From IMG/VR virus record IMGVR_UViG_2778261527_000007: a stretch of DNA of 12,961 bases. The stretch is one strand, 5' to 3'. The notes beneath the pieces were generated by a model that was not told where the DNA came from, made no database searches, and worked only from the letters and a program-made list of their open reading frames with translations. Below are positions 1 through 12,961 of this stretch, piece after piece. This DNA comes from a virus. Taxonomy: Duplodnaviria > Heunggongvirae > Uroviricota > Caudoviricetes. The position numbers were made by a program, and so were the translations under genes. Numbering within the stretch: position 1 is the first letter of the stretch; the number at the start of each line of letters is the position of its first letter.

Positions 1-92
1 GTGTTACCTCAGTGTAAAAGTAAAAATGAATATAACCGGAAGAGATAATCCCCAGCCGATACCCAAAGGGCGCGACCGGGGGGCATTTTGCA

Positions 93-1112
93 TTACTTCA
101 GCTTGACGTTCAGCGTGTAGTTCGGGCGCAGGTTCAGAGGGATGAAGCTCGCCTCCTGGTGAATGGTCACCATGCCGTAACGGTCAGTCATTACTTTCTG
201 GTAGAACGGGCTGATCTCGCCTTTCGCGGCGATGTCCTGATTACGGGAAGCCGGGCCGTGTACCAGTTTGAACGGGTTACGGTCAGCGCCGTTAAACTTA
301 GGAACGAACAGGCCGGAACCTTCTTCGCTTTCGTAGCGGTCATCGTCCGCCAGAATGAAAGTAATGTTGCCAATGCTGAAGGAGTCATAACCCGCAGTGT
401 TAACCGGGATCAGAGCGCCTTTTGCAGCTTCCGCCACTTTGTTGGTAATAAGGCTGGTTACTTCCGGGTGGCTCGCCAGTACGTCATACAGATCCGGGGA
501 GCAGAAGCAGAAGAAGCGGTCCAGATAGGAGCGGCTCGCGCCGTACTCTTTAACCAACATGCGGCGAATCTTCGCAAGCTGTGCATACACGTTAGCGCCT
601 GCTGAACCGTCCAGGTTGAAACTCAGCGGATCGGCACCCATCGCCGCGCGAAAGTCGATATCACCGTCGTCAGTCTTAGCCGCTTTCGCTTCCTGTTTGA
701 ACAGGGCGCGGGCCAGCGTACTTTCAACCGTTTCCAGGTGATGGTTACGCATACGGATAGCTTTAGACGCGATCACTTCAGAAATAGCCGCAACCTGATC
801 CGGGTTAGCCGGGCTGATCAGACCTTGCCAATCAGCGGTTTTTACGTCCGCTTCGGTGGCGTAGTGTGGGAGCTCCTGGTCACGCAACAGAGGCTTATCC
901 ATTTTGATGGAGTTAACTTCGGTGCCGTAGCGGGCTACCTGTTCCAGTTCAGAGACTTGAGTCTCTACGATGTCCAGAACTTGAGCGTTTGGAGTGGTGG
1001 AGTTAACACCGGAGAAGATACCCAGATCAGAGATCAGGTAATTACCCGCTGGCACTTGTTTAAGTGCCGCTACGGTGTCCAGCTTTTCAAACTGTTTAAA
1101 ATCAATAGCCAT
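93..1112 (-). CDS. Phage major capsid protein (339 aa; lambda gpE-type family suggested)
   Basis: 339-aa ORF with RBS AAGGAAAT just upstream of the ATG at 1112-1110. It lies 13 nt downstream of a ~120-aa head gene, the classic decoration-then-major-capsid arrangement; size and composition fit gpE-type capsid proteins. Family assignment is by recognition, not search. Confidence 0.7.
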   Translation of the reverse strand: MAIDFKQFEKLDTVAALKQVPAGNYLISDLGIFSGVNSTTPNAQVLDIVETQVSELEQVARYGTEVNSIKMDKPLLRDQELPHYATEADVKTADWQGLISPANPDQVAAISEVIASKAIRMRNHHLETVESTLARALFKQEAKAAKTDDGDIDFRAAMGADPLSFNLDGSAGANVYAQLAKIRRMLVKEYGASRSYLDRFFCFCSPDLYDVLASHPEVTSLITNKVAEAAKGALIPVNTAGYDSFSIGNITFILADDDRYESEEGSGLFVPKFNGADRNPFKLVHGPASRNQDIAAKGEISPFYQKVMTDRYGMVTIHQEASFIPLNLRPNYTLNVKLK

Positions 1113-1124
1113 TGTGTGATTTCC

Positions 1125-1496
1125 TTATGCTTTGAAGTAATCGGCGTTGATAGCCAGGCGAATATCACCGGAGGCTGTCAGCGCTTCCAGTGCGGCTTTT
1201 TTGCTCGCGGCGTCTTTAGCACGTAGGGCAAAATCGGTAATCACAACATGGCGATCCACGATAACCAGAGTCTTAGGCTTGCCATCGGCGGACATATTGG
1301 AAAGGTTGATGATCGGCTTGCCAGCGTCAGCGGCGGCGGAGTCGAACAGTGCAAAAGTTTTGCTGTCCAGGAGGTCACCGCAGAAGACGTCAGCCGGGAG
1401 GCTTGGGGCGGTGACTTCGGTGCGGTCAAACAGGCTGGAGGCGTAATTCACGATTACGTCACCTTGCGTTACCGGGTAGCGCTCGGAAGTTTTCAT
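1125..1496 (-). CDS. Small phage head protein, decoration-like (123 aa)
   Basis: Internal ATG at 1496-1494 preceded by AAGGAAAA, the same RBS context as the capsid gene; the longer track ORF (to 1640) has a Cys/Pro/Arg-rich N-terminal extension that is unlikely to be real. Ala/Ser-rich 123-aa protein immediately upstream of the capsid gene. Confidence 0.55.
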   Translation of the reverse strand: MKTSERYPVTQGDVIVNYASSLFDRTEVTAPSLPADVFCGDLLDSKTFALFDSAAADAGKPIINLSNMSADGKPKTLVIVDRHVVITDFALRAKDAASKKAALEALTASGDIRLAINADYFKA

Positions 1497-1689
1497 AAAG
1501 GTTTTCCTTATGGAGGGTTTTAGACGTGGAGAGAGTCCACAGGGTGATCCGGTGCAACGCCGGATATAAGGACCGCCACAGAGGACAATCCGAATTGTTG
1601 GAAGATGGGAGGCCGTGGGGTGAATAGAAGAGGGCGGCATCCGCGCCGCCCTTTCTAATCTGGCTCTCTCTCACCCTCTAGGGTGGGGG

Positions 1690-1709
1690 GAGGTGTAAAC
1701 CTCTTTTTT
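1690..1709 (+). terminator. Possible intrinsic terminator hairpin (GAGGU-GUAA-ACCUC followed by UUUUUU)
   Basis: 5-bp stem with GNRA-type tetraloop followed by six T. Nothing obviously coding upstream on +, so the role is unclear. Confidence 0.3.
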
Positions 1710-1767
1710 GTGGTCACTCACCCGCCAGCGTCACGGGAGCAACCGCCAGCCGATGGGTAAATAACCA

Positions 1768-1796
1768 CAAAAAAGAACCCGGTAGGAGAGACCGGG
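1768..1796 (-). terminator. Intrinsic terminator upstream of the head gene pair
   Basis: On the - strand: CCCGGU-CUCUCCU-ACCGGG perfect 6-bp GC-rich stem followed by UUCUUUUUUG. Sits ~270 bp upstream of the decoration-like gene start. Confidence 0.45.
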
Positions 1797-2697
1797 AGAA
1801 GACAATGTAACTTACTGTCTGATCACTTGTTTTCCTGTGTAGCCTCAGAGCCTTACATGATTTGCTTTCATGGTTCAGCAAAGAAGCCACAGAGGAAAAC
1901 GGGACGCAACCAACGCCCCGGAAACCATCGACACAAATCAACAGTTTATCGTTGAGACCAGGTAACCAGCCCGGCCCAACTGTGGACCCCTAAAGGGTCA
2001 ATACAATCGAAGGAGATTCCGCTTGTATTCTGAAGAGCCGCAGTTAGCGACGCTTTAAAATAGGGCCTGTGCCGCAAGCCCTATGATTAGAGGCATTTTG
2101 AATCGTAGGAATGTCATCAACTGGCGGAACTTGAGGAGAGGACCGCACACAAAGCATTCTGGCAAGTGGAGTTGAAAGAACGCTTTGGGTGAGGGCCGGG
2201 GACTTGCTGAAGGTTCCCGGCTCTCTTACAGACCCTGACAGGTTGGCTAAAACCCATGTTTCTGTACAGGTGTGAGGCGGCAAGCTGCAAAACGGCGATT
2301 TCGACATACTCACCATATCCCACACCATGTATATTAGTTTAACACGAATGATTATCATTTGCAATAAAAATTAATTGCATTGTGTTGTTTGATATGATAT
2401 GTGAGATTGAGGGCAGATCTGGCGGCAGGTACAGAGGAGCCACACAGAAGAGGGGCGGGAGCATCCCACAGGGGCCACAGGAAAGCCTCCACGGGGTTTT
2501 AATGGGGTAAGATGATAAATGACCTTGTCACAGTGGCGGACGCGCTGGAGAGCTTTACAGGAGGTTGTAGAGGGTGGAGGGATTATTGATTGATAATTGA
2601 ACAGGTGAGAGTGTAATTAATTTTTATTGACAGTCTATAAAGATCATGTTATTTGCGTGTGCATACGCACTCACGCCCGCGCCTCCGCGAACACATC

Positions 2698-2802
2698 TTT
2701 TAAATAAAAGATTTTTATTATAATCGTTCAATCGGACTTTGACAAGTCCTCTTTCACTCTTAAATAAAAGATCTTTTATATAATATCTATCGTTCAATAA
2801 TT
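2698..2802. repeat. AT-rich imperfect direct repeat (two ~40-bp copies, ~60 bp apart)
   Basis: TTAAATAAAAGAT(C)TTTTAT..TAAT..CGTTCAAT occurs at 2698-2735 and 2758-2802. A TTGACA hexamer lies between the copies (2739-2744). Confidence 0.5.
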
Positions 2803-2948
2803 AATCGCTTAGGCTCTTAATTATTTCACTCATATATTATTACCATTAAAACCTTCTCGGCCTGATCGGCCTTACCAGGTTTTAGGCCGTAGGCCTGTTC
2901 CCACAATGTGGAGTCTCGCCTGTGTGGCTCACTCCAGACAGGGACCCC

Positions 2949-3006
2949 GGAAATATTTTCCGGGCAGGGTGGAAGATTTTTCCGGCCTGTTAGGAAATAT
3001 TTTCCG
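2949..3006. repeat. Three phased 14-bp repeats GGAA(A/G)AT(A/T)TTTTCCG at 22-bp spacing
   Basis: Copies at 2949-2962, 2971-2984 and 2993-3006, each a near-palindrome (GGAAA..TTTCC). The 22-bp phasing equals two helical turns, typical of protein-binding arrays (operator, iteron or packaging-site type). Confidence 0.6.
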
Positions 3007-3414
3007 ACAATAAGACTATATATAAAACTACCCATAAGACTAACACCCAGGGGCCAGGTCAAGATCTTTAAGGGAGTGTTGGGGAAATCGTAGATTGATT
3101 GGTAAGAGACTGATCTCTGTTAAGCGTCTTACAGACGCGCCTCTTTGGCAGCGCTCGTACCAGCGAGCAAGACCCCTTTGGAACACCGCACGATGTAAGG
3201 TGACCTCTGGGCGGCGGGGTGGGGTCCCCGGCCCGGCATAACGTACAGAACCACAACCCACAGGAACCCACCTAAACGCGCCGCTGTGGCGCTCTCTCCT
3301 ACGTAGACAAGGAAACACCTTATAAACGCCCTCCGGCGCTCTGAGAGCCTTACAGGGGCTTTCTGTGCCTATAGCACAATAAACAAATGATCGCAAGATA
3401 AATCAATAAAGTTA

Positions 3415-3443
3415 TTGCGAATCATTGTCAAATAGTGTAAAAT
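3415..3443 (+). promoter_or_regulatory. Candidate sigma70 promoter for the + strand operon
   Basis: TTGCGA (3415-3420), 17-bp spacer, TAAAAT (3438-3443), ~75 bp upstream of the first ORF. A second candidate is TTGTGA (3449-3454) / TATATA (3472-3477). Confidence 0.3.
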
Positions 3444-3517
3444 AGATATTGTGACGGGGTAGTTAATCAGGTATATAAATCCCCATCATACTATAACCAA
3501 CCCAGCAGGAGAATGCA

Positions 3518-3943
3518 ATGAGTATTTACCTTGATGTTGAAAAAATGGTTGAACGTGTCGATCAGCGTGATCTGACCCGTAAGACCCTGACAGAAACCCG
3601 CAGCCGGATGAAAGCCGCCGGACGTATGAGAGAAGTAGAAGCGATTACGCAGGCCCTTGAATTGACCAAATCCAGTGCCTCCGGCGTTATGCGCCAGTCT
3701 CAGCGCCTCACAGGTAAAATTACAGAGATGGACGCAGAGAAGGCATTAGAGCTTAAAGCAACCGTTGCGCTGTTCGCTTCCAAGTCTACGGATCTGCAAG
3801 CCTCCATTGTGCTGGCGTTCCAATCCCTCTTTGAGGCTAAAGGCGTGCCGATGGAATATGACGAAGTGATGGCCTACATCATGTTGAATGCGGCGGATCA
3901 GTTTGAGCGTATCACCGGAGAGCTACCCGTAATCGTACATTAA
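3518..3943 (+). CDS. Hypothetical protein (141 aa)
   Basis: First gene of the operon; ATG preceded by AGGAG with a 6-nt spacer. No family recognised. Confidence 0.65.
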   Translation: MSIYLDVEKMVERVDQRDLTRKTLTETRSRMKAAGRMREVEAITQALELTKSSASGVMRQSQRLTGKITEMDAEKALELKATVALFASKSTDLQASIVLAFQSLFEAKGVPMEYDEVMAYIMLNAADQFERITGELPVIVH

Positions 3944-3972
3944 TTTTTAACTTACTTTTTGGAGAGGAAACA

Positions 3973-4158
3973 ATGAGCAAATATCAGCCTTATGTTGATT
4001 TGAGTGATTCCCCTGTGTTGTCAGCGTATGCACAGCAGACGATCAACCAGTTAGACCCCATCCTGTATAGCGACATTTACGAAATGTTGACGCAGGTTAG
4101 CCCCTCCCAAATGGTGACGATTGGCAACCCGGCTATTACCGCCCCGGCGTCATGGTGA
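3973..4158 (+). CDS. Hypothetical small protein (61 aa)
   Basis: ATG preceded by GGAGAGGA; tightly packed after the previous gene. Confidence 0.45.
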   Translation: MSKYQPYVDLSDSPVLSAYAQQTINQLDPILYSDIYEMLTQVSPSQMVTIGNPAITAPASW

Positions 4159-4220
4159 GGTGATTGGTTCGGCCTCAACCTCACCGCTGAAGACATCGCA
4201 GAATTAAAGGAGATTAGCCT

Positions 4221-4409
4221 GTGAGTAAAAATAAAGAGTTGGGGATCAGCTTCGATCCCTATGTGATGGAGCAGCTTTTCGCGTTGGCCTCCACCCGTGA
4301 ACATGGCAGCGTTCACACCATTGTTAAGAAAGCCGTTAGCCAGTACCTGAAAACCGTTAATTCCATCTCTGTTAAGGATTCCCAAAATGACAGCAGCCGC
4401 AGTAAGTAA
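4221..4409 (+). CDS. Ribbon-helix-helix (CopG/Arc-like) DNA-binding protein (62 aa, GTG start)
   Basis: GTG start preceded by AAGGAG. N-terminal pattern ISFDPYVMEQLFALASTREHGSVHTIVKKAVSQYLK fits the beta-strand/helix/loop/helix layout of RHH regulators. Confidence 0.5.
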   Translation: MSKNKELGISFDPYVMEQLFALASTREHGSVHTIVKKAVSQYLKTVNSISVKDSQNDSSRSK

Positions 4410-5049
4410 GCCATTTACCGCAATCCCGCATGACCTTGCGGACATTGAGCTGATCGGAGGCAAGGCGTTTACCATGAACATGGTTTACACCTACAGCCTG
4501 ATCAAAGGTTACCAGGACAATGGGCAAACGGCCTATTTCTCACAAGATCTTTTAGCCCGTCGCCTGGGGGCCACAGATCGAACCGTCCGCAACCTGTTGC
4601 GCGATATGTTGGAGATGGGTCTGATTAACAAGACCGGGCAGATCGGCGGCAAGACCTGCCATTACACAGTTAACCCGATCACCCCGGAAATGGTGGGAAC
4701 CCCTGAAGCCGCCAAACCTGAAGTAACCAAACCAACCGCAGCACCCCAACCGAAGGAGACCGTAGAGAATGCAGGAAGTAACCAGCCTGGAATTGTTAAG
4801 TGTGGATCTGAAAGTGTACATAGAAGCCGCCCGGCGTCGCCTGGAGCTTCTCCTGTGGACCACAGCGGGGGCGCTATTCGTCCCGCTCCTGTCCCTGTGC
4901 CAGTAGAGCAGGGGGCCGCAAACGATGATTTACGCAACCCTGTTATTAATTTTGTGGCTGGCTCTAATGTGATGATGGTCAACGGCTTGCCTGTTGAATA
5001 TCTGGAGCCAGAAGAAAGCGCCGTTGATCAGTTTGGTGATGCTTTCTAA
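4387..5049 (+). CDS. Winged-HTH (HTH_36-like) DNA-binding protein, possible replication initiator or organiser (220 aa)
   Basis: ATG preceded by AAGGA; overlaps the RHH gene by 23 nt. Motif AYFSQDLLARRLGATDRTVRNLLRDMLEMGLI resembles the HTH of phage/plasmid replication proteins, followed by a Pro/Ala-rich linker and an acidic C-terminal domain. Alternative start at ATG 4474. Confidence 0.6.
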   Translation: MTAAAVSKPFTAIPHDLADIELIGGKAFTMNMVYTYSLIKGYQDNGQTAYFSQDLLARRLGATDRTVRNLLRDMLEMGLINKTGQIGGKTCHYTVNPITPEMVGTPEAAKPEVTKPTAAPQPKETVENAGSNQPGIVKCGSESVHRSRPASPGASPVDHSGGAIRPAPVPVPVEQGAANDDLRNPVINFVAGSNVMMVNGLPVEYLEPEESAVDQFGDAF

Positions 5050-5125
5050 AAATCTGCAATTGATTTCCCAATAATAACACTATACACCAAACCCCCGCGC
5101 TTTACAACCCTCTGGAGACTCTCGC

Positions 5126-5692
5126 ATGAATGAATTTATTACAACCAAATTCAAAGCCTTATCCTCTGAGGAAGAGGCCGCAGTTAACGCACTGGCTGAG
5201 AAATTGGCAGCAAACAAGCCCCGCCGGATTATGGATGAGAGCCACTTAACCCCGGATCAAATCCTGAAGATCAAGCGGGCCTGTATTCAGGGCCACAGCG
5301 CTAAAGCCATCCAAGCGGCGTTTAATGTGTCGCTGGCTTACGTCCTGAAAGTAAAGCGCAGCCACAACCCCCAGAAGTACCAAAAGACCCCGCTAACTTT
5401 GGCTGAAAAAGGCGTTATGGCTAAACAGATGGAAGCCGACGGCCTGAGCCTCTCCAAAATGGCGGAACTCCTGGGGATTAACAGTAAGATGGTCTCCCTA
5501 CTTCTTACCCAACCTTCACCCCGTTACCTGGTGGAGCAAATGCTCCCGTATGACCAAGTTTTGCAGAATCTACGCAGCGCCCGCTATGTAGAAAACCCTG
5601 TATACAAAGAGGGGACGAATAAGCGCCGTGTGCGTCTAATCGTTTCTGAAGCACGTCAGCAGACCCGCCAGGCAATCATTAAATCCCGGTAA
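5126..5692 (+). CDS. DNA-binding protein with two predicted HTH motifs (188 aa)
   Basis: ATG preceded by GGAGA. Two HTH-like segments (..GHSAKAIQAAFNVSLAYVLKVKR.. and ..GLSLSKMAELLGINSKMVSLLL..) and a basic C-terminus. Confidence 0.6.
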   Translation: MNEFITTKFKALSSEEEAAVNALAEKLAANKPRRIMDESHLTPDQILKIKRACIQGHSAKAIQAAFNVSLAYVLKVKRSHNPQKYQKTPLTLAEKGVMAKQMEADGLSLSKMAELLGINSKMVSLLLTQPSPRYLVEQMLPYDQVLQNLRSARYVENPVYKEGTNKRRVRLIVSEARQQTRQAIIKSR

Positions 5693-5863
5693 CTATGCCC
5701 AACCCAACGGAATGGGGTCTAAAGGATTATTTAGGCTCCAAACTGGTTAAGCGTCAGACAAGACTCTCTAACTTTCTCGCCTCACTCCTCTACATCCCCT
5801 TTAAACCCGCCTCCCTCTTCCTGTGGGGTGTGGTAATCACTTTACTTATAAGGACCCTCTCAC

Positions 5864-6238
5864 ATGGAAGCATTTAAGAACCTCCTCAATCAGTTGGAAA
5901 TTCAGAAGGCAGAACAGCGCCAGCGGGAAGCCGAAGAGGCAACCAAACAGAACGAACTCCGCAAGGCACAGGCCGATCTGTCACTGGATGAGGCTATCGC
6001 TCTGTACGCCACACAGTTGGAAGCCTCCGCCAATGCCGCAGACAGCGCCCAGAAGGGCCGCGCCATTAAGAGCCGGGGAATTGCTCTGTGTCACAAGGAT
6101 CAGGGATTCAGCGCCAACGGTCGCCCGGTCTCTCTCCTGACCAAATCCGCAGACCTGCCAGCAGGTCACCGCCGGGTAATCATTAACAAGGCAGCAGGGC
6201 GCACCCTGAAGGCTATCAAACTGGAAGGGGATGAATAA
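5864..6238 (+). CDS. Hypothetical protein (124 aa), translationally coupled to the tape-measure-domain gene
   Basis: ATG preceded by AAGGA. Its stop TAA (6236-6238) overlaps the next ATG (6238-6240) as TAATG. N-terminus is coiled-coil-like. Confidence 0.6.
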   Translation: MEAFKNLLNQLEIQKAEQRQREAEEATKQNELRKAQADLSLDEAIALYATQLEASANAADSAQKGRAIKSRGIALCHKDQGFSANGRPVSLLTKSADLPAGHRRVIINKAAGRTLKAIKLEGDE

Positions 6239-8373
6239 TGAGCGGTAACGTGATCATTACCAAAACGATTAACCGGACCATGTTCACCACGGACGGGGCC
6301 AGCTATAAAAAGACAGTTGACCGTATCAAACAGGTAGGGAAAGAGTGGGACAAAGTAGCGTCCAAGATGAAACCGCTACGCCTCAAGTTTGAGGAAAACG
6401 CCTACACCAAGATCCGCCGGAAACAGCAGGACGCCGCCGCAAAAGCAGCACTGGCAGAAGCCAAAGCCAAAGCGGCAGCAGACGCCAAAGCAGCCAAAGC
6501 ACAGATCGCAGCGGAGCGTAAGATCCAGACAATCCGCGCTAAAGCTATCCGCTTCAGCACTTCAGCGGCTAACGCCAACGTGACCCCGGCCCAACGTGCT
6601 GGACACCTCCAGGAGTTTGGACAGCTTACGCGCCAGTATCACGCCGGGTCTATGGCATTGCAGGAATATAACGCCCGTGTGTCAAAACTTCAGCAAACCA
6701 TGCGCCAACAAGGCCGGGTAGGCATGAGGGGAGCCACAATTCCAGTAACCGCCAAAGTTAACAAACTGGACACCTCCATGATCGAGGGTGCAGGGGGGGC
6801 GATCACCATTGCCGCAACTGTGGCGCTGAGCGGCAAGATCATGACCACCGGGCAGGATTTTGAATCCGCGCTTTCTGGTCTGACAGCGATCACCGGTTCC
6901 ACAGATAAGGCCGCTAAAGAGTTTGATTATCTCCGTGATCAATCCAACCGTTTGGGGCTGGACCTCCTGAAGACTTCAAAGGATTACACTCAATTTGCCG
7001 CCGCTGTTGGTGACAAACTCCCTAAAGACCAGATGAGATCCATCTTTGAGGGTGCCAGTGAATGGGGCCTTGTTACTGGTGCAGACGCCGACGCACAAAG
7101 CCGCGCTTTGAAAGCACTTAACCAAATGATGAGTAAGGGAACGGTGATGAGTGAAGAACTCAAAGGCCAGCTTTCCGAAGCTCTCCCGGGCGCTGTGGGT
7201 CTGTTCGTTAAGGCTCTCAACCAGATGAAAGGGACAACCAACCTTACAGAAAAGGATCTGTTTGACCTGATGCAACAAGGGAAGCTGTTCTCTAAGGACA
7301 TCCTCCCGGAAGTGGCGAAACAGATGAAAGCCGCAGCTCGTAACGGCGGCGCTCTGGATAAGGCTATGAAGTCCAACCGGGCAAGTTGGCAGCGCCTGCA
7401 AACCAGTATGCAGAACGCTATGAATATCTTCTTTACTTCTGGCTTTGGTAACTCACTAACCAGCGCTTTCGACGCTATCAGCGCCGCTGTTAACGGCTCT
7501 GGTGGGGCCTTTGAGATGTTCGGGCATATCGCCGGGAAAATCGTTGAGGGTGCCACAGATGCGTTTACAGAGTTGCACGACACTGTGATCCTGACCTTCC
7601 GCATTATTGAGTATTACGCCGCTAAGATGGGGATCACTGGTGAGCAGCTTAAATCCTGGGGAGAAATGGCAGCATACGCCGCCGGGGTGGCTCTGTTCGC
7701 TGGCTCTATCTGGAAGTTGGGCGGGGCCTTTAAATGGTTGTTGACCATGCTCAACCCGCTAACCAAATTGCTGGGGGTCATGAAAGGGATCGCCGCTATT
7801 GGTGGCATTGAATCCGCTACAACTGGCGGATCTGGTGGGGAAGGTAAAGACAAGCCAAACAAACCGGGCCGGGGTCCGAAAGTTGGCAAGGTAGGCGGCG
7901 CGGCGGCTCTCTCTGGCGGTCCTGTTGGCTGGGGCATTGCGATCGGTTCGGTAGGTGGGGATTATGCCTGGGATAAAGTCATGGACGCTAACGACGCCAT
8001 GTATGGACAGGACACCACCGCCGGAGGCAATCTGAAGAAAGATAGCCCGCTGGGTAAACTGTGGGATTTCATCCACAGCCCAGACCTTCCGACTAATCCA
8101 GACTTTGCCAAACCAACAGATAAAACAGGGTGGGTAAGCTCTTACTCCAATCCGGGTTATGTTCCTCCTGCGCCGACGATTACAGCGCCACAGCTTAAAG
8201 TTGATATGGCAGGTAATCCACTGATGACGCCGCCAGCGTGGCTAAACCAGCCGCTTAACGTGAACGTCAATGTGAAAGTGCAGGATGGGCAGGTTAGGGA
8301 TCTGGTCCGCTCTGAAGTTGAGACCAACAACCAGCAGGCTTTCAACATGCTGATGCAGGGCGGGCCGAACTAA
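6238..8373 (+). CDS. Phage tail tape-measure-domain protein (711 aa)
   Basis: N-terminal Ala/Lys-rich coiled coil, then a region (..ADAQSRALKALNQMMSKGTVMSEELKGQLSEALPGAVGLFVKALNQM..) matching the conserved tape-measure domain as I recall it. C-terminal half has hydrophobic Gly-rich segments (..VGGAAALSGGPVGWGIAIGSVGG..) typical of tape-measure proteins. RBS AGGGGA. Confidence 0.75.
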   Translation: MSGNVIITKTINRTMFTTDGASYKKTVDRIKQVGKEWDKVASKMKPLRLKFEENAYTKIRRKQQDAAAKAALAEAKAKAAADAKAAKAQIAAERKIQTIRAKAIRFSTSAANANVTPAQRAGHLQEFGQLTRQYHAGSMALQEYNARVSKLQQTMRQQGRVGMRGATIPVTAKVNKLDTSMIEGAGGAITIAATVALSGKIMTTGQDFESALSGLTAITGSTDKAAKEFDYLRDQSNRLGLDLLKTSKDYTQFAAAVGDKLPKDQMRSIFEGASEWGLVTGADADAQSRALKALNQMMSKGTVMSEELKGQLSEALPGAVGLFVKALNQMKGTTNLTEKDLFDLMQQGKLFSKDILPEVAKQMKAAARNGGALDKAMKSNRASWQRLQTSMQNAMNIFFTSGFGNSLTSAFDAISAAVNGSGGAFEMFGHIAGKIVEGATDAFTELHDTVILTFRIIEYYAAKMGITGEQLKSWGEMAAYAAGVALFAGSIWKLGGAFKWLLTMLNPLTKLLGVMKGIAAIGGIESATTGGSGGEGKDKPNKPGRGPKVGKVGGAAALSGGPVGWGIAIGSVGGDYAWDKVMDANDAMYGQDTTAGGNLKKDSPLGKLWDFIHSPDLPTNPDFAKPTDKTGWVSSYSNPGYVPPAPTITAPQLKVDMAGNPLMTPPAWLNQPLNVNVNVKVQDGQVRDLVRSEVETNNQQAFNMLMQGGPN

Positions 8374-8389
8374 CCGCCCATACAAAAAA

Positions 8390-8419
8390 GGCTCCCCTAG
8401 TGGGAGCCTTTTCTCTTTT
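8390..8419. terminator. Bidirectional intrinsic terminator between the convergent tape-measure and recombinase genes
   Basis: GGCTCCC-CTAGT-GGGAGCC perfect 7-bp stem, flanked by an A-run (8384-8389) and a T-rich tail (8409-8419). Confidence 0.6.
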
Positions 8420-8442
8420 ATAACTCCTAATATCCAGGCTTT

Positions 8443-9009
8443 TCATAACAGATCTTCTATTGAATATTTATTACTGAAATCATCTACTTTGCGTTGTGTG
8501 GCCCCAATGTAATGGAGCGTACTGGATAACGATTTGTGCCCCAATGCCTTACTGATTACGGCTATATCCTCCCCATTGTCATAACCAATCGTTGGTTTAC
8601 TCTTCCTCATGCTGTGGGTCGAAAGATTCAGCCCCAGCTTTTCCCCGGCGTAGCTAATTTCCTCATGCAATTTGGAGCGGCTCACAGGTTTTCCCTTGCT
8701 CCTGTGGCTGTCCAACTGTAAGAGGTATACATGATCAGGGTTCGCCTCTCTCCGGGCCGCTATGATGCGTTTAGCGGTATCGGTGAGCCTCACCCGGACA
8801 GATTCACCCGTTTTCTGTTGGGACAGGACAAGGTGATCGCCTTTGATGTCGTCATAACGGATAGAGCGCAGATCCGACACCCTCAGCATTAATTCATAAC
8901 CCAGCAACCAGGCGTCACGGTACAGCGTCAGCCCCTTGCCCTGTTTGAGTAGCTCAACCGCTACCGCTTTCACTTCCTGAACTGATTTACAGCCCTCTAC
9001 GAAATTCAT
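8443..9009 (-). CDS. Tyrosine recombinase, integrase catalytic domain only (188 aa; FimB/FimE-sized)
   Basis: Strong RBS GGAGGG 5 nt before the ATG. All catalytic signature residues of lambda-Int-type recombinases are present in order: R (LRVSDL), K (QQKTG), H-x-x-R (HSMRKS), H and Y (LGHKSLSSTLHY). There is no room for N-terminal arm- or core-binding domains. Confidence 0.75.
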   Translation of the reverse strand: MNFVEGCKSVQEVKAVAVELLKQGKGLTLYRDAWLLGYELMLRVSDLRSIRYDDIKGDHLVLSQQKTGESVRVRLTDTAKRIIAARREANPDHVYLLQLDSHRSKGKPVSRSKLHEEISYAGEKLGLNLSTHSMRKSKPTIGYDNGEDIAVISKALGHKSLSSTLHYIGATQRKVDDFSNKYSIEDLL

Positions 9010-9033
9010 TCTGTACCCTCCAGATCCTAACTG

Positions 9034-9050
9034 TGATCAATTCTTGATCA
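9034..9050. promoter_or_regulatory. 17-bp palindrome TGATCAA-TTC-TTGATCA with two GATC sites, in the recombinase promoter region
   Basis: Perfect 7-bp inverted arms with a 3-bp spacer, 25-41 bp upstream of the recombinase start codon. Confidence 0.35.
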
Positions 9051-9403
9051 AAAACATGCACTTGTAAACGACAAAAATGATTAATTTTATGATGTGTCTT
9101 TTTAGTGAATTAAATCGGGTTTAATCGCGTTTAATGGTAAAGTAATGACCCGGCAGGGGAGGTAATGACCTGTTTAAGTGGGTAAAAGATGGTTACTTAA
9201 TGTACTATCACCACAAGGCGGGTAAGGTGATTTGACTCCCCCAGCGCCTTAAAGTTACTGTATTTGTGGGCAATTAATTATTGTTTCGTTATGGTGTTGC
9301 CTGGCAAATTTTCAATTTACCCTCAAGAAAAAATCCCCAGCTTTTTTATCCTTATATGAGAATCAATATCATTTGTAAACGATAGTCGTTCTCGTTACCA
9401 ATC

Positions 9404-9582
9404 GGGGCGAAAGCCTTCGCCCCTCAAAGGGCCTCTGTAGGCCCGCTCTCTGTATGCGCCTGTGGCGCTACCACTCTTAACCCTGTGGGTTTGTATTACT
9501 TGTCACAAGATAATGCGCCACAGGCGCACAGGGGAGGCGTCCGCCTCCAGGGTGGCCCGGCTGGGCCACTGGTCCACAGGGT
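9404..9582. repeat. Cluster of GC-rich hairpins and nested inverted repeats
   Basis: Successive perfect stems: GGGGCGAA/TTCGCCCC (9404-9423), GGGCCT/AGGCCC (9429-9444), GCGCC-TGT-GGCGC (9456-9468) and its reverse complement GCGCC-ACA-GGCGC (9515-9527), GGAGGC/GCCTCC (9533-9548), GTGGCCC/GGGCCAC (9552-9569). A 9-bp inverted pair ACCCTGTGG (9480-9488) / CCACAGGGT (9574-9582) encloses part of it. Does not match the REP consensus I remember. Confidence 0.5.
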
Positions 9583-9972
9583 AAAACAACAGAATGGTAT
9601 TGTGTTGTTATTAAGTAATTGAGAATAAAGGGATATCTGAGTGAGCGCACTGTAAGAGCGGAAGGTTGGACAATGTTTGACCAGAATGCAGGCCATCCGG
9701 TAGGGAGCGCCCCCAGATATTTGGCGAAAATACTCTCATCACCCGGGGCCTCAGATCGAGGGGCCTAGCAACAATATCCAAACTCCCGGATATTTTCCCA
9801 CCCAACTGGAAGGAATCCGCCCCTATTTTCTGTTCGTGTATAGGTTAGGCTGAGGGAGGCTTGCCAATGTACACCCCCTGGATTTGGTGATCTGTTAAGT
9901 TATTGATTTTGATCGATTTTAGATCAATCATCCGTTGCCGGGATTACCCCCCACCCAGACGGATGGCACACA

Positions 9973-10155
9973 ATGAATAACGATAAAGCAAACCACCCTA
10001 AACACTTCCAATACTTGGGCCGCATGGTCACTGTTTACCCTACATACATCATTATTGACGGTATCAAGATCAGCCGTGCCCGTCTTTCCTTTGCATTCCA
10101 ATTGGAATTGGCAAAAGCACTTCGACTGCATGAAGAAAGCGTATGCAGAAAATAA
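9973..10155 (+). CDS. Hypothetical small protein (60 aa), uncertain
   Basis: ORF followed 37 nt later by a strong intrinsic terminator; RBS is weak (GGATGG). Confidence 0.3.
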   Translation: MNNDKANHPKHFQYLGRMVTVYPTYIIIDGIKISRARLSFAFQLELAKALRLHEESVCRK

Positions 10156-10191
10156 ATTTCATTTAAATCTTCACGACTGAATAATTTACTT

Positions 10192-10217
10192 AAGCCGCCT
10201 TATGGGCGGTTTTTTTT
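10192..10217 (+). terminator. Intrinsic terminator
   Basis: GC-rich stem (GCCGCC / GGCGG) with 5-nt loop, followed by eight T (10210-10217). Confidence 0.6.
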
Positions 10218-10366
10218 GTGCCTGCCATTTATCTGTGGGTCACAACGTGAGACACAAACTGGGACACAGAGGATTTTTTAGGGTTGAGTCTTTGGCTTCC
10301 CGCTGGCATGATCCAGAACAGGGATTAACGGGACGTTAATCGCAAGCTTTTGATTTTGTTTTATTT

Positions 10367-10492
10367 GACTCGGGGTGCCCTTCTTAAATGAAGGCTGAGA
10401 AATACCCGTATTACCTGATCTGGATAATGCCAGCGTAGGGAAGTCACGGACCACCAGGTCATTGCTTCTTCACGTTATGGCAGGAGCAAACT
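10367..10492 (+). promoter_or_regulatory. TPP (THI-box) riboswitch in the thiM leader
   Basis: Aptamer (about 10367-10445) GACUCGGGGUGCCCUUC..GGCUGAGAAAUACCCGUAUUACCUGAUCUGGAUAAUGCCAGCGUAGGGAAGUC is near-identical to the E. coli thiM TPP aptamer as recalled, including the CUGAGA and ACCUGAUCUGGAUAAUGCCAGCGUAGGGAA elements. Expression platform runs to the thiM SD and ATG. Confidence 0.9.
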
Positions 10493-11281
10493 ATGCAAGT
10501 CGACCTGCTGAGTTCAGCGCAATCTGCGCACGCGTTACACCTTTTTCACCAACATTCCCCTCTTGTGCACTGCATGACCAACGATGTGGTGCAAACCTTT
10601 ACTGCCAATACCTTGCTGGCGCTCGGTGCATCGCCAGCGATGGTTATCGAAACCGAAGAGGCCAGTCAGTTTGCGGCTATCGCCAGTGCCTTGTTGATTA
10701 ACGTTGGCACACTGACGCAGCCACGCGCTCAGGCGATGCGTGCTGCCGTTGAGCAAGCAAAAAGCTCTCAAACACCCTGGACGCTTGATCCAGTAGCGGT
10801 TGGTGCGCTCGATTATCGCCGCCATTTTTGTCATGAACTTTTATCTTTTAAACCGGCAGCGATACGTGGTAATGCTTCGGAAATCATGGCATTAGCTGGC
10901 ATTGCTAATGGTGGACGGGGAGTGGATACCACTGACGCCGCAGCTAACGCGATACCCGCTGCACAAACACTGGCACGGGAAACTGGCGCAATCGTCGTGG
11001 TCACTGGCGAGGTGGATTATGTTACCGATGGCCATCGCGCCGTTGGCATTCACGGTGGCGATCCGTTAATGACCAAAGTGGTAGGAACTGGCTGTGCATT
11101 ATCGGCGGTTGTCGCTGCCTGCTGTGCGTTACCAGGCGATACGCTGGAAAATGTCGCATCTGCCTGTCACTGGATGAAACAAGCCGGAGAGCGCGCAGTC
11201 GCCAGAAGCGAGGGGCCAGGCAGTTTTGTTCCACATTTCCTTGATGCGCTCTGGCAATTGACGCAGGAGGTGCAGGCATGA
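10493..11281 (+). CDS. thiM: Hydroxyethylthiazole kinase
   Basis: 262-aa product essentially matching E. coli ThiM as recalled ([31 protein letters not shown]..). RBS AGGAG; preceded by the TPP riboswitch. Confidence 0.95.
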
Positions 11282-12078
11282 AACGAATTAACGCTCTGAC
11301 GATTGCCGGTACTGATCCCAGTGGTGGTGCGGGGATTCAGGCCGATCTTAAAACCTTCTCGGCACTTGGCGCTTATGGTTGCTCAGTTATTACTGCACTG
11401 GTGGCGCAAAATACCCGTGGCGTACAGTCGGTGTATCGCATTGAGCCTGATTTTGTCGCCGCCCAGCTCGATTCGGTGTTCAGCGATGTGCGAATCGACA
11501 CCACTAAAATCGGTATGTTGGCGGAAACCGATATTGTTGAAGCGGTGGCAGAACGGTTGCAACGTTATCAGATCCAAAACGTGGTACTCGACACCGTTAT
11601 GCTGGCAAAAAGCGGCGACCCGCTGCTTTCACCTTCGGCGGTTGCTACACTGCGCAGTCGATTATTGCCACAGGTTTCATTAATAACGCCAAACTTGCCC
11701 GAAGCTGCCGCCTTGCTCGACGCGCCACACGCGCGCACCGAACAGGAAATGCTGGAACAAGGGCGATCGCTGTTGGCGATGGGCTGTGGCGCAGTGCTAA
11801 TGAAAGGTGGTCATCTGGATGATGAGCAAAGCCCGGACTGGCTGTTTACCCGCGAGGGTGAACAACGGTTTACCGCACCGCGCATTATGACCAAAAACAC
11901 CCACGGCACTGGTTGTACGCTCTCTGCGGCGTTGGCTGCACTACGCCCGCGCCATACAAACTGGGCTGACACCGTACAGGAGGCAAAAAGCTGGCTTTCA
12001 TCAGCATTAGCCCAGGCCGACACGCTGGAAGTTGGTCACGGTATTGGTCCGGTTCACCACTTCCACGCCTGGTGGTGA
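11278..12078 (+). CDS. thiD: Hydroxymethylpyrimidine / phosphomethylpyrimidine kinase
   Basis: 266-aa product matching E. coli ThiD as recalled ([27 protein letters not shown]..). ATGA start/stop overlap with thiM. Confidence 0.95.
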
Positions 12079-12142
12079 GCACCGTACTATAGCTGCTTTG
12101 GTTATTGTCAGCCTTTGGCACTGACATTCAGGGATGAAACCA

Positions 12143-12961
12143 ATGCAGCTAAGAATTACCAGTCGAAAAAAACTCACCTCTCTATTATGCGCTCTTGGGC
12201 TAATTTCCATCGTTGCAATTTATCCGCGTCAGACGGTGAATTTTTTCTATTCGACAGCAGTTCAGATTACAGACTACATCCATTTCTACGGTTATCGCCC
12301 GGTTAAATCTTTCGCTATTCGCATTCCTGCCAGTTACACCATTCACGGAATAGATGTTTCTCGCTGGCAGGAGCGGATCGACTGGCAGCGGGTGGCAAAA
12401 ATGCGCGACAACGGTATCCGCTTACAGTTTGCTTTTATTAAGGCGACGGAAGGCGAAAAGCTGGTGGACCCGTATTTTTCGCGTAACTGGCAACTAAGCC
12501 GCGAAAATGGCCTGCTGCGCGGGGCGTATCATTATTTCTCCCCGTCGGTAGCAGCGCCGGTTCAGGCACGATTATTTCTGCAAACGGTGGATTTCTCACA
12601 AGGCGATTTCCCTGCGGTACTGGACGTAGAAGAACGGGGAAAATTATCGGCAAAAGAATTACGCAAACGAGTAAGTCAGTGGCTAAAAATGGTCGAAAAA
12701 AGTACGGGAAAAAAGCCGATTATTTACTCAGGAGCCGTTTTTTATCACACCAATCTGGCGGGCTATTTCAATGAATATCCGTGGTGGGTGGCTCACTATT
12801 ATCAACGTCGTCCGGACAATGACGGCATGGCCTGGCGCTTCTGGCAGCATTCCGACCGTGGACAGGTAGATGGCATCAATGGTCCGGTGGATTTTAATGT
12901 ATTTCATGGCACGGTGGAGGAGTTGCAGGCATTCGTTGATGGGATTAAAGAAACGCCTTAA
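12143..12961 (+). CDS. yegX: GH25-family lysozyme-like protein YegX
   Basis: Product matches E. coli YegX as recalled, with a GH25 muramidase-like core. Start chosen at ATG 12143 (SD AGGGA 8 nt upstream) over the in-frame ATG at 12134. Stop codon is the last 3 nt of the window. Confidence 0.85.
   Translation: MQLRITSRKKLTSLLCALGLISIVAIYPRQTVNFFYSTAVQITDYIHFYGYRPVKSFAIRIPASYTIHGIDVSRWQERIDWQRVAKMRDNGIRLQFAFIKATEGEKLVDPYFSRNWQLSRENGLLRGAYHYFSPSVAAPVQARLFLQTVDFSQGDFPAVLDVEERGKLSAKELRKRVSQWLKMVEKSTGKKPIIYSGAVFYHTNLAGYFNEYPWWVAHYYQRRPDNDGMAWRFWQHSDRGQVDGINGPVDFNVFHGTVEELQAFVDGIKETP

Follow-up and report, generated by a model that had tools for sequence, protein, structure and literature searches.

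A decoration-capsid gene pair behind a conserved structured leader is the head module of a recurrent 13.7-kb integrative element

Why should the genes for a head decoration protein and a major capsid protein lie side by side, apart from every other head gene and behind a non-coding region that contains a terminator? The pair is found in a 12,961-nt stretch of DNA from a Caudoviricetes record (the window, which refers throughout to this whole stretch). An initial annotation of its sequence offered two answers, namely that the upstream genes had been lost, or that the pair is a capsid-remodelling module of a satellite-type element expressed only by read-through or antitermination. It proposed that the capsid family be classified using profile HMMs, and reasoned that intact prophages with the same gene order and leader would mark this as the native start of a late operon.

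The gene pair and the element that carries it

The pair and the other features of the window are as follows (the leader is listed further below):
93-1112, minus strand: major capsid protein gene (339 aa, lambda gpE/Phage_cap_E family)
1125-1496, minus strand: head decoration protein gene (123 aa, predicted gpD-like fold)
1497-3517, unstranded: non-coding region 1 (2,021 nt; position and size, 1.8-2.07 kb, conserved across the family)
2949-3006, unstranded: two copies of the iteron GGAAATATTTTCCG, then an AT-rich stretch at ~2700-2850
3518-5877, plus strand: first part of the divergent operon (p141, p61, p62, a 220-aa HTH_36 protein, a 188-aa double-HTH protein and p60)
4387-5049, plus strand: the 220-aa replication-initiator-like protein (Pfam HTH_36; PHROGs 'replication initiation O-like', 5.9e-6)
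5126-5692, plus strand: the 188-aa double-HTH protein (p188)
5864-6238, plus strand: 124-aa motif protein (IKSRGIALxHxDQGxSANxRxVSLLxKS; PF26210 Phage_phiTE_211)
6238-8373, plus strand: tape measure protein (711 aa; Pfam TMP_3, 8.5e-25; phrog_5255, 1.1e-110)
8443-9009, minus strand: small tyrosine recombinase (188 aa, catalytic domain only, FimB/E size class; Pfam Phage_integrase, 3.2e-17)
9010-10365, unstranded: non-coding region 2, with a GC hairpin cluster (9385-9600) and a 60-aa ORF (9973-10155)
10366-10400, plus strand: right attachment-site core, within the 5' part of the thiM TPP riboswitch (10361-10458)

The capsid protein matched Pfam PF03864 (Phage_cap_E) over residues 15-271 with an E-value of 4.4e-14 and 52.7 bits against a cut-off of 22.9; the profile classification that had been proposed thus places it, over most of its length and above the curated threshold, in the lambda gpE-type family. 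PHROG 29 ('major head protein') matched residues 4-338 at 1.6e-14, the PDB capsid chain 9zbi_A was matched at 1.2e-7, and the Certrevirus major capsid protein (MCP) is colinear with it at ~20% identity. The decoration protein matched Pfam HDPD below threshold (E 1.6e-3, 19 bits; cut-off 29.1); HDPD was matched by 21 of the 25 members of the decoration family, with no member passing the cut-off (best member, E 3.5e-5). PDB sequence searches using the decoration protein and its profiles found nothing, and comparison of the family profile with the Certrevirus decoration protein (DEC) sequence was without significance. An AlphaFold (AF2) model built from a shallow alignment had a pLDDT of 37.6, which rose to 84.7, with a pTM of 0.79, when distant homologues from an exhaustive search were added. 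When this model was compared with the PDB using Foldseek, the best 18 matches were all capsid decoration proteins, including those of Bas63, phiTE (DEC, TM 0.59) and Sf14, lambda gpD and phage 21 SHP, with a probability of 1.00 for the first 8 matches and TM values of 0.5-0.6. The model predicts a gpD-type (beta-tulip) fold for the decoration protein. Each gene is preceded by an AAGGA ribosome-binding site, 12 nt separate the two, and both are under purifying selection with dN/dS values of 0.1-0.3 (0.12-0.24 for the capsid gene and 0.10-0.32 for the decoration gene).

The isolation of the pair is real. No portal, protease, terminase or tail-tube gene lies near it, no ORF is conserved in the 2,021 nt on its upstream side (1497-3517), and downstream there follow a 63-aa ORF, a convergent gene for an OLD-like ATPase, the integrase gene and then the chromosome. 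The thiM TPP riboswitch, which matches the Rfam TPP family with 75 bits, is the insertion site of an element of 13,668 bp, and the pair forms the conserved head module of this element. The right core and the left junction share an 18-nt (+13-nt) direct repeat, an uninterrupted copy (locus L018) is flanked precisely by 18-nt repeats, its cores lying 13,668 bp apart, and one contig of 13,670 bp is circular and runs through attP. Sizes of 13.0-14.5 kb recur in many independent contigs, and in more than 20 loci the genes follow one common order, the pair lies behind a comparable non-coding leader of ~2 kb and the overall length is similar. These related loci come from Escherichia, Enterobacter, Citrobacter, Cronobacter, Pectobacterium, Pantoea and metagenomes, and no relative carries an additional head or tail gene. 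A scan of species-representative genomes returned one locus only. Among E. coli matches, 2 of 43 covered at least 80% of the query; most E. coli copies are IS-disrupted remnants, with matches at the thiM locus being mostly IS4-truncated fragments. In the fully sequenced E. coli 90-1 the copy is 99.9% identical to the window, and its integrase gene is split by IS911.

As in phage satellites, integration and replication functions occur together in this element, comprising a 452-aa integrase of the tyrosine type, the 18-nt repeats, the attP circle, the initiator-like gene and the iterons, while its virion and lysis set is incomplete, with only the capsid, decoration, tape measure and motif proteins present. 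Pfam and tblastn searches of the element found no homologue of TerL, portal, protease, sheath, tube or tail chaperone; neither a terminase small subunit nor a pac or cos site was recognised in it, and it has no conjugation or other transfer genes. The divergent operon at 3518-5877 is syntenic in all relatives. No phage homologues of p141 or p188 were found, and no informative family or phage homologue was found for these two proteins or for p60, p61, p62 and p63. At the iteron position every relative carries a ~22-nt repeat particular to it, in 3-4 copies spaced 22-23 nt apart, and the iterons together with the AT-rich stretch probably constitute the replication origin. The 188-aa recombinase, which is 98-100% identical across relatives, scored below cut-off against all NCBIfam Xer and DNA-invertase models. 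The integrase of this copy is of the tyrosine type, but some relatives have serine recombinases. The cargo gene product is an OLD/AriA-like ATPase and belongs to a variable defence cargo.

Conserved non-coding sequence makes up about one quarter of the element. The GC hairpin cluster of non-coding region 2 is highly conserved (alignment A9) and could be read on either strand, and CCTGTGG occurs 12 times in this region versus 1.8 expected. With Rfam 15, at gathering and permissive thresholds, no family was found in the non-coding regions, the TPP riboswitch being the only hit in the window, and a search of 1400-3600 with E up to 1 gave nothing credible. No tRNA genes were found. BLAST of the 2-kb non-coding region against phage and plasmid records returned AT-rich noise only, and thus no pac or promoter mimic was found by this means.

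Similarities to Certrevirus-type phages

When 21 structural proteins of a helper-type phage were compared with the complete element by tblastn, matches were confined to the tape measure and to a single head protein, in its N-terminal motif. The motif of the 124-aa protein recurs at the N-terminus of the protein that occupies the scaffold position in Certrevirus/Vequintavirinae-type myoviruses, with 79% identity over 33 aa to orf004 of P7_Pc, a phage in which the motif-bearing protein is encoded between the protease and decoration genes; in CB7 this protein has been described as a minor virion component. The 124-aa protein matched 226 phage records and its motif is invariant in 11 satellite homologues, while a PDB sequence search found nothing. 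Its gene overlaps the start of the tape measure gene (ATGA), a position typical of a tail chaperone, and a role of the 124-aa protein as a head scaffold is therefore uncertain. The best phage matches of the tape measure protein are Certrevirus phiTE, CB7 and CR3 at 36-39.5% identity, and at 711 aa it is ~100 aa shorter than the 813-aa protein of P7_Pc.

The decoration fold is closest to the decoration proteins of Bas63, phiTE and Sf14, and the host genera of the element overlap those of Certrevirus phages. Taken together, these similarities suggest that a helper would most likely be a virulent Certrevirus/Vequintavirinae-type myovirus. The identities are modest, at 36-39% for the tape measure and ~20% for the capsid protein, and the actual helper may therefore be an unsampled phage or belong to another group.

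The structured leader and the expression of the pair

The region directly upstream of the decoration gene contains the following features, in the direction of transcription:
2336-2364, minus strand: predicted sigma-70-like promoter with an extended -10 (TTGCAA, 17 nt, TG-n-TAAACT), ~830 nt upstream of the decoration ATG
1497-1928, minus strand: structured RNA leader (~430 nt) directly upstream of the decoration gene, holding T1-T3 and two long hairpins
1900-1920, minus strand: terminator-like hairpin T1, whose stem covaries (helix 2)
1829-1900, minus strand: long hairpin H2 (inverted repeat I5), with arms that include the T1 U-tract
1778-1796, minus strand: terminator-like hairpin T2, then UUCUUUUUUG; the terminator seen in the initial annotation
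1702-1776, minus strand: long hairpin H3 (inverted repeat I2), with 22-nt arms that include the T2 U-tract
1631-1652, minus strand: terminator-like hairpin T3, with a 9-bp GC stem and a weak U tail

The leader at 1497-1928 has a minimum free energy of -184.8 kcal/mol (z -7.96), and RNAalifold predicted 108 pairs, 52 of which have compensatory changes. In the alignment 86% of cells are paired versus 42-47% in slid controls, and 59 pairs have double changes versus 16-27 in these controls; none of 500 shuffles reached the observed values. As many of the pairs are G-U, the structure is placed on the capsid-sense strand. By this covariation the leader is a conserved structured RNA. In the distal half (1929-2334), only local hairpins with no net covariation support were found, and the 830 nt are therefore not presented here as one continuous structure.

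The U-tracts of T1 and T2 form the 5' arms of the two long hairpins. In H2, helices 4-6 are 92-100% paired and the inner stem covaries in 5 of 5 pairs, and in H3, whose loop has two copies of GCTGGCGG, the 15 basal pairs of helices 9-10 are 100% paired with covariation in 6. The T2 U-tract is invariant in 11 of 11 relatives, and pairing in the T3 stem (helix 14) reaches 93% across 11 sequences, among which GGGCGGC/GCCGCCC gives way to GGCCAGC/GCTGGCC. A GC-rich hairpin with a U-tract is thus found at three sites on the capsid strand, each with a hairpin conserved by covariation, and T1-T3 are predicted to be intrinsic (Rho-independent) terminators. Terminator-like sites on both strands of 1-3600 number 8, versus 4.1 ± 2.3 in shuffled sequences. 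The initial annotation was right that the isolated pair lies behind a terminator-containing region; its feature ended at position 1796, the start of T2, and T2 is the middle of three hairpins in a conserved structured RNA and not a lone terminator.

The predicted promoter at 2336-2364 is conserved (alignments A2/A3) and is the sole conserved promoter-like site facing the pair, fitting the consensus at only 8 of 12 positions; no consensus-grade promoter was found on the capsid strand in 1497-2716. TGNTAAAMT occurs once in the window, and the -10-like motif TGnTAAAAT occurs 5 times versus 0.57 expected in the structural region of P7_Pc, counted on its coding strand. Nine-mers shared between helper intergenic regions and the leader are few and weak, and the idea of a helper-type promoter, based only on the TGnTAAAAT motif, is a lead.

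We consider it probable, with moderate confidence, that the pair serves as head module in a new 13.7-kb family of integrative, phage-satellite-like elements and is kept silent by terminators until a helper infects. Such an element would supply its own shell, composed of the capsid protein and a trimeric gpD-type decoration protein, together with the tape measure and the helper-motif protein, while the portal, protease, terminase, tail tube, sheath, baseplate and lysis genes would all come from the helper. In the integrated state, transcription from the promoter ~830 nt upstream would stop at T1-T3, leaving the capsid genes silent. Infection by the helper would cause read-through by antitermination, a modified polymerase or leader processing, the decoration, capsid and 63-aa third gene products would be made, and the small shell would package the 13.7-kb genome. 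Like the initial annotation, we infer read-through or antitermination as the mode of expression. The satellite module that it proposed fits the evidence in general, though not as a remodeller of a borrowed capsid, as the element encodes its own major capsid and decoration proteins. To our knowledge, there is no described precedent for a foreign shell assembling on the portal of a helper.

We also propose, tentatively and at somewhat under an even chance, that these elements form an undescribed Enterobacterales-wide satellite family of virulent Vequintavirinae-type myoviruses. Their virions would be hybrids, with their own shell and a shorter tape measure on the portal, protease, terminase and tail of the helper, recruitment would occur via a mimic of the head-protein N-terminus, and the capsid operon would be gated by the ~830-nt leader with its three terminators. 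Searches of the literature on Vequintavirinae satellites and on satellites with capsid and tape measure genes, and searches with RefSeq protein accessions, found no description of the element.

A satellite could also drive the pair from a nearby promoter, either helper-dependent or activated by the satellite itself, with the hairpins serving RNA stability, processing or the ends of small RNAs. The long perfect stems of H2 and H3 do resemble RNase III substrates, the conserved promoter and T1 could define a separate RNA of ~420 nt, and the -10 element (TGnTAAAAT/TAAACT) resembles the P7_Pc structural-region motif. Against this, no conserved promoter-like sequence was seen between T3 and the decoration ATG, and this stretch is itself conserved as paired RNA; we regard expression from a nearby promoter as unlikely, at perhaps one chance in a handful.

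Less likely still is that the element is a mobile defence island that is not packaged, its capsid, decoration, motif and tape measure proteins being decoys that poison Vequintavirinae-type assembly. This would suit proteins that are only partly like those of helper-type phages and yet carry a helper motif, as well as the OLD/AriA-like defence gene on board, and known satellites and islands disturb tail or capsid assembly (PMC11364771; Rta of PLE11). However, a full-length and strongly conserved capsid-decoration pair exceeds what a decoy needs, sizes stay in a narrow range around 13.7 kb even though the cargo varies, which suggests a limit set by packaging, and the element is present in many genera without conjugation or transfer genes. 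Interference and self-packaging also coexist in known satellites.

The loss of upstream genes, which was the other answer of the initial annotation, would make the element the remnant of a lambdoid or other prophage that has lost its genes for terminase, portal, protease and tail by deletion and in which the pair is decaying. The IS911 insertion in the integrase gene of the reference E. coli copy and the IS4-truncated fragments that make up most E. coli matches at the locus are what such decay would look like. However, the minimal gene set, its order, the non-coding regions and the ~13.7-kb size recur across genera and metagenomes, the ORFs are intact at dN/dS values of 0.1-0.3, an uninterrupted copy with its 18-nt repeats and a circular contig exist, and no relative has an extra head or tail gene. 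Gene loss is refuted by the >20 loci that share pair, leader, size and order, and we rejected a decayed prophage as highly improbable. The relatives do share gene order and leader, as a native operon start would require, but none of them is an intact prophage. HK97-fold shells are known outside viruses, and 'mini-virus' genomes with this fold and without portal or terminase have been proposed, but an autonomous shell-forming system with no tie to phage parasitism, for example a compartment like an encapsulin or a particle like a gene transfer agent, was rejected as barely credible given the tape measure, the helper head-protein motif, the integrase with its attachment sites and the replication module, and given that no gene for a cargo-loading enzyme lies beside the shell gene.

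Comparison with known satellites and phages

In lambda (D-E) and Certrevirus (DEC-MCP), as in the element, a gene for a gpD-fold decoration protein (predicted in our case) lies immediately upstream of a Phage_cap_E gene; in the phages a single operon places the pair after the genes for terminase, portal, protease and scaffold, whereas the pair of the element stands alone behind a 2-kb non-coding region. P4, whose helper is P2, is likewise an enterobacterial integrative satellite (11.6 kb) with a capsid decoration protein, Psu. P4 immunity involves a long untranslated leader and a small RNA that causes premature termination, and by analogy this leader is a possible counterpart of the terminator-rich structured leader of the element. 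Unlike the element, P4 has no capsid gene and resizes the P2 capsid via Sid, and Psu is not gpD-like. Membership in the P4-like family was rejected, as none of its core genes (alpha primase-helicase, delta, sid, psu, cos, epsilon and alpA) was detected in the element by Pfam, PHROGs or NCBIfam.

The cfPICIs (Alqurainy et al. 2023; definition in de Sousa et al. 2023, PMC10085698) are likewise integrative elements of 10-15 kb in Enterobacterales; they supply a major capsid protein themselves, take the rest from a helper and carry a varying set of accessory or defence genes. Their head and packaging set comprises protease, portal, head-tail adaptor, connector, TerS, TerL and HNH, and the detection model demands at least 9 of 11 core components and forbids tail genes (PMC10085698). 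In contrast, portal, adaptor/connector, TerL and TerS gave no Pfam, PHROG or tblastn signal in the complete element, its replication and regulation genes are not of the alpA/primase-replicase type, and it carries a tail gene, the 711-aa tape measure, which the model forbids; putative tmp genes have been reported in some cf-PICIs. Despite the capsid gene, membership was rejected on the missing packaging core genes and the tail gene. As most of the required cfPICI core is missing and a tail gene is forbidden in both models, the cfPICI and PICI models of SatelliteFinder should miss the element.

The PLEs of Vibrio cholerae, whose helper ICP1 is a virulent myovirus, encode their own tape measure, ~95 aa shorter than that of the helper, and form chimeric tails. 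The element resembles them in its likely helper, a large virulent myovirus, in its size class and defence role, and in carrying a gene for a tape measure ~100 aa shorter than the Certrevirus one. PLEs use the coat protein of the helper, reshaped by the external scaffold TcaP (PMC10945586), whereas the element brings its own capsid and decoration proteins, has a tyrosine integrase where PLEs have a large serine recombinase, and resides in enterobacterial hosts and not in Vibrio. No sequence homology was seen between element and PLE genes, and tblastn of the element found no homologues of tail chaperone or baseplate hub. On the capsid gene, integrase type and hosts, PLE membership was rejected. 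By their description, the EPIPs of Mycolicibacterium (bioRxiv 2025, PMC12822802) are small satellites with major capsid, scaffold and tape measure proteins, and thus share a satellite-encoded capsid and tape measure with the element; they differ from it in also having TerS, a head-to-tail adaptor, a stopper and a serine integrase (PMC12822802), and in depending on a temperate, siphovirus-type prophage in Actinobacteria.

If the satellite reading is correct, the element would link a satellite to rV5/phiTE-type phages for the first time, judging by the literature searched. Such phages are often considered for phage therapy and for biocontrol of E. coli, Enterobacter, Cronobacter and Pectobacterium, and resident copies could therefore alter phage efficacy. 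How shell, portal and protease meet could be approached directly through the 33 residues that the motif protein and the helper head protein have in common, and the conserved non-coding share with its covarying RNA would be a compact setting in which to study how late genes are controlled by RNA. Between P4, PICIs and PLEs at one extreme, which take the coat protein of their helper, and cfPICIs at the other, which bring a whole head and packaging machine, the element would represent a satellite strategy that brings only the shell, the cement and the tail ruler.

The decoration and capsid genes and the unit that carries them

The decoration and capsid genes lie 12 nt apart near the left end of the window, and a third conserved gene completes their operon:

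1125-1496, minus strand: decoration gene, 123-aa ORF with an AAGGA ribosome-binding site
93-1112, minus strand: major capsid gene, 339-aa ORF with an AAGGA ribosome-binding site
14809-15000 of the Escherichia coli strain 90-1 locus (L001), ending just left of window position 1: conserved 63-aa ORF (p63), downstream of the capsid gene

The 339-aa protein matched Pfam PF03864 above threshold (E 4.4e-14) as well as PHROG 29, and by these matches it is a lambda-E-family major capsid protein. It has no near relative among 50,697 phage records, the best one sharing 24% identity. The 123-aa protein matched the Pfam lambda gpD family below threshold, as did 21 of the 25 decoration family members over their full length. 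When distant homologues from an exhaustive search were included, its predicted structure reached a pLDDT of 84.7, versus 37.6 in the first prediction, and the best 18 matches of this model in the PDB were all capsid decoration proteins (Bas63, phiTE DEC, Sf14, lambda gpD and phage 21 SHP). These results bear out the initial annotation, which had placed head decoration and capsid genes side by side. In two further loci (L007 and L015), the decoration proteins were 93-95% identical to that of the window but the neighbouring capsid proteins only 67-68%, which implies that recombination has taken place between these genes.

The same annotation had set the pair apart from any head module and behind a terminator, and this too holds: three terminator-like hairpins precede the pair, and the 2,021 nt upstream of the decoration gene contain no conserved ORF. 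The window is an island between E. coli rcnR and thiM, and strain 90-1 carries a copy 99.9% identical to it. Inspection of the sequence left of window position 1 revealed only the 63-aa ORF, a convergent OLD/AriA-like ATPase gene and, beyond it, a tyrosine integrase gene. The 63-aa product, found behind the capsid gene in all relatives, had no family match and contains a helix-turn-helix-like segment. The integrase gene, for a 452-aa protein, lies outside the window and is split by IS911 in strain 90-1, where it and the ATPase gene lie in L001 10604-14773. The ATPase (PADLOC Old, 7.9e-46) occupies a cargo slot, which in other relatives holds a PHP-domain protein with either a Sua5/YciO/YrdC-family or a 2-hydroxyacid dehydrogenase-like protein, serine recombinase and HNH proteins, or a DUF1493 protein.

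On the far side of the 2,021 nt, a divergent operon begins with genes for three small proteins, followed by those for an HTH_36 replication-initiator-like protein and a double-HTH protein of 188 aa; genes for proteins of 60 and 124 aa and for the tape measure protein (711 aa) come last. Beyond the operon lie a 188-aa recombinase gene in the opposite orientation and a second, 1.36-kb non-coding stretch. The boundary of the element on this side is as follows:

10366-10400: right attachment site, in the 5' part of the thiM TPP riboswitch (10361-10458); L001 10447-10480 is also given for the integration site

The element is flanked by an 18-nt direct repeat (with 13 further nt). The distance between the two repeats is 13,668 bp in a metagenomic copy that is free of interruptions and whose capsid protein is 100% identical. 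One 13,700-bp Logan contig, whose ends overlap by 30 nt, passes directly through the joined attachment site and thus represents a 13,670-bp circle. The attP holds ~75 nt of riboswitch-like sequence; therefore, an intact thiM TPP riboswitch is restored after insertion.

Homologues of both proteins were found in Escherichia, Enterobacter, Citrobacter, Cronobacter, Klebsiella aerogenes, Pluralibacter, Pectobacterium, Serratia and Pantoea, and a striking number of independent contigs bearing them measured 13.0-14.5 kb. In more than 20 loci read, the gene order was the same, including the ~2-kb gap (1.8-2.07 kb), and the differences were confined to the cargo slot and, in some loci, the recombinase. 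The earlier suggestion that upstream genes were lost is refuted by this conserved order and gap, the repeats, the circle, and a dN/dS of 0.1-0.3 for both the capsid and decoration genes. A reading of the element as debris was rejected on the same grounds: it is a defined mobile unit. Among 5,426 complete E. coli genomes, 43 gave matches at the rcnR-thiM locus. In only two did the match span 80% or more of the query; most matches are IS4-truncated remnants in which the small recombinase and second non-coding region survive. In Pantoea cypripedii CP024768.1 (L016 13384-20117), another element, from a related subfamily, lies in tandem and has no tape measure gene; its genes for a motif protein (168 aa), decoration protein (114 aa) and capsid protein (339 aa) are co-oriented, the first directly ahead of the pair, and the ~2-kb non-coding region lies at the opposite end of the operon.

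Non-coding regions of the element

The 2-kb region is conserved within the element family, and nothing alike was found in Rfam, phage or plasmid records. It contains the following features:

2949-3006: iterons, adjoining an AT-rich stretch at ~2700-2850
2364-2336, facing the capsid genes: conserved extended -10 promoter-like site, TTGCAA-17-TGnTAAACT
1920-1900, minus strand: terminator-like hairpin T1, upstream of the pair
1796-1778, minus strand: terminator-like hairpin T2, upstream of the pair, the boundary drawn in the initial annotation
1652-1631, minus strand: terminator-like hairpin T3, upstream of the pair

The ~22-nt iterons, three or four in number, follow one another every 22-23 nt and are element-specific in sequence; together with the AT-rich stretch they are probably a replication origin matched to a variable initiator. 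Both the repeat sequence and the initiator-like protein vary among relatives. Within the promoter spacer, AATGATAATCATT (window 2348-2360, minus strand) is a 14/19 match to the Fur-box consensus; it is kept in most relatives, and iron regulation is possible. In the structural region of P7_Pc, a helper-type phage, TGnTAAAAT occurs five times versus 0.57 expected, always on the coding strand, and three of the five copies stand just before structural genes (L014 12637, 13237 and 20253). The satellite promoter (window 2336-2344; CATGATAAAAT in L006) is of the same extended -10 type, a weak hint of late-promoter recognition common to satellite and helper-type phage.

The last 430 nt of the region form a strongly structured RNA (MFE z-score -7.96). 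Compensatory changes were found at 52 of 108 consensus pairs, 86% of cells were paired versus 42-47% in slid controls, 59 pairs had double changes versus 16-27, and none of 500 shuffles reached the observed values. As G-U pairs are frequent, the structure is placed on the capsid-sense strand. T1, T2 and T3 belong to it, with the U-tracts of T1 and T2 forming the 5' arms of two long hairpins; the distal leader has local hairpins only, and no consensus-grade promoter was found between T3 and the start codon.

In the second non-coding region (window 9010-10365), the first ~780 nt are nearly invariant among relatives, and a GC hairpin cluster (especially 9385-9600) is rich in CCTGTGG/CCACAGG, of which the window has 12 sites versus 1.8 expected. 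The adjoining 188-aa recombinase (8443-9009) is 98-100% identical even where capsid proteins share only 57-70%. This region could serve for packaging, encode an RNA or be acted on by a recombinase. Neither a pac/cos site nor a small terminase was recognised in the element.

Tape measure and motif proteins

The tape measure protein matched phrog_5255 (1e-110), and among phages it comes closest to Certrevirus/Vequintavirinae myoviruses (phiTE, CB7, CR3 and Enterobacter, Pantoea and Klebsiella relatives; 36-39.5% identity), whose hosts overlap the host range of the element in the case of Certrevirus. The P7_Pc counterpart, at 813 aa, is longer by ~100 aa. In L029 (3891-6095) a 734-aa protein fills this slot, and its similarity to the Vequintavirinae-type tape measure family is confined to the ~120 aa at its N-terminus, which suggests a swappable, helper-specific module. 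When 21 Certrevirus structural proteins were compared with a complete element copy by tblastn, the matches were confined to the tape measure protein and a single short motif; the likeness of the element's proteins to known phages is, by sequence, moderate.

The 124-aa protein shares a motif with a 368-aa protein of P7_Pc: its residues 63-95 correspond to residues 7-39 there, at 79% identity. The P7_Pc gene sits between the gene for the prohead protease and those for the decoration and capsid proteins, and the CB7 homologue of its product is a minor virion component. The motif was found in 226 phage records and is invariant in 11 satellite homologues. Because the 124-aa gene runs into the start codon of the tape measure gene, an arrangement often seen with tail chaperone genes, its product may act in the tail and not in the head.

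A proposed mechanism and comparison with known satellites

The element is most likely a phage satellite, for which we infer helper dependence, packaging and regulation. In the integrated state, the leader would be transcribed and transcription halted at T1-T3. An infecting helper, or a satellite protein produced in reaction to it, would then cause read-through or altered leader processing, allowing production of the decoration protein, capsid protein and p63. The motif protein may join the foreign shell to the helper's portal, protease or core, and the shorter tape measure protein would give satellite-specific tails, as has been shown for PLE11 and other PLEs. The phiTE head is a T=13 shell of capsid protein and beta-tulip decoration trimers.

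The lambda head has T=7 and holds 48.5 kb. Scaled from lambda by our own estimate, a gpE-type shell would hold ~13.6 kb at T=3 and ~21 kb at T=4, and the genome size would suit a small head.

We found no published description of the element, including by protein accession; literature coverage was incomplete and an earlier description is possible. Like cfPICIs (PMC10085698), it has its own capsid gene, but membership was rejected, as portal, adaptor and terminase are absent and it carries a tail gene, forbidden in the cfPICI model. It shares with PLEs a virulent myovirus helper (inferred here) and its own tape measure protein, but PLEs use the helper's coat protein and the element does not, and PLE membership was likewise rejected. 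P4 was rejected since its core genes are absent. As the element falls outside the definition of each family, we file it under phage satellites apart from cfPICIs, PLEs and P4. Like the recently reported EPIPs (PMC12822802), which it resembles, it has genes for capsid and tape measure proteins; EPIPs encode a scaffold protein as well. In its working, the element would be like a cross between cfPICIs, with their own capsid, and PLEs, with a virulent myovirus helper and their own tape measure protein.

Follow-up and report, generated by a model that had tools for sequence, protein, structure and literature searches.

A conserved 2-kb gap in a satellite-like integrative element of enterobacteria has the features of a control region with a putative lambda-type origin and two folded leaders

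Satellites that parasitise phages shape both phage-bacterium warfare and gene transfer, and the logic of their control is poorly known outside P4, the PICIs and the PLEs. In the replication origin of phage lambda, which is located inside the initiator gene and contains no DnaA boxes, an A+T-rich segment follows several helically phased palindromic iterons. The lambda pR'-tR' unit with Q and the P4 leader with its CI RNA have in common a constitutive-looking promoter, an untranslated RNA and intrinsic terminators ahead of morphogenetic genes. The PLEs of Vibrio cholerae harbor a non-coding region of about 3 kb with an iteron origin in its right-hand part, this origin being flanked by a marR-like gene, and transcribe untranslated leaders upstream of both gene clusters (bioRxiv 10.1101/2020.03.12.988147).

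The locus described here is part of an integrative element that is inserted in the thiM TPP riboswitch and delimited by direct repeats of a TPP-riboswitch segment (att repeats) lying 13,570 bp apart. It was analyzed in a stretch of 12,961 nt, called the window below, to which all coordinates refer. The element codes for an integrase, a nuclease, a capsid protein, a decoration protein, Rep and a tape-measure-like protein, and genes for portal, terminase and tail are missing. It is small and integrative, has its own integrase and replication module and possesses an incomplete set of virion genes, as is general for phage satellites; from this gene content we infer a rare satellite-like island of enterobacteria with a length of 13.6 kb, a name that suits it better than the “phage-derived region” of an earlier note on this DNA. 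All homologues were found in Enterobacterales, namely in E. coli, Cronobacter, Pantoea, Enterobacter, Citrobacter, Salmonella and Pectobacterium, and the family is rare across this order and has its own, very divergent capsid.

As judged by layout, the closest analogue of the region studied appears to be the non-coding region of the V. cholerae PLE. Both elements lead from an integrase cluster through a single minus-strand cluster and a large ORF-free region to rightward clusters that include the initiator gene, and the ORF-free region, about 2 kb here and about 3 kb in PLE, carries its iteron origin (a predicted one here) on the right. The layout of a PLE-type control region is therefore present, whereas the RepA_N initiator, the Vibrio host and the ICP1 helper are not shared: the host belongs to the Enterobacterales, and the initiator is a lambda-O-like protein of the HTH_36 type. 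Furthermore, capsid, decoration and tape-measure-like proteins are encoded here, whereas no structural genes were identified in the PLE study of 2020 (bioRxiv 10.1101/2020.03.12.988147), and for the terminators in tandem and the covarying ~436-nt RNA, both treated below, no counterpart has been described in PLE. If convergent, the layout common to the two families would point to a general design rule of satellites.

The gap comprises 2,021 nt (1497-3517) between the start codon of a D-like gene (ATG at 1496, minus strand) and that of a gene for a 141-aa protein (ATG at 3518). As described earlier, its flanks are divergent: the capsid E-like gene and the D-like gene occupy the minus strand, and the operon on the other side occupies the plus strand. 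RefSeq annotates not a single feature inside the gap in the seven E. coli genomes carrying it. The mechanical ORFs are short (118 aa at most) and mostly begin with TTG or GTG; their positions are not kept among 12 lineages, and none retains position, frame and start codon together. The claim of the earlier note that about 2 kb lack a credible ORF is thus borne out, together with the absence of codon periodicity and of PHROG matches detailed further below. Twenty-five related loci were recovered, from E. coli and from metagenomes, and in each of them these two gene modules are set apart by an equivalent gap of 1.7-2.1 kb. Its length is 1717-2120 nt for 22 of the loci and 1976-2022 nt for the other three, and it was found in every relative that carries the gene of the 141-aa protein (p141), a protein of which about 100 clusters exist. 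Nucleotide comparison, which the earlier note had proposed as a check, revealed that the whole gap is 60-99% identical among about ten lineages and is better conserved than the neighbouring genes. Similarity searches with the gap DNA gave no match in phages (megablast, blastn) or plasmids (megablast). Likewise, the covariance models of Rfam 15, which cover amongst others C4/CI antisense RNA, GOLLD, ROOL, group I and II introns and riboswitches, gave nothing at gathering score in 1400-3600, the best sub-threshold matches being noise (E 0.6-2.6), so that a known RNA family, as had been suggested for searching, was not recovered. A terminator scan detected eight sites in the gap versus 2.8 ± 1.5 in shuffled sequences.

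The gap is a composite of several parts and not one single thing. With a probability of roughly 0.7, we interpret it as the control region of the satellite-like element, made up of a lambda-type origin, divergent promoters and two folded leaders. Of the candidate roles listed in the earlier note, that of a replication origin applies to about 100 nt only (2949-3044), whereas that of a regulatory hub agrees with the divergent promoters, operator-like inverted repeats and tandem terminators. The proposed long structured non-coding RNA survives in the form of two leaders, with covariation at 1497-2329 (minus) and 3040-3250 (plus), but not as a single RNA of 2 kb.

The phased repeat array noticed earlier is present at 2949-3006 as three palindromes of 13-14 bp (GGAAATATTTTCC; 6-bp arm, 3-nt centre) with a phase of 22 bp; GGAAATATTTTCCG stands at 2949 and 2993 and a variant at 2971. 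Other lineages have three to five such sites each. Next to the iterons lies an A+T-rich segment, a probable DNA-unwinding element (3008-3044), which is conserved as CAATAAGACTA...ATAAGACTAAC; the A+T content is 72% at 3000-3039 versus about 47% in the flanks. A search for DnaA boxes and iterons thus found the latter only: there are no DnaA boxes in the gap, and the only IHF-like site, at 1936, is far from the array. Rep, a protein of 220 aa (gene 4387-5049), shows similarity to O-like families that is weak (E ~1e-5), with a match to the PHROG “replication initiation O-like” family phrog_391 at E 5.9e-6 and one to Pfam HTH_36 with 25.3 bits at a cut-off of 25. The iteron types A, B, C and E correspond to classes 1-4 of the Rep N-terminal domain, and the remaining five proteins of the element do not track iteron type. 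In addition, a blind prediction was met in lineage L043, where Rep shares 89% identity with class 3 and three type C sites make up the array.

Phased iterons, A+T-rich segment, covariation of iterons with Rep and the L043 result support 2949-3044 as an origin of the lambda type, with Rep binding and replication as predictions. Dimers of the O-like initiator would bind the three palindromes through an N-terminal winged-helix domain and then open the adjoining A+T-rich segment, and the exchangeable C-terminal domain of Rep would recruit the helicase machinery. As in lambda O, the N-terminal domain appears to set iteron specificity while the C-terminal domain is exchanged independently, and, given the pairing of iteron types with Rep N-domain classes, the specificity of such an origin would be readable from its sequence. 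The two origins are also alike in their phased palindromes, the A+T segment and the lack of DnaA boxes, but differ in the sites (three of 13 bp here versus four of about 19 bp in lambda) and in location, the iterons lying about 1.4 kb upstream of rep in non-coding DNA and not inside the initiator gene. In L028 and L030, six different palindromes occur within one array, a pattern as compatible with RNA hairpins or relics as it is with iterons. A CsrA-type array of GGA hairpins was considered and rejected, since iteron types B and C contain no GGA.

Back-to-back sigma-70 promoters are predicted from sequence motifs at 2336-2403, as are the ends of the transcripts. The leftward promoter P(-) (2336-2364, minus strand) consists of a -35 hexamer TTGCAA (2364-2359), a 17-nt spacer and an extended -10 element TGt-TAAACT (2341-2336). 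It was recognized in every lineage, with the hexamers TTGCAA/TTGATA and TAAACT/TAACAT/TAAAAT and the 17-nt spacing kept while the spacer sequence diverges; a simple promoter scan did not list it because the copy in the window matches just 8 of 12 consensus positions. The rightward promoter P(+) (2375-2403, plus strand) is a weaker candidate, with the -35 TTGCAT at 2375-2380 and an extended -10 TGa-TATGTG at 2395-2403. Its -35 and TG motif are equidistant in most lineages and its -10 is weak; in L003, L031 and L032, TTGACT-16-TATTAG/TATTGG is found about 20 nt further right. This central pair would drive both leaders.

To the right of the promoters follows a lineage-variable segment (2405-2796), which is shaped by replacements and indels, measures 170-480 nt and lacks a consensus fold. 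In the window it contains two promoter-like sites, one at 2627-2655 (plus strand) and a strong one at 2745-2717 (minus strand, TTGTCA-17-TATAAT), as well as a tandem duplication (2697-2724 and 2757-2784). These direct repeats and a GC content of 0.33 at 2551-2850 account for the AT-rich block with repeats that had been placed at 2580-2830. An A+T-rich inverted repeat at 2793-2828 (AATAATTAAT...ATTAATTATT), whose arms are invariant in 12 lineages around a variable spacer, looks like an operator and is a candidate for one. The adjacent conserved hairpin block (2856-2935) includes the 40 nt with the highest conservation anywhere in the gap (0.93) and also holds CCAGGTTTTAGGCCG and GGAGTCTCGCCTGTGTGGCTCACTCC; its stem GGCC/GGCC varies in a compensatory manner to GCCC/GGGC and ACCCG/CGGGT. 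At the right-hand end, the 141-aa/Rep operon has a predicted proximal promoter of its own (3415-3443, plus strand, TTGCGA-17-TAAAAT), the -10 GTAAAATA of which is invariant and the -35 of which, TTGNNA at 17 nt, is kept in 12 lineages, followed by a 5' UTR of about 70 nt with a hairpin, up to 3517.

The regions 1497-2329 (minus strand) and 3040-3250 (plus strand) resemble long 5' leaders that belong to the operons on either side. The leftward one, of about 830 nt, contains 148 local base pairs, 95.1% paired across lineages, and 35 of them show double changes, versus 12.2 ± 2.5 in shuffles (0/500) and 10-13 in slid controls. The body of the putative leftward RNA (1893-2329, minus strand) spans about 436 nt between its predicted start and the first terminator, is C-rich and G-poor and forms many hairpins, with covarying helices 1-10 (for example 2197-2173 with 2164-2140) and an identity of 0.73-0.91 over 18 sequences. 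Its folding energy is -135 kcal/mol on the minus strand versus -103 kcal/mol on the plus strand, and among helices predicted on both strands G.U outnumbers A.C by 15 to 7 on the left and is about equal on the right. Such counts are only weakly informative, and the assignment of the leader RNAs to strands is only moderately supported.

Downstream of this body, intrinsic terminators, that is G+C hairpins directly followed by a U-tract, are lined up on the minus strand. The first, t1 (1890-1921), has a G+C stem of 7-8 bp followed by UUUUCC (-14.1 kcal/mol, z -3.3), and its seven different stem sequences are all fully paired, one of them with a G.U pair that is possible on the minus strand only. 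The second, t2 (1796-1765; CCCGGU...ACCGGG, then UUCUUUUUUGUGG; z -2.2), is present with stem variants in all lineages, and the U-tracts after t1 and t2 are found on the minus strand only. The U-tract after t2 pairs with a downstream A-tract in a long helix with 22-nt arms (1702-1776, minus strand) that encloses a hairpin at 1724-1750; this inverted repeat, I2 (helices 15 and 16), has 30 pairs, 97-99% paired, three with double changes. The third, t3 (1626-1656), is bidirectional, with a stem GGGCGGC/GCCGCCC between A-rich and U-rich runs (-23.8 kcal/mol, z -5.3, on one strand and -22.9 kcal/mol, z -4.7, on the other), a compensatory variant GGCCAGC/GCTGGCC in other lineages and six pairs with double changes in helix 18. 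On the plus strand, a further terminator at 1690-1713 (GAGGTgtaaACCTC then T6; GAGGU-guaa-ACCUC + U6) shows the compensatory variants AAGGA/TCCTT and AGATG/CATCT and probably stops antisense read-through from the left. Terminator-like hairpins on both strands, as reported in the earlier note, are therefore present. The proximal leader, including the 5' UTR of the D-like/capsid operon (1497-1765, minus strand), has hairpins at 1526-1540, 1547-1565 and 1672-1685, the covarying helices 17, 18 and 20, the Shine-Dalgarno sequence AAGGAAAA and invariant blocks whose conservation exceeds that of the adjoining coding sequence.

On the favored reading, transcription starting at about 2329 would mostly halt at t1 and yield a ~436-nt RNA, and read-through would be halted at t2 and t3, so that the decoration and capsid genes stay silent. 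A factor made during helper-phage infection would then render RNA polymerase resistant to termination, or alternatively would activate a promoter not recognized so far. This arrangement repeats that of the lambda pR'-tR' and P4 leaders, but with a far longer leader (~830 nt, three terminators); Q-binding, qut, nut and put elements and a C4/CI-type RNA were not detected in it, nor was an antiterminator identified; the antiterminator is hypothetical. With such an origin and with a capsid operon behind three terminators, the region would represent a compact and testable example of satellite control.

It is possible, though rather unlikely, that the leftward RNA of about 436-563 nt is itself the functional product, a stable trans-acting structured RNA serving as immunity or anti-helper RNA or as a protein-sequestering scaffold, and that the capsid genes are served by a promoter of their own, which lies beyond t2 and t3 and is activated by the helper. 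The convergent terminators (t2 on the minus strand, 1690-1713 on the plus strand) resemble the border of two transcription units, and a Kosakonia relative keeps the capsid module, the proximal leader 1497-1765 and t2 but lacks the rest of the gap, including the distal part 1800-2329; the distal RNA therefore seems separable from capsid expression. Nowhere else in the element is the sequence as well conserved as in this distal part, which also has many covarying helices, and abundant non-coding RNAs are made by phage ICP1 and PLE satellites (bioRxiv 10.1101/2020.03.12.988147). Against this stand the lack of any conserved stretch complementary to the rest of the element, of a recognizable sigma-70 promoter between t3 and the D-like gene and of an Rfam match. 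Pairing of the two leaders in trans through the direct repeats D2, D6 and D7 was rejected, as these repeats do not covary. That the leftward transcript, perhaps along with the rightward leader, belongs to a new class of large ornate structured RNA with a role beyond attenuation in cis, for instance timing the production of capsids by sensing or titrating a factor of the helper phage, or a trans action on the helper, we regard as unlikely. The region would define a strongly conserved structured RNA of about 0.4-0.8 kb that is undescribed and has no Rfam family.

The structured rightward leader (3045-3414, plus strand) comprises 38 pairs, 96.1% paired, 12 of them with double changes versus 4.0 ± 1.6 in shuffles (0/500) and 0-3 in slid controls, and shows G.U/G-C alternation on the plus strand. 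The GC-rich hairpins noted earlier at 3170-3300 belong to this set of covarying helices, and the invariant GTGACCTCTGGGCGGCGGGGT (3200-3220) is the 5' arm of one of them; the part 3240-3400 is replaced in L030 and L031. Under the control-region reading, the rightward RNA would run through the origin into the Rep operon, possibly activating the origin as transcription does at lambda ori, and the operon would also be served by its proximal promoter.

Conservation that acts largely on the DNA, with a cos or pac site and binding sites for the helper terminase or other proteins and with incidental hairpins, is quite improbable. A satellite needs a packaging signal, none was located elsewhere, and the gap lies upstream of head genes as cos does in lambda. 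Moreover, GTGAC(M)TCTGGGCGGCGGGGT does not change among 12 lineages although its flanks do, and it has GGGCGGCG in common with the lambda cohesive end. However, GGGCGGCGGGGT matches lambda cosN, GGGCGGCGACCT, at only 9 of 12 positions, and the motif bearing GGGCGGCG makes up one side of a helix whose pairs change in a compensatory way. In non-coding context it is absent from 50,697 phage records and from viral contigs outside the element family, metagenome contigs have no consistent end position inside the gap, and compensatory stem changes before U-tracts are not explained by double-stranded DNA sites. A lambda-like cos site appears improbable, as the motif forms a helix arm and was seen in no possible helper phage among these records; the packaging role listed in the earlier note gains no support, though it may still apply. 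Scans of viral contigs with 15-mer and 18-mer DNA motifs gave mostly chance matches, and L009-L020 and L045-L047 are unrelated.

Periodicity of substitutions over three bases was absent in every 150-nt window of the gap (all p>0.2), with the adjoining 141-aa gene as positive control (p<1e-4), and a PHROG search with six-frame translations of the gap gave zero matches even at E<=1. That the gap is decayed coding sequence or hides small unannotated genes is extremely improbable: lambda has protease, portal and terminase genes upstream of D, the loss of which could leave debris, and ORFs of up to 118 aa do occur, but these two results and the unconserved ORFs reject the pseudogene scenario named in the earlier note, and conservation above that of neighbouring genes at similar length in 25 loci is unlike drifting debris.

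The Kosakonia locus mentioned above, which lacks the gap, was the single one found by scanning the genome collection with the capsid alignment; it served as a contrast but added no further diversity. A literature search by protein accession numbers found nothing. The AlphaFold model of the 141-aa protein is confident (pLDDT 85.7) and all-helical, and has no structural matches in PDB and BFVD. The only lead on a helper phage comes from protein similarities: the tape-measure-like protein is 37-39% identical to its counterparts in the Pectobacterium phages phiTE/CB7 and in Cronobacter CR3 phages, and a 124-aa protein matches PF26210 (Phage_phiTE_211), which may point to phages of this kind. Comparable to the marR-like gene next to the PLE origin, a gene for a MarR/HTH_Crp_2-like protein of 101 aa is one of the first that follow the gap on its right in lineages L041 and L044.

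The gap at 1497-3517, between the D-like gene (minus strand) and the gene of a 141-aa protein (plus strand), is a composite non-coding control region that combines a replication origin with divergent promoters and a pair of structured leaders bearing tandem terminators. The stretch of 2,021 nt is without RefSeq annotation, and the claim of the earlier note that it lacks a credible ORF held up: ORFs are short, mostly with TTG or GTG starts, and their positions are not conserved. PHROG families gave no match in any of the six frames (E<=1), and no 3-base substitution periodicity was detected in 150-nt windows of the gap across 12 lineages (p>0.2 throughout; control, the adjacent 141-aa gene, p<1e-4). 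The local features listed in that note (terminator-like hairpins, an AT-rich block with direct repeats, a phased repeat array and GC-rich hairpins) were all recovered at or near the positions assigned to them. Mechanical ORF calling extends the D-like gene to an ATG at 1640 (1125-1640, 171 aa), while the RefSeq start lies at 1496. The resulting 48-codon N-terminal extension, which overlaps leader hairpins and the terminator t3 (described below), is not real, since coding-like conservation gives way to invariant non-coding blocks exactly at 1496.

Among 5,426 complete E. coli genomes the gap was present in only seven, each time in a single copy. Scans seeded by the 141-aa protein yielded 22 loci with both flanking genes, all 22 with an ORF-poor gap of 1717-2120 nt, and three additional contigs have gaps of 1976-2022 nt. 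Conservation in other genomes, which the earlier note had proposed to check by nucleotide comparison, was evident from 18 distinct gap sequences of about ten lineages with 60-99% identity. In EC24, one of the seven E. coli genomes, the gap is located in a different island beside a tRNA-Gly gene and the capsid protein is only 43% identical, with the architecture unchanged. Within the element family the gap is thus a constant component. The finding is real and biologically meaningful. The 141-aa protein family comprises about 100 clusters, all from Enterobacterales (E. coli, Cronobacter, Pantoea, Salmonella, Enterobacter, Citrobacter, Pectobacterium, Klebsiella aerogenes and Pluralibacter). Conservation along the gap is uneven, with an identity of 0.73-0.91 in the left domain (1497-2396), a replaceable middle of varying content and length (2397-2796) and several conservation peaks in the right domain (2797-3517). 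Invariant non-coding blocks persist where the neighbouring D-like coding sequence has diverged. A Kosakonia relative lacks the 141-, 61- and 62-aa genes and has its capsid module and a homologue of the initiator protein Rep only 345 bp apart, but it does retain the left domain's proximal ~300 nt; this arrangement implies that the proximal leader moves together with the capsid genes, and the remaining gap together with the 141-aa module.

The window derives from an E. coli chromosome (99.9% identity to strain 90-1), and its positions 1 to ~10437 are part of an island inserted between rcnR and thiM. Both island ends share a 25-nt direct repeat, CCTGATCTGGATAATGCCAGCGTAG, which is part of the thiM TPP riboswitch at 10361-10458 (repeat copies: 10413-10437 in the window; 10493-10517 and 25413-25437 in the strain 90-1 locus; 7346-7370 and 20916-20940 in the SCU-316 locus), with repeat-to-repeat distances of 14,920 bp in strain 90-1 and 13,570 bp in SCU-316. 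An independently assembled contig of a relative (13,497 nt) starts and ends inside riboswitch sequence. It follows from these repeats and contig ends that the element integrates into the thiM TPP riboswitch, and it appears to rebuild an intact riboswitch beside thiM. In strain 90-1 the integrase is interrupted by IS911 (locus positions 11256-12424, outside the window) and this copy is probably immobile; the nearby usher gene yehB is split by ISKpn26 (6100-7080, likewise outside). A 188-aa tyrosine-recombinase ORF at the right island end (8443-9009) is 99-100% identical in most lineages and distinct from the integrase at the left end, which is full-length with 452 aa. This ORF may represent a remnant; alternatively, it may encode a small additional recombinase or an excisionase-like partner.

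Beside the integrase and an AAA_15 ATP-dependent nuclease, the element encodes on the minus strand a capsid E-like protein (93-1112) and the D-like decoration protein (1125-1496, a weak match). The plus-strand operon right of the gap encodes the 141-, 61- and 62-aa proteins, Rep (220 aa, 4387-5049; HTH_36, 'replication initiation O-like'), a 188-aa DNA-binding protein, a 124-aa protein (5864-6238; PF26210 Phage_phiTE_211) and a 711-aa TMP_3 tape-measure-like protein (6238-8373). Since portal, terminase and tail genes are absent, the element looks like a phage satellite. The best relative of the capsid protein among 50,697 phage records, from Pseudomonas phage VCM, does not exceed 24% identity, and within the family two capsid alleles, mutually only ~43% identical, are swapped among otherwise similar elements. 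The tape-measure-like protein is 37-39% identical to those of the myoviruses phiTE/CB7 of Pectobacterium and CR3 of Cronobacter. Such a protein is odd in an element without tail genes and gives a hint of either a Vequintavirinae-like helper or an interference with the assembly of tails.

Of the candidate roles named in the earlier note, a replication origin, a regulatory hub (promoters and terminators) and structured RNA, the latter as two leaders, are retained. The origin role is assigned to 2949-3044. Here, the phased array (2949-3006) consists of palindromes of 13-15 bp, about 22 bp apart, whose 6-bp arms enclose a 3-nt A/T centre, and is followed by a conserved segment of 72% A+T. These iterons occur as type A (GGAAATATTTTCC; this window, EC24, L032, L038), type B (GGGTCAtATTGACCC; SCU-316 group), type C (GTGTCAaaaTGACAC; L007, L026, L036) and type E (AGGCAAAATCTGCCT; L028, L030). 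By its N-terminal ~115 residues, Rep can be divided into classes that match the iteron type exactly; the 141-, 61-, 62-, 188- and 124-aa proteins can reach 95-100% identity between elements that differ in iteron type. The C-terminal half of Rep is exchanged independently of this DNA-binding domain, two C-terminal types being found with at least four N-terminal classes. Sequences added afterwards served as a test: the array of L043 consists of three sites of type C, and its Rep N-domain is 89% identical to class 3; in L041 and L044, divergent N-domains go with new palindrome variants. An origin at 2949-3044 is well supported by this combination of two-domain initiator and iterons, a working logic shared with lambdoid origins, although here the origin is located outside the initiator gene. 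No DnaA box was found. Some sites may be relics or serve another factor, given that the L028/L030 arrays are made up of six different palindromes and that lineage-specific iterons are often preceded by a site of type A.

In the A+T-rich centre, a minus-strand promoter is predicted with the -35 hexamer TTGCAA (2364-2359) and an extended -10 TGt-TAAACT (2341-2336). The window copy scores only 8/12; across lineages, the hexamers vary only among promoter-like forms (TTGATA; TAACAT/TAAAAT) and the spacing is constant at 17 nt while the spacer sequences are unrelated, the signature of a real sigma-70 promoter. Less certain is a rightward promoter eleven bases to its right (plus strand; -35 TTGCAT, 2375-2380; extended -10 TGa-TATGTG, 2395-2403). 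The core of the divergent promoters, CAATAAAAATTAATTGCA (2362-2379), has an inverted copy of 94% complementarity 232 nt to the right (2612-2629), and a looping repressor may use the two as paired operators. A well-conserved promoter belonging to the 141-aa operon itself lies at 3415-3443 on the plus strand (TTGCGA-17-TAAAAT). The middle segment, swapped between lineages, has no consensus fold; in this window it contains one duplication and two additional promoter-like sites. The ~60-nt tandem duplication (copies 2697-2724 and 2757-2784, 86% identical), is restricted to L026, L043 and the lineage of this window. It gives rise to a promoter close to consensus on the minus strand (TTGTCA-17-TATAAT, 2745-2717), from which transcription would run antisense to the rightward RNA.

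Minus-strand transcription would start at ~2329, about 830 nt ahead of the D-like start codon, and would meet three intrinsic terminators: t1 (1921-1890), with seven stem sequences among lineages, each fully paired and followed by UUUUCC; t2 (1796-1765), ending in UUCUUUUUUGUGG and faced by a plus-strand terminator (1690-1713); and the bidirectional t3 (1656-1626). We infer a leftward RNA of ~436 nt that stops at t1, together with read-through products that stop at t2 and t3; the limits and strand of the transcripts, as well as antitermination and packaging, are likewise inferred. Expression of the capsid genes would require either that termination be overcome or that some unrecognised promoter become active. 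The consensus fold computed from 12 lineages, limited to local helices, comprises 148 pairs with 95.1% of cells paired. Double-sided changes affect 35 of the 148, compared with 12.2 +/- 2.5 in shuffles (0/500) and 10-13 in slid-partner controls, for example AAAGCGUUC/GAAUGCUUU in most lineages versus UGUGUGCC/GGAUACACA in L003 and L031. Overall folding is stronger on the minus strand (-135 vs -103 kcal/mol), with an advantage of 6-14 kcal/mol per 200-nt window in 1597-2296; U-tracts follow t1 and t2 on this strand only, and G.U versus A.C in helices common to both strands (15 to 7) modestly favours it. The pentamers CCACA, CACAG, ACAGG and CTGTG are enriched in the gap 4-5 fold above first-order expectation (z 4-5.5), and YACAGR has 14 plus-strand versus 5 minus-strand occurrences; helix arms may be all that lies behind these biases.

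Covarying hairpins also occupy the block 2856-2935. On the plus strand, the stretch 3040-3250 downstream of the origin forms a fold of 38 pairs with 96.1% paired. Of these pairs, 12 carry double changes, versus 4.0 +/- 1.6 in shuffles (0/500) and 0-3 in slid controls, and at several G.U/G-C alternations the pairing is kept on this strand only. The earlier note had also named a packaging site, and the invariant GTGACCTCTGGGCGGCGGGGT (3200-3220) was first suggested as a cos site, but it forms one arm of a covarying helix; in non-coding context it was absent from the phages and unrelated viral contigs searched.

Neither Rfam families nor phage and plasmid DNA searches gave a match to the gap, and the satellite-like element family is apparently undescribed so far. 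By analogy, the nearest described system is the Vibrio cholerae phage satellite PLE, which has an integrase cluster, a single minus-strand cluster, a non-coding region of ~3 kb whose right-most quarter holds the origin, a flanking marR-like gene, and untranslated leaders ahead of both clusters (bioRxiv 10.1101/2020.03.12.988147). Since initiator family and host differ, the element is a PLE analogue and not a member. A MarR-like gene is also present in some lineages here: in L041 (7483-7788) and L044 (6064-6369), an additional MarR/HTH_Crp_2-like gene of 101 aa is one of the first genes right of the gap.

What the first reader, a model, noticed from the sequence alone, without database searches (positions are those of the whole stretch)
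2698..2802. AT-rich tandem duplication with an embedded TTGACA
Two ~40-bp imperfect direct repeats about 60 bp apart in the most AT-rich part of the non-coding stretch, immediately upstream of the phased repeat array. AT-rich direct repeats next to protein-binding arrays are a classic origin-of-replication or complex-promoter signature.
Basis: seen in the sequence. Interest (0 to 1): 0.35.

Follow-up and report, generated by a model that had tools for sequence, protein, structure and literature searches.

The report
Duplicated AT-rich box beside satellite origin
The two AT-rich repeats are real, but they are a lineage-specific duplication inside the large gene-free control region of an uncharacterised 13-kb phage-satellite-like island; they most likely form a promoter module next to the island's replication origin, not the origin's core.

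Summary
Copy A (2697-2732) and copy B (2757-2798) match at 35 of 36 aligned bases with a 60-bp period, far beyond shuffles. A hairpin between them carries TTGACA in its loop. This is the least stable DNA in the window.

The window is part of a ~13-kb satellite-like island of Enterobacterales. It encodes a lambda E-like capsid protein, a D-like protein, a tape measure protein and an O-like winged-helix protein. All relatives fetched keep a 1.75-2.05-kb gene-free region.

The phased array starts 145 bp to the right (sites at 2949-3005). It behaves as an iteron set. Spacings are multiples of about 11 bp, and its sequence follows the recognition helix of the O-like protein. That protein's best fold matches are RepA_N plasmid initiators, though weakly.

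Copy A and the hairpin occur in only 3 of 15 distinct relatives. Only the 3' part of copy B and the adjoining inverted repeat are conserved across the family. TTGACA has no usable -10 on the + strand. On the - strand, TTGTCA-17-TATAAT scores 11/12, the only such hit in the window.

The best reading is a duplicated promoter or operator box in the easily melted flank of the origin. The origin reading is partly supported. Nothing is experimentally tested.

The parts
2697..2732 (+). Copy A of the AT-rich direct repeat. It is lineage-specific. It contains ATTATAAT, which gives a perfect TATAAT on both strands.
   Evidence: It is present only in the window, L004 and L018.
2734..2749 (.). Hairpin GGACTT-TGAC-AAGTCC between the copies. 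TTGACA (+) is at 2739-2744 and TTGTCA (-) at 2745-2740.
   Evidence: It is lineage-specific.
2717..2745 (-). Predicted sigma-70 promoter pointing left: -35 TTGTCA (2745-2740), a 17-bp spacer, -10 TATAAT (2722-2717). The expected transcription start is near 2710.
   Evidence: scores it 11/12. It is the only hit of 11/12 or better in the window, and about 2.5% of shuffles reach that score. The same site is found in L018.
2757..2798 (+). Copy B of the repeat. It has a GATC-centred 24-bp near-palindrome (2760-2783) and TATAAT at 2779-2784. Its 3' part (TATAAT...TTCAATAA) is conserved across the family.
   Evidence: (I12).
2796..2825 (.). Conserved inverted repeat AATAATTAATC-N8-TCTTAATTATT. The arms are conserved in all relatives and the 8-bp spacer varies. 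This looks like an operator or a recombination-core-like site.
2846..2936 (+). Conserved G+C-rich hairpin block (AAAACCTT...AGGTTTT, GGCC-N3-GGCC, CCAC-N3-GTGG). Stems show compensatory changes, and the G-U pattern slightly favours the + strand.
2949..3005 (.). Three 13-bp palindromes (GGAAATATTTTCC, GGAAGATTTTTCC, GGAAATATTTTCC) spaced 22 bp apart. These are the proposed iterons of the O-like winged-helix protein.
3010..3042 (+). Three ATAAGACTA-type units with a 12-bp period, abutting the iterons (the flank 3008-3046 is 72% A+T). They are conserved family-wide and are the alternative candidate for the unwinding element.
4387..5049 (+). 220-aa HTH_36 / O-like winged-helix protein, the proposed initiator that binds the array.
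2336..2364 (-). Family-conserved leftward promoter P_left (-35 TTGCAA 2364-2359, -10 TAAACT 2341-2336). It heads the roughly 830-nt structured leader of the D-like and capsid genes.
3415..3443 (+). Family-conserved rightward promoter P_right (TTGCGA-17-TAAAAT), upstream of the 141-aa gene and the replication and tail genes.
2612..2632 (+). Mirror copy of the P_left -35 module (TGTAATTAATTTTTATTGACA). It is the right arm of the 18-nt inverted repeat 2362-2379 / 2612-2629 and is part of the same lineage-specific segment (2606-2776).
   Evidence: (I3).

Best explanation
The repeat is a lineage-specific tandem duplication of a family-conserved AT-rich box (TATAAT, then a few bases, then CGTTCAAT). 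The box sits in the 1.9-kb gene-free control and origin region of a ~13-kb phage-satellite-like island.

The repeat is not the protein-binding array and probably not the core of the origin. The array 145 bp to its right is the iteron set of the island's O-like (possibly RepA_N-like) winged-helix protein.

In this lineage the duplication and the hairpin between the copies assemble a near-consensus sigma-70 promoter that fires leftward. Its -35 (TTGTCA) lies in the hairpin and its -10 (TATAAT) lies in copy A. The conserved half (the 3' part of copy B plus the 11-8-11 inverted repeat) looks like an operator within an easily melted tract. The segment therefore most likely works as a promoter and operator module in the low-stability flank of the origin. 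Transcription starting in or passing through it could feed the long leader of the capsid operon, help origin opening, or both.

Shown here: the repeat, its phylogenetic distribution, the promoter match, the low duplex stability, and the covariation between iterons and the protein's recognition helix. Inferred: promoter activity, origin function, and any coupling between the two.
For: The repeat is significant. The minus-strand hit TTGTCA-17-TATAAT scores 11/12, is the only hit of 11/12 or better in 12,961 bp, and is reached in only about 2.5% of shuffles. It is retained in the lineage relative L018. That whole segment is 92-94% identical in L004 and L018.

The lineage-specific segment 2606-2776 also holds a mirror copy of the conserved P_left -35 module (I3), so it is built from promoter pieces. 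A perfect or near-perfect TATAAT at the copy-B position, TTCAATAA, and the arms of the inverted repeat are conserved in all 15 distinct relatives, while the 8-bp spacer varies.

Hairpins with compensatory changes lie on both sides of the tract. Most relatives have a + strand terminator-like hairpin, again with compensatory changes, near window position 3150-3185. This suggests a transcription unit that starts in or near the tract.

The tract is the least stable DNA of the window, and the homologous spot is least stable in 7 of 10 relatives.

The array behaves as iterons. Spacings are 22, 33 and 44 bp. Its sequence follows the recognition helix even where the genes in between are divergent; a Mantel test gives rho 0.35, p 0.004. 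PHROG matches are to O-like replication initiators. The top and longest Foldseek hits are the RepA_N initiator N-terminal domains 4pql, 4pt7 and 5kbj.
Against: No transcription start or replication data exist. The strong promoter, copy A and the hairpin are present in only 3 of 15 distinct relatives, so they cannot be essential to the family. AT-rich DNA produces promoter-like hexamers by chance; shuffles give a match of 10/12 or better in 24% of trials. No ORF and no known RNA family lies downstream of the predicted start. No conserved -35 accompanies the conserved TATAAT on the + strand (by inspection). The initiator assignment is soft: Pfam gives only HTH_36, with weak MarR, DnaD_N, RP-C and Phage_rep_O hits and no listed RepA_N hit, and Foldseek E-values are 0.009 or weaker.
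Confidence: 0.4

Rival explanations
1. The AT-rich tract, lengthened here by the duplication, is the DNA unwinding element of an iteron-type origin. The O-like protein bound to the phased iterons would melt it, and host or helper-phage replication proteins would load there.
For: It is the least stable 60-mer of the window, and the homologous site is least stable in 7 of 10 relatives and in the top three in all 10. It lies within 100-250 bp of iterons that co-vary with an initiator-like protein. Copy B contains GATCTTTTATATA, which matches 9 of the 11 specified positions of the oriC 13-mer consensus GATCTnTTnTTTT as I recall it (own knowledge, by eye).
Against: A 100-bp conserved G+C-rich block separates the tract from the iterons. 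A family-conserved AT-rich triple 12-mer (3010-3042) abuts the last iteron, which is the usual position of an unwinding element in iteron replicons and in lambda ori (own knowledge). The tract conserves specific sequence (TTCAATAA, AATTATTTC), not just A+T content. DnaA-box matches are not enriched and there is no IHF consensus in or near the tract. The duplication itself is absent from most relatives.
Confidence: 0.25
2. The duplication is a neutral or nearly neutral rearrangement scar. It would be a segmental duplication in a recombination-prone mosaic junction, with no function beyond being AT-rich spacer, perhaps coated by H-NS.
For: It is present in only 3 of 15 distinct relatives. It lies in the most variable part of the gene-free region, where column identity is 0.2-0.55 over 2377-2776. 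The segment is assembled from copies of neighbouring sequence: an inverted copy of the P_left module and a direct copy of the AT box.
Against: The segment is kept at 92-94% identity across three genera (Escherichia, Pectobacterium, Pluralibacter). An 11/12 promoter match is unlikely by chance at about 2.5%.
Confidence: 0.2
3. The conserved 11-8-11 inverted repeat next to copy B (2796-2825), with the AT box, is a site-specific recombination or DNA-bending site. It could be a multimer-resolution or inversion site for the island's 188-aa tyrosine recombinase, or an accessory bending site for packaging at the nearby cos-like motif.
For: The anatomy of conserved arms with a variable 8-bp spacer matches tyrosine-recombinase core sites such as loxP and FRT (own knowledge). 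The island encodes a FimB/E-sized recombinase with weak hits to invertase models. An invariant 16-mer containing GGGCGGCG lies at 3200-3215.
Against: No 188-aa recombinase is called within the fetched parts of L008, L014 and L016, which still have the inverted repeat. The arms do not resemble Xer sites (own knowledge). There is no IHF consensus in or near the finding. No relative shows an inverted orientation. There is no extended similarity to lambda cos.
Confidence: 0.08

Closest known systems
Origin region of Vibrio cholerae PLE satellites: a RepA_N initiator plus iterons in a 2.7-kb non-coding region (PMC7145576, PMC8263062)
   Same: Both are phage satellites of comparable size (about 13 kb here, 18 kb for PLE) with a very large gene-free region holding several repeat types. 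In both, semi-palindromic iterons whose inverted halves converge on an A/T tract lie away from the initiator gene. In both, the initiator's N-terminal winged helix and the iterons swap together as a module between otherwise different backbones (here). Neither element encodes a helicase or primase. The best fold matches here (4pt7 and related entries) belong to the same staphylococcal RepA_N structures that the PLE paper cites as its matches.
   Different: There is no detectable sequence relationship. No RepA_N hit was listed by Pfam, and the host clade and gene content differ (a lambda E-like capsid protein, a D-like protein and a tape measure protein here). In PLE only the iteron-bearing part of the non-coding region was needed for replication. 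No AT-rich duplicated promoter box came up in the passages of those papers that I searched. Nothing here is experimentally tested.
Lambda ori with the O protein, and iteron plasmid origins such as pSC101, R6K gamma, P1 and RK2 (own knowledge)
   Same: All have phased, dyad-symmetric initiator sites next to an AT-rich, easily melted tract. The initiator has an N-terminal winged helix, a flexible linker and a short C-terminal tail. Lambda replication needs transcription nearby.
   Different: Lambda iterons lie inside the O gene with the AT tract directly adjoining. Here the array lies 1.4 kb upstream of the gene, and the AT tract of the finding is 90-145 bp away behind a G+C-rich hairpin block. 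No DnaA or IHF sites were detected in the finding.
SaPI origin: two iteron sets flanking an AT-rich region of about 80 bp (own knowledge; Ubeda et al. 2007)
   Same: It is a satellite origin made of iterons plus an AT-rich region, specific to the island's own initiator.
   Different: The SaPI AT region is flanked by iterons on both sides and the initiator is a helicase. Here iterons are on one side only and no helicase is encoded.
Sigma-70 promoter regions with operators (own knowledge)
   Same: There is a near-consensus -35 and -10 with a 17-bp spacer, a flanking inverted repeat, and A-tract-rich upstream DNA.
   Different: The strong promoter is confined to one lineage, and no downstream gene or known RNA is identifiable.

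Membership tests
Iteron-type theta origin | Several phased copies of an initiator-binding repeat | tested here: met
   There are three sites at 2949, 2971 and 2993 (22-bp spacing). Relatives have 22, 33 and 44-46-bp spacings. This applies to the neighbouring array, not to the finding itself.
Iteron-type theta origin | A cognate initiator encoded by the element, with specificity matched to the repeats | tested here: inconclusive
   The recognition helix and the iteron sequence co-vary (Mantel p 0.004). The protein is only weakly assignable to initiators.
Iteron-type theta origin | An AT-rich unwinding element adjoining the iterons | tested here: inconclusive
   The finding is the least stable DNA but lies 145 bp away. 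A second AT-rich triple 12-mer abuts the iterons.
Iteron-type theta origin | Host-factor sites (DnaA boxes, IHF) | tested here: not met
   DnaA-box matches are not enriched: 26 against 22 expected, none with zero mismatches. There is no IHF consensus in 2300-3500.
Iteron-type theta origin | Supports replication when the initiator is supplied | not testable with these tools
   This needs a cloned-fragment replication assay.
Sigma-70 promoter | -35 and -10 hexamers with a 16-18-bp spacer | tested here: met
   The - strand has TTGTCA-17-TATAAT, 11/12. The + strand TTGACA pairs only with AATAAA or TAAATA.
Sigma-70 promoter | Conserved in related elements | tested here: not met
   It is present in the window, L004 and L018 only, and absent from 12 of 15 distinct relatives.
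Sigma-70 promoter | A mapped transcription start | not testable with these tools
   No transcript data are available.
RepA_N initiator family (for the array-binding protein) | A match to the RepA_N sequence family (PF06970) | tested here: not met
   All 26 homologues hit HTH_36. There are weak MarR_2, DnaD_N, RP-C and Phage_rep_O hits. RepA_N is not among the 25 families listed of 35 matched.
RepA_N initiator family (for the array-binding protein) | The fold of the N-terminal domain | tested here: inconclusive
   The N-terminal domain is predicted at pLDDT of about 90. The best and longest Foldseek matches are 4pql, 4pt7 and 5kbj, with E 0.009-0.04 and TM-score about 0.49 (normalised to the target).
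RepA_N initiator family (for the array-binding protein) | Semi-palindromic iterons converging on an A/T tract | tested here: met
   Examples are GGAAATATTTTCC, GGCAAAATCTGCC and GTCATTTTGAC. The feature is as described in PMC7145576.
Lambda-type cos site (for the nearby invariant motif) | Match to the cosN cohesive-end sequence and to the flanking cosQ and cosB | tested here: not met
   Only GGGCGGCG plus the last base, 9 of 12, matches lambda GGGCGGCGACCT. There is no extended similarity to lambda cos: score 24 against shuffles of 20.4 +/- 2.3. There is no enterobacterial phage hit.
Tyrosine-recombinase core site (for the inverted repeat 2796-2825) | Inverted arms around a 6-8-bp overlap region, with a cognate recombinase present | tested here: inconclusive
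   The 11-8-11 anatomy is conserved. No small recombinase is called within the fetched parts of several relatives that keep the site.

The most novel reading that the evidence does not exclude
The 1.9-kb gene-free region is the multifunctional hub of an undescribed family of Enterobacterales phage satellites that encode their own capsid, decoration and tape measure proteins. In this reading it holds an exchangeable iteron and initiator replicon module and a cos-like packaging site. It also holds a long riboregulated (terminator/antiterminator) leader of the capsid operon. The AT-rich box would then be a convergent-promoter switch whose transcription gates origin firing against late gene expression.
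Probability: 0.15. Interest if true: 0.65.

Novelty: new member of a known kind. Interest (0 to 1): 0.35.

Why it matters
On its own, the repeat is an ordinary feature of a control region. Its value is as a marker of a conserved 1.9-kb non-coding hub in a widespread mobile island of Escherichia, Enterobacter, Citrobacter, Cronobacter, Pantoea, Pectobacterium and Salmonella. My literature searches did not find this island family described. If the origin and promoter assignments hold, the island would be a second example, after Vibrio PLE, of a satellite with a swappable iteron and initiator module placed in a giant non-coding region. It would also give concrete targets (promoter, iterons, AT tracts) for building minimal replicons and for finding the helper phage.

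Tried and rejected
- Rfam scan of the whole window at E<=1: only the thiM TPP riboswitch and a spurious Phe-leader hit; nothing in the gene-free region.
- BLAST of 2300-3500 against phage and plasmid collections: no match.
- An 81-nt query around the invariant motif against phages: only chance hits in unrelated phages.
- Alignment to the lambda cos junction: not above shuffles.
- Pattern scan for GTGACNTCTGGGCGGC in IMG/VR: 56 hits, of which only 4 are family members; no helper-phage cos site was recognised.
- Scans for the 16-nt hairpin GGACTTTGACAAGTCC in viral and genome collections: chance hits only, apart from the already known Pectobacterium locus.
- First Mantel test, using whole-domain identity and 9-mers over the whole array: not significant (rho 0.14, p 0.16). 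The arrays carry extra foreign sites. The test restricted to the helix-turn-helix segment and the proximal 60 nt was significant.
- Terminal-repeat check of the 13.5-kb IMG/VR contig L024: no sign of circularity.
- Single-sequence RNA folding of 2335-2712 on either strand and of 2846-3200: z-scores of -1.3 to -2.9, not decisive.
- Sequence search of the O-like protein against the PDB: nothing significant.
- The search for related loci in the one-genome-per-species collection: only one locus.
- Literature searches for a described satellite family with capsid plus tape measure genes: none found.

Full report
**Observation.** Copy A is 2697-2732 and copy B is 2757-2798. They align with 35 identities in 36 aligned positions plus 6 gap positions, 60 bp apart. 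The local alignment score is 24, against 9.2 +/- 1.8 (maximum 18) in 2000 dinucleotide-preserving shuffles. The ungapped 28-nt core is 86% identical.

Between the copies lies the hairpin GGACTT-TGAC-AAGTCC (2734-2749), with TTGACA at 2739-2744. The stretch is 77% A+T. The 60-mer 2747-2806 is the least stable in the entire 12,961-bp window, at -62.8 kcal/mol against a mean of -84.1 and sd 6.0.

One detail is wrong. The phased array does not follow immediately. Its sites are at 2949-3005, 145 bp from the end of the finding. A conserved G+C-rich block lies in between.

**Context.** The window is the right part of a chromosomal island of about 12 kb inserted between rcnR and thiM. Megablast found it in 7 of 5,426 complete E. 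coli genomes, and a more sensitive search found it in 9.

The island encodes:
- an integrase and a variable cargo gene, outside the window;
- a lambda E-like major capsid protein (93-1112, - strand) and a weakly D-like protein;
- small proteins;
- a 220-aa HTH_36 protein with PHROG matches to O-like replication initiators (4387-5049);
- a 188-aa DNA-binding protein and a phiTE_211-like protein;
- a 711-aa tape measure protein and a 188-aa tyrosine recombinase.

Homologues of the 141-aa protein occur in Escherichia, Enterobacter, Citrobacter, Cronobacter, Pantoea, Pectobacterium, Pluralibacter, Klebsiella and Salmonella, often on contigs of 13-14 kb.

In every relative examined, the D-like gene and the 141-aa gene are separated by 1.75-2.05 kb in which no gene is called. 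My literature searches did not find a description of this island family.

**Comparative anatomy of the gene-free region.** I aligned ten divergent relatives (58-92% identity to the window over this region). The alignment shows conserved blocks at 1697-1960, 2137-2376, 2777-2936, 2997-3076 and 3177-3316. It shows two variable blocks, at 2377-2776 and 2937-2996.

Two conserved divergent promoters frame a central region of about 1 kb:
- P_left on the - strand: TTGCAA 2364-2359, a 17-bp spacer, TAAACT 2341-2336.
- P_right on the + strand: TTGCGA 3415, a 17-bp spacer, TAAAAT 3443.

The finding straddles a boundary between blocks. Copy A, the hairpin and the 5' part of copy B belong to a 171-bp segment (2606-2776). 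Only 3 of 15 distinct relatives carry it: the window, Pectobacterium L004 and Pluralibacter L018, at 92-94% identity. The other twelve carry an unrelated 85-bp segment containing a G+C hairpin (AAGACC...GGTCTT).

The following features are conserved in all 15 relatives:
- the 3' part of copy B: a TATAAT or near-TATAAT, followed by TTCAATAA;
- an inverted repeat with conserved 11-bp arms and a variable 8-bp spacer (2796-2825);
- a hairpin block at 2846-2936 whose stems show compensatory changes (GGCC/GGCC, GCCC/GGGC, ACCCG/CGGGT), with a G-U pattern that slightly favours the + strand.

The lineage-specific segment also begins with a mirror copy of the P_left -35 module (inverted repeat 2362-2379 / 2612-2629, 94% complementary). 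It therefore looks assembled from duplicated neighbouring promoter pieces.

**The neighbouring array is an iteron set.** The array is hypervariable between elements. Examples are GGAAATATTTTCC, GGTCACATTGGACC, GGCAAAATCTGCC, CTTAAATTTCTTTAG, GTAAAGAAATCAGAC and GTCATTTTGAC. The copies nearest the conserved right flank are spaced by 22, 33 or 44-46 bp, multiples of about one helical turn.

The repeat type follows the recognition helix of the 220-aa protein:
- TDR[TS]VRNLLRDM goes with GGAAATATTTTCC (window, L014, L059).
- TRQTV[IV]KLL goes with GTAAAGAAATCA[GT]AC, in either orientation (L018, L076).
- SLRTARNVIG goes with GGCAAAATCTGCC (L005, L013).
- SRSTVKRLVNEM goes with GGTCACATTGGACC (L002, L004, L024).

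The match holds even though the array and the gene are 1.4 kb apart and the genes between them have different histories. The window and L014 share 83% identity in the N-terminal domain, but only 69%, 52% and 42% in the three intervening proteins. The window and L004 share almost everything else, yet differ in both the helix and the iterons.

A Mantel test of the helix-turn-helix segment against the proximal 60 nt of the array gives rho 0.35, p 0.004. A cruder version of the test was not significant.

The N-terminal domain is predicted confidently as an extended winged helix. Its best and longest Foldseek matches are the staphylococcal RepA_N initiator N-terminal domains 4pql, 4pt7 and 5kbj. 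The E-values are only 0.009-0.04. Sequence profiles give HTH_36 plus weak MarR, DnaD_N, RP-C and Phage_rep_O hits.

I therefore take the array to be the binding sites of this protein (well supported). I take the protein to be a replication initiator (probable, not shown).

**What the AT-rich repeat does.** Three readings fit parts of the evidence.

(a) Promoter and operator module.
- On the - strand, TTGTCA (2745-2740), a 17-bp spacer and TATAAT (2722-2717) match 11 of 12 positions. This is the only such hit in the window, and 2.5% of shuffles of the local AT-rich sequence reach it. L018 retains it.
- The conserved inverted repeat next to copy B has the look of an operator.
- Most relatives carry a + strand terminator-like hairpin, with compensatory changes, near window position 3150-3185. 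This suggests a rightward transcription unit that starts in or near the tract and crosses the iterons.

(b) Unwinding element of the origin.
- The homologous spot is the least stable DNA of the gene-free region in 7 of 10 relatives and in the top three in all 10.
- Against this, it is separated from the iterons by the hairpin block.
- Three conserved ATAAGACTA units with a 12-bp period (3010-3042) abut the last iteron. That is where unwinding elements usually sit.
- There are no extra iterons elsewhere, no DnaA-box enrichment, and no IHF consensus in or near the tract.

(c) Neutral rearrangement.
- The duplication is confined to one lineage and lies in the most variable part of the region.

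I rank (a) first at 0.40, (b) at 0.25 and (c) at 0.20. A recombination or bending site ranks at 0.08. Readings (a) and (b) are not mutually exclusive. Lambda replication needs nearby transcription to activate its origin (own knowledge).

**Comparison with known systems.** The nearest described system is the replicon of the Vibrio cholerae PLE satellites. It has a RepA_N initiator, semi-palindromic iterons whose inverted halves converge on an A/T tract, and a 2.7-kb non-coding region holding four repeat types. Only the iteron-bearing part of that region is needed for replication. The initiator N-terminal domain and the origin are exchanged as a module between PLEs (PMC7145576, PMC8263062).

The present family resembles PLE in all these architectural respects. 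It shares no detectable sequence similarity, no RepA_N hit was listed by Pfam, and the gene content is different. Lambda ori, iteron plasmids and the SaPI origin share the general logic of iterons plus an AT tract but differ in layout; the membership table gives the details.

The repeat itself is thus an ordinary kind of feature (duplicated AT-rich promoter or origin-flank DNA) in a new member of a known kind of system.

**Verdict.** Interest is moderate to low for the finding itself (0.35). The surrounding non-coding hub deserves more attention than the repeat; the list of things noticed in passing gives the reasons. All functional statements are inferences from sequence and comparison. The decisive experiments are transcription-start mapping and a deletion series in a minimal replicon.

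Noticed in passing
window 1497-2335 (- strand): The roughly 830-nt stretch between P_left and the D-like and capsid genes is a conserved, highly structured leader. In 1695-1965 alone there are 61 predicted pairs, 15 with compensatory changes, and many G-U pairs on the - strand. It includes terminator-like hairpins (1920-1900, 1796-1778, 1652-1631). The U-tract of the first is also part of the next long stem, which looks like a terminator/antiterminator arrangement. No Rfam family matches.
   Followed up: partly
window 3200-3216: GTGAC[C/A]TCTGGGCGGC is invariant in all ten aligned relatives and is the most conserved spot of the 1.9-kb region. It contains GGGCGGCG, the first 8 bases of the lambda cohesive end. 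It may be the packaging (cos) site for a lambdoid helper phage. No extended similarity to lambda cos was found, and no matching phage was found.
   Followed up: partly
window 2949-3005 and 4387-5049; loci L002-L076: The palindrome array and the N-terminal winged helix of the 220-aa protein are exchanged together between otherwise divergent islands. Some arrays also carry sites of other specificity types; for example L005, L018 and L052 keep one GGAAATATTTTCC.
   Followed up: yes
window 3010-3042: Three ATAAGACTA-type units with a 12-bp period sit directly to the right of the last iteron. They are conserved family-wide regardless of iteron type. They are a candidate unwinding element, or binding sites for a conserved protein.
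   Followed up: partly
window 2362-2379 / 2612-2629 and 8443-9009: An 18-nt inverted repeat (94% complementary) brackets a 232-bp purine-rich segment next to P_left. The island encodes a FimB/E-sized (188-aa) tyrosine recombinase with weak hits to DNA-invertase models. An invertible promoter switch is conceivable, but no relative shows the opposite orientation, and relative L002, which has the recombinase, lacks the right arm.
   Followed up: partly
window 93-9009; L001, L002, L079-L081: The island combines a lambda E-like capsid protein, a D-like protein, a phiTE_211-like protein and a tape measure protein. The annotated parts show no portal, terminase, helicase or primase. Variable cargo genes occupy positions outside the conserved core: an ATP-dependent nuclease next to the integrase, and Abi_C or DUF4145 proteins in other relatives. 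Many assemblies give it as a 13-14-kb contig. This looks like an undescribed phage-satellite family.
   Followed up: partly
window 4387-5049 (protein C-terminus): After a disordered Pro/Ala-rich linker, the O-like proteins end in one of two short tails with an acidic-aromatic tip (...DQFGDAF or ...DLDPAF). This is reminiscent of the C-terminal tip of SSB and might recruit host replication proteins. This is pure speculation.
   Followed up: no
L005 4653-4672, L008 4586-4604 (about window 3150-3185): Most relatives have a hairpin with compensatory changes followed by TTTTCTTTTCTGC, a terminator-like site on the + strand, just before the invariant motif. The window, L004 and L016 have the hairpin but no T-run.
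   Followed up: partly
window 10361-10458: A TPP riboswitch (75 bits) lies upstream of thiM. It is part of the chromosomal flank and is already known.
   Followed up: yes
window 8382-8397: A G+C-rich hairpin with a T-run lies between the tape measure gene and the recombinase gene. It was picked up as a sub-threshold Phe-leader hit and is probably an intrinsic terminator.
   Followed up: no

Follow-up and report, generated by a model that had tools for sequence, protein, structure and literature searches.

A phased palindromic array and a covarying winged-helix protein as a candidate iteron origin in an enterobacterial island

The island and its non-coding region

The analysed DNA, a stretch of 12,961 nucleotides referred to here as the window, is E. 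coli DNA, in which an island of ~13 kb is inserted between rcnR and the thiM TPP riboswitch. The riboswitch (10361-10458, plus strand; RF00059, 75 bits) is the sole Rfam match over the window. It lies upstream of thiM and thiD and is ordinary chromosomal context marking the right end of the island. Of 5,426 complete E. coli genomes, 7 contain the island, which is ~13-14 kb in length, and members of its family occur in Cronobacter, Enterobacter, Citrobacter, Pantoea, Pectobacterium, and Salmonella as well. The left part of the island, outside the window, carries a tyrosine integrase and an OLD-type ATP-dependent nuclease, the latter occupying a slot that is variable among the relatives. No terminal overlaps of the kind expected from circular molecules or cos ends were found in the ~13-14 kb contigs, and one relative (L023) has the same short direct repeat at both ends, which looks like an att duplication. 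The island looks like a phage-satellite family, of which a literature search returned no obvious description; PADLOC gave nothing relevant.

The genes are arranged as a leftward pair and a rightward operon, between which RefSeq leaves ~2 kb geneless. In order, the operon encodes proteins of 141 aa and 61 aa, an RHH protein, a 220-aa protein, a 188-aa HTH protein, and proteins of 60 aa, 124 aa and 711 aa. The located genes are as follows.

93-1112, leftward: capsid E-like protein
1125-1640, leftward: weakly lambda-D-like protein
4221-4409, rightward operon: RHH protein
4387-5049, plus strand: 220-aa HTH_36 protein, putative initiator, fourth gene of the operon
6238-8373, plus strand: 711-aa tape-measure-like protein
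8443-9009, minus strand: 188-aa fimB-like recombinase

The 711-aa ORF was considered as a P4-like primase and ruled out, since it is tape-measure-like (Pfam TMP_3; phrog_5255, 1e-110). Its closest phage relatives (36% identity) are the ~146-150 kb Cronobacter/Pectobacterium myoviruses CR3, CR8, PBES 02 and PcCB7V, and the neighbouring 124-aa protein matches Pfam Phage_phiTE_211; both matches hint at the helper lineage. The 188-aa HTH protein and the 141-aa protein gave nothing significant against PDB sequences. Directly beside the recombinase gene, which is fimB/fimE-like, an 833-bp segment is enclosed by imperfect 30-nt inverted repeats (9034-9063 and 9897-9926, 70% complementary) and may be an invertible switch.

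The repeat array is located in the non-coding stretch between two divergent promoters, inside a cassette bounded by conserved DNA.

2717-2745, minus strand: sigma-70-like promoter TTGTCA-17-TATAAT, leftward, 11/12 consensus, ~200 bp left of the array
2910-2935: left anchor GGAGTCTCGCCTGTGTGGCTCACTCC, conserved, able to form a hairpin, bounding the variable cassette
2949-2962, plus strand: repeat 1 (candidate iteron) GGAAATATTTTCCG, near-palindrome GGAAA-TAT-TTTCC
2971-2984, plus strand: repeat 2 (candidate iteron) GGAAGATTTTTCCG, degenerate copy (11/14)
2993-3006, plus strand: repeat 3 (candidate iteron) GGAAATATTTTCCG, centre 8.5 bp from the conserved CAATAA block
3007-3046: A+T-rich block CAATAAGACTATATATAAAACTACCCATAAGACTAAC, candidate DNA-unwinding element, conserved in all relatives
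3050-3076: right anchor GGGGCCAGGTCAAGATCTTTAAGGGAG, conserved in relatives
3415-3443, plus strand: sigma-70-like promoter TTGCGA-17-TAAAAT, rightward, ~410 bp right of the array

In the alignment of relatives, the right side of the cassette consists of the conserved CAATAAGACTA..., followed by GGGGCCAGGTCAAGATCTTTAAGGGAG. The A+T-rich block adjoining the last repeat is short, about 35-40 bp; the 40-bp segment 3001-3040 has a GC content of 0.30 and a dG of -44.6, which places it among the least stable ~5% of the whole window. The rightward promoter serves the operon containing the 220-aa gene, and its -10 region is conserved in relatives.

Several further features surround the array. A 60-bp tandem duplication at 2697-2784 is located in A+T-rich DNA and includes the leftward promoter, and relatives have one of two unrelated versions of this region. 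The leftward promoter (2745-2717) is followed by a ~1 kb non-coding leader ahead of the capsid-module genes (1631-2745, minus strand), in which three terminator-like minus-strand hairpins (1920-1900, 1796-1778 and 1652-1631) suggest control by termination/antitermination. To the right, the interval 3119-3350 contains non-coding blocks that are invariant across distant relatives, such as GTGAC-TCTGGGCGGCGGGGT at ~3200-3220 and GTACAGAACCACAAC...CCTAAACGCGCCGCTGTGGCGC at ~3243-3294. Hairpins interleaved with these blocks (3143-3168) vary in sequence between relatives while the hairpin itself is retained. The invariant blocks of 3119-3350 matched no Rfam family and no phage cos site, and no similarity to phage DNA was found for the 1.9 kb non-coding region.

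The repeat array and its types in relatives

The array was noticed in a preliminary description as three near-identical repeats in phase, and this arrangement is borne out: exact copies start at 2949 and 2993, an 11/14 copy starts at 2971, and the start-to-start distances are 22 and 22 bp with the same orientation throughout. Within the window alone the repeat is a modest excess, as the 14-mer at up to 3 mismatches has 6 matches against 1.48 expected, and 2 of 200 shuffles of the window reach 6 matches. The comparison with relatives is decisive: in the 40 fetched loci, the exact 13-mer is confined to homologous arrays. As judged from these sequences, the triple repeat is real and probably functional.

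The same description had placed a related copy at 9788-9798, on the far side of the operon. GGATATTTTCC is indeed present at that position, more than 3 mismatches away from the 14-mer. Relatives with type A, B or E arrays have it unchanged, and one base is different in a type F relative. Because it stays constant while the array types change, the 9788 site is an unrelated conserved block and not a fourth site.

The relatives fetched for comparison come from two other E. coli strains, Pectobacterium odoriferum, IMG/VR, metagenomes, and contigs with homologues of the 220-aa protein. Across ~30 related loci, the array is a replaceable cassette between conserved flanks, containing one to five palindromes of at least six types, every one of which consists of inverted arms around an A/T-rich centre.

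Type A: GGAAATATTTTCC
Type B: GGGTCATATTGACCC
Type C: GTGTCAAAATGACAC
Type D: ATGACAAATTGTCAT
Type E: AGGCAAAATCTGCCT
Type F: GTGTAAAGAAATCAGACA

The geometry of the cassette is shared among the types. The position of repeat 1 is occupied in the locus alignment by a palindrome of each array's own type, and the middle site is degenerate in type B arrays too. The centre of the last site lies 8-9 bp from the CAATAA block in 21 of 21 arrays measured, whatever their type. By motif search, most arrays have a spacing of 21-23 bp between their last two sites, the gaps of 33-46 bp reflecting either a degenerate middle site missed by the regular expression or mosaic arrays.

Some arrays are mixed. A lone type A site, CGGAAATATTTTCCGG, stands at the left edge of the type C or D arrays of four relatives (L008, L028, L032 and L021), and the arrays of L017 and L018 contain mixed site types. 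The stray type A sites may be a remnant of cassette exchange or serve a second binding protein. An extra 101-aa winged-helix paralogue is encoded in some relatives, and its presence does not track the extra type A site.

Covariation with the 220-aa winged-helix protein

In the 220-aa protein, residues ~10-105 form an N-terminal winged-helix domain and residues 107-180 a disordered linker, which is followed by a small C-terminal region with the final residues ...DQFGDAF. An AlphaFold2 model agrees with this layout: the N-terminal domain has a pLDDT of about 90 (~20-100), the linker 107-180 is disordered, the C-terminal region is small, and no helical oligomerisation domain is present. Pfam recognises only the general winged helix HTH_36, and homologues of the protein occur only in Enterobacteriaceae. 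The C-terminal module assorts independently among relatives. The C-terminus is in all cases acidic and closes with Phe (...DQFGDAF, ...WDLDPAF, ...IDFGDPF; 5020-5049 in the window); across 57 homologues, the terminal F and the D at -6 hardly vary. This acidic C-terminus resembles the tails of E. coli SSB and T7 gp2.5, C-terminal tails that recruit replication proteins.

Two relatives illustrate how the N-terminal domain and the array go together. SCU-316 is a close relative, its 141-aa protein being 91% and its RHH protein 100% identical to those of the window, and has type B repeats. EC24 is distant (67% and 33%, respectively) and has type A repeats like the window. In the first ~100 residues of the 220-aa protein, the window is almost identical to EC24 and SCU-316 is diverged, and the opposite holds for the C-terminal part.

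Among 120 homologues, the N-terminal domain is a three-part mosaic, formed by a first segment of two forms, a helix 2/recognition helix unit of classes r1-r7, and a wing of three forms. The repeat type follows the recognition-helix class without exception in the four classes and 14 loci compared. Predictions made before the loci were fetched agree with this rule. A chimera joining a 'beta' first segment to r1 (L029) was predicted to have type A repeats, one joining an 'alpha' first segment to r3 (L028) was predicted to have type C, and both predicted types were found. For the near-identical classes r4 and r5 a shared type was predicted, and type F was found in L030, L023 and L031, inverted in the last. 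Classes r6 and r7 are both paired with type D arrays.

The association was localised by comparing nucleotide identity between same-type and different-type pairs in 150-nt segments over 14 loci (91 pairs). One segment stands out.

4537-4686, plus strand: covarying segment, codons 51-100 of the 220-aa gene (helix 2, recognition helix, wing)

Here same-type pairs share 87.1% of their nucleotides and different-type pairs 68.3%, a difference of 18.8 points that is reached by 1 of 20000 and 0 of 2000 label permutations, and in the scan this is the only segment associated with array type. For the left flank, the 1.4-1.7 kb stretch from array to gene (including the RHH gene), the linker and the 188-aa HTH gene, the difference stays between -1.8 and +5.4 points. 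Since codons 51-100 alone are associated with the array type and the intervening DNA is not, simple linkage does not account for the association, which makes the recognition helix and wing the probable reader of the repeats. By these comparisons, related islands have repeatedly exchanged the repeat sequence along with the putative DNA-reading helix. If the origin reading is right, this would provide a natural catalogue of matched helix/site pairs, in which small helix changes appear to switch the target among at least six palindromes, useful for studies of winged-helix specificity.

These results also bear on which protein would bind the array. The preliminary description had named the RHH and HTH proteins encoded downstream of the array as candidates, and one of them, the HTH protein of 4387-5049, covaries with the sites. 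The other two drop out: a relative with a different repeat type encodes the very same RHH protein (4221-4409; 100% identity), and the 188-aa HTH protein has no association with array type. A host transcription factor is excluded as the binder, because a change of site type goes along with a change in a helix that the island itself encodes.

The fold of the N-terminal domain places it near replication initiators. Foldseek against the PDB returned the staphylococcal RepA_N plasmid initiators 4pql, 4pt7 and 5kbj on top, with 108 aligned columns and E-values for the RepA_N structures of 4e-3 to 2e-2. MarR-type regulators rank below them with ~70 columns, and the best structural neighbours over ~93-108 residues are initiators and not repressors. 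Against viral models, many Foldseek matches are named replication initiators, and PHROGs gave six 'replication initiation' families (E 6e-6 to 3e-4), those called 'O-like' matching weakly. The domain has the RepA_N / DnaD N-terminal-domain fold. By sequence the protein belongs to no initiator family: 0 of 57 members match Pfam RepA_N (PF06970) at E <= 0.01, one of 57 has a sub-threshold match to Phage_rep_O (E 0.002), the protein has no match among PDB chains, and 72,556 plasmid records gave none either.

Function of the array and comparison with known systems

We propose, with a probability of roughly 0.7, that the array is an iteron origin and that the 220-aa protein, encoded 1.4 kb away, is its PLE-RepA-like initiator. 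Iterons were one of the functions suggested in the preliminary description, and this suggestion has gained the best support, from the phased sites, the covariation of the cognate helix, and the initiator-like fold. Several phased copies of one binding site are present (three here; one to five in relatives), and covariation is the evidence that a protein of the same element has the matching specificity. We infer physical binding, origin firing, A+T unwinding and C-terminal recruitment as follows. Dimers of the N-terminal winged-helix domain would bind each palindrome, with all sites facing the same side of the helix at a distance of two turns. The nucleoprotein complex thus formed would destabilise the conserved A+T-rich block, which starts 8-9 bp from the last site, and the flexible linker together with the short C-terminal module would recruit the replication machinery of the host or of a helper phage. 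Recruitment from outside is proposed because the island proteins scanned gave no sign of a helicase or primase; in Pfam, PHROG and NCBIfam, no replication, helicase or primase family was found among the other island proteins. If correct, this reading fixes an origin and an initiator for a rare island that is publicly a set of 'hypothetical' proteins plus 2 kb of blank DNA.

The main alternative is an operator array, in which the 220-aa protein would be a transcription regulator binding three cooperative operators like lambda OR1-OR3. Three palindromes ~22 bp apart between divergent promoters do resemble OR1-3 in number and spacing, the winged-helix fold is common to repressors, and in the immunity regions of lambdoid phages repressor and operator are swapped together. 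However, the array lies ~200 and ~410 bp from the predicted promoters and overlaps no -35/-10 pair in a scan for the sigma-70 consensus only, and the adjacent TATAAA-like stretch is not conserved in relatives. Moreover, the 220-aa gene is the fourth of a long operon and not a divergent repressor gene, and the protein, whose best structural neighbours are initiators, has a long disordered linker and a C-terminal module that assorts independently. We therefore consider an operator unlikely.

A packaging site like cosB/pac would instead be bound by a satellite small-terminase-like protein that redirects the helper's terminase. Lambda cosB likewise has three R sites for a winged-helix protein, whose C-terminal module binds a partner. 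Capsid-like proteins are among the products of the island, and ~200 bp right of the array the invariant GC-rich block contains GGGCGGCG (3209-3216), the first 8 bases of the lambda cohesive end. Against this, the sites are palindromic and not oriented like R sites, and the model lacks a helical oligomerisation domain. In addition, hhalign of the 220-aa protein against lambda Nu1 gives a probability of 0.9%, and no Pfam, PHROG or fold match is named a terminase, which leaves the terminase-binding repeats of the preliminary description without support. A cos site at the GGGCGGCG block likewise has no support: BLAST of 3176-3262 against phages gave chance-level matches only, a pattern scan of viral contigs for the block found the island family, one case within a long ORF of an unrelated contig and one further contig, and no phage record or viral contig has the GC-rich block at a genome end. 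Packaging is very improbable on this evidence.

Least probable of all is another site-specific role, in which the array would act in partition or as a centromere-like site, serve as an architectural element in excision, or bind a host factor. Plasmid partition systems, too, use small winged-helix proteins that bind repeated palindromes, and TubR is among the weak Foldseek matches, but the window ORFs scanned include no partition NTPase. As for excision, the integrase and att ends are several kb away in annotated relatives, and a host-factor site is excluded by the type switching described above.

Compared with known replicons, the proposed origin shares features with that of lambda, which has four 18-bp palindromic sites with starts 20-24 bp apart followed by an A+T-rich region. 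In both arrays the palindromes would be occupied by initiator dimers, and lambda O is, like the 220-aa protein, a two-domain protein with N-terminal DNA specificity. In contrast, the lambda origin lies inside the O gene, whereas the island array is non-coding and 1.4 kb upstream of the 220-aa gene. The protein falls outside the lambda O family, as hhalign against lambda O gives a probability of 0.3% and the array is outside the gene, and no family match to a P-like helicase loader was returned for the island. RepA_N plasmid initiators (pSK41, pTZ2162) are the top Foldseek matches and share a variable C-terminal domain with the 220-aa protein. In RepA_N systems the iterons have inverted arms around an A-rich centre, as in the island repeat types (PMC7145576). 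These systems reside on Gram-positive plasmids, unlike the chromosomal island, and Pfam RepA_N has no match in the island protein. The lambda pairs of cosB R sites with Nu1 and OR1-OR3 with cI also combine three phased sites with a winged-helix/HTH protein whose specificity varies among relatives; they differ in that the island protein has no Nu1 similarity and the island sites overlap no promoter.

The replicon of PLE, a phage satellite of Vibrio cholerae, is closer still to the island than lambda ori. It contains three semi-palindromic iterons in non-coding DNA, and its initiator RepA, like the 220-aa protein, has no helicase or primase domain (PMC8263062, PMC7145576). The structure 4ro3 is the N-terminal domain of this RepA, which was placed in the RepA_N family by structure only (PMC7145576). 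Sequence similarity between the 220-aa protein and PLE RepA is not detectable. The two systems differ in the length of the iterons (13-18 bp in the island and about 30 bp in PLE) and in the number of specificity types (at least six in the island family and two in PLE). Furthermore, the island has an Enterobacteriaceae host, encodes a tyrosine integrase and capsid E-like and tape-measure-like proteins, and is described here from sequence. Array and protein are most likely a further case of a known kind of system, in an island family without an obvious published description. If this holds, the PLE-type replicon would extend beyond Vibrio, with an initiator that lacks a helicase or primase domain and carries a swappable DNA-binding module.

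A domain related to that of the island protein is also found in phages. A tblastn search with the N-terminal domain matched six of 50,697 phage records, which come from four ~146-151 kb E. coli myoviruses: Mt1B1_P17 (genus Phapecoctavirus), muut, inny and BI-EHEC. The protein in Mt1B1_P17 is located as follows.

MT496970.1 20722-21708 (L041:2593-3579): 328-aa 'hypothetical' protein of Mt1B1_P17

It contains two tandem winged-helix copies, 25% and 32% identical to the island protein, the helix of the second copy reading SDRQVRNIINMFVDMG compared with TDRTVRNLLRDMLEMG in the island protein, and a C-terminal T5orf172/MUG113-type endonuclease (phrog_681 'endonuclease', 2.4e-18; Pfam MUG113, 4.4e-4). 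ICP1 Odn, a nuclease with which that phage cleaves the origin of PLE by mimicking RepA, has this architecture of an initiator-type DNA-binding domain joined to a T5orf172-type nuclease (PMC8263062). In the first 150 kb of Mt1B1_P17, no other island protein has a homologue, and a search allowing up to 1 mismatch found none of the iteron types. Because helix classes r1 and r2 are equally similar to the phage domain, the target of the nuclease cannot be assigned. The protein may just as well be an ordinary homing endonuclease carrying a related DNA-binding domain.

The fusion to an endonuclease hints at an origin-targeting arms race, and a phage nuclease mimicking the DNA-binding module of the initiator would, if so, possibly be part of the system. 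A broader scenario, which we regard as doubtful, is an undescribed enterobacterial satellite family with a PLE-like replicon, whose six or more specificities would have arisen from an arms race with virulent ~150 kb myoviruses, a few of which would encode an independent Odn analogue that cuts the satellite origin. Such an origin-directed nuclease would explain the many origin specificities, and the presence of the domain-endonuclease fusion in E. coli phages makes the idea directly testable.

Follow-up and report, generated by a model that had tools for sequence, protein, structure and literature searches.

CCACAGG copies, conserved hairpins and a covarying leader in a phage-satellite-like element of Enterobacterales

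Why should one seven-nucleotide word, CCACAGG, recur on both strands of the DNA around an operon and a short recombinase gene? A sequence-only reading of this locus had proposed that the word is over-represented, that it is associated with hairpins of the form GCGCC-N3-5-GGCGC, and that two of these hairpins might be the termini of a cassette or members of a small dispersed repeat family. The window (the whole stretch of 12,961 nucleotides that was analysed) holds most of a phage-satellite-like integrative element of about 13.5 kb in the E. coli thiM riboswitch. We favour, tentatively and at slightly below even confidence, the view that the word is a reused part of regulatory RNAs.

The element and its motif copies

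The thiM TPP riboswitch is disrupted and rebuilt by the island. Comparison of occupied sites with the empty K-12 site places the element boundary at a 71-bp direct repeat of the riboswitch; the attL copy is found beyond the window, next to a 452-aa integrase. Members of the family are found in the Enterobacterales (E. coli, Enterobacter, Cronobacter, Pantoea, Citrobacter, Salmonella, Pectobacterium and Serratia) and carry interchangeable integrases and defence-like cargo. The element genes include a lambda E-like capsid, a decoration-like protein, a phiTE_211-like protein, a tape measure and an O-like HTH_36 initiator. Portal, protease and terminase are not among them and the virion set is incomplete.

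Exact matches to CCACAGG on both strands number 12 in the window against 1.82 +/- 1.23 in 200 dinucleotide shuffles, none of which reached 12, in agreement with the one to two copies originally expected by chance. The positions first listed were right within 1-2 nt (2467 becomes 2466, 5818 becomes 5820 and 9458 becomes 9459), while the copies at 1537, 4852, 8701 and 11668 had been missed. The predominance of non-coding copies held: by the RefSeq annotation, non-coding DNA makes up 29% of the window and contains 9/12 copies (binomial P = 0.0012). Exactly three GCGCC-N3-5-GGCGC hairpins occur, at the sites first proposed (3278, 9456 and 9515), against 0.07 expected, and no shuffle reached three. 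The host flanks contain 8 copies of the word in 98.8 kb (0.081 per kb), whereas the 10.06-kb element core of the window contains 11, an approximately 13-fold excess (Poisson P = 1e-9). Eight other family members were counted and hold 9-13 copies each per ~10 kb, and the enrichment is reproduced in members that are only 60-80% identical. Chance or base composition is hardly credible as an explanation in view of these shuffles, the excess over real host flanks and its repetition in diverged members, even though 3/12 copies are coding, where codon usage could contribute (Pro-Gln, Leu-Trp), and one of these lies in host thiD.

Table 1 Features of the window
Feature	Positions	Strand	Remarks
attR	10366-10436	+	71-bp repeat common to attL; true right boundary; part of thiM TPP riboswitch (10361-10458)
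All CCACAGG copies (first position, strand)	1537+, 2466+, 2475+, 3258+, 4852-, 5820-, 8701-, 9459-, 9482-, 9518+, 9574+, 11668+		coding: 4852 (HTH gene), 8701 (recombinase gene), 11668 (thiD, host)
CCACAGG copy	1537-1543	+	CCUGUGG in minus-strand RNA; GUGG is 5' arm of hairpin GUGGA-cucuc-UCCAC
Tandem CCACAGG pair	2466-2481	+	9 nt apart, inside segment 2392-2610
CCACAGG copy	3258-3264	+	within 17-mer ACCACAACCCACAGGAA
CCACAGG copy	4852-4858	-	within palindrome CTGTGG-A-CCACAG, 3' part of HTH_36 / replication-initiator-like gene
CCACAGG copy	5820-5826	-	CCUGUGG in mRNA sense; spacer 44 nt upstream of phiTE_211-like gene
CCACAGG copy	8701-8707	-	inside short recombinase gene; coding, conserved along with gene
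Structured RNA (leader), ~850 nt	1497-2345	-	upstream of decoration-like and capsid genes; conserved, covariation-supported
Three terminator-like hairpins with T-rich tails	1920-1900, 1796-1778, 1652-1631	-	within 1631-1920 of leader
Hairpin GCGCC-gctgt-GGCGC	3278-3292	+	conserved across family
Promoter-like TTGCGA-17-TAAAAT	3415-3443	+	in front of rightward operon
Tyrosine recombinase, 188 aa	8443-9009	-	catalytic domain only, R-K-H-R-H-Y intact
Nearly invariant hairpin block	9394-9592		tandem array of eight short, GC-rich hairpins; contains four CCACAGG copies (9459-, 9482-, 9518+, 9574+)
Block hairpins a, b, c, d	9404-9423, 9429-9444, 9456-9468, 9479-9491
Block hairpins e, f, g, h	9499-9509, 9515-9527, 9533-9548, 9552-9569
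Imperfect 17-19-nt inverted repeat	9449-9468 / 9515-9533		CTGT(AT)GCGCCTGTGGCGC / GCGCCACAGGCGCACAG, 46 nt apart

As cassette ends, the hairpins at 3278 and 9456 have in their favour that they are directly oriented and 6.2 kb apart, and that the sequence pieces on either side of a block at 9380-9592 have contiguous counterparts in the left non-coding region. The true boundaries are nevertheless the att repeats of the riboswitch. The first proposal asked whether the stretch 3278-9468 is present or absent as a unit; in the empty and partial sites compared the breaks fall at att or at IS4. The IS4-associated deletions of the E. coli partial variants extend not from 3278 to 9468 but from the interior of the HTH gene (window position about 4566, converted from L040 coordinates) almost up to the recombinase. 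The two modules are moreover inherited independently. Two members (L006 and L007) lack the whole block and the recombinase while retaining the 3278 hairpin, hairpins of the 3278 type occur without the 9456/9515 pair in these and in L011, L027, L029 and L035, and in Serratia relatives operon and recombinase module stand in the opposite relative orientation. The notion of a small repeat family survives in part, as the word recurs within the element family with turnover of its sites; a spread through the host chromosome is contradicted by its low density in host flanks and by the restriction of the block to the family (IMG/VR returned family contigs only and the phage collection nothing). The flank 9010-10280 matches 31/5426 E. 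coli genomes, all at this or related islands. Cassette ends, which these comparisons refute, and genome-wide REP- or MITE-like repeats are accordingly very improbable. In the contiguous left pieces, 2346-2365 resembles 9360-9379 and 2373-2391 resembles 9593-9611, the right counterparts bracketing 9380-9592; judging from these likenesses, that block may itself once have been inserted between formerly contiguous pieces.

A conserved hairpin set and a covarying leader

The block at 9394-9592 has a folding z-score of -6.4, and its variation shows that it evolves as a set of hairpins. Stems vary at 9/90 positions and loops at 14/30 (Fisher P = 4e-5), while the three motif loops vary at 0/9 positions against 14/21 in the other loops (P = 8e-4). 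With so little variation the block offers no true compensatory changes. Three wobble substitutions speak for the plus strand, but in folding the two strands do equally well. The hairpins at 9456-9468 and 9515-9527 are mutual reverse complements, as first proposed, and the inverted repeat that contains them would form an alternative long helix joining hairpins c and f. The block is absent in L003, L006, L013-15, L032 and L036 and is always inherited together with the 188-aa recombinase, which has weak NCBIfam invertase matches. The equivalent region of Serratia elements gives z = -2.2 and +0.1 and shows no clear structure. Consensus scans detected no sigma-70-like plus-strand promoter upstream of the block or of the hairpins at 3040-3400. 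The promoter-like site 3415-3443 keeps its initial TTG, and nearly all of TAAAAT, without change throughout the family. Wobble pairs of the 3278-3292 hairpin fit the plus strand only (GC:12 GU:3; GC:12 GU:2; CG:11 UG:2 CA:1), and CCUGUGG hairpins in operon spacers of two further members (L016 and L009) are likewise kept through G.U pairs in plus (mRNA) sense only.

Alignment covariation shows window positions 1497-2345 to encode a conserved structured RNA on the minus strand, predicted to run into the decoration-like and capsid genes. In alignment A3 of this leader (20 sequences, 78 pairs) 96.6% of cells are paired. Both partners have changed in 21 pairs, compared with 6.2 +/- 1.8 pairs in shuffles (0/500 reach 21) and 1-6 in slid controls. 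Alignment A6 (14 sequences, 85 pairs) is 94.9% paired, with 14 pairs changed on both sides against 3.2 +/- 1.4 in shuffles (0/500 reach this). When the A3 pairs are read as the plus strand only 85.4% are canonical; GU pairs number 181 against 9 AC. Alifold over 1617-2016 prefers the minus strand by 11-20 kcal/mol. UGUGG:CCACA supplies both strands of several leader helices, and the motif occurs in A3 helices 2, 7 and 11. Three minus-strand leader hairpins have the layout of an intrinsic terminator, a GC-rich hairpin followed by a U-tract. The motif hairpins gave weak terminator calls only (9529-9513 minus and 9479-9491 plus), with 3278-3292 and 9456-9468 not called. Promoter-like matches lie on the minus strand at 2745-2717 and, by eye, at about 2365-2330 (TTGCAA-17-TAAACT). 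Against Rfam 15 the host TPP riboswitch alone reaches threshold, and permissive scans of 1400-3600 and 8950-10360 returned noise (E >= 0.47).

The hairpin at 1537, which precedes the start of the decoration-like gene by 41 nt, forms helix 11 of A3 and covaries to GCGGC/GCCGC in L012. The copy at 5820 has a counterpart in other members, where the spacer upstream of the phiTE_211-like gene carries a non-homologous CCUGUGG hairpin tip. The 17-mer around 3258 is 16/17 complementary to 5818-5834, and its motif copy is poorly conserved (GCAGCAGG and CCCGCAGG in relatives). The segment 2392-2610 is full length in the window, L002, L004, L005 and near relatives and partial in L026, and is flanked by an inverted repeat (2359-2381 / 2610-2632, 19/23). 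No convincing hairpin was found for the copies at 2466/2475 and 3258 or for the direct repeats CTCACCTGTGG x2 of Serratia L045, and these copies look more like protein-binding repeats.

RNA, double-stranded or single-stranded DNA

In the RNA interpretation that we favour, the 7-mer would serve either as the tip of a stem-loop (CC-UGU-GG or CC-ACA-GG) or as one strand of a UGUGG:CCACA helix, and some copies would be recognised sequence-specifically. Through antitermination the leader may permit the capsid to be expressed only when transcription passes the leader terminators, with a helper phage or a factor of the element as the probable trigger. Recognition of the motif tips could be by a putative protein or by pairing of copies in opposite orientation, for example hairpin c with f. 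No factor that recognises the motif came to light, and the fold of p141 is uninformative. One family member (L006) lacks any exact copy, which counts against the building-block role. A stronger version, which we regard as quite unlikely, would make the ~850-nt minus-strand leader and the ~200-nt hairpin array new classes of large structured RNA by which a previously undescribed family of phage satellites would sense helper infection. A pairing code of CCUGUGG/CCACAGG copies in opposite orientation, or the docking of a helper factor, would then turn termination in the leader into read-through and license production of the element's own capsid and tape measure.

A possible but less probable explanation is that a protein binds the copies in double-stranded DNA, whether as iterons, operators or recombinase sites of a protein encoded by the element or as packaging sites of a helper terminase, in two clusters flanking the operon as in the P4 ori and crr iterons. 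The tandem or palindromic layout is as such sites would have it (2466 and 2475, CTGTGG-A-CCACAG at 4852 and CCACAGGcgCACAGG at 9518), and in Serratia L045 the CTCACCTGTGG repeats and CCTGTGG x2 adjoin obvious iterons. Turnover of sites at a kept copy number, motif loops that stay invariant while other loops drift, and a block without a nearby consensus promoter point the same way. The motif nevertheless tracks no element protein. L009, L019 and L012 have no tblastn match to the HTH_36 initiator of the window yet hold 9 copies each, including an identical hairpin block, and the motif is also kept with a ~60%-identical p188. Members without the short recombinase (L003, L013 and L036) still hold 7-9 copies, whereas L046 has the recombinase and only two. 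The eight block palindromes all differ, and therefore one dimeric protein cannot explain the block. Conserved stems with drifting loops are the pattern of a folded nucleic acid, the 1537 copy covaries as a stem, and no phage DNA resembling the motif regions was matched. The same stem-and-loop pattern and G.T-compatible substitutions fit single-stranded DNA as well as RNA, and hairpins that serve, for example, in priming or single-strand initiation, or that give the short tyrosine recombinase a folded substrate, would have the plus strand of the block as the functional one. The block lies ~250 nt from iteron-like TTTAATCGCG repeats and GATC repeats, a possible origin, and its strict co-inheritance with the recombinase and the lack of a consensus promoter agree with this. 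There is however no sign of a single-stranded stage: rolling-circle Rep or relaxase is absent and only the O-like initiator is present. The minus-strand leader is continuous with mRNA and has terminator-like hairpins, an RNA feature, and linkage alone could explain the co-inheritance. We consider single-stranded DNA improbable.

Comparison with known systems and meaning

The lambda N/nut, Q and HK022 put leaders are alike in placing several hundred nucleotides of structure, with successive hairpins and U-tracts, before virion genes, and by this analogy the leader may be a site of antitermination. A lambda-type nut site was defined as an CGCUCUUUA-like boxA that precedes a boxB hairpin by a few nt, on the transcript downstream of an early promoter. 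The boxA-like CACUCUUAA (CACTCTTAA, 9472-9480), which we take to be 8/9 identical to lambda nutL boxA, directly abuts hairpin d; CGCUCUCU adjoins hairpins c and 3278, and GCTCTCT occurs at 3291 and 9445. Neither count of boxA-like words departs significantly from chance (6, with 3.2 expected, and 4, with 1.25 expected; reached by 18/200 and 8/200 shuffles). Lambda boxB is a pentaloop, whereas the motif hairpins end in triloops of UGU or ACA. All element proteins were scanned with Pfam, PHROGs and NCBIfam, which revealed no N-, Q- or Nun-like or arginine-rich antiterminator. A CsrB-like sponge RNA, with many hairpins that present GGA in the loop, is not supported by the motif hairpins, whose UGU or ACA loops leave GG in the stem; ACAGGA words occur elsewhere.

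P4 likewise has a short motif in two non-coding clusters kilobases apart that flank its replication gene (the ori and crr iterons, beside the seqA/seqC of CI RNA), and its RNA immunity likewise uses complementary short segments repeated within leader transcripts. Replication iterons as in P4 ori/crr or lambda ori are disfavoured, since the motif is unchanged when the initiator type changes. Rfam found no C4/CI-like RNA. Unlike P4, the element has its own capsid and tape-measure homologues, and homologues of P4 alpha, Sid and Psu were not detected. REP/BIME elements share short, tandem, intergenic GC-rich imperfect palindromes, some in mRNA spacers, but the present hairpins are confined to one mobile element family and are unrelated in sequence by eye; such an origin was rejected on the host-flank counts and the restriction of the flank to islands. 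With fimS the locus shares a catalytic-domain-only FimB/FimE-like recombinase of ~190 aa adjoining a ~0.95-kb non-coding stretch, here with inverted repeats at both ends (9034-9063 / 9897-9926), and a module oppositely oriented in Serratia relatives. All E. coli-type sequences compared (14 distinct right-flank versions) have one orientation with no ON/OFF pair seen, and only the distant Serratia lineage has the whole module inverted, which speaks against a fimS-like switch. We judge the 46-bp spacing of the motif-bearing inverted repeat too short for inversion.

The element resembles P4-like satellites, PICIs and capsid-forming PICIs as a ~13.5-kb integrative island with swappable integrases, defence-like cargo, an initiator-like gene and few virion genes, and it probably behaves as a satellite. 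To our knowledge its gene set fits none of these classes, and unlike known satellites it has an unusual conserved non-coding stretch of 1.7-2.1 kb. The literature yielded no paper on these hairpin regions. We know of few bacterial RNA structures of several hundred nucleotides that are conserved with covariation support, and this leader precedes virion genes in a mobile element that is compact and spread through the Enterobacterales. If the leader and hairpin array time the making of capsid, they would offer a tractable RNA-based switch for the study of satellite-helper conflict. Either way, the CCACAGG motif is shown not to be a mobile-element boundary.

Motif enrichment and the island that carries it

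Enrichment of the 7-mer CCACAGG (or its complement CCTGTGG) in the window proved to be real. Twelve copies were counted against 1.82 ± 1.23 in dinucleotide-preserving shuffles, none of 200 shuffles reached that number, and chance is effectively excluded as the source. All eight positions listed by the sequence-only reading were right within 1-2 nt, and four copies (1537, 4852, 8701 and 11668) had been missed. Its description of the copies as mostly intergenic was borne out by nine of the twelve falling in the 29% of the window that is non-coding in RefSeq (P = 0.0012). The pattern GCGCC-N3-5-GGCGC has three hairpin sites and no more (0.07 expected), all at the places that reading had named. 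Flanking host DNA from the fetched loci has 8 copies of the 7-mer in 98.8 kb, and the element core within the window has 11 in 10.06 kb (Poisson P = 1e-9); counts in eight relatives range from 9 to 13. Most of the interest lies in the surroundings of the motif, more than in the motif as first described.

Chromosomal DNA of E. coli makes up the window, which matches strain 90-1 at 99.9% identity, lies between rcnR and thiM and includes most of an island. Of 5426 complete E. coli genomes, about 31 have this island. When the empty site of K-12 is compared, a 71-bp direct repeat, part of the thiM TPP riboswitch, is seen at both island ends. The sequence-only reading had suggested that the hairpins may mark the ends of a cassette or form a small dispersed repeat family. 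The empty-site comparison set the island limits at the att repeats and not at the motif hairpins, and together with deletion variants it rejects the hairpins as cassette ends. E. coli variants without the island middle carry an IS4 remnant, and their breakpoints fall within the HTH gene and immediately ahead of the recombinase. The 3278-type hairpin is kept in relatives without the 9456/9515 pair, and L003, L006, L013-15, L032 and L036 lack both the recombinase and the entire hairpin block of the right non-coding region. In Serratia elements, the recombinase and its ~0.6-kb upstream region are inverted relative to the operon (L045 9390-10569; window counterpart 8443-9622). The cassette reading failed every test that had been proposed for it and is effectively excluded. 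The dispersed repeat family is also rejected, as every hit to the block in E. coli genomes and IMG/VR belongs to the element family and motif density in host flanks is low; the phage collection gave no match to the block at all.

Integration inside the riboswitch duplicates the 71 bp (L001, the strain matching the window, 13447-13517). In the riboswitch reconstituted before thiM, the 5' edge and the promoter region upstream of it come from the island, and a partial copy remains beside rcnR. Just inside attR, 10301-10327 is complementary at 23 of 27 positions to riboswitch part 10409-10435, and 10282-10307 at 23 of 26 to 5919-5944 within the phiTE_211-like ORF; an estimated ~0.003 such complementary 26-mers are expected by chance, and these stretches could be integrase arm sites or reflect antisense pairing. 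In E. coli H8 (L039 1-1500) the same site is occupied by another element, which encodes a capsid, a hypothetical protein and a C2H2 zinc-finger protein and shares ~85 bp next to attR; the riboswitch is therefore an integration hotspot. In L001 (13604-17773) the island integrase is disrupted by IS911, and therefore this copy is probably immobile. Element-sized contigs were rejected as evidence of an episome, since they end in att repeats or include host flanks and show no terminal overlap.

Gene order was taken from the intact copy in strain SCU-316. Next to attL come genes for a 452-aa integrase and an ATP-dependent nuclease, followed by two leftward genes, the lambda-E-like capsid gene and a small one upstream of it. 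Non-coding DNA of ~2 kb separates these from a rightward operon for p141, two small ORFs, a phage replication-initiator-like HTH_36 protein, p188 (also HTH), a phiTE_211-like protein and a tape-measure protein of 711 aa. Beyond the operon are the gene for the 188-aa tyrosine recombinase, which points leftward, a further ~1 kb of non-coding DNA, a 60-codon ORF and attR. The 60-codon ORF is present in most copies, unannotated in SCU-316 but seen there by tblastn, and is followed by a terminator in the window. Around p141 homologues in Enterobacter, Cronobacter, Pantoea, Citrobacter, Salmonella, Pectobacterium and Serratia, the gene arrangement is the same. Integrases differ within the family (tyrosine of 402, 452 or 556 aa; serine of 585 aa), and attachment sites and cargo vary, DarTG being one example. 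The tape-measure pair is nearest to large myophages of phiTE/CR3 type (37-39% amino acid identity), the capsid has remote phage relatives only, and the element has no portal, protease or terminase. We infer that the element is a phage-satellite-like island. The family (window 93-10365, L002-L046) comprises ~13.5-kb elements in at least eight Enterobacterales genera. Integrases are interchangeable, as is cargo (OLD-like nuclease, DarTG, HNH), and the sole virion-type genes are the lambda-E-like capsid, a decoration-like protein, the phiTE_211-like protein and the tape measure. The family seems to be undescribed; a literature search returned no paper describing the element proteins or the family. 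The structure model of p141 is confident and all-helical, with no fold match.

Features of the island, in window coordinates
Feature	Position	Strand	Remark
Left non-coding region	1497-3517
Hairpin with T-rich tail	1652-1631	minus	in leader
Hairpin with T-rich tail	1796-1778	minus	in leader
Hairpin with T-rich tail	1920-1900	minus	in leader
Motif hairpin	3278-3292		GCGCC-N3-5-GGCGC
Operon promoter-like site	3415-3443		conserved
188-aa recombinase	8443-9009	minus
Right non-coding region	9010-9972
Hairpin block	9394-9592		hairpins a-h
Motif hairpin c	9456-9468		GCGCC-N3-5-GGCGC
Motif hairpin d	9479-9491
Motif hairpin f	9515-9527		GCGCC-N3-5-GGCGC
thiM TPP riboswitch	10361-10458
attR	~10366-10436		71-bp repeat

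A structured leader in the left non-coding region

The left non-coding region measures 1.7-2.1 kb in 35 of 35 spanning loci and is a mosaic of strongly conserved blocks with no family match in Rfam. Alignments of 20 non-redundant sequences (60-98% identical) show, on the evidence of covariation, a structured RNA on the minus strand over 1497-2345. Folding of 1497-1960 with RNAalifold gave 78 pairs with 96.6% of cells paired; both sides changed in 21 of these pairs, as compared to 6.2 ± 1.8 in shuffled alignments (0 of 500 reached 21) and one to six in slid controls. The 85 pairs of 1961-2345 are 94.9% paired, with both-side changes in 14 versus 3.2 ± 1.4. Many leader pairs are invariant G.U, the pairs of 1497-1960 are just 85.4% canonical when read on the plus strand, and the consensus folding energy of 1617-2016 is better on the minus strand by 11-20 kcal/mol. 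The leader RNA continues into the gene for the decoration-like protein, which starts at 1496 after a AAGGAAAA ribosome site and after indels that are not multiples of three. Among the leader hairpins with T-rich tails, the stems of the two farthest upstream vary between members and the tail is preserved. Motif words in this RNA are structural: UGUGG and CCACA form opposing strands of helices 2 and 7, and the 1537 copy is one arm of helix 11, where L012 has GCGGC/GCCGC.

In the AT-rich, control-like centre of the region, CAATAATTAATTG palindromes recur and the minus strand has a strong promoter match. At 2359-2632, a 19/23 inverted repeat (TTGCAATAAAAATTAATTGCATT) surrounds a 228-bp purine-rich segment that is complete only in a subgroup (the window, L002, L004, L005 and near relatives) and could be an insertion or a duplicated operator. 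Farther right, the only variation in the conserved 3278-3292 hairpin consists of G.U pairs that fit the plus strand, with seven wobble cells to one A.C. The operon promoter-like site lies downstream, and therefore a plus-strand RNA over 3040-3400 needs a promoter farther upstream; none was identified there. An invariant GTGAC...GGCGG core within GGTGACCTCTGGGCGGCGGGGTGGGG at 3200-3226 resembles the lambda cohesive-end sequence (GGGCGGCGACCT) and is a possible cos-like site. In Serratia (L045 3130-3200), three ~22-bp iterons (AGATAGGGGTGGGGGT) occupy the right end of the region beside CCTGTGG direct repeats.

The hairpin block beside the recombinase

Comparison of 14 distinct sequences revealed that the block is near-invariant and the following 250 nt only ~60% identical. 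From the recombinase gene through ~9600, nucleotide identity is 95-98% even to L012, which elsewhere is 35-80% identical. The recombinase consists of a catalytic domain only, with the full catalytic residue set, and is 97-100% identical across elements otherwise differing by up to 65%. The block itself consists of eight consecutive short GC-rich hairpins (folding z = -6.4 versus shuffles), with 9 of 90 stem positions variable against 14 of 30 loop positions (P = 4e-5). In the motif hairpins c and d (TGT loops) and f (ACA loop), none of nine loop positions varies; the remaining five hairpins vary at 14 of 21 (P = 8e-4). Therefore, the 7-mer itself is constrained in c, d and f, beyond the fold. 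Hairpin c is the reverse complement of hairpin f, and the two could alternatively form a single 17-19-bp helix. Three wobble substitutions favour the plus strand and are too few to fix it. The block sits between two short sequences that adjoin one another in the left region, and therefore it may be a former insertion. Its Serratia counterpart is a different sequence, not clearly structured, and folding z-scores do not support a diverged hairpin array there.

Two kinds of repeat within 9034-9140 and 9897-9926 may together represent an origin or a recombinase site. One is a set of iteron-like TTTAATCGCG repeats at 9108-9140, which has a counterpart in L003 (19018-19055); the other is a GATC-containing inverted repeat (TGATCAAttcTTGATCA) with one arm at each end of the right non-coding region.

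Possible roles of the motif

Motif copies lie at non-homologous places in different members. Those in operon intergenic spacers have, without exception, the sequence CCUGUGG in the mRNA; L016 and L009 present it there at the tip of a hairpin that mRNA-sense G.U pairs preserve. L006 has no exact copy, and the left region of Serratia L045 has seven, some as plain direct repeats. Sequence-specific constraint appears to act on some copies. The 3250-3266/5818-5834 pairing (16/17) drops to 11/17 in L002 without compensation (hand alignment), and therefore represents a shared motif rather than a conserved pairing. Neither the initiator type, p188 nor the short recombinase tracks motif presence, so that no protein partner emerged by co-variation. 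Mimicry of helper cos/pac sites was discarded, as neither non-coding region matches phage DNA even at E <= 10. A KOPS-like polarity, which the window order (++++ ----- ++) resembled, fails in L002 and L003; a DnaA box (TTATCCACA) fits few copies only, such as L003 19411; and CsrA sites are contradicted by GG lying in stems, not loops.

Double-stranded DNA sites would be in keeping with the tandem and palindromic copies, the invariant motif loops and the lack of consensus promoters on either side of the block, and we consider this reading rather unlikely. That the hairpins act in single-stranded DNA is more doubtful still. The best-supported reading, which we favour tentatively, takes the 7-mer for a recurrent building block of folded regulatory RNA, where it would serve as a stem-loop tip (CC-UGU-GG or CC-ACA-GG) or as one strand of a helix. 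Known kinds include structured leaders, antitermination, satellite iterons and short recombinases; for this motif, its ~850-nt leader, the near-invariant array of hairpins and the elements as a family, no match came from Rfam, Pfam, PHROGs, NCBIfam, phage DNA or the literature. Under the regulatory RNA reading, the mechanism that seems likeliest to us is that terminators in the long minus-strand leader would hold the capsid genes off until a helper- or element-encoded factor allowed read-through, and that the motif tips would be recognition or pairing points.

Follow-up and report, generated by a model that had tools for sequence, protein, structure and literature searches.

A shortened tape-measure protein encoded with its own coat gene on a small integrated island, a probable satellite of virulent Vequintavirinae myophages

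The PLE satellites of Vibrio cholerae, which exploit the virulent myophage ICP1, encode a tape-measure protein (TMP) that is 95 aa shorter than that of their helper (Nature 2026, PMC12987554). This TMP is selectively incorporated, the tails are ~10 nm shorter, and the protein is needed for ~99.9% of transduction (PMC12987554). Two further kinds of satellite are relevant here. First, the EPIPs of Mycolicibacterium, described in a preprint, are elements of ~11-13 kb with a major capsid protein (MCP) and a TMP, and the tails of their particles are of altered length, longer and variable, not shorter (PMC12822802). Second, the cf-PICIs, also integrated, form their own capsids and rely on the tails of a helper; an MCP of their own together with the lack of tail genes characterises them.

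We analysed a window of 12,961 nucleotides of viral DNA (IMGVR_UViG_2778261527_000007), whose TMP, MCP and putative decoration gene belong to one island of ~13.5 kb that is integrated in the thiM TPP riboswitch (Table 1). The att boundaries come from comparison with the K-12 empty site and with the intact island of strain SCU-316, whose att repeats are 71 bp long and whose integrase has 452 aa; the Rfam TPP riboswitch spans 10361-10458. The island contains an integrase, a cargo slot, a replication and regulation operon and only four virion-related genes, namely the coat, the putative decoration gene, the gene of a 124-aa motif protein and the TMP gene. No portal, terminase, tail or lysis genes were found in its ~13.5 kb. 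It is thus, as satellites are in general, a small integrated element with an integrase and att sites and without the genes for an autonomous virion. The variable cargo slot, which in the window's lineage carries an OLD-like nuclease (PADLOC Old, 1.3e-45), looks like a satellite defence hotspot. We propose, with a probability of roughly 60%, that the island is a satellite, integrated site-specifically, that exploits virulent Certrevirus-type myophages (phiTE, CR3; Vequintavirinae), and that the TMP gene serves it as a functional structural gene.

Table 1. Features of the island in the window, with positions counted from its first letter
Feature	Position	Strand	Basis or remark
Major capsid protein (MCP), 339 aa, lambda gpE-like (HK97 fold family)	93..1112	-	Phage_cap_E 4.4e-14, phrog_29 1.6e-14
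Putative head decoration protein, 123 aa	1125..1496	-	immediately upstream of MCP
Conserved structured non-coding leader upstream of the decoration-capsid operon	1497..2400	-	conservation and RNAalifold
Putative divergent control region	2401..3517	.	palindrome copies and promoter-like sites
141-aa protein, first gene of the rightward operon	3518..3943	+	in all islands examined, dN/dS 0.12-0.27
61-aa ORF	3973..4158	+	truncated copy of an 83-86-aa gene of other islands
62-aa small protein, probably a ribbon-helix-helix regulator	4221..4409	+	same-position sister-island gene annotated ribbon-helix-helix
220-aa HTH_36 protein, candidate replication initiator	4387..5049	+	Pfam HTH_36 1.4e-5
188-aa DNA-binding protein, several helix-turn-helix units	5126..5692	+	weak HTH_23 and Cbp1-like matches
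Unannotated conserved 60-aa ORF, C-terminal half hydrophobic	5695..5877	+	frame intact in L002, L004, L008
124-aa protein: N-terminal helical region, then 33-residue scaffold-position motif	5864..6238	+	phiTE_211 match
Tape-measure protein (TMP), 711 aa	6238..8373	+	family and structure matches
Intrinsic terminator hairpin, 11-bp stem	8386..8412	+	common to the two convergent genes
Tyrosine recombinase, 188 aa, catalytic domain only, convergent with tmp	8443..9009	-	Pfam Phage_integrase 3.2e-17
Right arm of island	9010..10366	.	60-aa ORF 9973-10155; terminator 10192-10212
attR, 71-bp direct repeat, most of the thiM TPP riboswitch aptamer	10367..10437	+	right island boundary

Like PLE, the island is small and integrated and apparently parasitises a large virulent myophage with a T=13-type head; in both, the TMP is ~95-100 aa shorter than that of the helper (a predicted one for the island) and 20-40% identical to it, tube, sheath and fibre genes are absent, and defence cargo is present. 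However, PLE has no coat gene and remodels the ICP1 coat through TcaP, whereas the island has its own Phage_cap_E coat, a putative decoration gene and a scaffold-motif protein; and PLE encodes a tail chaperone and in some cases a baseplate hub, neither of which was found in the island. Unlike PLE, moreover, window-type copies use tyrosine integrases and live in Enterobacterales hosts. With the cf-PICIs the island shares integration, the combination of its own MCP with no tail genes and, as we infer, dependence on helper tails. The cf-PICIs differ in that they encode head and packaging functions in full (portal, protease, connectors, TerS and sometimes TerL) and carry alpA and pri-rep; searches of the island ORFs against Pfam, PHROGs and NCBIfam gave no portal, prohead protease, connector, TerS or alpA/pri-rep match, and no families matching P4-like psu, sid, delta or alpha-primase were found in the island. 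EPIPs resemble it in size, in pairing an MCP with a TMP and in lacking tube and fibre genes; they differ in having a serine integrase and TerS, adaptor, stopper and scaffold genes, with a siphovirus prophage as helper and an actinobacterial host.

The 711-aa product had been said to have the hallmarks of a tape-measure protein in an earlier sequence-only reading of this DNA, and the family searches bear this out strongly: it matches Pfam PF20155 TMP_3 (8.5e-25, 88 bits against a cutoff of 41), NCBIfam TIGR02675 (2e-9, 37.6 bits; cutoff 21.35), phrog_5255 'tail length tape measure protein' (1.1e-110) and, in the PDB, the phiTE TMP chain 9cuy_W (3.7e-84), to which it aligns from residue 2 to the last residue. 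By these matches, the ORF is a true, full-length TMP. It is under purifying selection (dN/dS 0.13-0.32), and its length is fixed at 703-718 aa among 120 cluster representatives. The same reading had remarked that no tail module is near, and indeed none of the ORFs, in the window and in the intact island alike, gave a match to a tube, sheath, chaperone, baseplate or fibre family; no tail family was found in 10 related islands either, so that the island TMP is not embedded in a tail operon. Every TMP relative of at least 44% identity that was looked up belongs to an island without tail genes, and no close relative was found in a complete tail operon. A relative of 35% identity (L023) lies in a standard sheath-tube-chaperone-TMP-hub operon.

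The homology with phiTE_228 (PDB 9cuy chain W) extends over the full length (E 3e-81), with a TMP_3 core in both proteins, a common N-terminal SGNVxxTxTxNR...QVGKEW and a common C-terminal ...FNMLxQGGPN, QGGPN being the last residues of each. At 711 aa against 811 aa the island protein is 32% identical overall, and Certrevirus TMPs in general have 807-812 aa and 32-39% identity to it. The phiTE residues missing from the island TMP are roughly 47-61, 97-187 and 212-234, in the N-terminal helical region, while conservation is highest at the ends: identity to phiTE is 53% over the N-terminal 45 aa and 43% over the C-terminal 51 aa, against 24-40% elsewhere. As judged from this alignment, the N- and C-terminal modules of Certrevirus TMPs are kept in the island TMP, minus ~100 aa. 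When 50,697 phage records were searched with the C-terminal 72 aa, all matches (25/25) were Certrevirus phages. In the cryo-EM report on phiTE (PMC11972413), the C-terminal TMP fragment lies deep in the hub, touching three PA (the paper's abbreviation) and two hub subunits. The gene context is different, as phiTE_228 lies between chaperone and hub genes and the island tmp in a regulatory and replication operon. The closest phage relatives are virulent phages of 142-155 kb, which do not form prophages.

The gene had been described as an orphan, a term that does not fit, as the same element encodes a coat and a putative decoration protein. The two MCP families in Table 1 are also those of the phiTE MCP; the island MCP is 19% identical to phiTE_213 over the full length (pairwise E 5e-5), and its dN/dS is 0.11-0.24. 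The gene placed upstream of it, for which the mechanical ORF extends to 1640 and the annotation and all homologs start at 123 aa, has the position of the decoration genes of lambda and phiTE. Its product reaches Pfam HDPD (lambda gpD) at E 0.0016, below the cutoff, and a homolog in the sister island L006 matches phrog_2680 'head decoration' at 2e-4; an hhalign comparison with phiTE DEC gave no significant match. The 123-aa protein may be a head decoration protein, as its position and these matches weakly suggest; its dN/dS is 0.06-0.26. All four virion-related genes are covered by phiTE families (phrog_29, phrog_2680, the latter weakly, phrog_2970 and phrog_5255).

The leader of the decoration-capsid operon is conserved even in comparison with sister islands whose MCP is only 43% identical. 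A terminator scan gave terminator-like hairpins at 1920-1900, 1796-1778 and 1652-1631, and RNAalifold of nine sequences gave -102.4 kcal/mol for the minus strand versus -61.7 for the plus strand, with compensatory changes at 30 of the 117 pairs of the minus-strand fold; there was no Rfam match to the leader. In the adjoining region, the palindrome GGAAATATTTTCCG occurs twice (2949-2962 and 2993-3006) and promoter-like sites for the rightward operon lie at 3415-3452; this sequence pattern suggests a divergent control function.

The rightward operon does end with the TMP gene, as had been stated, but consists of eight ORFs and not seven, the 60-aa ORF having been missed; this ORF is diverged but intact in L012 and missing in L003. 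No family or PDB match was found for the 141-aa protein, and none in Pfam or PHROGs for the 62-aa protein itself. The 220-aa HTH_36 protein has weak PHROG matches to replication-initiation (O-like) families (6e-6 to 1e-3). The 188-aa helix-turn-helix protein (dN/dS ~0.12), whose gene is missing from island L014, has an all-helical AF2 model (pLDDT 77) with no significant PDB fold match, TerS-like or other. The operon had been called otherwise regulator- or replication-like, which does not hold for the 124-aa protein, the stop of which overlaps the TMP start as TAATG, in agreement with the translational coupling proposed earlier. Its residues 63-95 match, with 79% identity, residues 7-39 of phiTE_211, a 369-aa gene between the portal and the decoration and MCP genes of phiTE; the motif matched 226 phage records, mostly Vequintavirinae, and the precomputed Pfam family of the protein is PF26210 Phage_phiTE_211. 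It is not similar to phiTE_227, which lies upstream of tmp in phiTE. The protein is not chaperone-like; its motif is that of a head-scaffold-position protein.

The same gene set occurs in at least 10 Enterobacterales genera, with Klebsiella aerogenes, Enterobacter, Cronobacter, Pectobacterium and Pantoea among the hosts. The host ranges match, since Certrevirus phages infect the same genera that carry the island. There are four integration sites (thiM, yciO/rluB, tRNA-Gly and holE), served by tyrosine integrases, of which three kinds occur, or by a large serine recombinase, and we take the island to be mobile. Every core gene is under purifying selection by dN/dS, and the synteny is conserved, the TMP always travelling with the coat and decoration genes in the conserved core, outside the variable cargo slot. 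The window's own copy is probably stranded, because IS911 interrupts its integrase. No circular or free form was found among public contigs; island contigs of 13-14 kb are assembly breaks at the att repeats, none circular, and thus give no evidence of a free form.

The satellite with its own tape-measure, one of the alternatives offered by the sequence-only reading, is the one favoured by this evidence, and the islands are best read as a satellite family of virulent Vequintavirinae that has not been described before. From its gene content, the island seems to bring capsid shell genes and a shortened tail ruler as its own virion parts and to borrow the rest from a large virulent phage. When the helper infects, the island coat and decoration proteins would form a small shell fit for ~13.5 kb, and the phage-derived motif of the 124-aa protein may link this shell to the head-assembly machinery of the helper, which would supply portal, protease and terminase. 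Since the island TMP keeps the helper-type N-terminus and the C-terminal fragment of the hub-buried type, it would replace the helper TMP during assembly of the helper baseplate, tube and sheath. Chimeric tails ~15 nm (~100 residues) shorter would result, and the satellite would at the same time deprive the helper of baseplates. The actual helper could be a relative that has yet to be sampled, because identity to Certrevirus is only 32-38% for the TMP and 19% for the MCP. Counting against the satellite reading, neither a terminase small subunit, a portal nor a tail chaperone was found, nor a recognisable pac/cos site, and in E. coli the island is rare (30 of 5,426 genomes), with most copies disrupted by IS elements. 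Mitomycin C induction is unlikely to be informative, because the predicted helpers are virulent phages.

More tentatively, and with less than even odds, the island may be the type case of an undescribed family of Enterobacterales satellites that live at the expense of virulent Vequintavirinae with a minimal kit of four genes. If so, it would add to its own coat and decoration proteins a mini-adaptor, which would capture the helper head-assembly machinery by imitating the N-terminal peptide of the phage's scaffold-position protein, and a shortened ruler that fits into the hub of the helper; the ~0.9-kb structured multi-terminator RNA leader could be a helper-sensing antitermination switch for the capsid genes.

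A different role for the TMP is conceivable but unlikely, namely that it acts mainly in interference or defence, as a dominant-negative decoy that would fill the baseplate hubs of incoming phages and so stop their tails from assembling, and that it does not serve particles of the island. The conserved hub-binding C-terminus of a shortened protein and the other defence cargo on the island are consistent with this, and tail-assembly interference is known as a defence (Tai systems, PMC11364771; Rta in PLE11). However, the TMP gene belongs to the conserved core, as do the coat and decoration genes, and not to the cargo slot, and a decoy would need neither the fixed length nor the complete TMP_3 core that are both seen. 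The decoy is partly compatible with the satellite reading, because PLE combines interference with the use of its own tails.

It is very unlikely that the TMP-like protein has been repurposed outside the tail, for example as an internal protein of the island capsid or an ejection (pilot) protein, brought into that capsid by its coupled scaffold-motif partner. The coupling to a head-assembly-motif protein rather than to a tail chaperone, the lack of any chaperone gene and the arrangement in L021 and L022, where the TMP gene is directly upstream of the decoration and coat genes, speak for it; the full-length colinearity, down to the hub-buried C-terminus, with a tail TMP of defined structure argues against it, and no precedent was found. 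Least probable of all is a decaying remnant of a once-complete prophage, the TMP being a leftover without current role: most copies in E. coli are IS-disrupted fragments, the integrase of the present copy is broken and portal, terminase and lysis genes are absent, yet the heavily reduced prophage suggested earlier is contradicted by the recurrence of one ~13.5-kb set without tail pseudogenes across many genera, where it uses four att sites and four kinds of integrase or recombinase, by the selection on all core genes and the constant TMP length, and by nearest phages that are large, virulent and form no prophages.

Beyond the TMP gene, the terminator, a strong one, and the convergent recombinase lie as the sequence-only reading had placed them. 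This 188-aa recombinase has sub-threshold matches to Xer recombinases and FimB/E-type invertases and is 98-99% identical between islands (dN/dS 0.03-0.06). In the right arm, part of the TPP aptamer recurs in inverted orientation over 27 nt (10301-10327).

The 711-aa tape-measure protein (TMP) is, judged by its sequence, a genuine member of the tape-measure family, as the sequence-only reading had proposed from its hallmarks, yet its gene lies outside any tail operon. In profile searches it matches PF20155 TMP_3 (8.5e-25), TIGR02675 and phrog_5255 (1.1e-110), and it also matches the PDB chain of the phiTE TMP (3.7e-84). The TMPs of the Certrevirus phages phiTE and CR3 share about 38% identity with it. 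The alignment with the phiTE TMP (811 aa) spans the first to the last residue, with 53% identity over the N-terminal 45 residues, 43% over the C-terminal 51 and 24-40% elsewhere; both proteins end in QGGPN, and the island protein is shorter than that of phiTE by about 100 residues, which are missing from its N-terminal helical part. When its C-terminal 72 aa were searched against 50,697 phage records, all 25 matches were Certrevirus phages. Across 120 cluster representatives the length of the TMP stays within 703-718 aa.

The rightward operon consists of eight ORFs, the last two being a 124-aa gene and the TMP gene. The same reading had described translational coupling of these two genes, followed by a terminator and a convergent recombinase; indeed, the 124-aa ORF stop overlaps the TMP start as TAATG, and a strong hairpin separates the TMP gene from a converging gene for a 188-aa tyrosine recombinase. 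It had also seen no tail module, and family searches agree, finding no tail tube, sheath, chaperone, baseplate or fibre family. The label "orphan" does not hold, however, as the window also has a gene for a major capsid protein (MCP) and, adjoining it, a 123-aa gene placed as head decoration genes are. The product of the latter is only tentatively called a decoration protein: the equivalent protein of a sister island matches phrog_2680, while the hhalign comparison with the phiTE decoration protein (DEC) was not significant and the AF2 model (pLDDT 37) was unusable.

The virion-related genes of the island appear to belong to the same families as those of phiTE, a Vequintavirinae myophage, weakly so for the decoration gene, via the sister-island homolog. 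Both MCPs match phrog_29 and Phage_cap_E, and phiTE DEC matches phrog_2680. The phiTE head module runs portal, phiTE_210, phiTE_211, decoration protein and MCP, with phiTE_211 (369 aa) in the scaffold/protease position. The island 124-aa protein shares 79% identity with phiTE_211 over its residues 63-95 (residues 7-39 of phiTE_211), and the remainder of the two proteins is unrelated. This 33-residue motif occurs in 226 phage records, mostly Vequintavirinae, and its Pfam family bears the name of phiTE_211. The Certrevirus hosts (Pectobacterium, Cronobacter, Enterobacter, Pantoea and K. aerogenes) coincide with the main hosts of the island. Considering that identities to known phages are low, the real helper may be as yet unsequenced.

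Other candidates in the operon were not borne out. The 124-aa protein shows no similarity to tail chaperones or to the gene upstream of the phiTE TMP, which is a homing endonuclease. The AF2 model of the 188-aa HTH protein, considered as a small terminase, was acceptable (pLDDT 77), and no PDB fold match reached E 0.001. PDB sequence searches with the 141-, 188-, 220- and 124-aa proteins and phiTE_211 found nothing. In phiTE, the homing-endonuclease-like protein carries a CapR homology domain, and its gene directly precedes and overlaps the TMP gene; it is not a chaperone, and the gene boundary is thus occupied by a selfish nuclease.

The window is E. coli chromosome, with thiM, thiD and yegX at its right end. 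Comparison with K-12, where the rcnR-thiM site is empty, and with E. coli SCU-316, which has an intact copy, delimited the island to about 13.5 kb between 71-bp direct repeats. In order, it comprises a 452-aa integrase, cargo (an OLD-like nuclease; PADLOC match 1.3e-45), the leftward MCP and decoration genes, a non-coding region of about 1.9 kb, the rightward operon, the small recombinase and attR. Coordinates and compared loci are collected in the table.

Features of the window and of compared loci, with positions or insertion sites
Feature or locus	Position or site	Strand	Detail
MCP gene	93-1112	minus	Phage_cap_E 4.4e-14, phrog_29
123-aa gene in head-decoration position	next to MCP gene	leftward with MCP	assigned by position
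Capsid-operon leader	1497-2400	minus (sense)
Terminator-like hairpins in leader	1920-1900, 1796-1778, 1652-1631
Right half of non-coding gap	2779-3517
Palindromes GGAAATATTTTCCG	2949-2962, 2993-3006
61-aa ORF	3973-4158	plus
60-aa ORF	5695-5877	plus
TMP gene	6238-8373	plus	711 aa
Terminator hairpin	8386-8412
Small recombinase gene	8443-9009	minus	188 aa
att region of window	10301-10437
Inverted aptamer copy / aptamer 3' half	10301-10327 / 10409-10435
thiM TPP riboswitch	10361-10458		Rfam match
thiM	10493-11281
att repeats, island L002	11698-11768, 25268-25338
Cargo slot, island L001	13604-17773
Cargo slot, island L003	1529-3373
Cargo slot, island L005	12176-13619
Cargo slot, island L006	8692-10247
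Homing-endonuclease-like gene, phiTE (L010)	11042-11992
L002-L004, E. coli; public Logan/JGI assemblies	thiM		tyrosine integrase, 452 aa
L005, L006, E. coli (sister lineage)	tRNA-Gly		tyrosine integrase, ~399 aa
L008, Pectobacterium			island with same core synteny
L012, L014, Pantoea, Citrobacter	yciO/rluB		tyrosine integrase, 503-556 aa
L021, GenBank assembly GCA_015947645.1	holE		large serine recombinase

The island is a conserved family and not debris. TMPs 74-97% identical are found in Klebsiella aerogenes, Enterobacter, Citrobacter, Cronobacter, Kluyvera, Pectobacterium, Pantoea, Kosakonia and Yokenella, and core synteny is identical in every island locus compared. All core genes are under purifying selection by dN/dS (0.13-0.32 for the TMP, 0.11-0.24 for the MCP). 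Among complete E. coli genomes, 30 of 5,426 carry the island; two copies are near-intact and the others are cut by IS4. In the sister lineage at tRNA-Gly, all that a protein of about 700 aa retains of the TMP is the first ~100 and the last ~70 residues. In L021 (TMP 44% identical) the decoration and coat genes directly follow the TMP, and a locus with a 46% relative (L022) is arranged likewise: 124-aa gene, TMP, 113-aa gene and MCP. A 35% relative (L023), in contrast, is part of an ordinary tail operon (sheath, tube, chaperone, TMP, Dit-like protein, hub and sheath initiator).

Satellites with a TMP of their own have precedents. The Seed laboratory reported that every V. cholerae PLE satellite encodes one (Nature 2026, PMC12987554). 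The PLE11 TMP has 582 aa vs 677 aa in the virulent helper ICP1, is selectively incorporated, giving tails of 94.5 nm vs 105.9 nm, and is required for about 99.9% of transduction; putative tmp genes were also noted, and not studied, in PLE-like elements and some cf-PICIs (PMC12987554). Mycobacterial EPIP satellites carry an MCP and a TMP (preprint, PMC12822802).

We rate the island as a probable TMP-bearing phage satellite, with a probability of roughly 0.6. It belongs to none of the known types with which it was compared: unlike PLE, it encodes a coat protein of its own, and no chaperone was found; unlike cf-PICIs, it yielded no portal, protease, connectors or TerS; and it has none of the P4 hallmark genes. 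Neither a terminase subunit, a portal or a chaperone nor a pac/cos site was identified in the island. Literature searches found no description of the family. In E. cloacae, a survey based on SatelliteFinder listed classical families only, and satellite finders built on the four classical families appear to miss the island.

We propose the following mechanism. By analogy to PLE, the island TMP would replace the helper TMP on helper baseplates, and chimeric tails about 15 nm shorter would result. A small shell would be built from the coat and decoration proteins, and the peptide borrowed by the 124-aa protein would couple this shell to the helper head machinery. [quoted passage not shown] Alternatively, the TMP may be a decoy or defence factor, possibly alongside a structural role.

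Satellite manipulation of tail assembly has so far been demonstrated in one family only, PLE of Vibrio cholerae. As a satellite, the island family would extend this principle to the Enterobacterales, including Enterobacter, Cronobacter, Klebsiella aerogenes, Pectobacterium and E. coli. The group of phages predicted as helpers is being investigated for therapy and biocontrol, and their performance could be affected by carriage of the island. A complete cryo-EM atlas exists for phiTE, one likely helper type, so the predicted contacts of the TMP with the hub and of the motif with the head can be tested directly, and the small gene kit makes this a tractable system for satellite redirection of both capsid size and tail length.

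Many 13-14-kb contigs carry the TMP, and their size first suggested an episome or packaged genome. These contigs end in or cross the 71-bp att repeat or flanking thiM, terminal overlap occurs in none, and they are an assembly effect of the att repeats. A nucleotide search against deposited phages and plasmids gave no matches. The att site reproduces almost all of the thiM TPP aptamer, and integration therefore separates thiMD from their native promoter; the promoter and one aptamer copy are left ahead of the island integrase gene. Beside attR lies a 27-nt inverted copy of the aptamer 3' half (23 of 27 positions complementary), identical in three islands.

What lies between the integrase (or att site) and the capsid gene varies among islands, with an OLD-like ATPase-nuclease in the lineage of the window and unrelated hypothetical proteins in others, and this slot behaves like a defence or cargo hotspot. 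The 60-aa ORF between the 188-aa and 124-aa genes is unannotated, with a hydrophobic C-terminal half; its frame is kept in four other islands and it is missing from one. The 61-aa ORF appears truncated in the window, because its counterpart in other islands has 83-86 aa. In the genome of the window (99.9% identical to strain 90-1), IS911 interrupts the integrase just outside the window, which together with this truncation suggests early decay of this copy.

An Rfam and tRNA search of the 1.9-kb gap found none, the thiM riboswitch being the only Rfam match in the window. In the right half of the gap, consensus RNA energies are small and neither strand is favoured. A non-coding leader of about 0.9 kb upstream of the decoration-capsid operon is better conserved than the capsid gene. 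Across nine islands it folds into hairpins, at -102 kcal/mol on the minus vs -62 on the plus strand, with compensatory changes in 30 of 117 pairs, and has no Rfam match. It contains three terminator-like hairpins, and A-rich segments further downstream can pair with their U-tracts; it may be an antitermination-controlled leader or a small-RNA source. The two exact palindromes, 44 bp apart in the divergent control region, look like operator sites; copies are also present in islands L003 and L006.

The small recombinase has no N-terminal DNA-binding domain, and its size and weak family matches resemble those of Xer-type resolvases or FimB/FimE-type invertases. A separate large integrase accompanies it. 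Among islands that are otherwise mosaic, with differences of 5-40% in other genes, it is nearly invariant (98-99% identity, dN/dS 0.03-0.06).

What the first reader, a model, noticed from the sequence alone, without database searches (positions are those of the whole stretch)
4221..5049. Overlapping RHH regulator and HTH_36-like protein pair
A 62-aa RHH protein gene overlaps by 23 nt the start of a 220-aa protein with an HTH_36-like motif, linker and acidic tail, as in phage/plasmid replication initiators. Together with the upstream repeat arrays this suggests the island can replicate autonomously, as satellites (PICI, P4-like) do. A toxin-antitoxin or defence function is not excluded.
Basis: partly seen in the sequence, partly recalled or inferred. 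Interest (0 to 1): 0.4.

Follow-up and report, generated by a model that had tools for sequence, protein, structure and literature searches.

The report
Satellite replication initiator with matching iterons
The two overlapping genes are real, and the larger one most likely encodes the DNA-replication starter protein of a small phage-parasite island, because its DNA-reading part changes in step with a set of repeats 1.4 kb upstream in 26 related islands.

Summary
Both ORFs exist exactly as described: RHH-like 62 aa at 4221-4409, and a 220-aa protein at 4387-5049, with a 23-nt overlap. The pair and its 17-32-nt overlap are conserved across a mosaic family of ~13-kb Enterobacterales islands that carry capsid and tape-measure genes.

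The 220-aa protein has three parts:
- a winged-helix N-terminal domain (residues 10-105);
- a disordered Pro/Ala/Glu-rich linker;
- an acidic tip ending in Phe.

Its sequence neighbours are phage O-like and DnaD-like replication initiators. The best structural match is 4RO3, the N-terminal domain of RepA, the replication initiator of the Vibrio cholerae satellite PLE.

The decisive result is comparative. Three dyad-symmetric 15-bp repeats with 22-bp phasing sit at 2948-3006. They lie next to three conserved AT-rich ATAARACTA repeats. The repeat unit changes with the protein's recognition-helix class in 26 loci and 7 classes, while the intervening genes do not.

Iteron binding is therefore well supported. 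Origin function, partner recruitment through an SSB-tail-like tip, and the RHH's regulatory role are inferred. No toxin-antitoxin, defence or terminase signal was found. This is a new variant of a known kind.

The parts
4221..4409 (+). 62-aa ribbon-helix-helix-like protein gene (GTG start; SD AAGGAG at 4207-4212)
   Evidence: ORF. Conserved in two main sequence types in family loci. Weak RHH evidence. PGAP gives an RHH label to the ortholog.
4387..4409 (+). 23-nt overlap between the RHH stop and the initiator start. Probable translational coupling.
   Evidence: An overlap of 17-32 nt is conserved in the 11 intact loci examined.
4387..5049 (+). 220-aa iteron-binding, replication-initiator-like protein gene
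4387..4701 (+). N-terminal extended winged-helix domain (residues 1-105). The recognition helix and wing (about residues 61-95) are the specificity determinant.
4702..4929 (+). Disordered Pro/Ala/Glu-rich linker (residues 106-181)
   Evidence: pLDDT below 50. Variable in length and sequence among homologs.
4930..5046 (+). Acidic C-terminal module ending in DQFGDAF-COOH. This is an SSB-C-terminal-tip-like motif.
   Evidence: Two unrelated C-terminal types both end in an acidic stretch plus a terminal aromatic residue. 118 of 119 homologs end in F or W. SSB-Ct is DDDIPF (PMC5872125 and PMC3632105).
2948..3006 (.). Iteron array of three dyad-symmetric units with 22-nt phasing: CGGAAATATTTTCCG at 2948-2962, a degenerate unit at 2970-2984, and a third at 2992-3006. 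Proposed binding sites of the 220-aa protein.
   Evidence: the only sites in the window, 0.48 expected by chance; the unit co-varies with the recognition-helix class in 26 loci and 7 classes.
3010..3042 (+). Three ATAARACTA repeats 12 nt apart in an AT-rich stretch (67% AT) that abuts the last iteron. Conserved in all specificity classes. Candidate DNA-unwinding element or site for a conserved factor.
   Evidence: 3 matches against 0.12 expected, found nowhere else in the window. Conserved tails are shown.
2897..2947 (.). Highly conserved left flank of the iterons. It contains the palindrome CCACAATGTGG and a position-conserved weak DnaA-box-like element.
   Evidence: 91% column identity. TTTTCCACA or TTTCCCACA lies 40-95 nt left of the iterons in most loci, but the window copy is degenerate.
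3415..3452 (+). Promoter-like sites upstream of the operon p141-p61-RHH-initiator
   Evidence: 9 of 12 matches. The sequence TAGTGTAAAATAGATA is conserved in all loci.
3518..4158 (+). Two upstream genes of the same operon (141 aa and 61 aa), function unknown
   Evidence: Syntenic in all family loci.

Best explanation
The pair is the replication module of an integrated phage-satellite-like island.

**Proposed mechanism.**
1. The 220-aa protein binds as a dimer, through its winged-helix N-terminal domain, to the three 22-bp-phased dyad-symmetric iterons at 2948-3006. These lie 1.4 kb upstream of its gene.
2. The adjacent conserved AT-rich ATAARACTA repeats (3010-3042) would be the region that opens.
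3. The protein has no helicase, primase or loader domain. Its long disordered linker and acidic tip ending in Phe would tether host or helper-phage replication proteins to the origin. The tip resembles the C-terminal tip of SSB.
4. The small RHH protein is translationally coupled to the initiator. It would act as a co-expressed repressor or dosage controller of the module, as CopG does for RepB.

**Status of each step.**
- Shown: the anatomy, the conservation, and the protein-iteron co-variation.
- Strongly inferred: iteron binding.
- Inferred: origin firing, partner recruitment, and the RHH's role.
For: **1. Co-variation of protein and repeats.**
- In 26 loci the repeat unit lies between the conserved flanks GTCTCGCCTGTGTGGCTCAC and CAATAAGACTA. 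It changes with the recognition-helix class of the protein.
- Class DR[ST]VRNLLRDM goes with CGGAAATATTTTCCG.
- Class RSTVKRLVNEM goes with GGGGTCACATTGGACCCC.
- Class RQTVVKLLxDM goes with GGTGTAAGGAAATCAGACAGC.
- Class TTPTVVKLIRDM goes with ACTTAAATTTCTTTAGT.
- Three further classes follow the same rule.
- Window and L008 are 92-98% identical per 60-nt bin from 3061 to 3480. Their RHH genes are 98% identical.
- The same pair is only 10% identical at 2941-3000 and 45-72% identical in the N-terminal-domain coding part.
- RHH, p61 and the capsid gene do not co-vary with the repeats.

**2. Architecture of the repeat region.**
- Units are dyad-symmetric with spacings of 21-23 nt or multiples.
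- A conserved AT-rich repeat block follows directly.
- The array is about 200 nt from the nearest predicted promoter on one side and about 410 nt on the other.

**3. Family relationships.**
- PHROG replication-initiation, O-like and DnaD-like families match 26-32 of 33 members.
- Remote relatives are HTH_36, DnaD_N and phrog_270.
- Foldseek's best PDB hits are the RepA_N initiators 4PQL, 4PT7 and 5KBJ.
- Named viral hits are replication initiators.

**4. The C-terminal tip.** It is conserved across two unrelated C-terminal module types, and 118 of 119 homologs end in F or W.
Against: - No experiment shows replication, and the island has no other replication gene.
- Pfam RepA_N does not match, and HTH_36 passes by only 0.3 bits.
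- The iterons lie in the control region between two divergent operons, so a transcriptional role is possible.
- No clear DnaA box or IHF site is present in the window copy.
- The window has only two good iterons plus one degenerate unit, against 4-5 in relatives.
- No DNA target was found for the RHH.
- The resemblance to the SSB tip is a motif-level resemblance only.
Confidence: 0.62

Rival explanations
1. Packaging-specificity factor. The 220-aa protein would be a small-terminase-like adaptor, as lambda Nu1 is at cosB. It would bind the repeat array as a pac/cos recognition site. Its variable C-terminal tail would recruit the helper phage's large terminase, so that the island DNA is packaged.
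For: - Satellites commonly redirect packaging.
- The layout of N-terminal winged helix, linker and short C-terminal partner-binding tail fits small terminases (established knowledge of Nu1).
- The island carries capsid and tail-length genes but no recognisable terminase.
- The two C-terminal tail types could match different helpers.
Against: - No member matches any terminase small-subunit family.
- All annotated sequence and structure neighbours are replication proteins.
- Regular 22-bp phasing next to an AT-rich repeat block is typical of origins.
Confidence: 0.12
2. Transcription factor only. The protein would be a MarR-like activator or repressor. It would bind an operator array in the 2-kb divergent control region and switch the capsid operon, the early operon, or both. 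The RHH would be a second repressor. Neither would have a role in replication.
For: - Some database records name homologs 'MarR family transcriptional regulator'.
- PDB sequence hits are generic regulators.
- The array sits between a strong leftward promoter (2745-2717) and the rightward promoter (3415-3452).
- Initiators often also autoregulate.
Against: - The array is about 200 nt from the leftward promoter and about 410 nt from the rightward one, and overlaps neither.
- The protein has no effector-binding or dimerisation domain of the MarR type. It has a 115-residue disordered tail instead.
- Its family neighbours are replication initiators.
Confidence: 0.15
3. Toxin-antitoxin or anti-phage defence pair. 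The RHH would be the antitoxin and the downstream protein the toxin or effector.
For: The gene layout (a small RHH gene overlapping a larger downstream gene) resembles type II TA operons. Islands of this family do carry defence-like cargo next to the integrase.
Against: - The downstream protein is a DNA-binding winged helix plus a disordered tail, with no toxin fold.
- PADLOC and NCBIfam give only generic-HTH noise.
- The pair lies in the conserved core operon, not in the variable cargo region.
- The protein's specificity co-varies with DNA repeats.
Confidence: 0.03

Closest known systems
RepA of the Vibrio cholerae satellite PLE and its iterons in non-coding region NCR3 (Barth et al., NAR 2020, PMC7145576)
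   Same: - Both are satellite-encoded initiators without helicase or primase.
- The iterons are semi-palindromic and lie in a non-coding region away from the gene.
- In both cases the element sits in an integrated island.
- A virulent myovirus helper is possible here too, since the island's tape-measure protein is about 38% identical to those of phiTE/CR3-type phages.
   Different: - There is no detectable sequence similarity, and 4RO3 was not found by sequence search.
- The C-terminal part here is a disordered linker plus a short acidic tip, rather than a folded C-terminal domain.
- This gene is coupled to an RHH gene.
- The host clade and island gene content differ, since this island has its own capsid, decoration and tape-measure genes.
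RepA_N plasmid initiators of Firmicutes (pSK41 and pTZ2162 RepA; PDB 4PQL, 4PT7, 4PTA, 5KBJ) and the DnaD N-terminal domain
   Same: - Extended winged-helix N-terminal domain. These are the best Foldseek PDB hits, with 108 aligned columns.
- The iterons are dyad-containing direct repeats.
   Different: - Pfam RepA_N (PF06970) does not match.
- The origin is not inside the gene.
- The C-terminal part is different.
Phage lambda O protein and ori-lambda
   Same: - PHROG 'replication initiation O-like' families match.
- The iterons are dyad-symmetric, are bound by an N-terminal domain, and are followed by an AT-rich block.
- The initiator and its sites swap together as a specificity module in a mosaic family.
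   Different: - Lambda's iterons lie inside the O gene, whereas here they are 1.4 kb upstream.
- There is no O-type C-terminal domain and no P-like loader gene.
copG-repB cassette of plasmid pMV158 (an RHH repressor co-transcribed with the initiator). This comparison rests on general knowledge.
   Same: A small RHH protein is encoded immediately upstream of, and co-expressed with, the replication initiator. hhalign aligns the RHH in register with CopG (E=7e-4).
   Different: RepB is a rolling-circle HUH nuclease, not a winged-helix iteron binder. The genes here overlap. No operator was identified for the RHH.
C-terminal tip of bacterial SSB (DDDIPF)
   Same: An acidic stretch ending in Pro/Ala-Phe at the very C-terminus, carried on a long disordered Pro-rich linker. 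Compare DWDLDPAF, DYDFGDPF and DQFGDAF with DFDDDIPF (PMC5872125 and PMC3632105).
   Different: It is attached to a double-strand DNA-binding winged helix rather than an OB fold. Binding to any SSB partner is untested.

Membership tests
RepA_N-type replication initiators (Pfam PF06970; PLE RepA, pSK41 RepA) | Sequence match to the RepA_N profile | tested here: not met
   No PF06970 hit at E<=1. Only 1 of 60 remote relatives matches RepA_N.
RepA_N-type replication initiators (Pfam PF06970; PLE RepA, pSK41 RepA) | N-terminal domain with the DnaD-NTD/RepA_N extended winged-helix fold | tested here: met
RepA_N-type replication initiators (Pfam PF06970; PLE RepA, pSK41 RepA) | Cognate array of semi-palindromic iterons | tested here: met
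   There are three units at 2948-3006 with 22-nt phasing. The unit co-varies with the recognition helix in 26 loci and 7 classes. Physical binding was not tested.
RepA_N-type replication initiators (Pfam PF06970; PLE RepA, pSK41 RepA) | Drives replication from the iteron-containing origin | not testable with these tools
   This needs a replication assay.
HTH_36 / phage O-like initiators | Profile match above the curated threshold | tested here: met
   HTH_36 scores 25.3 bits against a cut-off of 25.0, E=1.4e-5, which is marginal. O-like PHROG families 391 and 678 match 31 and 26 of 33 members.
HTH_36 / phage O-like initiators | Origin iterons inside the initiator gene, and a C-terminal domain that binds a P-like loader | tested here: not met
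   No repeat array lies within or next to the gene in 12 loci. The C-terminal part is disordered. The island has no loader gene.
Ribbon-helix-helix (Arc/MetJ/CopG) proteins | Strand-helix-turn-helix pattern with a conserved Gly turn | tested here: met
   The alignment shows invariant F11, L19, L22, G29, H32, I34, A38 and L43. AF2 predicts helices at 13-24 and 31-47 after an extended N-terminus.
Ribbon-helix-helix (Arc/MetJ/CopG) proteins | Statistically significant profile match to an RHH family | tested here: inconclusive
   There is no Pfam, PHROG or NCBIfam hit. PDB profile hits are PutA RHH at E=0.13 and ParG at E=0.77. hhalign gives CopG E=7e-4 (probability 26%) and Arc E=2e-3.
Type II toxin-antitoxin pair or defence system | Downstream partner with a toxin or effector fold, or a match to a defence model | tested here: not met
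   The protein is a winged helix plus a disordered tail. PADLOC and NCBIfam give only weak generic-HTH matches.
Small terminase (Nu1/TerS) | Match to a terminase small-subunit family | tested here: not met
   None appears in Pfam or PHROGs for the protein or its 33 homologs.

The most novel reading that the evidence does not exclude
The pair is the replication module of an undescribed family of Enterobacterales phage satellites that encode their own capsid, decoration and tape-measure proteins.

- The initiator is a minimal 'tethered-tip' protein: a DnaD/RepA_N-like iteron binder with no enzymatic or loader domain.
- It would recruit host or helper-phage replication proteins through an SSB-C-terminal-tip mimic on a disordered tether. 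The helper could be a virulent phiTE/rV5-type myovirus.
- Recombinational swapping of the N-terminal domain together with its iterons would create at least seven replication-specificity groups among otherwise near-identical islands.
Probability: 0.35. Interest if true: 0.75.

Novelty: new variant of a known kind. Interest (0 to 1): 0.6.

Why it matters
If correct, E. coli and its relatives carry a satellite family that replicates in the same way as the Vibrio PLE. A small initiator with no enzymatic domain would bind iterons and borrow someone else's replisome.

The protein-iteron co-variation gives at least seven natural specificity pairs. These are ready-made material for studying winged-helix DNA recognition, satellite incompatibility and orthogonal replicons.

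The SSB-tip-like tail suggests a testable and unusual way to recruit replication proteins to an origin.

The result also assigns a function to part of a puzzling 2-kb non-coding region that is conserved in these islands.

Tried and rejected
- **Iterons inside or beside the gene (lambda O / RepA_N style).** Only scattered chance 9-mers were found in 12 loci.
- **An operator for the RHH.**
  - The promoter-proximal palindromes exist and vary with compensating changes (CAATAAAGTTATTG versus CAACAAATTTGTTG), but not with RHH type.
  - The L002 versus L012 comparison had too many differences to isolate a site.
- **The AT-rich repeats at 2697-2784 as iterons.**
  - They are a local duplication of a promoter-like segment.
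  - They lie in a hypervariable region that is shared by window and L008 although those two differ in initiator class.
- **DnaA boxes and IHF sites.** There is only a weak, position-conserved DnaA-box-like element, and the window copy is degenerate. No IHF consensus was found.
- **Rfam.** The only match reaching its gathering score is the thiM TPP riboswitch. The one other hit is a sub-threshold Phe_leader match at 8382-8466 (26.4 bits against 55).
- **Close homologs in sequenced phages or plasmids.** One weak phage hit and no plasmid hit.
- **Circularity of the ~13-kb stand-alone contigs as evidence of an episome.** There are no terminal overlaps, and the contig ends fall in the att repeat, as expected from assembly breaks.
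- **p188 as a small terminase.** It is only a tandem-HTH 'DNA binding protein' (phrog_664).
- **Structure prediction of the RHH with a diverse alignment.** The close-homolog alignment gave a moderate model (pLDDT 64), so no fold search was run on it.
- **Literature searches for this island family.** Nothing was found.

Full report
**Observation**

The window is E. coli chromosome, 99.9% identical to strain 90-1. One search lists a 62-aa ORF at 4221-4409 and a 220-aa ORF at 4387-5049 on the + strand, overlapping by 23 nt. RefSeq annotates the same CDSs. Each has a Shine-Dalgarno sequence 8 nt upstream of its start codon.

The pair sits in an island of about 13 kb between rcnR and thiM. A 72-nt direct repeat marks the ends: window 10367-10438 matches L002 14188-14258. 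That repeat lies inside the thiM TPP riboswitch.

An intact copy in strain SCU-316 has this gene order:
- integrase and an ATP-dependent nuclease;
- a lambda-gpE-type major capsid protein and a decoration-like protein;
- about 2 kb of non-coding DNA;
- genes for proteins of 141 aa and 61 aa (83 aa in SCU-316), the RHH, the 220-aa protein, and proteins of 188 aa and 124 aa;
- a tape-measure protein and a short tyrosine recombinase.

**The family**

Homologs of the 220-aa protein occur only in Enterobacterales (136 hits). An exhaustive profile search of 1.84 billion representative proteins found just 186 at E<=1e-3.

Loci from E. coli, Salmonella, Citrobacter, Enterobacter, Klebsiella, Pantoea, Pectobacterium and metagenomes share the core synteny. 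They differ in integrase type, integration site and cargo. They are strongly mosaic.

In the 11 intact loci examined, a 56-66-aa ORF ends 17-32 nt inside the larger gene. This argues for translational coupling.

**The RHH**

No curated family matches. The weaker evidence is consistent:
- The alignment shows the strand, helix, Gly-turn, helix pattern.
- AF2 predicts two helices after an extended N-terminus.
- PDB profile hits are led by the PutA RHH domains and ParG.
- hhalign aligns it in register with CopG (E=7e-4) and with Arc.
- PGAP calls one ortholog an RHH protein.

I accept 'RHH-like' as probable. Its DNA target is unknown. Its two main sequence types do not correlate with the iterons or with the promoter-proximal palindromes.

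**The 220-aa protein**

AF2 gives a confident winged helix for residues 10-105 and disorder for residues 107-191. The alignment of 33 homologs shows four features:
- a conserved N-terminal domain whose recognition helix and wing fall into discrete classes;
- a variable Pro/Ala/Glu-rich linker;
- two unrelated C-terminal modules;
- an acidic tip ending in an aromatic residue in both module types.

118 of 119 homologs end in F or W. Typical tips are RDWDLDPAF, xVDQFGDAF and SDYDFGDPW. This resembles the SSB C-terminal tip DDDIPF, which binds DnaG, chi, PriA and other proteins (PMC5872125 and PMC3632105). That comparison is a lead, not a test.

Sequence and structure neighbours:
- Pfam HTH_36 is matched marginally.
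- PHROG replication-initiation, O-like and DnaD-like families match 26-32 of 33 members, with a best E-value of 4e-9.
- Of 60 remote relatives, 43 are HTH_36, 16 are DnaD_N and 43 are phrog_270 'replication initiation protein'.
- Foldseek against the PDB puts the RepA_N plasmid initiators first, though weakly (E=5e-3).
- 4RO3 is the N-terminal domain of RepA of the Vibrio cholerae satellite PLE. That protein is a RepA_N-type initiator that binds semi-palindromic iterons in a non-coding region, lacks helicase and primase activity, and needs phage ICP1 (PMC7145576).
- Named viral structural neighbours are replication initiators.

**The decisive comparison**

Window and Pectobacterium locus L008 are 92-98% identical per 60-nt bin from 3061 to 3480, and 98% identical in the RHH gene. 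The exceptions are 2941-3000 (10% identity) and the N-terminal-domain coding part 4381-4680 (45-72% identity).

The 2941-3000 patch holds CGGAAATATTTTCCG at 2948 and 2992, and a degenerate copy at 2970. The phasing is exactly 22 nt. No other site exists in the window, against 0.48 expected by chance.

Across 26 loci the unit between two conserved flanks tracks the recognition-helix class without exception. There are seven classes. For example:
- RSTVKRLVNEM goes with GGGGTCACATTGGACCCC;
- RQTVVKLLxDM goes with GGTGTAAGGAAATCAGACAGC;
- TTPTVVKLIRDM goes with ACTTAAATTTCTTTAGT.

Classes that share a wing also share half-sites (TGTCA/TGACA). The same class recurs in diverged backgrounds, and different classes occur in near-identical backgrounds. 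RHH, p61 and capsid types do not track the repeats.

Units are dyad-symmetric, and most spacings are 21-23 nt. The last unit always abuts a conserved AT-rich block. In the window this block is three ATAARACTA repeats 12 nt apart at 3010-3042, against 0.12 expected.

The array overlaps neither predicted promoter. These are on the minus strand at 2745-2717 and on the plus strand at 3415-3452.

**Interpretation**

Iteron binding by the N-terminal domain is strongly supported by co-variation, at about 0.9. The array most likely serves as a replication origin, by analogy with PLE RepA, RepA_N plasmids and ori-lambda.

The supporting points are the phased dyad iterons, the adjacent AT-rich repeats, and an initiator-type fold and family. 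I put the complete replication-module model in Best explanation at 0.62, with origin function as its main uncertainty.

The island has no helicase, primase or loader. Replication would therefore depend on host or helper proteins, plausibly recruited by the tethered acidic tip. This step is inferred.

By position and coupling, the RHH is most simply a co-expressed regulator, as CopG is for RepB. This is also inferred.

**Rivals**

- A small-terminase-like packaging adaptor: 0.12. No terminase signal was found.
- A pure transcription factor: 0.15. The location in a divergent control region fits this reading, but the distance to the promoters and the family relationships argue against it.
- A toxin-antitoxin or defence pair: 0.03.

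**Comparison and novelty**

The module works like PLE RepA with its iterons, and its N-terminal domain has the RepA_N/DnaD fold. It fails the RepA_N sequence test, and both the lambda-O-type and the RepA_N-plasmid-type location of the iterons inside the gene. It has a different C-terminal part and is coupled to an RHH gene.

No homolog exists in sequenced phages or plasmids. I found no paper describing this island family. I rate it a new variant of a known kind, with interest 0.6.

**Caveats**

- All functional steps beyond co-variation are inferred.
- The window copy has fewer iterons than its relatives.
- In the closest complete genome the island's integrase is interrupted by IS911, so this particular copy may be immobile.

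Noticed in passing
window 1-10438 (island); att repeat at 10367-10438; L002 14188-14258: The island belongs to an apparently undescribed satellite-like family of about 13 kb. It has a lambda-gpE-type capsid gene, a decoration-like gene and a tape-measure gene, but no portal, protease or terminase. It is integrated in the 5' part of the thiM TPP riboswitch, and a 72-nt repeat rebuilds the riboswitch. Other members use different integrases and sites, including tRNA-Gly and serine recombinases.
   Followed up: partly
window 1497-2376 (minus strand): This is an ~880-nt non-coding block between the leftward promoter and the decoration/capsid genes. It stays 53-91% identical to the window across the 12 other loci compared. 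On the minus strand it carries a series of hairpins and terminator-like stems with compensatory changes, for example at 1778-1796, 1631-1652 and around 1540. It may be a structured leader controlled by antitermination. Rfam finds nothing.
   Followed up: partly
window 2377-2776: A hypervariable AT-rich segment (GC 0.33) is replaced wholesale between islands. It contains a strong minus-strand sigma-70 promoter (TTGTCA-17-TATAAT, 2745-2717) and a 60-nt tandem duplication of a promoter-like unit (2697-2784). An 18-nt inverted repeat (2362-2379 and 2612-2629) has its left arm at the end of block A and its right arm inside the segment.
   Followed up: partly
window 6238-8373 and 5864-6238: The tape-measure protein is about 38% identical to those of the large virulent myoviruses phiTE, CB7 and CR3. 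The upstream 124-aa protein belongs to Pfam Phage_phiTE_211. This hints that the helper could be a virulent phage of that group. The capsid protein has only 24% matches, to Pseudomonas phage VCM.
   Followed up: partly
L007 4894-5199; L012 9532-9837; L014 9532-9822; L015 9557-9835: Some islands carry an extra 92-101-aa gene just upstream of the RHH. It is a stand-alone paralog of the initiator's N-terminal winged helix, without the linker or tip, and has its own distinct recognition helix. It is absent from the window.
   Followed up: partly
L021 about 4230-4250; L038 iteron region: Two islands of other specificity classes keep a single class-A unit (CGGAAATATTTTCCG) at the left edge of their array. 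These look like relics of module swapping.
   Followed up: no
window 3395-3412 and equivalents: A palindrome overlaps the -35 region of the operon promoter. It varies between islands with compensating changes that keep the symmetry (CAATAAAGTTATTG versus CAACAAATTTGTTG). L003, L007 and L011 add a second palindrome (TGATGACnAGTCATCA) at the start site. The variants correlate with neither RHH type nor initiator class.
   Followed up: partly
window 3077-3166: A second swapped patch lies in the conserved non-coding block and has two main versions among the loci. It is not correlated with initiator class and remains unexplained.
   Followed up: no
window 8443-9009 (minus strand): A short (188-aa) tyrosine-recombinase-like gene next to the right end is 98-99% identical in islands that are otherwise mosaic. 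The full-length integrase lies at the other end of the island.
   Followed up: no
L001 13105-15715 (outside the window, left of it): In the closest complete genome (E. coli 90-1) the island's integrase is split by IS911, and yehB nearby is interrupted by ISKpn26.
   Followed up: no
window 5126-5692: The 188-aa protein downstream of the initiator is a tandem-HTH protein (phrog_664 'DNA binding protein', with a weak Cbp1-like match). Its sequence type tracks the initiator's C-terminal tail type, but the two regions are adjacent, so linkage cannot be excluded. The gene is split or missing in some islands.
   Followed up: partly

Follow-up and report, generated by a model that had tools for sequence, protein, structure and literature searches.

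A conserved tyrosine recombinase reduced to its catalytic domain is accessory cargo of a phage-satellite-like island in E. coli

The stretch of viral DNA analysed here (IMG/VR record IMGVR_UViG_2778261527_000007; 12,961 nucleotides, referred to below as the window) contains, at positions 8443..9009 on the minus strand, an open reading frame for a tyrosine recombinase of only 188 amino acids (RefSeq WP_001011965.1). A core-binding domain that clamps the DNA is generally regarded as a necessity for tyrosine recombinases, the textbook exception being FimB and FimE. An open reading frame which encodes little more than a catalytic domain raises the question of whether it is the relic of a longer integrase or a gene in its own right and, if the latter, of which reaction its product would catalyze. 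The preliminary description of the locus, made from the letters of the window, had proposed both a FimB/FimE-like stand-alone enzyme and an integrase remnant.

Read from its ATG, the protein matches PF00589 (Phage_integrase) over residues 33-170 with a score of 63.3 bits (cut-off 27.1, E=3.2e-17), and this is the sole domain match in a Pfam scan; its RefSeq label is already the generic "tyrosine-type recombinase/integrase". The catalytic pentad R-K-H-R-H/W and the tyrosine nucleophile are all present. Indeed, R43, K66, H132, R135, H158 and Y167 do not vary in an alignment of 18 sequences which extends down to 28% identity, and the same six residues are kept in the homologues from Gram-positive (Bacillus, Streptococcus) phages. 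The AlphaFold (AF2) model, built from an alignment of 18 relatives (pLDDT 87.8, pTM 0.83), shows one compact catalytic-domain fold with just two N-terminal helices before R43. Foldseek places this model closest to lambda Int, XerA and Cre, in each case to the catalytic domain (probability 1.00, TM about 0.7 when normalised to the query). No arm-binding or core-binding domain is seen in the Pfam scan or in the model. The PF00589 match, the invariant hexad, the model and the structure matches thus confirm that the protein consists of the catalytic domain only, with all active-site residues intact and no N-terminal DNA-binding domain, as had been claimed in the preliminary description. The small recombinase is presumably active and would carry out strand exchange through a 3'-phosphotyrosyl intermediate, as is characteristic of the superfamily.

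The short format is native, and the gene is intact. In E. coli, Cronobacter and Serratia, the close relatives (77-98% identity) have 188-197 residues, and metagenomic relatives at 38-44% identity have 184-189. A profile search of 1.84 billion representative proteins returned 203 clusters at E<=1e-30, nearly all of them 180-195 residues long and with an alignment that starts at residue 1; the N-terminus itself, MNxVE, is conserved, including in the Gram-positive phage homologues. The gene is under purifying selection: the pairwise dN/dS values among seven orthologues range from 0.03 to 0.17, and two lineages of the island separated by 7% synonymous change have no amino-acid difference in the recombinase. 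A length of 180-195 residues held across 203 divergent clusters and all the close relatives, a conserved N-terminus, a dN/dS of about 0.1 and a conserved promoter and ribosome-binding site (RBS) all argue against an N-terminally truncated integrase whose catalytic domain has stayed open by chance, a reading which could draw on the absence of the N-terminal domains and on the decay of many island copies (IS911 and IS4 insertions, internal deletions). The missing N-terminal part, which a frameshift might have left upstream, was looked for and is not found by Pfam or by tblastn: the three upstream open reading frames on the same strand have no Pfam match at E<=1, and seven full-length integrases used as tblastn queries reveal no N-terminal integrase remnant in 8300-10400. 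The remnant proposed earlier is refuted by the lengths of about 185 residues among the relatives, by the selection on the gene and by the lack of an upstream relic, and is now hardly credible.

The gene belongs to a phage-satellite-like island of about 14 kb in E. coli, inserted in the riboswitch/leader of thiM. The genes thiM, thiD and yegX occupy 10493-12961 and the TPP riboswitch 10361-10458; the junction with the core genome lies at about 10367, and everything to the left of it is island DNA. Comparison of repeats places the right copy of the 72-nt attachment repeat of the island at 10367..10438, within the thiM TPP riboswitch, the repeat being a direct repeat of the 5' part of this riboswitch. 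The other copy, which is 93% identical, adjoins the large integrase at the opposite end of the island (7149-7219 in L001, 11568-11638 in L004). Carriers of the island amount to 31 of 5,426 complete E. coli genomes, on the basis of a megablast match to 8300-10200 that is nearly full length in 26 of the 31. The island encodes a large tyrosine integrase (451 aa in its uninterrupted form, split by IS911 in strain 90-1), a nuclease, lambda-E-like capsid and decoration-like proteins, small regulators, a RepO-like protein and a 711-aa tape-measure protein, and it includes about 1.9 kb of non-coding DNA. The tape-measure gene (6238..8373, plus strand; PF20155 with 8.5e-25, PHROG 5255 with 1e-110) is found in every related island and is the last backbone gene before the cargo region. 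Here the small recombinase gene comes next, and beyond it lie about 1 kb of non-coding DNA and an open reading frame of 60 codons.

Sister islands with the same backbone occupy rluB in Serratia, tRNA-Thr and tRNA-Gly in E. coli and a different site in Cronobacter, and their integrases are tyrosine enzymes of 542-554 aa, tyrosine enzymes of 399-401 aa or a serine enzyme of 583 aa. In the related islands, the separate integrases of 451-583 aa sit at the att-proximal end. Since these islands carry large integrases of their own, of three kinds, the small recombinase is not the integrase of the island, and since two of the sister islands are devoid of the small gene, it is accessory cargo in the variable island end and not the integrating enzyme. 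Nor does it have the features of an island or phage integrase, which combines arm- and core-binding domains, adjoins the att site and is the sole integrase of its element. In L006, an island without the small recombinase, the block that runs from rep to the tape-measure gene is reversed, which is read as a modular rearrangement at a promoter boundary.

The gene is equipped with expression signals which are conserved between genera. Direct reading of the sequence identifies the RBS GGAGGG (9016..9021, minus strand), 7 nt before the ATG, in agreement with the strong RBS noted earlier; Serratia quinivorans and Cronobacter keep GGAGG at this place, and the remaining Serratia have GGGAG. A consensus scan predicts a sigma-70-like promoter, TTTACA-17-AAGAAT (9040..9068, minus strand), which probably drives the recombinase gene. 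The promoter block TTTTGTCGTTTACAAG is identical across five islands and conserved in Serratia, and a promoter-like site is kept in both Cronobacter and Serratia. On the other side of the gene, a hairpin with an 11-bp stem followed by a T run (8386..8412) forms a terminator common to the convergent tape-measure and recombinase genes, and the same hairpin occurs 3' of the tape-measure gene in Cronobacter.

The conservation of the 1-kb non-coding region upstream of the gene was judged in the five-island alignment against synonymous sites, about 72% of which are identical between E. coli and Cronobacter and which serve as the neutral yardstick. Most of the region is 74% identical, about the synonymous rate, and three blocks exceed it. 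The best conserved (9093..9131), a candidate protein-binding site just upstream of the promoter, contains A/T repeats phased at 10 bp (ATTAAACGCG, ATTAAACCCG and ATTTAATTCA), has invariant runs of 24 nt and 14 nt in the five islands and is recognisable in Serratia. A second block (9453..9585, "block B"), which lies some 450-570 bp ahead of the recombinase gene, is about 95% conserved and contains interleaved inverted repeats, with a predicted fold at z = -5.0 / -4.0 relative to shuffled controls. Block B has no match in Rfam; when the window and the non-coding region were compared with this database, the thiM TPP riboswitch alone was retrieved. The third block (9894..9927), 34 nt long and invariant in the five-island alignment, comprises the palindrome TTGATC-N7-GATCAA and lies upstream of orf60 (9973..10155, plus strand), a small conserved open reading frame divergent from the recombinase. 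The copies of orf60 in Cronobacter, L004 and L005 are 85-95% identical, and it has no match in Pfam, NCBIfam or PHROG. In L005, an unrelated island, the 34-nt block and orf60 lie beside a 189-aa serine recombinase of the resolvase/invertase type. The region upstream of the small recombinase had been described as rich in repeats; a perfect inverted repeat of 14 nt (9455-9468/9515-9528) and a number of short GC hairpins are indeed present, but none could be linked to the recombinase.

The small recombinase is a member of a large family of catalytic-domain-only tyrosine recombinases of about 185 aa, which at the 50%-identity level falls into more than 200 clusters. It matches PHROG 216 with E=6e-29 (residues 1-177 on profile positions 49-231 of 301), a group whose membership rests on clustering and carries no functional definition. 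The proteins of this group, labelled 'integrase' or 'LambdaSa2 site-specific recombinase', are about 180 aa long, come from temperate phages of Streptococcus, Bacillus and Listeria and from streptococcal satellites, and are about 30% identical to the small recombinase from end to end. The phage members resemble it in length, in the six catalytic residues, in the N-terminus and in the presence of a separate integrase on the same element. They differ in the phylum of the host and in the position of the gene, which follows ArpU or precedes terS rather than following the tape-measure gene. The relatives at about 30% identity occur in 201 phage records, mainly of temperate phages of Streptococcus and Bacillus. 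The homologue overlaps the stop codon of the gene for the late activator ArpU in the Bacillus phages, immediately precedes terS in the streptococcal phages and closes the element in the streptococcal satellites; a normal integrase is also present, both in these satellites and in the temperate phages that carry the homologue.

The gammaproteobacterial homologues are closer (about 185 aa, 35-43% identity over the full length). They are common in genomic islands of Pseudomonas, Vibrio, Shewanella and Idiomarina, and like the gene in the window they are accessory, on islands or plasmids that have their own P4-type integrase. Their recurrent neighbours, in addition to this integrase, are RadC, AlpA, YagK/YfjJ, DUF2787 and an LRAT-like protein instead of capsid and tape-measure genes, and the 1 kb of upstream non-coding DNA is absent. 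Plasmid records with relatives at about 30% identity number 243, including Vibrio plasmids of about 80 kb of the p48/10 type, and in a 12-kb mobilisable plasmid from Macrococcoides the homologue is the sole annotated recombinase. The trait shared by all these carrier elements is a circular, replicating stage. The literature searched contained no functional study of any family member.

Alongside FimB and FimE, this is a second, much larger and phylogenetically wide family which keeps the minimal format with an intact active site, and both the format and the size of the family make it relevant for recombinase specialists. The identification of a substrate would reveal how a lone catalytic domain attains site specificity, and the family could provide a very small recombinase tool. 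As for the window, the gene is a real accessory recombinase, neither debris nor the enzyme that moves the island; it contradicts no known biology and is ordinary in that respect.

Which reaction the enzyme would carry out has to be approached by analogy. Extra recombinases on circular elements serve for multimer resolution or cyclisation, as do Cre/loxP, ResD/rfsF and Xer acting at cer. The catalytic domains closest to the small recombinase in sequence or structure are those of Xer enzymes (XerA, XerC/D, XerS, XerH), of the Cre/loxP system of P1 and of the ResD/rfsF system of F. These enzymes are carried by, or act on, circular replicons, and they provide the working analogy. The resemblance lies well below what defines a Xer protein (50.3 bits with the XerA model, for a cut-off of 220, and 37.7 with that of XerC, for a cut-off of 335; E=4e-9 with PDB 4a8e). 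Because the family occurs on elements with a circular replicating stage, the reading preferred here is that of an active auxiliary recombinase of the Cre/Xer/ResD type, which would resolve multimers of the circular form of the element or cyclise it. This reading is held tentatively, at slightly less than an even chance. [quoted passage not shown] On plasmid prophages, one of two sorts of recombinase is recorded (PMC8026635): a Xer-like tyrosine enzyme, whose role is believed there to be dimer resolution, or a small serine enzyme of the resolvase/invertase type.

According to this proposal, the small recombinase would act on a short site, probably located on the element to which the gene belongs. 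It would resolve multimers of the circle that replicates after excision, or cyclise the element after entry. The island integrates by means of its separate large integrase, and the accessory gene would be expressed from its own promoter. In Xer, Cre and ResD, a core-binding domain of about 100 aa precedes the catalytic domain; the small recombinase is without it, and host DNA-bending proteins or protein-protein contacts may replace it. No dif- or lox-like site was identified near the gene. Two considerations go against resolution: integrated phages and satellites that package their DNA from concatemers have no obvious need to resolve dimers, and a constitutive-looking promoter combined with a small open reading frame for a secreted protein, with which the recombinase gene is co-oriented in Serratia and Cronobacter, looks more like a 'moron' expressed in the lysogen.

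The same chemistry could also lead to inversion. A DNA invertase of the Fim/Hin/RecV kind would flip a promoter segment, either in the adjacent 1-kb non-coding DNA or in trans, and the flipping would switch neighbouring or distant genes, as island-borne Fim-like recombinases do. FimB and FimE have about 190-200 aa. They and their island-borne relatives consist, like the small recombinase, essentially of the catalytic domain alone in a protein of about 200 aa, and FimB and FimE also resemble it in having their first catalytic arginine some 45 residues into the chain, and in being encoded by stand-alone genes with their own promoters; a promoter of its own in the integrated state would suit an invertase. 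The parallel with FimB and FimE extends to the superfamily level only, since the NCBIfam invertase models PRK09870 and PRK09871 give 24.6 and 18.8 bits for cut-offs of 221 and 222. FimB and FimE are found beside the fimbrial operon, whereas the small recombinase gene is on a satellite-like island, and neither an adjacent inverted-repeat switch nor an orientation polymorphism was found. The stand-alone architecture and native short format claimed in the preliminary description are therefore retained, and membership of the Fim family, given these scores, is not. In both E. coli (9034-9063/9897-9926, 70%) and Cronobacter, an imperfect inverted repeat does surround the non-coding region, but it overlaps the promoter and is not found in Serratia, and no consistent inverted repeats accompany the homologues at 44 loci. 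The unit formed by the promoter and the gene is reversed relative to the tape-measure gene when Serratia is compared with E. coli and Cronobacter. Site-specific inversion of a cassette made of the non-coding DNA and the gene is not supported as the origin of this difference: the flanking small open reading frames are non-homologous, the non-coding parts cannot be aligned and boundary repeats are absent, and the reversed unit looks like the product of cargo reshuffling rather than a switch. Inversion or excision of a nearby segment, as suggested earlier, is not seen, and a single arrangement occurs throughout. The flanking 2 kb are colinear in all the E. coli carriers (about 27 complete genomes), the 1.9-kb non-coding region in all six E. 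coli genomes that retain most of it, and 8374-10366 in ten further assemblies, drawn from different enterobacterial backgrounds, in which the protein is identical; four Cronobacter-type contigs have the arrangement of E. coli. Assemblies display the majority orientation alone, and a rare inversion would escape this comparison of about 37 assemblies. An invertase that switches rarely, locally or in trans, is plausible, and the invertase reading as a whole is considered rather unlikely.

The protein could also be something other than a recombinase, namely a sequence-specific DNA-binding or nicking protein that acts as a regulator or as a helper in packaging or replication. There are precedents, such as the tyrosine-recombinase-like repressor YopR/MrpR of SPbeta and the HNH nucleases encoded ahead of terS in cos phages. 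The locations of the homologues next to ArpU, before terS and at the end of the streptococcal satellites would fit such a function, as would the phased A/T repeats just upstream of the promoter of the recombinase itself and the missing core-binding domain, the lack of which would weaken clamp-like DNA binding. A pure DNA-binding role is not expected, because all six catalytic residues, the nucleophilic tyrosine among them, are unchanged throughout the family, and a non-recombinase function is unlikely. Alternatively, the catalytic-domain-only recombinases of phages, satellites, plasmids and islands might form a distinct functional class, unlike a plain Cre/Xer-like resolvase, with a working mode that would be unusual because the core-binding domain is missing. 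In that case the site might be chosen through a partner, for example a neighbouring small protein or the non-coding element at 9453-9585, or the protein might be an element-borne 'master' recombinase or nickase which acts in trans on the DNA of the helper phage or of the host; such a class is distinctly doubtful. The gene and its promoter, with the small downstream open reading frame where present, could finally be a self-mobile cassette, or the protein a secondary integrase that moves itself or the island. The unit of promoter and gene, of about 700 nt, is the only DNA that can be aligned between the E. coli and Serratia cargo regions, where it occurs in both orientations, and it is all that the remnant locus L096 retains. 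In Serratia marcescens it is flanked by direct repeats of 26 nt (81%) at -127 and at +415 past the stop codon. These repeats are a single two-copy case, without counterpart in E. coli or the other Serratia; the exact protein occurs invariably beside thiM, at a constant distance; and the cargo regions of the islands shuffle by ordinary recombination. Self-mobility is very unlikely.

In its canonical form, a crossover site consists of two inverted arms around a 6-8-bp spacer. No such pair of arms was recognised near the gene, in a search that has low power for short sites, and none of the three conserved blocks (9093-9131, 9453-9585 and 9894-9927) has this shape. At 44 loci with homologues, the DNA up to 2.5 kb from the gene was scanned for perfect repeats, direct or inverted, of 14 nt or more, and no recurrent architecture emerged. 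Three candidates were considered and rejected. The palindrome TGATCAA-TTC-TTGATCA in the promoter, considered as forming a pair of sites with TTGATC-N7-GATCAA (9905-9930), is not conserved in Cronobacter or Serratia. TTGATC-N7-GATCAA itself is part of the orf60 module, which is unlikely to be a crossover site because it also adjoins the 189-aa serine recombinase in an unrelated island. The AT-rich motif CAATAAAAATTAATTGCA, considered as a shufflon-like site on account of its copies at 2362-2379, 2612-2629, 2795-2808 and 9270-9285, does not occur in Serratia, L006 or L007. Each palindrome or AT-rich repeat found here either lacks conservation between genera or resembles a promoter or operator element. 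The copy of CAATAAAAATTAATTGCA at 2362-2379 abuts a conserved promoter-like sequence, TTGCAA-17-TAAACT, on the minus strand.

The island (1-10438 in the window, 7149-22139 in the locus L001) belongs to a family of ~14-kb islands whose genes encode a capsid protein resembling lambda E, a decoration-like protein, a tape-measure protein of 711 aa and a RepO-like initiator. Apart from the tape-measure gene, no portal, terminase or tail gene is found in the family. These islands are known at four or more chromosomal sites, with integrases of three kinds. The family looks like a type of phage satellite and could not be matched to the descriptions of P4-like, PICI, cfPICI or PLE elements.

The insertion point lies within the TPP riboswitch of thiM (10361-10458), which contains a 72-nt attachment repeat (10367-10438). 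A second copy of the repeat, 93% identical, is present at the far end of the island. Its presence shows that the island rebuilds the 5' part of the riboswitch on the thiM side.

Downstream of the capsid gene, an ORF of 171 aa (1125-1640) shows a weak match to the decoration protein D of lambda (E = 0.004). The RefSeq version of this ORF is shorter (123 aa), so its start codon is uncertain. The capsid/decoration operon is separated from the rightward genes by an ORF-free region of ~1.9 kb (1640-3518), which contains many short GC hairpins and is conserved in part (67-80%) in L007, a sister island at another site. Rfam gives no hit there at gathering thresholds. This region includes a 46-nt motif (2323-2368) whose conservation is 91% across 24 further E. 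coli genomes and partial in Serratia. Its minus strand reads TTGCAA-N17-TAAACT, probably the promoter from which the decoration/capsid operon is transcribed; if so, the leader would be ~700 nt long. In L006, a sister island at tRNA-Thr/proA, the entire replication-to-tape-measure block (12001-16800) points the other way relative to the capsid module when compared with 2323-8373 of the window, and the breakpoint lies immediately past the 46-nt motif.

Decay is common among the island copies (e.g., 7306-9916 in L001, and the copies L099, L102 and L105), and takes the form of IS911 within the integrase, IS4 beside the recombinase, or internal deletions. Beside thiM, every copy seen keeps the recombinase gene, orf60 and the non-coding region. 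Within this non-coding region, a block (9453-9585) is ~95% conserved, compared to a neutral identity of ~72%. It contains interleaved inverted repeats (9455-9468/9515-9528 and 9477-9488/9574-9585) and recurring CCTGTGG/CCACAGG motifs, and its predicted fold is far outside those of shuffled sequences (z of -5.0 and -4.0). The block could encode a small RNA or serve as an array of protein-binding sites.

The 60-codon orf60 matches no family in any of the libraries searched. Together with its upstream block (9760-10155), it is 91% identical to a segment of L005 (15001-15380), an island at yciO/rluB that is not related to this one, where its neighbours encode a serine recombinase of 189 aa, a DUF4238 protein and a protein with a RelA/SpoT domain. 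The invariant block upstream of orf60 contains the palindrome TTGATC-N7-GATCAA.

In Serratia and Cronobacter, the recombinase gene is immediately followed on its 3' side by a small ORF whose N-terminus resembles a signal peptide (10588-10788 in L003, 10642-10854 in L008); in E. coli it is absent from this position. This ORF, which is 61-87 aa long and has the motif GRITxSNP...CIY...CPYxKTFDT, is also present in a recombinase-free island (L006, 18900-19109).

Follow-up and report, generated by a model that had tools for sequence, protein, structure and literature searches.

The accessory DNA that joins the chromosome at the thiM leader is most probably (roughly 85%) the end of a site-specific tyrosine-integrase island inserted inside the TPP riboswitch of thiM, with positions 9010-10366 of the window (the whole 12,961-nt stretch of DNA that was analysed) forming the integrase-distal end of that island. 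The data show an insertion relative to an empty site, a polymorphism between the two riboswitch blocks that flank it, preservation of the riboswitch fold, a link between integrase and riboswitch across genera, and conservation of an attachment arm.

A preliminary description of the window had placed accessory DNA at the thiM leader, and comparison with complete E. coli genomes bore this out: an uninterrupted K-12-type junction is present in 4728 of 5426 genomes, with something else at this place in ~13%, and at least 80% of 9010-10500 occurs in only 26 E. coli genomes, so that the upstream sequence is not the normal neighbourhood in the species. When the window was aligned with K-12 and other strains, similarity to K-12 started at 10367, nearly all E. 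coli genomes aligned only from 10367 on, and the K-12 rcnR-to-riboswitch DNA gave only chance-level blastn matches to the window. The lack of an rcnR gene was likewise confirmed, with no tblastn match to RcnR at E≤10 across the whole window. The two genes had been described as divergent, which is incorrect: ordinary E. coli has rcnR and thiM on one strand, with the rcnR stop codon 91 bp before the riboswitch, and rcnR is divergent from rcnA. Of the insertion or replacement that had been suggested, insertion stands and replacement does not, as an intact rcnR gene remains on the far side of the island, 14.9 kb upstream and outside the window; in the matching genome, that of strain 90-1, the order is rcnR, native leader, riboswitch nt 1-71, integrase and 14.9-kb island.

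The island is 14.9 kb long (~15 kb), IS911 included, and carries direct repeats of riboswitch nt 1-72 at both ends, 14,919 bp apart, where the empty site has one copy. The right-hand attachment-site identity block is the island copy of nt 1-72 at 10367-10438 (+ strand), which matches the native block at the left, rcnR-side junction (L001 13447-13517) at 67 of 72 positions (93%), with an indel; its island-specific differences are a TTAAA P3 loop (native TGCG) and a T at 10411 (native C). The rcnR-side block was native-type in 4/4 E. coli islands examined, whereas the P3 variants of the thiM-side block (TTAAA, TTTG and TACG loops, and a CCCCATC/GATGGGG stem) track island type and recur with the same arm in other genera, a pattern that would locate the crossover to the block's 3' edge. 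The breakpoint had been expected between 10218 and 10366 and has to be moved: K-12 similarity begins at 10367, and since 10367-10438 is itself the island-borne copy of the 5' part of the riboswitch, the recombination point would lie inside the aptamer, within 10412-10438 (+ strand), an interval that starts after 10411, the last island-specific base, and ends at 10438, beyond which the left-junction copy diverges. Note additionally that the right-hand bound of island-derived sequence in the window rests on the one SNP at 10411, a column at which other E. coli islands carry the E. coli base, and that within-block allele variation or gene conversion may account for this SNP.

At the left junction, CGTAGT(C) is flanked by GGATAATGCCAG and CTGGC(G/T)(A/G)TTATCC in an inverted-repeat arrangement, and the core is probably composed of GGATAATGCCAG, a CGTAG overlap and CTGGC.ATTATCC, at riboswitch nt ~66-72, with exact cleavage positions that we infer from this pattern. 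A search for any target-site duplication had also been suggested; a duplication does exist at the junctions, in the form of a 72-bp imperfect attachment-site identity block whose second copy is outside the window, and it is not of the transposon type. Insertion of a transposon or IS with target-site duplication was rejected on the length, the 93% identity and the indel of the repeat, IS911 and IS4 being secondary insertions within the island.

The thiM-side product of this arrangement is a chimeric TPP riboswitch aptamer (10361-10458, + strand; RF00059, 75 bits against a cutoff of 54.3, model positions 1-105), of which the 5' two-thirds are island-derived and the 3' third is chromosomal. Downstream of 10438, the expression platform is unchanged chromosomal sequence and is followed by chromosomal thiM (10493-11281, +) and thiD (11278-12078, +), both intact ORFs that are annotated as such in the matching genome and are 96-99.7% identical across E. 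coli. Because the island carries its own copy of nt 1-72, the riboswitch is rebuilt next to thiM. Scores of thiM-side copies range from 73.6 to 75 bits, and across 17 such copies from about 15 hosts, the P1-P5 helices are maintained, with standard pairs in 99.1% of 344 pair cells (31-50% in slid-partner controls) and compensatory double changes at three P3 pairs, suggesting a fold that is visibly kept by selection in these chimeras. On the rcnR side, the copy in a window-type island (L006) scores 53.6 bits, below the 54.3 cutoff, with mismatched P1 and P4 pairs, and that in the other subtype (L005) scores 60.2 bits with two P1 mismatches; a functional riboswitch at the left junction was rejected for the window-type copy on its score under the Rfam cutoff and its broken P1 and P4 pairs.

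Immediately upstream of the island block lies the ~145-bp integrase-distal attachment arm, or P arm (10221-10366, +), which takes the place of the native thiM promoter region and is unrelated to the K-12 sequence at the equivalent position. This arm is nearly identical between E. coli and E. cloacae, and its individual blocks are kept in Pantoea, Mangrovibacter, Kosakonia, Silvania and an Enterobacteriaceae MAG. Within it, three direct repeats with 12-bp spacing, GGGTCACAA, GAGACACAA and GGGACACAG (10237-10269, +), are candidate arm-type integrase binding sites, assigned by their sequence pattern; the corresponding motif GRGWCACAR, which was defined post hoc, has just three matches in the window against 0.63 expected by chance. 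Islands with a second integrase subtype carry GGGGTACAA-type repeats at the matching arm position, these differences going together with a divergent N-terminal ~120 aa of the integrase, and at the left junction both subtypes have one more copy of the arm-type repeat, overlapping the start codon of the integrase.

The insertion displaces the native thiM promoter, and we infer that the arm must also supply transcription of thiMD. A candidate promoter, TTGAGT-17 nt-CATGAT (10284-10312, +), matches 8 of 12 consensus positions and was not reported by a consensus promoter scan of the + strand of 10221-10366, which found no sigma-70 site at its 9/12 threshold, because 8/12 falls below that threshold. 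Hexamers are found at the same arm position in other genera (Pantoea and UBA3516, TTGTGT..CATTAT; Mangrovibacter and Kosakonia, TTACAA-16-TACTAT), and the sequence at this place differs in the second island subtype. The arm also contains an inverted copy of the riboswitch P4/P5 segment (10301-10327, +; inverted repeat I1, 27 nt at 85% with 10409-10435), including CTGGCATGATCC, a sequence similar to the core-type site CTGGC(G)ATTATCC beside the left-junction crossover. This inverted copy was seen in all subtype-A arms and, in Pantoea and UBA3516, was located by blastn just upstream of the thiM-side riboswitch.

The integrase is encoded at the rcnR-side end of the island, next to the native riboswitch copy and outside the window, as a tyrosine integrase of ~450 aa. 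Its gene in this strain (L001 13604-16214) is split by IS911, so that the island is probably locked in place here. Intact versions of 452 aa (L006) and 435 aa (L005) match Phage_integrase and PHROG 1, with a weak Pfam catalytic-domain match (25-29 bits) and no named arm-binding domain in Pfam; identity between the integrases of the two island types is 70%. E. coli SCU-316 (NZ_CP054371.1) and LCP17S3_I1 are strains with an intact integrase. This 435-452-aa integrase lies directly downstream of the rcnR-side riboswitch copy in every complete island examined, and riboswitch sequence was found beside the integrase in 28/28 enterobacterial loci retrieved, from many genera. Nucleotides 1-72 are located 85-160 nt upstream of the integrase in the 22 loci whose N-terminal match is intact (L009-L030 except L012, plus L032-L034 and L053), and a full riboswitch-plus-leader copy is present downstream of the integrase wherever the locus extends far enough. 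More distant relatives, 30% identical, adjoin rnpB at 60-100 nt downstream of it, with a second copy of the 3' 117-175 nt of rnpB at the opposite end of an insert of 3-8 kb. Such a repeat of the 3' end at the far end of the insert is the classical pattern of integrases that target RNA genes. Neither a TPP riboswitch nor a tRNA was found beside these marine 30%-identical integrases, which have rnpB there instead, and a search of viral contigs for an attP-type junction or excised circular form found none.

Taken together, we propose that the island enters by tyrosine-integrase site-specific recombination within the thiM aptamer, using an attachment site made up of the ~145-bp arm, the island copy of nt 1-72, the core, and a short second arm that precedes the integrase gene. 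Strand exchange at the core would join the island's 5' two-thirds to the chromosomal 3' third, expression platform and thiMD, rebuilding a complete riboswitch beside thiM and leaving the native promoter and native nt 1-72 14.9 kb away, ahead of the integrase gene. The arm would then supply the promoter now driving thiMD, possibly the candidate at 10284-10312, and a terminator-like element at its upstream edge would insulate the operon from island transcription. This element (10192-10220, +), a putative intrinsic terminator detected by terminator scan with a 9-bp stem including 5 G-C pairs followed by TTTTTGTGCC, is conserved in the SCU-316, XJ34 and E. cloacae copies, and would stop transcription ahead of the attachment arm.

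A gene for a recombinase had been described as abutting the 9010-10366 region, and it does: a 188-aa tyrosine recombinase (8443-9009, - strand; Pfam Phage_integrase, 63.3 bits), which consists of an Xer/Fim-like catalytic domain without an N-terminal DNA-binding domain. It matches PHROG 216 (integrase), its closest solved structure is XerC-like (4a8e), and its NCBIfam matches to XerA/XerC and tyrosine-type DNA invertases are weak and all far below cutoffs (19-25 bits for the invertase models, against cutoffs of about 220). This protein is island cargo and not the integrase behind the thiM junction. Just upstream of its gene lies a promoter-like site, TTTACA-17-AAGAAT (9068..9040, - strand), with a GATC-containing palindrome, TGATCAAttcTTGATCA (9034-9068, -), and the left arm of inverted repeat I2 (9034-9063 vs 9897-9926, 30 nt at 70%) falls within this site. 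A Fim-like invertible switch spanning 8443-9930 was considered and rejected, given the invertase scores and the colinearity of all 37 copies (26 genomic and 11 metagenomic), none of which had the 9034/9897 segment inverted.

Could this small recombinase nonetheless have inserted the island or made the junction, as the earlier wording suggested? The protein does belong to the tyrosine recombinases, its gene is 1.35 kb away from the junction, and related short motifs occur at 9034-9063, 9897-9926 and 10344-10366, yet we find this scarcely credible: the gene is missing from the annotation of L005, an island of the other type at the thiM site with the same junction structure, the module comprising it, the non-coding region and the small ORF (8439-10138) occurs elsewhere without the riboswitch, the protein lacks an N-terminal DNA-binding domain, and it is the 435-452-aa integrase that adjoins the rcnR-side riboswitch in every complete island and in the enterobacterial loci. 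A different view of the same junction would keep the geometry of tRNA-targeting elements, with a crossover at the 5' edge of the repeat (10366/10367), a chromosomal 10367-10438, and an island that ends with the region originally delimited. In tRNA-targeting elements the crossover usually does lie at the 5' edge of the identity block (Williams 2002). Similarity to all E. coli genomes indeed begins at 10367 and the rnpB-targeting relatives have a 3'-terminal block; against this, the thiM-side block departs from the E. coli allele in a manner that follows island type, where the rcnR-side block is native in 4/4, the same thiM-side variants accompany the same arm in other genera, and the core-type inverted repeat sits at the 3' edge, making a 5'-edge crossover quite improbable.

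It is also conceivable that the site is a generic recombination hotspot, shaped by flanking homologous recombination or IS activity, in which the duplicated piece of riboswitch is incidental. The ~13% of E. coli genomes with a non-K-12 junction, the variable contents including integrase-less decayed remnants (O157:H7), the presence of IS911, IS4 and IS1, and the variable island of E. coli B, for which the authors gave no attachment sites (Fomenkov 2017, PMC5487053), would all fit such a process. What makes it very improbable is the precision of the site: junctions are base-exact, the repeat limits are constant (nt 1-72 or 1-74) in the enterobacterial loci retrieved, the integrase gene is always beside the repeat, the arm architecture is conserved, and a repeat of 72 bp at 93% identity does not correspond to the target-site duplication of an IS.

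The proposed insertion within the aptamer resembles the tRNA- and tmRNA-targeting islands and satellites (P4-type and related) in having a tyrosine integrase at one end, a long shared identity block, candidate arm-type repeats, a putative core inverted repeat, tandem arrays, and an element that rebuilds the split structured-RNA target. It differs in that the target is a cis-regulatory riboswitch aptamer and not a stable RNA gene, and in that tRNA-type elements restore a 3' end, whereas the thiM island restores the 5' part, must replace the promoter, and has the displaced native promoter and 5' fragment land before the integrase gene. Attachment sites within small structured RNA loci are also used by Felsduovirus prophages at rybB (Hochhauser 2023, PMC10121019), by phage phiEf11 at the ffs 4.5S RNA (PMC12540744), and by the rnpB-associated elements, whose integrases are true but distant homologues of the thiM-island integrase. 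These targets are trans-acting or stable RNAs with insertion at the 3' end, while the thiM target is the leader of a biosynthetic operon and is split two-thirds into the ligand-binding domain.

The same chromosomal location has appeared in earlier work, often with defence-type cargo, as a variable island 'adjacent to thiM' carrying EcoBLMcrX in E. coli B (Fomenkov 2017) and as an 'rcnR-thiM' entry with a type IV restriction island in a survey of E. coli defence islands, which flagged it as not a hotspot and assigned no mobile-element type (Hochhauser 2023 and supplement); the L005 island likewise carries HNH, AIPR and other defence-like genes. Both studies treat the site as a variable region between genes, with no mention of a riboswitch (0 occurrences), attachment site or integrase, and our search of the literature, covering full text and several supplements, found no description of a riboswitch as an attachment site.

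The same 98-nt aptamer is also the landing site of a capsid-forming satellite of the phage-inducible chromosomal island (PICI) type in E. coli O157 strain Al Ain (L078/L079), which can stand in tandem with a window-type island (L077); a literature search for a PICI at thiM returned only unrelated word matches. Unlike the window-type island, this satellite has a different, 406-aa integrase and a 14-bp core, AGAAATACCCGTAT, at riboswitch nt 31-44, and because it brings no missing 5' part, the thiM-side aptamer is left truncated.

If the proposed mechanism is correct, a cis-regulatory riboswitch would join the short list of structured RNAs used as attachment sites (tRNA, tmRNA and a few small RNAs), with an unusual geometry in which the element has to supply a functional promoter together with the 5' two-thirds of a ligand-binding RNA. 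It would also provide a mechanism and exact borders for a region that surveys list only as 'rcnR-thiM' or 'adjacent to thiM', and a set of natural chimeric riboswitches in which island-borne halves from many genera are combined with host 3' parts. The compact, well-conserved pair of integrase and attachment site could become an integration tool, as the riboswitch was matched in 5424 of 5426 complete E. coli genomes, that is, in essentially every E. coli.

More speculatively, the riboswitch may serve these elements as a regulatory device beyond a landing pad, a suggestion that we regard as rather unlikely. In the excised form, the integrase gene would be preceded by the island promoter and riboswitch 5' half, after which comes a pseudo-aptamer that is nearly complete (53.6-60.2 bits); after integration, that position would be taken by the native thiM promoter and an aptamer fragment, with the island promoter now driving thiMD. 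The P4/P5 segment that the arm carries in inverted orientation could lock the aptamer in antisense fashion. Were this true, thiamine status could influence expression of the integrase and, through it, integration and excision, and carrying the island could rewire the regulation of thiamine salvage. The PICI-type satellite, which splits the same aptamer and does not mend it, would do away with TPP control entirely.

The remainder of 9010-10366 had been characterised as repeat-rich and mostly non-coding, which agrees with our finding of several inverted repeats and a single conserved small ORF in otherwise strongly self-complementary DNA. The repeat-rich part corresponds to a cluster of GC-rich tetraloop hairpins and one long hairpin (9400-9600), which folds on both strands (MFE -107.3 kcal/mol; z-scores of -5.9 and -6.3 for the + and - strands). 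Among 10 distinct homologues the stems are nearly invariant, with changes mostly in loops, a few G.U-compatible changes on the + strand, and no compensatory pairs. The cluster was not accepted as a structured RNA: the fold is strong, yet the 10 homologues lack compensatory pairs. A permissive Rfam scan of 8900-10500 matched the TPP riboswitch alone, with no family for the cluster, and phage and plasmid collections yielded no relatives of 9000-10366, this cluster included. The small ORF (9973-10155, +; 60 aa, MNNDKANHPKHFQYLGRMVTVYPTYIIIDGIKISRARLSFAFQLELAKALRLHEESVCRK) keeps its frame in three diverged islands and, at the rluB locus, in an unrelated island in which it stands before a RelA/SpoT-domain gene, and has no match in Pfam, PHROG or NCBIfam.

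The wider cargo is phage-satellite-like, with an AAA-type ATP-dependent nuclease, a lambda E-like capsid protein, a D-like decoration protein, a tape-measure-like protein and the small recombinase. A phage-inducible chromosomal island would be 10-15 kb long, with an integrase at one end, a replication module, genes that redirect helper packaging and an incomplete set of virion genes. For the thiM island we observed the 14.9-kb size, the integrase, a replication-initiator match of O-like type that is weak (PHROG, E about 1e-5), the E-like capsid and the tape-measure-like protein, and found no terminase, portal or AlpA-type regulator within the window. The unannotated ORFs in 1640-3518 have no PHROG match, leaving a 1.9-kb stretch without a recognisable gene. 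Across complete E. coli genomes, the integrase family was found in 221 of 5426 (4%). Island contents vary, with O157:H7 carrying a decayed remnant without integrase, and IS911, IS4 and IS1 elements occur at the site. Finally, we also observed tandem arrays at a single site, such as those at loci L007 and L011/L024.

The full TPP riboswitch of the window (10361-10458; Rfam, 75 bits vs. a cutoff of 54.3) is followed on its 3′ side by thiM (10493-11281), then thiD (11278-12078) and yegX, and is preceded, 1.35 kb upstream, by a tyrosine recombinase gene on the minus strand (188 aa, 8443-9009). As the preliminary description had noted, this interval holds no rcnR, and a tblastn search with RcnR gave no match anywhere in the window. 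Its statement that rcnR is divergent from thiM was mistaken, as both genes lie on the same strand in ordinary E. coli, with 91 bp between the end of rcnR and the riboswitch. Using a 371-nt probe spanning rcnR, riboswitch and thiM, we detected the uninterrupted junction in 4728 of 5426 complete E. coli genomes, vs. only 26 containing 9010-10500 at a coverage of at least 80%; in almost every genome the window alignment begins at 10367. The segment 9010-10366 is accessory DNA, as had been proposed, rather than the conserved neighborhood of most strains.

E. coli strain 90-1 matches the window at 99.9% identity. Its rcnR is intact, and after the native leader come an integrase gene interrupted by IS911 and an island of ~15 kb (with genes for an ATP-dependent nuclease, a capsid, a tape-measure-like protein and the small recombinase), beyond which lie the riboswitch and thiM. 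Because rcnR is intact on the far side of the island, the earlier alternative of insertion or replacement is settled in favor of insertion. A comparison of the empty site with the two junctions revealed a direct repeat of riboswitch nt 1-72 (GACTCGGGG...GCCAGCGTAG), whose two copies are 67/72 identical and spaced 14,919 bp apart. The rcnR-side copy, at the integrase end, carries the native P3 loop TGCG and a C at the equivalent of 10411, vs. a TTAAA loop and a T at 10411 in the thiM-side copy (10367-10438). Three other E. coli islands likewise combine a native rcnR-side copy with a variant thiM-side copy (TTTG loop, TACG loop or CCCCATC/GATGGGG stem), and in other genera identical thiM-side P3 variants accompany a matching flanking arm. 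With native sequence on the rcnR side and variant sequence on the thiM side, the thiM-side block is best read as island DNA with the crossover at its 3′ edge, which these alignments place between 10412 and 10438. The breakpoint had been expected within 10218-10366, an interval that is wholly island DNA because the block beyond it is itself island-borne; the onset of similarity at 10366/10367 appears to be merely the start of an island-borne riboswitch look-alike. The left junction reads GGATAATGCCAG-CGTAGT(C)-CTGGC(G/T)(A/G)TTATCC, an inverted repeat flanking a short spacer, as is usual for tyrosine-recombinase cores. We conclude that 9010-10366 forms the integrase-distal end of an island that has entered the thiM TPP riboswitch and supplies the 5′ part of the riboswitch itself. 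Insertion of an element into a structured RNA locus whose target sequence it restores is a known kind of event, of which we take this to be a form.

The chimeric riboswitches score 73.6-75 bits. To assess their fold, we aligned 17 thiM-side copies (15 distinct) and counted pairs in the Rfam-derived helices, finding standard pairs in 99.1% of 344 pair cells, compared with 31-50% in slid-partner controls. Three P3 pairs are changed on both sides (U-A/U-A/C-G to C-G/A-U/U-A), and the U preceding GACUC in island copies adds a U-A pair to P1 where the native sequence has C.A. The displaced rcnR-side copy in the window-type island scores 53.6 bits with P1 and P4 broken, and is not a proper aptamer.

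Immediately upstream of the riboswitch lies a conserved attachment arm (10221-10366), nearly identical in E. cloacae and recognizable in blocks in Pantoea, Mangrovibacter, Kosakonia, Silvania and a MAG. It contains three repeats at 12-bp spacing (GGGTCACAA, GAGACACAA and GGGACACAG), a pattern with no other match in the window, as well as a copy of the riboswitch P4/P5 segment in inverted orientation (10301-10327) that includes the core-like CTGGCATGATCC. The window-type integrase has 452 aa and is intact in strain SCU-316, and a second island type encodes one of 435 aa (strain LCP17S3_I1); the two share 70% identity, with nearly identical C-terminal 330 aa and divergent N-terminal ~120 aa; the equivalent arm repeats of the second type read GGGGTACAA, in step with the divergent N-terminus. 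We also observed a further arm-type repeat copy over the integrase start codon in both types (L006:7905-7940 in SCU-316, L005:20150-20185 in LCP17S3_I1 and L001:~13600 in 90-1), with the sequence ATG-GGACACAA or TTG-GGGTACAG depending on the subtype, such that integrase codons 2-4 co-vary with the enzyme's own putative binding site. This arrangement hints at integrase autoregulation through the start-codon repeat.

Of 5426 E. coli genomes, 221 carry the conserved half of the integrase, chromosomal in every case. A wider scan with one genome per species yielded 48 loci, and riboswitch sequence stood beside the integrase in all 28 enterobacterial ones, from genera including Enterobacter, Citrobacter, Klebsiella, Pantoea, Franconibacter, Buttiauxella, Winslowiella, Rahnella, Lelliottia, Serratia, Silvania, Leclercia, Mangrovibacter, Erwinia, Trabulsiella and Kosakonia. 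Twenty-two of these loci retain an intact N-terminal match, and in each of them the integrase is preceded, at a distance of 85-160 nt, by riboswitch nt 1-72 (or 1-74). A complete riboswitch and thiM-leader copy was present downstream wherever the locus reached far enough. This integrase family is dedicated to the thiM riboswitch site and is widely distributed. The 188-aa recombinase was rejected as the junction enzyme, being unannotated in the second island type (the only other type with annotation) and found in unrelated contexts. In strain 90-1 the integrase is broken and the island is probably fixed; secondary insertions there comprise IS911 in the integrase and ISKpn26 in yehB (L001:14256-15424 and 9100-10265).

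Marine Gammaproteobacteria have more distant integrases (~30% identical), encoded 60-100 nt downstream of rnpB (L037, L040, L044, L048 and L055; about 9530-10001 in each). In four of these five loci, L055 being the exception, the 3′-terminal 117-175 nt of rnpB recur 3.4-8.3 kb further on, which identifies them as islands integrated in rnpB. Use of rnpB by these relatives indicates that the clade targets structured RNA loci, the enterobacterial branch having shifted to a riboswitch.

Other elements occupy the same site. A capsid-forming-PICI-like satellite sits in the same aptamer in O157 strain Al Ain (L078:1-16110; L079:4600-4880), with a 14-bp core (AGAAATACCCGTAT, aptamer nt 31-44) and genes for a different, 406-aa integrase, DUF927 primase, HK97 capsid, protease, portal, TerS and TerL. 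As this satellite brings no copy of the missing 5′ 30 nt, the thiM-adjacent aptamer is left truncated, in contrast to the window-type island, which rebuilds it. One locus has the satellite in tandem to the left of a window-type island (L077:9650-10010). In O157:H7, a 2.2-kb integrase-less remnant (outer-membrane, hypothetical and HTH-like proteins) lies between rcnR and the riboswitch (L004:17730-20004, strain 7636), and strain XJ34 has such a remnant in tandem with a window-type island (L007:10650-12930).

Previous work described a variable island 'adjacent to thiM' with EcoBLMcrX in E. coli B (PMC5487053), and an E. coli defence-island survey listed 'rcnR-thiM' as a non-hotspot that harbors a type IV restriction island, assigning it no mobile-element type (PMC10121019 supplement). 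Neither mentions the riboswitch, nor do the TIGER/Islander papers mention riboswitch targets. The full-text literature searched, in which subscription journals (where an earlier description is possible) are mostly absent, contained no description of a riboswitch as attachment site.

Insertion also bears on thiM transcription. The aptamer P1 strand begins at 10366/10367 and only island DNA precedes it, so the native thiM promoter is necessarily displaced and is now directed at the integrase gene. As thiD is required for thiamine synthesis, the island would have to supply thiMD transcription. Spontaneous deletions extending to thiM in E. coli B produce a vitamin B1 requirement (Fomenkov 2017 supplement). 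An intrinsic terminator detected by terminator scan at 10192-10220 leads us to expect the promoter within the arm, where a replacement promoter may drive thiM-thiD. Promoter-like hexamers (TTGAGT-17-CATGAT) occur at a conserved position in the arms, scoring under the promoter scanner's threshold.

Elsewhere in the island, 93-1640 encodes a capsid protein resembling lambda E together with a weak D-like decoration protein, and 6238-8373 a 711-aa tape-measure-like protein (PHROG 5255, E 1e-110); no portal, terminase or other tail genes were found in the island, an odd partial virion set for a 15-kb element. In strain 11PC, a large deletion accompanied by IS4 fuses tape-measure fragments into a 533-aa 'hypothetical protein' (L003:16102-17430). 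The interval of about 1.9 kb from the decoration-like gene to the next annotated one (1640-3518) holds no annotated or recognizable gene in the window and SCU-316 alike, and its minus-strand ORFs (57-118 aa) have no PHROG matches.

Within 9010-10366, a 60-aa ORF (9973-10155) keeps its frame in diverged copies and in another, unrelated island at the rluB locus (L008). The L008 homologue directly precedes a RelA/SpoT-domain gene, the two possibly forming a toxin-antitoxin-like pair. The 188-aa recombinase, non-coding region and ORF form a joint module (8439-10138; also in L061, L062, L066 and L067) whose similarity stops at 10138 in other contexts; L008:11224-12400, adjoined by a serine recombinase, matches only 9760-10138 (upstream region and ORF). 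Between the recombinase gene and the ORF lie a variable stretch (about 9610-9860) and a GC-rich cluster of four tetraloop hairpins and one long hairpin (about 9400-9600; z about -6 on either strand). Across 10 distinct homologues of this cluster the stems are almost invariant and the loops take the changes, with no compensatory pairs; it matched no Rfam family and nothing in phage or plasmid collections. Finally, we observed related AT-rich segments with TTGAT/GATC motifs at 9034-9063, 9897-9926 and 10344-10366, the first two containing four Dam sites. The recombinase promoter region, which has GATC palindromes (9034-9068), overlaps the first of them; the second precedes the 60-aa ORF, and the third runs up to the riboswitch copy.

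Follow-up and report, generated by a model that had tools for sequence, protein, structure and literature searches.

Rows of hairpins and recombination sites with one-sided accessory DNA are two kinds of described systems close to the locus analysed here. REP elements, which are present in hundreds of copies in E. coli, are imperfect palindromes of ~35 nt with a conserved consensus and a GTAG head, found inside transcription units at gene 3′ ends or where two genes converge, and their hairpins act as generic barriers to RNA decay and to transcription. Tyrosine recombinase systems such as TnpI/IRS of Tn4430 and Xer cer/psi are built from a core site and about 100-180 bp of accessory DNA on one side of it, with DR1-DR2 motifs in the case of the Tn4430 IRS; known accessory regions are duplex DNA bound by proteins, not hairpins. 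The array at positions 9404-9582 of our window (the whole stretch of DNA that was analysed, 12,961 nt) resembles REP/BIME in being a row of short GC-rich extragenic palindromes in both orientations, and in both what counts seems to be the secondary structure itself rather than the sequence of the loops. As in TnpI/IRS and cer/psi, the locus has a tyrosine recombinase gene preceded by a palindromic core, whose asymmetric spacer is very short, and further conserved DNA on the side of the core that faces the gene.

We have identified in 9404-9569 a single-copy cluster of ~170 bp composed of seven perfect GC-rich stem-loops, H1 to H7. H1 (9404..9423; GGGGCGAA-AGCC-TTCGCCCC) has a perfect stem of 8 bp and H2 (9429..9444; GGGCCT-CTGT-AGGCCC) one of 6 bp. 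H3 (9456..9468; GCGCC-TGT-GGCGC) and H4 (9479..9491; AACCC-TGT-GGGTT) have stems of 5 bp, H5 (9514..9528; TGCGCC-ACA-GGCGCA) and H6 (9533..9548; GGAGGC-GTCC-GCCTCC) of 6 bp, and H7 (9552..9569; GTGGCCC-GGCT-GGGCCAC) of 7 bp. When hairpins were counted with a stem of at least 5, at least 4 G/C per arm and a loop of 3-8, six were obtained in 9404-9582 against 0.80 ± 0.93 in 2000 dinucleotide-preserving shuffles, a single one of which reached six, and the rest of the window held 0.35 per 179 nt by the same criteria; a seventh hairpin with a 5-bp stem completes the array. The original prediction of six or more perfect GC-rich hairpins was thus borne out, and so were the nested inverted repeats that it described, as a perfect 14-nt inverted repeat (9455-9468 / 9515-9528) encloses H4. 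Its left and right arms are H3 and H5, which are one hairpin, GCGCC-TGT/ACA-GGCGC, placed in opposite orientations. The array folds with z-scores of -5.65 as + strand RNA, -5.83 as - strand RNA and -8.06 as DNA, and in each case none of 200 shuffles was as stable. All the consensus stems are pure Watson-Crick, without G.U, which makes them more like DNA palindromes than like a typical RNA.

The 9-bp inverted pair that was thought to bound the array (9480-9488 / 9574-9582) is indeed present and extends to 12 nt at 92%, yet it does not behave as a boundary, since its right arm is altered without compensation in several relatives (CCACAAGG, CCACACTG, CCACAGGT and CCACAGGA). To judge from the sequence, it looks like a by-product of the 7-mer CCTGTGG/CCACAGG, of which the array region has four copies. 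Conservation is also lacking in the small palindrome CTTGTCACAAG at 9499-9509.

A dispersed repeat of the REP/BIME, ERIC or MITE type, or a small palindromic insertion, was the first identity suggested for this array. The GC-rich extragenic palindromes in both orientations (H3 and H5) and the GTAGGCC of H2, which matches the head of the E. coli REP, recall such a repeat. However, among 5,426 complete E. coli genomes searched by megablast and blastn, 27 carry the array, each at a single place and none on a plasmid; it has no conserved REP consensus, and the GTAG of H2 is missing in one variant (L102). Unlike REP, it is a single copy confined to one island, its units are perfect, all different and 13-20 nt long as against ~35 nt, and its position is between two genes that diverge, the recombinase gene (-) and a 60-aa ORF (+), and not at 3′ ends. 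Neither terminal inverted repeats nor a flanking duplication were found at 9404 and 9582, and the context is always the same; the only “empty” relatives, L096 and L097, differ wholly to the right and do not represent a clean empty site. Copy number and context refute the dispersed-repeat identity for E. coli, and we regard its probability as practically negligible.

The array was always linked to the same recombinase gene, at 447-457 nt from its start, and lies ~490-520 nt before the 60-aa ORF. Its internal order and orientation were constant in 26 full-length E. coli copies and in ~20 others from four genera and metagenomes. A coding role was rejected, as there is no conserved ORF and a 1-nt insertion occurs in the H6 loop of Kosakonia.

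Variation was followed in 12 variants of one shared history. In the stems 7.1% of the sites were variable, against 28.7% for third codon positions in the neighbouring gene of the recombinase (Fisher p=3e-5); the figures were 36% for the loops, 17.5% for the linkers and 43% for the left flank. The stems are therefore under purifying selection and the loops are neutral. The H1 loop is exactly flipped from AGCC to GGCT in L099, L100, L109 and L110 and reads ATTC in Cronobacter, where H2 is deleted. The H6 loop shows an exact flip to GGAC in most relatives and GGGAC in Kosakonia, and that of H7 varies as TGCT, GGCG and GGTT. H3 is unchanged across all variants and H4 has a single G to T change, a singleton. 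The replacement or flipping of loops with the stems unaffected speaks for a role of structure as such, rather than of loop recognition or base-pairing with a target.

Within the stems, C to T changes at 9432 (in H2, five fetched copies) and at 9518 (in H5, two variants) are the only substitutions shared between sequences; both keep a G.U pair on the + strand and would leave an A.C mismatch on the - strand. Four other stem changes break a pair, all of them singletons. Single changes to G.U affect three hairpin or internal-stem pairs (49-58, 82-135 and 119-123), and compensatory double changes number 0 in the 57 predicted pairs of 12 sequences that are too alike to be informative on this point.

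More distant relatives give a mixed picture. In Serratia islands, whose sequences are similar only in patches, the corresponding place holds another GC-rich hairpin cluster (z=-3.64), which has the H2 stem in common with the array and a different loop, GAAG; a search for further copies of the Serratia type gave only a chance match, L211. At the array position of two related lineages no significant structure was found (L011, z -0.92; L117, z -0.66).

Could such an array exist without any selected function, as a palindrome-rich spacer that was made and kept perfect by intrastrand template switching and hitch-hikes with the module? Template switching at inverted repeats typically leaves exact loop flips and identical hairpins in the two orientations, and both are present here; in Serratia, as judged by eye, H1 seems to be represented by its 3′ half alone, which would fit a copying of the 5′ arm in the E. 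coli type. Moreover, H2 can be lost, the two lineages just mentioned have no significant structure, and no compensatory changes were seen. Yet variation in the stems is a quarter of that at synonymous-type sites of the same sequences while the loops change at the neutral rate, self-correction by template switching should have fixed some mutations in both arms and none was seen, and the GC-rich array has persisted within an AT-rich region in two clades. We consider a functionless array improbable.

We favour, tentatively, the reading that the array consists of generic structural hairpins acting in a + strand transcript. In that case the array would be a structural element with a function, specific to its lineage and placed in the control region of a module made of a small tyrosine recombinase and a palindrome, in which selection would keep the pairing of seven short GC-rich stems and leave the loop sequence free. 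RNA started from a promoter 25-135 nt to the left of the array would fold into a row of very stable hairpins, situated just before the core site of the recombinase and a rightward promoter embedded there. As REP/BIME hairpins do on RNA, this row could serve as a physical barrier or stabiliser rather than as a sequence-specific riboregulator: it may pause or stop RNA polymerase, sparing the recombination site and the promoter from transcription, or it may block exonucleolytic decay. We infer the transcription of the array, the relevant strand and the action of the hairpins.

The best promoter-like match directed into the array is TTGACT-18-TACTGT (9232..9261, +; TATTGT in other variants), which our own approximate weight-matrix scan detected and a stricter scan did not report; a weaker one, TTTATC-16-TATCAT, lies at 9345-9372 (+). 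The former occurs in most E. coli-type variants, and across all variants the promoter matches are weak and inconsistent. In Serratia the same approximate scan found a rightward TTGYCC-16-GATAAT 10 nt upstream of the hairpin cluster. E. coli RNA polymerase terminates poorly at GC-rich hairpins lacking U-tracts, and no hairpin of the array is followed by a U-run of terminator quality. Against a + strand RNA, both strands fold equally well, and on neither strand does a gene lie upstream that could have its mRNA protected by the hairpins.

The structured RNA that was initially considered keeps the support of selected stems, without a Rfam match, covariation or an established promoter or terminator. 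The Rfam scan that had been recommended gave, at gathering score, a TPP riboswitch as the sole match of the window and none in the array; at E<=10 the array gave only microRNA-model noise of 17 bits, and a catalogued Rfam family was rejected on both counts. Neither tRNA nor tmRNA was found. On its own, the array is a modest finding, a selected single-copy hairpin cluster outside the catalogued families.

It is the setting that adds value, since the array marks the control region of an island family with a minimal tyrosine recombinase and a co-evolving target palindrome. The recombinase gene (8443..9009, -) encodes 188 aa and consists of the catalytic domain only (Pfam PF00589, E=3e-17), with the R, K, HxxR, H and Y residues all present in an alignment of 14 homologues; its NCBIfam matches are weak and point to Xer (including archaeal-XerA) and to tyrosine DNA invertase. 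The palindrome, AACAACAGAAT-GGT-ATTGTGTTGTT (9585..9609, 25 bp), has an 11-3-11 layout and lies 15 nt to the right of the array. Among 61 distant recombinase relatives, 38 have an 11-3-11 palindrome that begins 112-129 nt before the gene, with arms that depend on the lineage, and this recurrence at a fixed distance of ~115 nt is the reason for reading it as the cognate recombinase site. The palindrome is also one of the two intergenic blocks that can still be aligned between E. coli and Serratia, and each locus has one full copy. No copy of its arm with at most one mismatch was found within the array; elsewhere, one arm copy occurs in Serratia (L010), 109 nt before the gene, and one at 2379-2389 of the window.

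With inverted arms, a short spacer, proximity to the gene and co-variation, 9585-9609 has the features of a resolution-site core, and it is probably the cognate (core) site of the small tyrosine recombinase, an assignment made by sequence for a predicted recombination. Part of what had been proposed as a recombination site therefore holds, in that a recombinase target very likely lies nearby; it is placed just outside 9404-9582, and no inversion was seen. The palindrome may also carry the extended -10 (TGgTATTGT) of the rightward promoter.

Two other features of the control region are shared with Serratia. A promoter-like site for the recombinase gene, TTTACA-17-AAGAAT (9034..9068, -), overlaps a palindrome TGATCA-N5-TGATCA within a region (9035-9136) that is conserved between E. 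coli and Serratia, and has an inverted counterpart with 70% similarity at 9897-9926, upstream of the 60-aa ORF. Short direct repeats at 9110..9170, namely TTAAATCGGG, TTTAATCGCG and TTTAATGG at 10-nt spacing followed by two copies of GTAATGACC, also occur in Serratia; apart from the array they show the lowest variability of the intergenic region, and they are possible protein-binding iterons. The 60-aa ORF (9973..10155, +; hypothetical protein WP_001058091.1) is followed by an intrinsic terminator at 10192-10212. It is common to other E. coli islands in which a serine recombinase replaces the tyrosine recombinase at the same position, adjoining the same 380-bp block, with a res-like cluster of GATACC repeats.

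The main rival to a + strand transcript is that the array acts as DNA, as an accessory or architectural part of a resolution site with the 25-bp palindrome as its crossover core. The ~475 bp between core and gene, including the array, the short repeats and half-sites, would shape the synapse, and the palindromes might extrude or bind host proteins. In accordance with such a role, a distance of 15 nt separates the array from the probable core, on whose gene-proximal side it lies, it is made of perfect Watson-Crick palindromes throughout and has a DNA fold z-score of -8.06, and its ~180 bp are comparable to the accessory regions of cer/psi. Homology or identity breaks at both of its edges: L096 and L097 diverge exactly at the left edge, and alleles switch just to the right of 9583. 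In the sister islands the recombination module is exchanged for a serine resolvase with a res-like site, and this suggests that the tyrosine module is a resolution system too.

Nevertheless, there are differences from TnpI/IRS and cer/psi. In their accessory regions proteins bind to a series of motifs in duplex DNA, whereas the array is made of stem-loops, and the recombinase-arm motif is not repeated within it. For cruciform extrusion, the stems of the array (5-8 bp, with loops of 3-4 nt) are short. The recombinase here has no N-terminal core-binding domain, and most of its relatives have no array; in the 38 distant relatives with the palindrome at ~115 nt from the gene there is no room for one. 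A hairpin-density profile over 80 loci of the recombinase family revealed only the post-gene terminator and a slight rise at -300 to -200, without general enrichment upstream of the gene, which indicates that the array is specific to one clade. Furthermore, the shared stem polymorphisms are asymmetric and tolerated on one strand only. As for the core itself, there is a precedent in TnpI, whose cores have perfectly symmetric arms and a 4-bp spacer (PMC2847244). Altogether, we consider it possible, though rather unlikely, that the array is accessory DNA.

Perhaps the array, as RNA or as extruded DNA, is a nucleic-acid cofactor that gates or directs the recombinase at the neighbouring palindrome, a conception akin to the non-coding RNAs encoded beside IS110-family recombinases. 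If this were true, resolution or rearrangement of the island would be tied to transcription of its control region; we give this reading a minute probability. More generally, if the hairpins regulate the recombinase or an adjacent switch, the seven stems, which can be broken and restored, offer an experimental handle on how satellite-like elements control their resolution, excision or expression. If, on the other hand, they are dispensable, the array is a clean natural case of loop-flip mutation at perfect inverted repeats.

A tyrosine recombinase of ~190-200 aa that adjoins a non-coding segment with short inverted repeats and promoter-like sequences is also reminiscent of fimS and its recombinases FimB/FimE. 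In an arrangement of this kind the array would be part of an invertible promoter switch, with either the 9-bp pair or the 30-nt pair 9034-9063 / 9897-9926 as its limits. The recombinase is close to FimB/FimE in size and weakly matches DNA invertases, inverted repeats do exist, and the orientation of the module relative to the tape-measure gene is opposite in Serratia to that in E. coli and Cronobacter. However, the locus has no second recombination site and no orientation polymorphism, as the copies described above share their internal order and orientation and no inverted version of the array segment was found among the ~45 examined. The 9-bp pair is not conserved, and the 30-nt pair, with a complementarity of just 70%, coincides in part with the promoter-like sites of both flanking genes. 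The constant orientation and the single palindrome per locus largely refute an invertible switch, whose probability we take to be close to nil.

Compact, stable GC-rich hairpins in non-coding DNA are equally known from the G4-type origin of complementary-strand synthesis, from plasmid ssi sites and from the f1 intergenic region, and the array might be a signal in single-stranded DNA, such as a G4-type primase (ssi) site or a hairpin promoter, used while the island DNA is single-stranded, for example after mobilisation or in replication. DnaG prefers the trinucleotide CTG, which spans the stem-loop junction of H2, H3 and H4. In phage G4, hairpin I has an 8-bp stem and the mini-hairpin CGGCGAAAGCCG (PMC13037366); H1 has a stem of the same length and includes GGCGAAAGCC, the core of that mini-hairpin, and the strand asymmetry of the tolerated stem changes would suit a single strand. 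Yet the signals of G4, ssi and f1 are strand-specific and belong to obligatory single-stranded stages, whereas H1 flips strand between variants: the mini-hairpin motif GCGAAAGC present in H1 lies on the other strand in the four fetched copies with the flipped loop, and in Cronobacter it is altered to GCGAAATTC. The genes of the island include those for head and tail and for a lambda-O-like initiator, and a relaxase, a rolling-circle Rep or any other sign of a single-stranded stage was not found in it. The array was also unmatched in the phage and plasmid collections, where the best hit was 37-nt noise, so that cos, pac, oriT or ssi are not indicated by similarity. A single-strand signal is accordingly very unlikely.

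Hairpin-rich untranslated control regions are found in phage-related elements as well, for instance in the P4 CI RNA, P1/P7 c4, lambda nut and HK022 put, and as in phage leader elements boxA-like motifs precede two of the hairpins. These (CGCTCTCTGTAT with H3 and CACTCTTAA with H4) could be nut-like antitermination sites that load an N-like protein of a helper phage or of the island. Lambda boxA is CGCTCTTA and boxB is GCCCU-GAAGA-AGGGC; CACTCTTA, followed by a hairpin, is one position off this boxA, and the Serratia equivalent of H2, GGGCCU-GAAG-AGGCCC, resembles this boxB. The presence of lambda-like head genes (E and D families) and of the O-like initiator in the island would fit such sites. 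Regulatory RNAs of these elements, however, need conserved loops or single-stranded segments, and boxB function depends on the loop sequence, while the loops of the array are its least conserved part, neutral and flipping, and are tri- or tetraloops rather than GNRA-like pentaloops. In addition, the better boxA match lacks the G at position 2, and no arginine-rich N-like protein is evident among the small ORFs of the island. Antitermination sites are thus an explanation of very slight probability.

The island that carries the array is ~14.9 kb long, has capsid and tape-measure genes and is inserted in the thiM riboswitch. Its right end (10367..10437) is a ~71-bp direct repeat of the rcnR-thiM spacer, as defined against K-12, which overlaps the TPP riboswitch of thiM (10361-10458; Rfam RF00059, 75 bits) in its 5′ portion. 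In the literature we found no satellite that joins a tape-measure gene with capsid and decoration genes, and the island apparently represents a rare, undescribed family of ~13-15-kb integrative islands resembling phage satellites. A cos site was considered at the conserved block 3131-3226, which contains GGGCGGCG, and was rejected since the block has no phage match. For replication, GAAGTAACCA is repeated at 4720 and 4775 in the O-like gene, and an origin inside this gene seems more likely than one in the array.

Integron attC sites have an adjacent IntI integrase, an R''/L''-L'/R' layout and RYYYAAC and GTTRRRY ends; by eye, no such ends were seen here. Finally, in strain 11PC H5 holds one end of a 649-bp deletion (about 8881-9529). 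The microhomology at its junction is CAC only, and the deletion looks illegitimate rather than site-specific.

The hairpin array is a real, selected and lineage-specific element belonging to no catalogued family, and the island that hosts it, satellite-like and with a minimal tyrosine recombinase, is apparently undescribed. The window is E. coli chromosome, and comparison with K-12 delimits an island of about 14.9 kb between rcnR and thiM, inserted at the thiM leader. The island ends are a direct repeat of about 71 bp (window 10367-10437 and about 7447-7517 of fetched locus L002) overlapping the 5′ part of the thiM TPP riboswitch aptamer, thus the island brings a replacement copy of the riboswitch start. 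Its genes encode an integrase (outside the window), a lambda-E-type major capsid protein, a decoration-like protein with weak, sub-threshold similarity to lambda D, a lambda-O-like initiator and other HTH proteins, a 711-aa tape-measure-like protein and, at 8443-9009 on the - strand, a 188-aa tyrosine recombinase that consists essentially of the catalytic domain and retains R, K, HxxR, H and Y. The array sits in the 963-bp non-coding stretch between the recombinase gene and a 60-aa ORF (9973-10155, + strand) that has a good intrinsic terminator downstream (10192-10212). In the same stretch lies a 30-nt inverted pair (9034-9063 / 9897-9926, 70% complementary) with double GATC palindromes (TGATCA-N5-TGATCA and TTGATC-N7-GATCAA), overlapping promoter-like sequences of both the recombinase gene and the 60-aa ORF; it may serve the two genes as a common operator or be a site sensitive to Dam.

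Seven perfect stem-loops were read in the array: H1 (9404-9423, GGGGCGAA-AGCC-TTCGCCCC), H2 (9429-9444, GGGCCT-CTGT-AGGCCC), H3 (9456-9468, GCGCC-TGT-GGCGC), H4 (9479-9491, AACCC-TGT-GGGTT), H5 (9514-9528, TGCGCC-ACA-GGCGCA), H6 (9533-9548, GGAGGC-GTCC-GCCTCC) and H7 (9552-9569, GTGGCCC-GGCT-GGGCCAC). The original prediction of six or more perfect GC-rich hairpins holds well above chance: under a fixed rule (stem of at least 5, at least 4 G/C per arm, loop of 3-8), six hairpins of 9404-9582 were counted against 0.80±0.93 in 2000 dinucleotide-preserving shuffles, only one of which reached six, and the density elsewhere in the window was 0.35 per 179 nt. Fold z-scores were -5.65 for the + strand RNA, -5.83 for the - strand RNA and -8.06 for DNA. 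The predicted nesting is found as well, as H3 and H5 are one hairpin in opposite orientations and together make a perfect inverted repeat of 14 nt whose arms, 46 nt apart, enclose H4. The 9-bp outer pair (9480-9488 / 9574-9582) exists but is not a conserved boundary, since its right arm varies among variants (CCACAAGG, CCACACTG, CCACAGGT or CCACAGGA) while the other arm stays unchanged. Across the whole window, the 7-mer CCTGTGG/CCACAGG occurs 12 times versus 1.8 expected (positions include 2466, 2475, 3258, 4852, 5820, 9459, 9482, 9518 and 9574), always on the - strand left of about 3300 and always on the + strand between 4852 and 9482; the 10-mer CTGTGGCGCT has four copies (3284, 6818, 8184 and 9460).

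Clusters of GC-rich palindromes are familiar in form, and a REP/BIME-type element or a small palindromic insertion had been proposed; the array, however, is single copy and fixed beside a candidate recombinase target site. Of 5,426 complete E. coli genomes, 27 have the 231-nt array region, each in a single copy and never on a plasmid; a more sensitive search using the whole intergenic region led to the same result. Against 50,697 phage records and 72,556 plasmids the array gave nothing beyond 37-nt noise. An Rfam scan of the window matched only the TPP riboswitch, the array giving nothing meaningful even at E<=10. On copy number and the missing phage, plasmid and Rfam matches, REP/BIME, ERIC and MITE were excluded, and a REP or MITE is the least probable of all readings. 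Just 2 of the 5,426 genomes have 80% or more of the window at a single place. In several genomes IS insertions (IS1203, IS4, IS911) and deletions have left the island decayed (L001 7901-12810, L002 8256-9424). E. coli 11PC (L004 5566-6010) has a 649-bp deletion (window about 8881-9529) from inside the recombinase gene to H5, with CAC microhomology at the junction; the gene thereby loses its promoter and 5′ portion, and little of the array is left.

Close homologues of the recombinase (77-99% identity) were found in Cronobacter, Pectobacterium, Kosakonia and Serratia. Where enough flanking sequence was fetched, their islands have a common core of capsid, gene-free gap of about 2 kb, O-like gene, tape-measure gene and recombinase, and differ in integrase and insertion site. 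Four genera have E. coli-type islands with a near-identical array, and IMG/VR and metagenome contigs contain it too. Its distance to the recombinase start is 447-457 nt in all copies, and it precedes the 60-aa ORF by 487-517 nt in every copy except Kosakonia, where the ORF was not found. In three Serratia islands (L010, L095, L098) sequence similarity is patchy, yet a GC-rich hairpin cluster lies at the same place (z=-3.64), with the H2 stem in common and a different loop; in L011 and metagenome L117 the folding at this position was not significant (z -0.92 and -0.66). In a Serratia remnant (L096/L097) the left edge of the array is precisely where homology ends. The control region, recombinase and a small secreted-protein ORF lie in opposite orientations relative to the tape-measure gene in Serratia-type islands (L010 9050-10788, L011, L095, L117) and in the E. 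coli/Cronobacter type (window 8373-9972); no flanking inverted repeats were found that would account for this as a site-specific inversion.

Within one set of 12 variants, 7.1% of hairpin stem sites were variable, against 28.7% of recombinase third codon positions (p=3e-5), and the conservation whose absence would have spoken against the original idea is thus present. First and second codon positions varied at 4.8%, loops at 36%, linkers between hairpins at 17.5% and the 134 nt left of the array at 43%. Stems are therefore conserved about as well as non-synonymous positions while loops drift freely; pairing matters, loop sequence does not. Several loop differences are exact flips with the whole hairpin reverse-complemented (H1 AGCC<->GGCT, H6 GTCC<->GGAC). 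These flips, together with the loss of H2 in Cronobacter, would suit an array without function, in which template switching makes and repairs palindromes, but the four-fold deficit of stem variation renders this unlikely. No compensatory double substitutions were seen in 57 predicted pairs, the 12 sequences being too close to expect any. Stem changes shared between sequences are limited to C->T at 9432 and at 9518; these keep a G·U pair on the + strand and give an A·C mismatch on the - strand, whereas the four pair-breaking stem changes are singleton G->T. This is a weak but consistent indication that the single-stranded + strand may be the form that matters.

Pairing without loop constraint argues against antisense regulators, boxB-type protein-specific hairpins and kissing complexes, and for generic structure. 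Promoter-like sequences point rightwards into the array in both clades (a scan with our own approximate matrices, hence weak evidence). With the asymmetric G·U tolerance, this makes a putative + strand transcript the preferred substrate. Perhaps, then, a row of very stable RNA hairpins just before the recombinase core site, with a possible promoter embedded in that site, would form a barrier that holds up polymerase or exonucleases, the generic mode of REP hairpins on RNA. We favour this barrier only tentatively: none of the hairpins has a U-tract, there is no upstream mRNA to protect, and the consensus stems are pure Watson-Crick, as equally expected of a DNA-level element. A single-strand DNA priming signal is quite unlikely; H1 does resemble hairpin I of the phage G4 origin (PMC13037366) in having an 8-bp stem and GGCGAAAGCC, but it switches strand between variants and no single-stranded stage was seen in the island. 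Nut-like sites, suggested by boxA-like CACTCTTAA before H4 and CGCTCTCTGTAT before H3, are very unlikely given the neutral loops and with no N-like protein evident in the island.

Between E. coli and Serratia, alignment of the intergenic region is limited to two blocks, 9035-9136 and 9585-9622. The second contains, 15 nt after H7, an 11-3-11 palindrome (9585-9609, AACAACAGAAT-GGT-ATTGTGTTGTT), present as one full copy per locus. Such a palindrome begins 112-129 nt upstream of the start codon in 38 of 61 distant recombinase relatives (Pseudomonas, Idiomarina, Shewanella, Methylococcales and others, roughly 36-45% identity), where chance predicts about 0.002 per locus, and its arms are lineage-specific (e.g. 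ATTAACAGAAT..ATTGTGTAAAT, GTTCCCAAATT..CTTTTGGGAAC, AGTAACACAAG..CTTGTGTTACT). By position and covariation, its behaviour is that of a putative cognate site of the recombinase. The geometry suits a tyrosine recombinase, as the Tn4430 TnpI core shows: its IR1 and IR2 are perfectly symmetric, its spacer is 4 bp and its stagger 6 bp (PMC2847244). In enterobacterial capsid/tape-measure islands the palindrome lies about 600 nt from the gene, leaving about 475 bp between them for the array, short direct repeats and promoter-like sequences.

E. coli islands at rluB (L092 8224-9380, L093; strains A17 and H15) have instead, at the equivalent position, a serine recombinase of 189 aa together with GATACC/GGTATC repeats in a res-like cluster, directly adjoining the same 380-bp block and 60-aa ORF (window 9760-10138, 88-91% common to these otherwise unrelated islands). 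By analogy, this swap suggests that the tyrosine module may also be a resolution-type system. The swap, the adjacency of array and palindrome core, and the homology breaks at both array edges would fit a DNA-level accessory or architectural part of a resolution site; we consider this possible but doubtful, as most relatives lack an array and no known accessory region consists of hairpins. A role of the hairpins as a nucleic-acid cofactor that gates the recombinase is highly improbable. An invertible switch is extremely improbable: in roughly 45 copies examined, array and intergenic segment were never inverted, and the single orientation gives a fimS-like switch no support.

Catalytic-domain-only tyrosine recombinases of about 180 aa form a widespread gammaproteobacterial family; GTDB species genomes yielded 265 confirmed relatives and IMG/VR at least 532. 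In loci L015-L091 the 11-3-11 palindrome stands at a fixed distance of about 115 nt upstream, its arms co-varying with protein lineage, and neighbours include RadC, large serine recombinases and defence-like cargo; recombinase and palindrome look like a self-contained recombinase-plus-site module in genomic islands.

The gene-free gap (window 1640-3518, from the decoration-like gene to a 141-aa gene) is present in every family island examined. Two short blocks within it (2335-2370 and 3131-3226) are 87-89% identical between E. coli and Serratia, among genes unalignable as DNA; block 3131-3226 has no Rfam or phage match and is inverted in L010, not in L011. The gap also holds an exact 11-nt copy of the palindrome right arm ATTGTGTTGTT at 2379-2389, followed by TGAGAtT..GGG..ATCTG, by eye similar to the sequence after 9609, which suggests a putative paralogous regulatory site. 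Candidate origin iterons, as known from lambda, occur inside the lambda-O-like gene (window 4720-4790): two copies of GAAGTAACCA (4720 and 4775) and, on the opposite strand, an overlapping GTAACCAGCC (4778).
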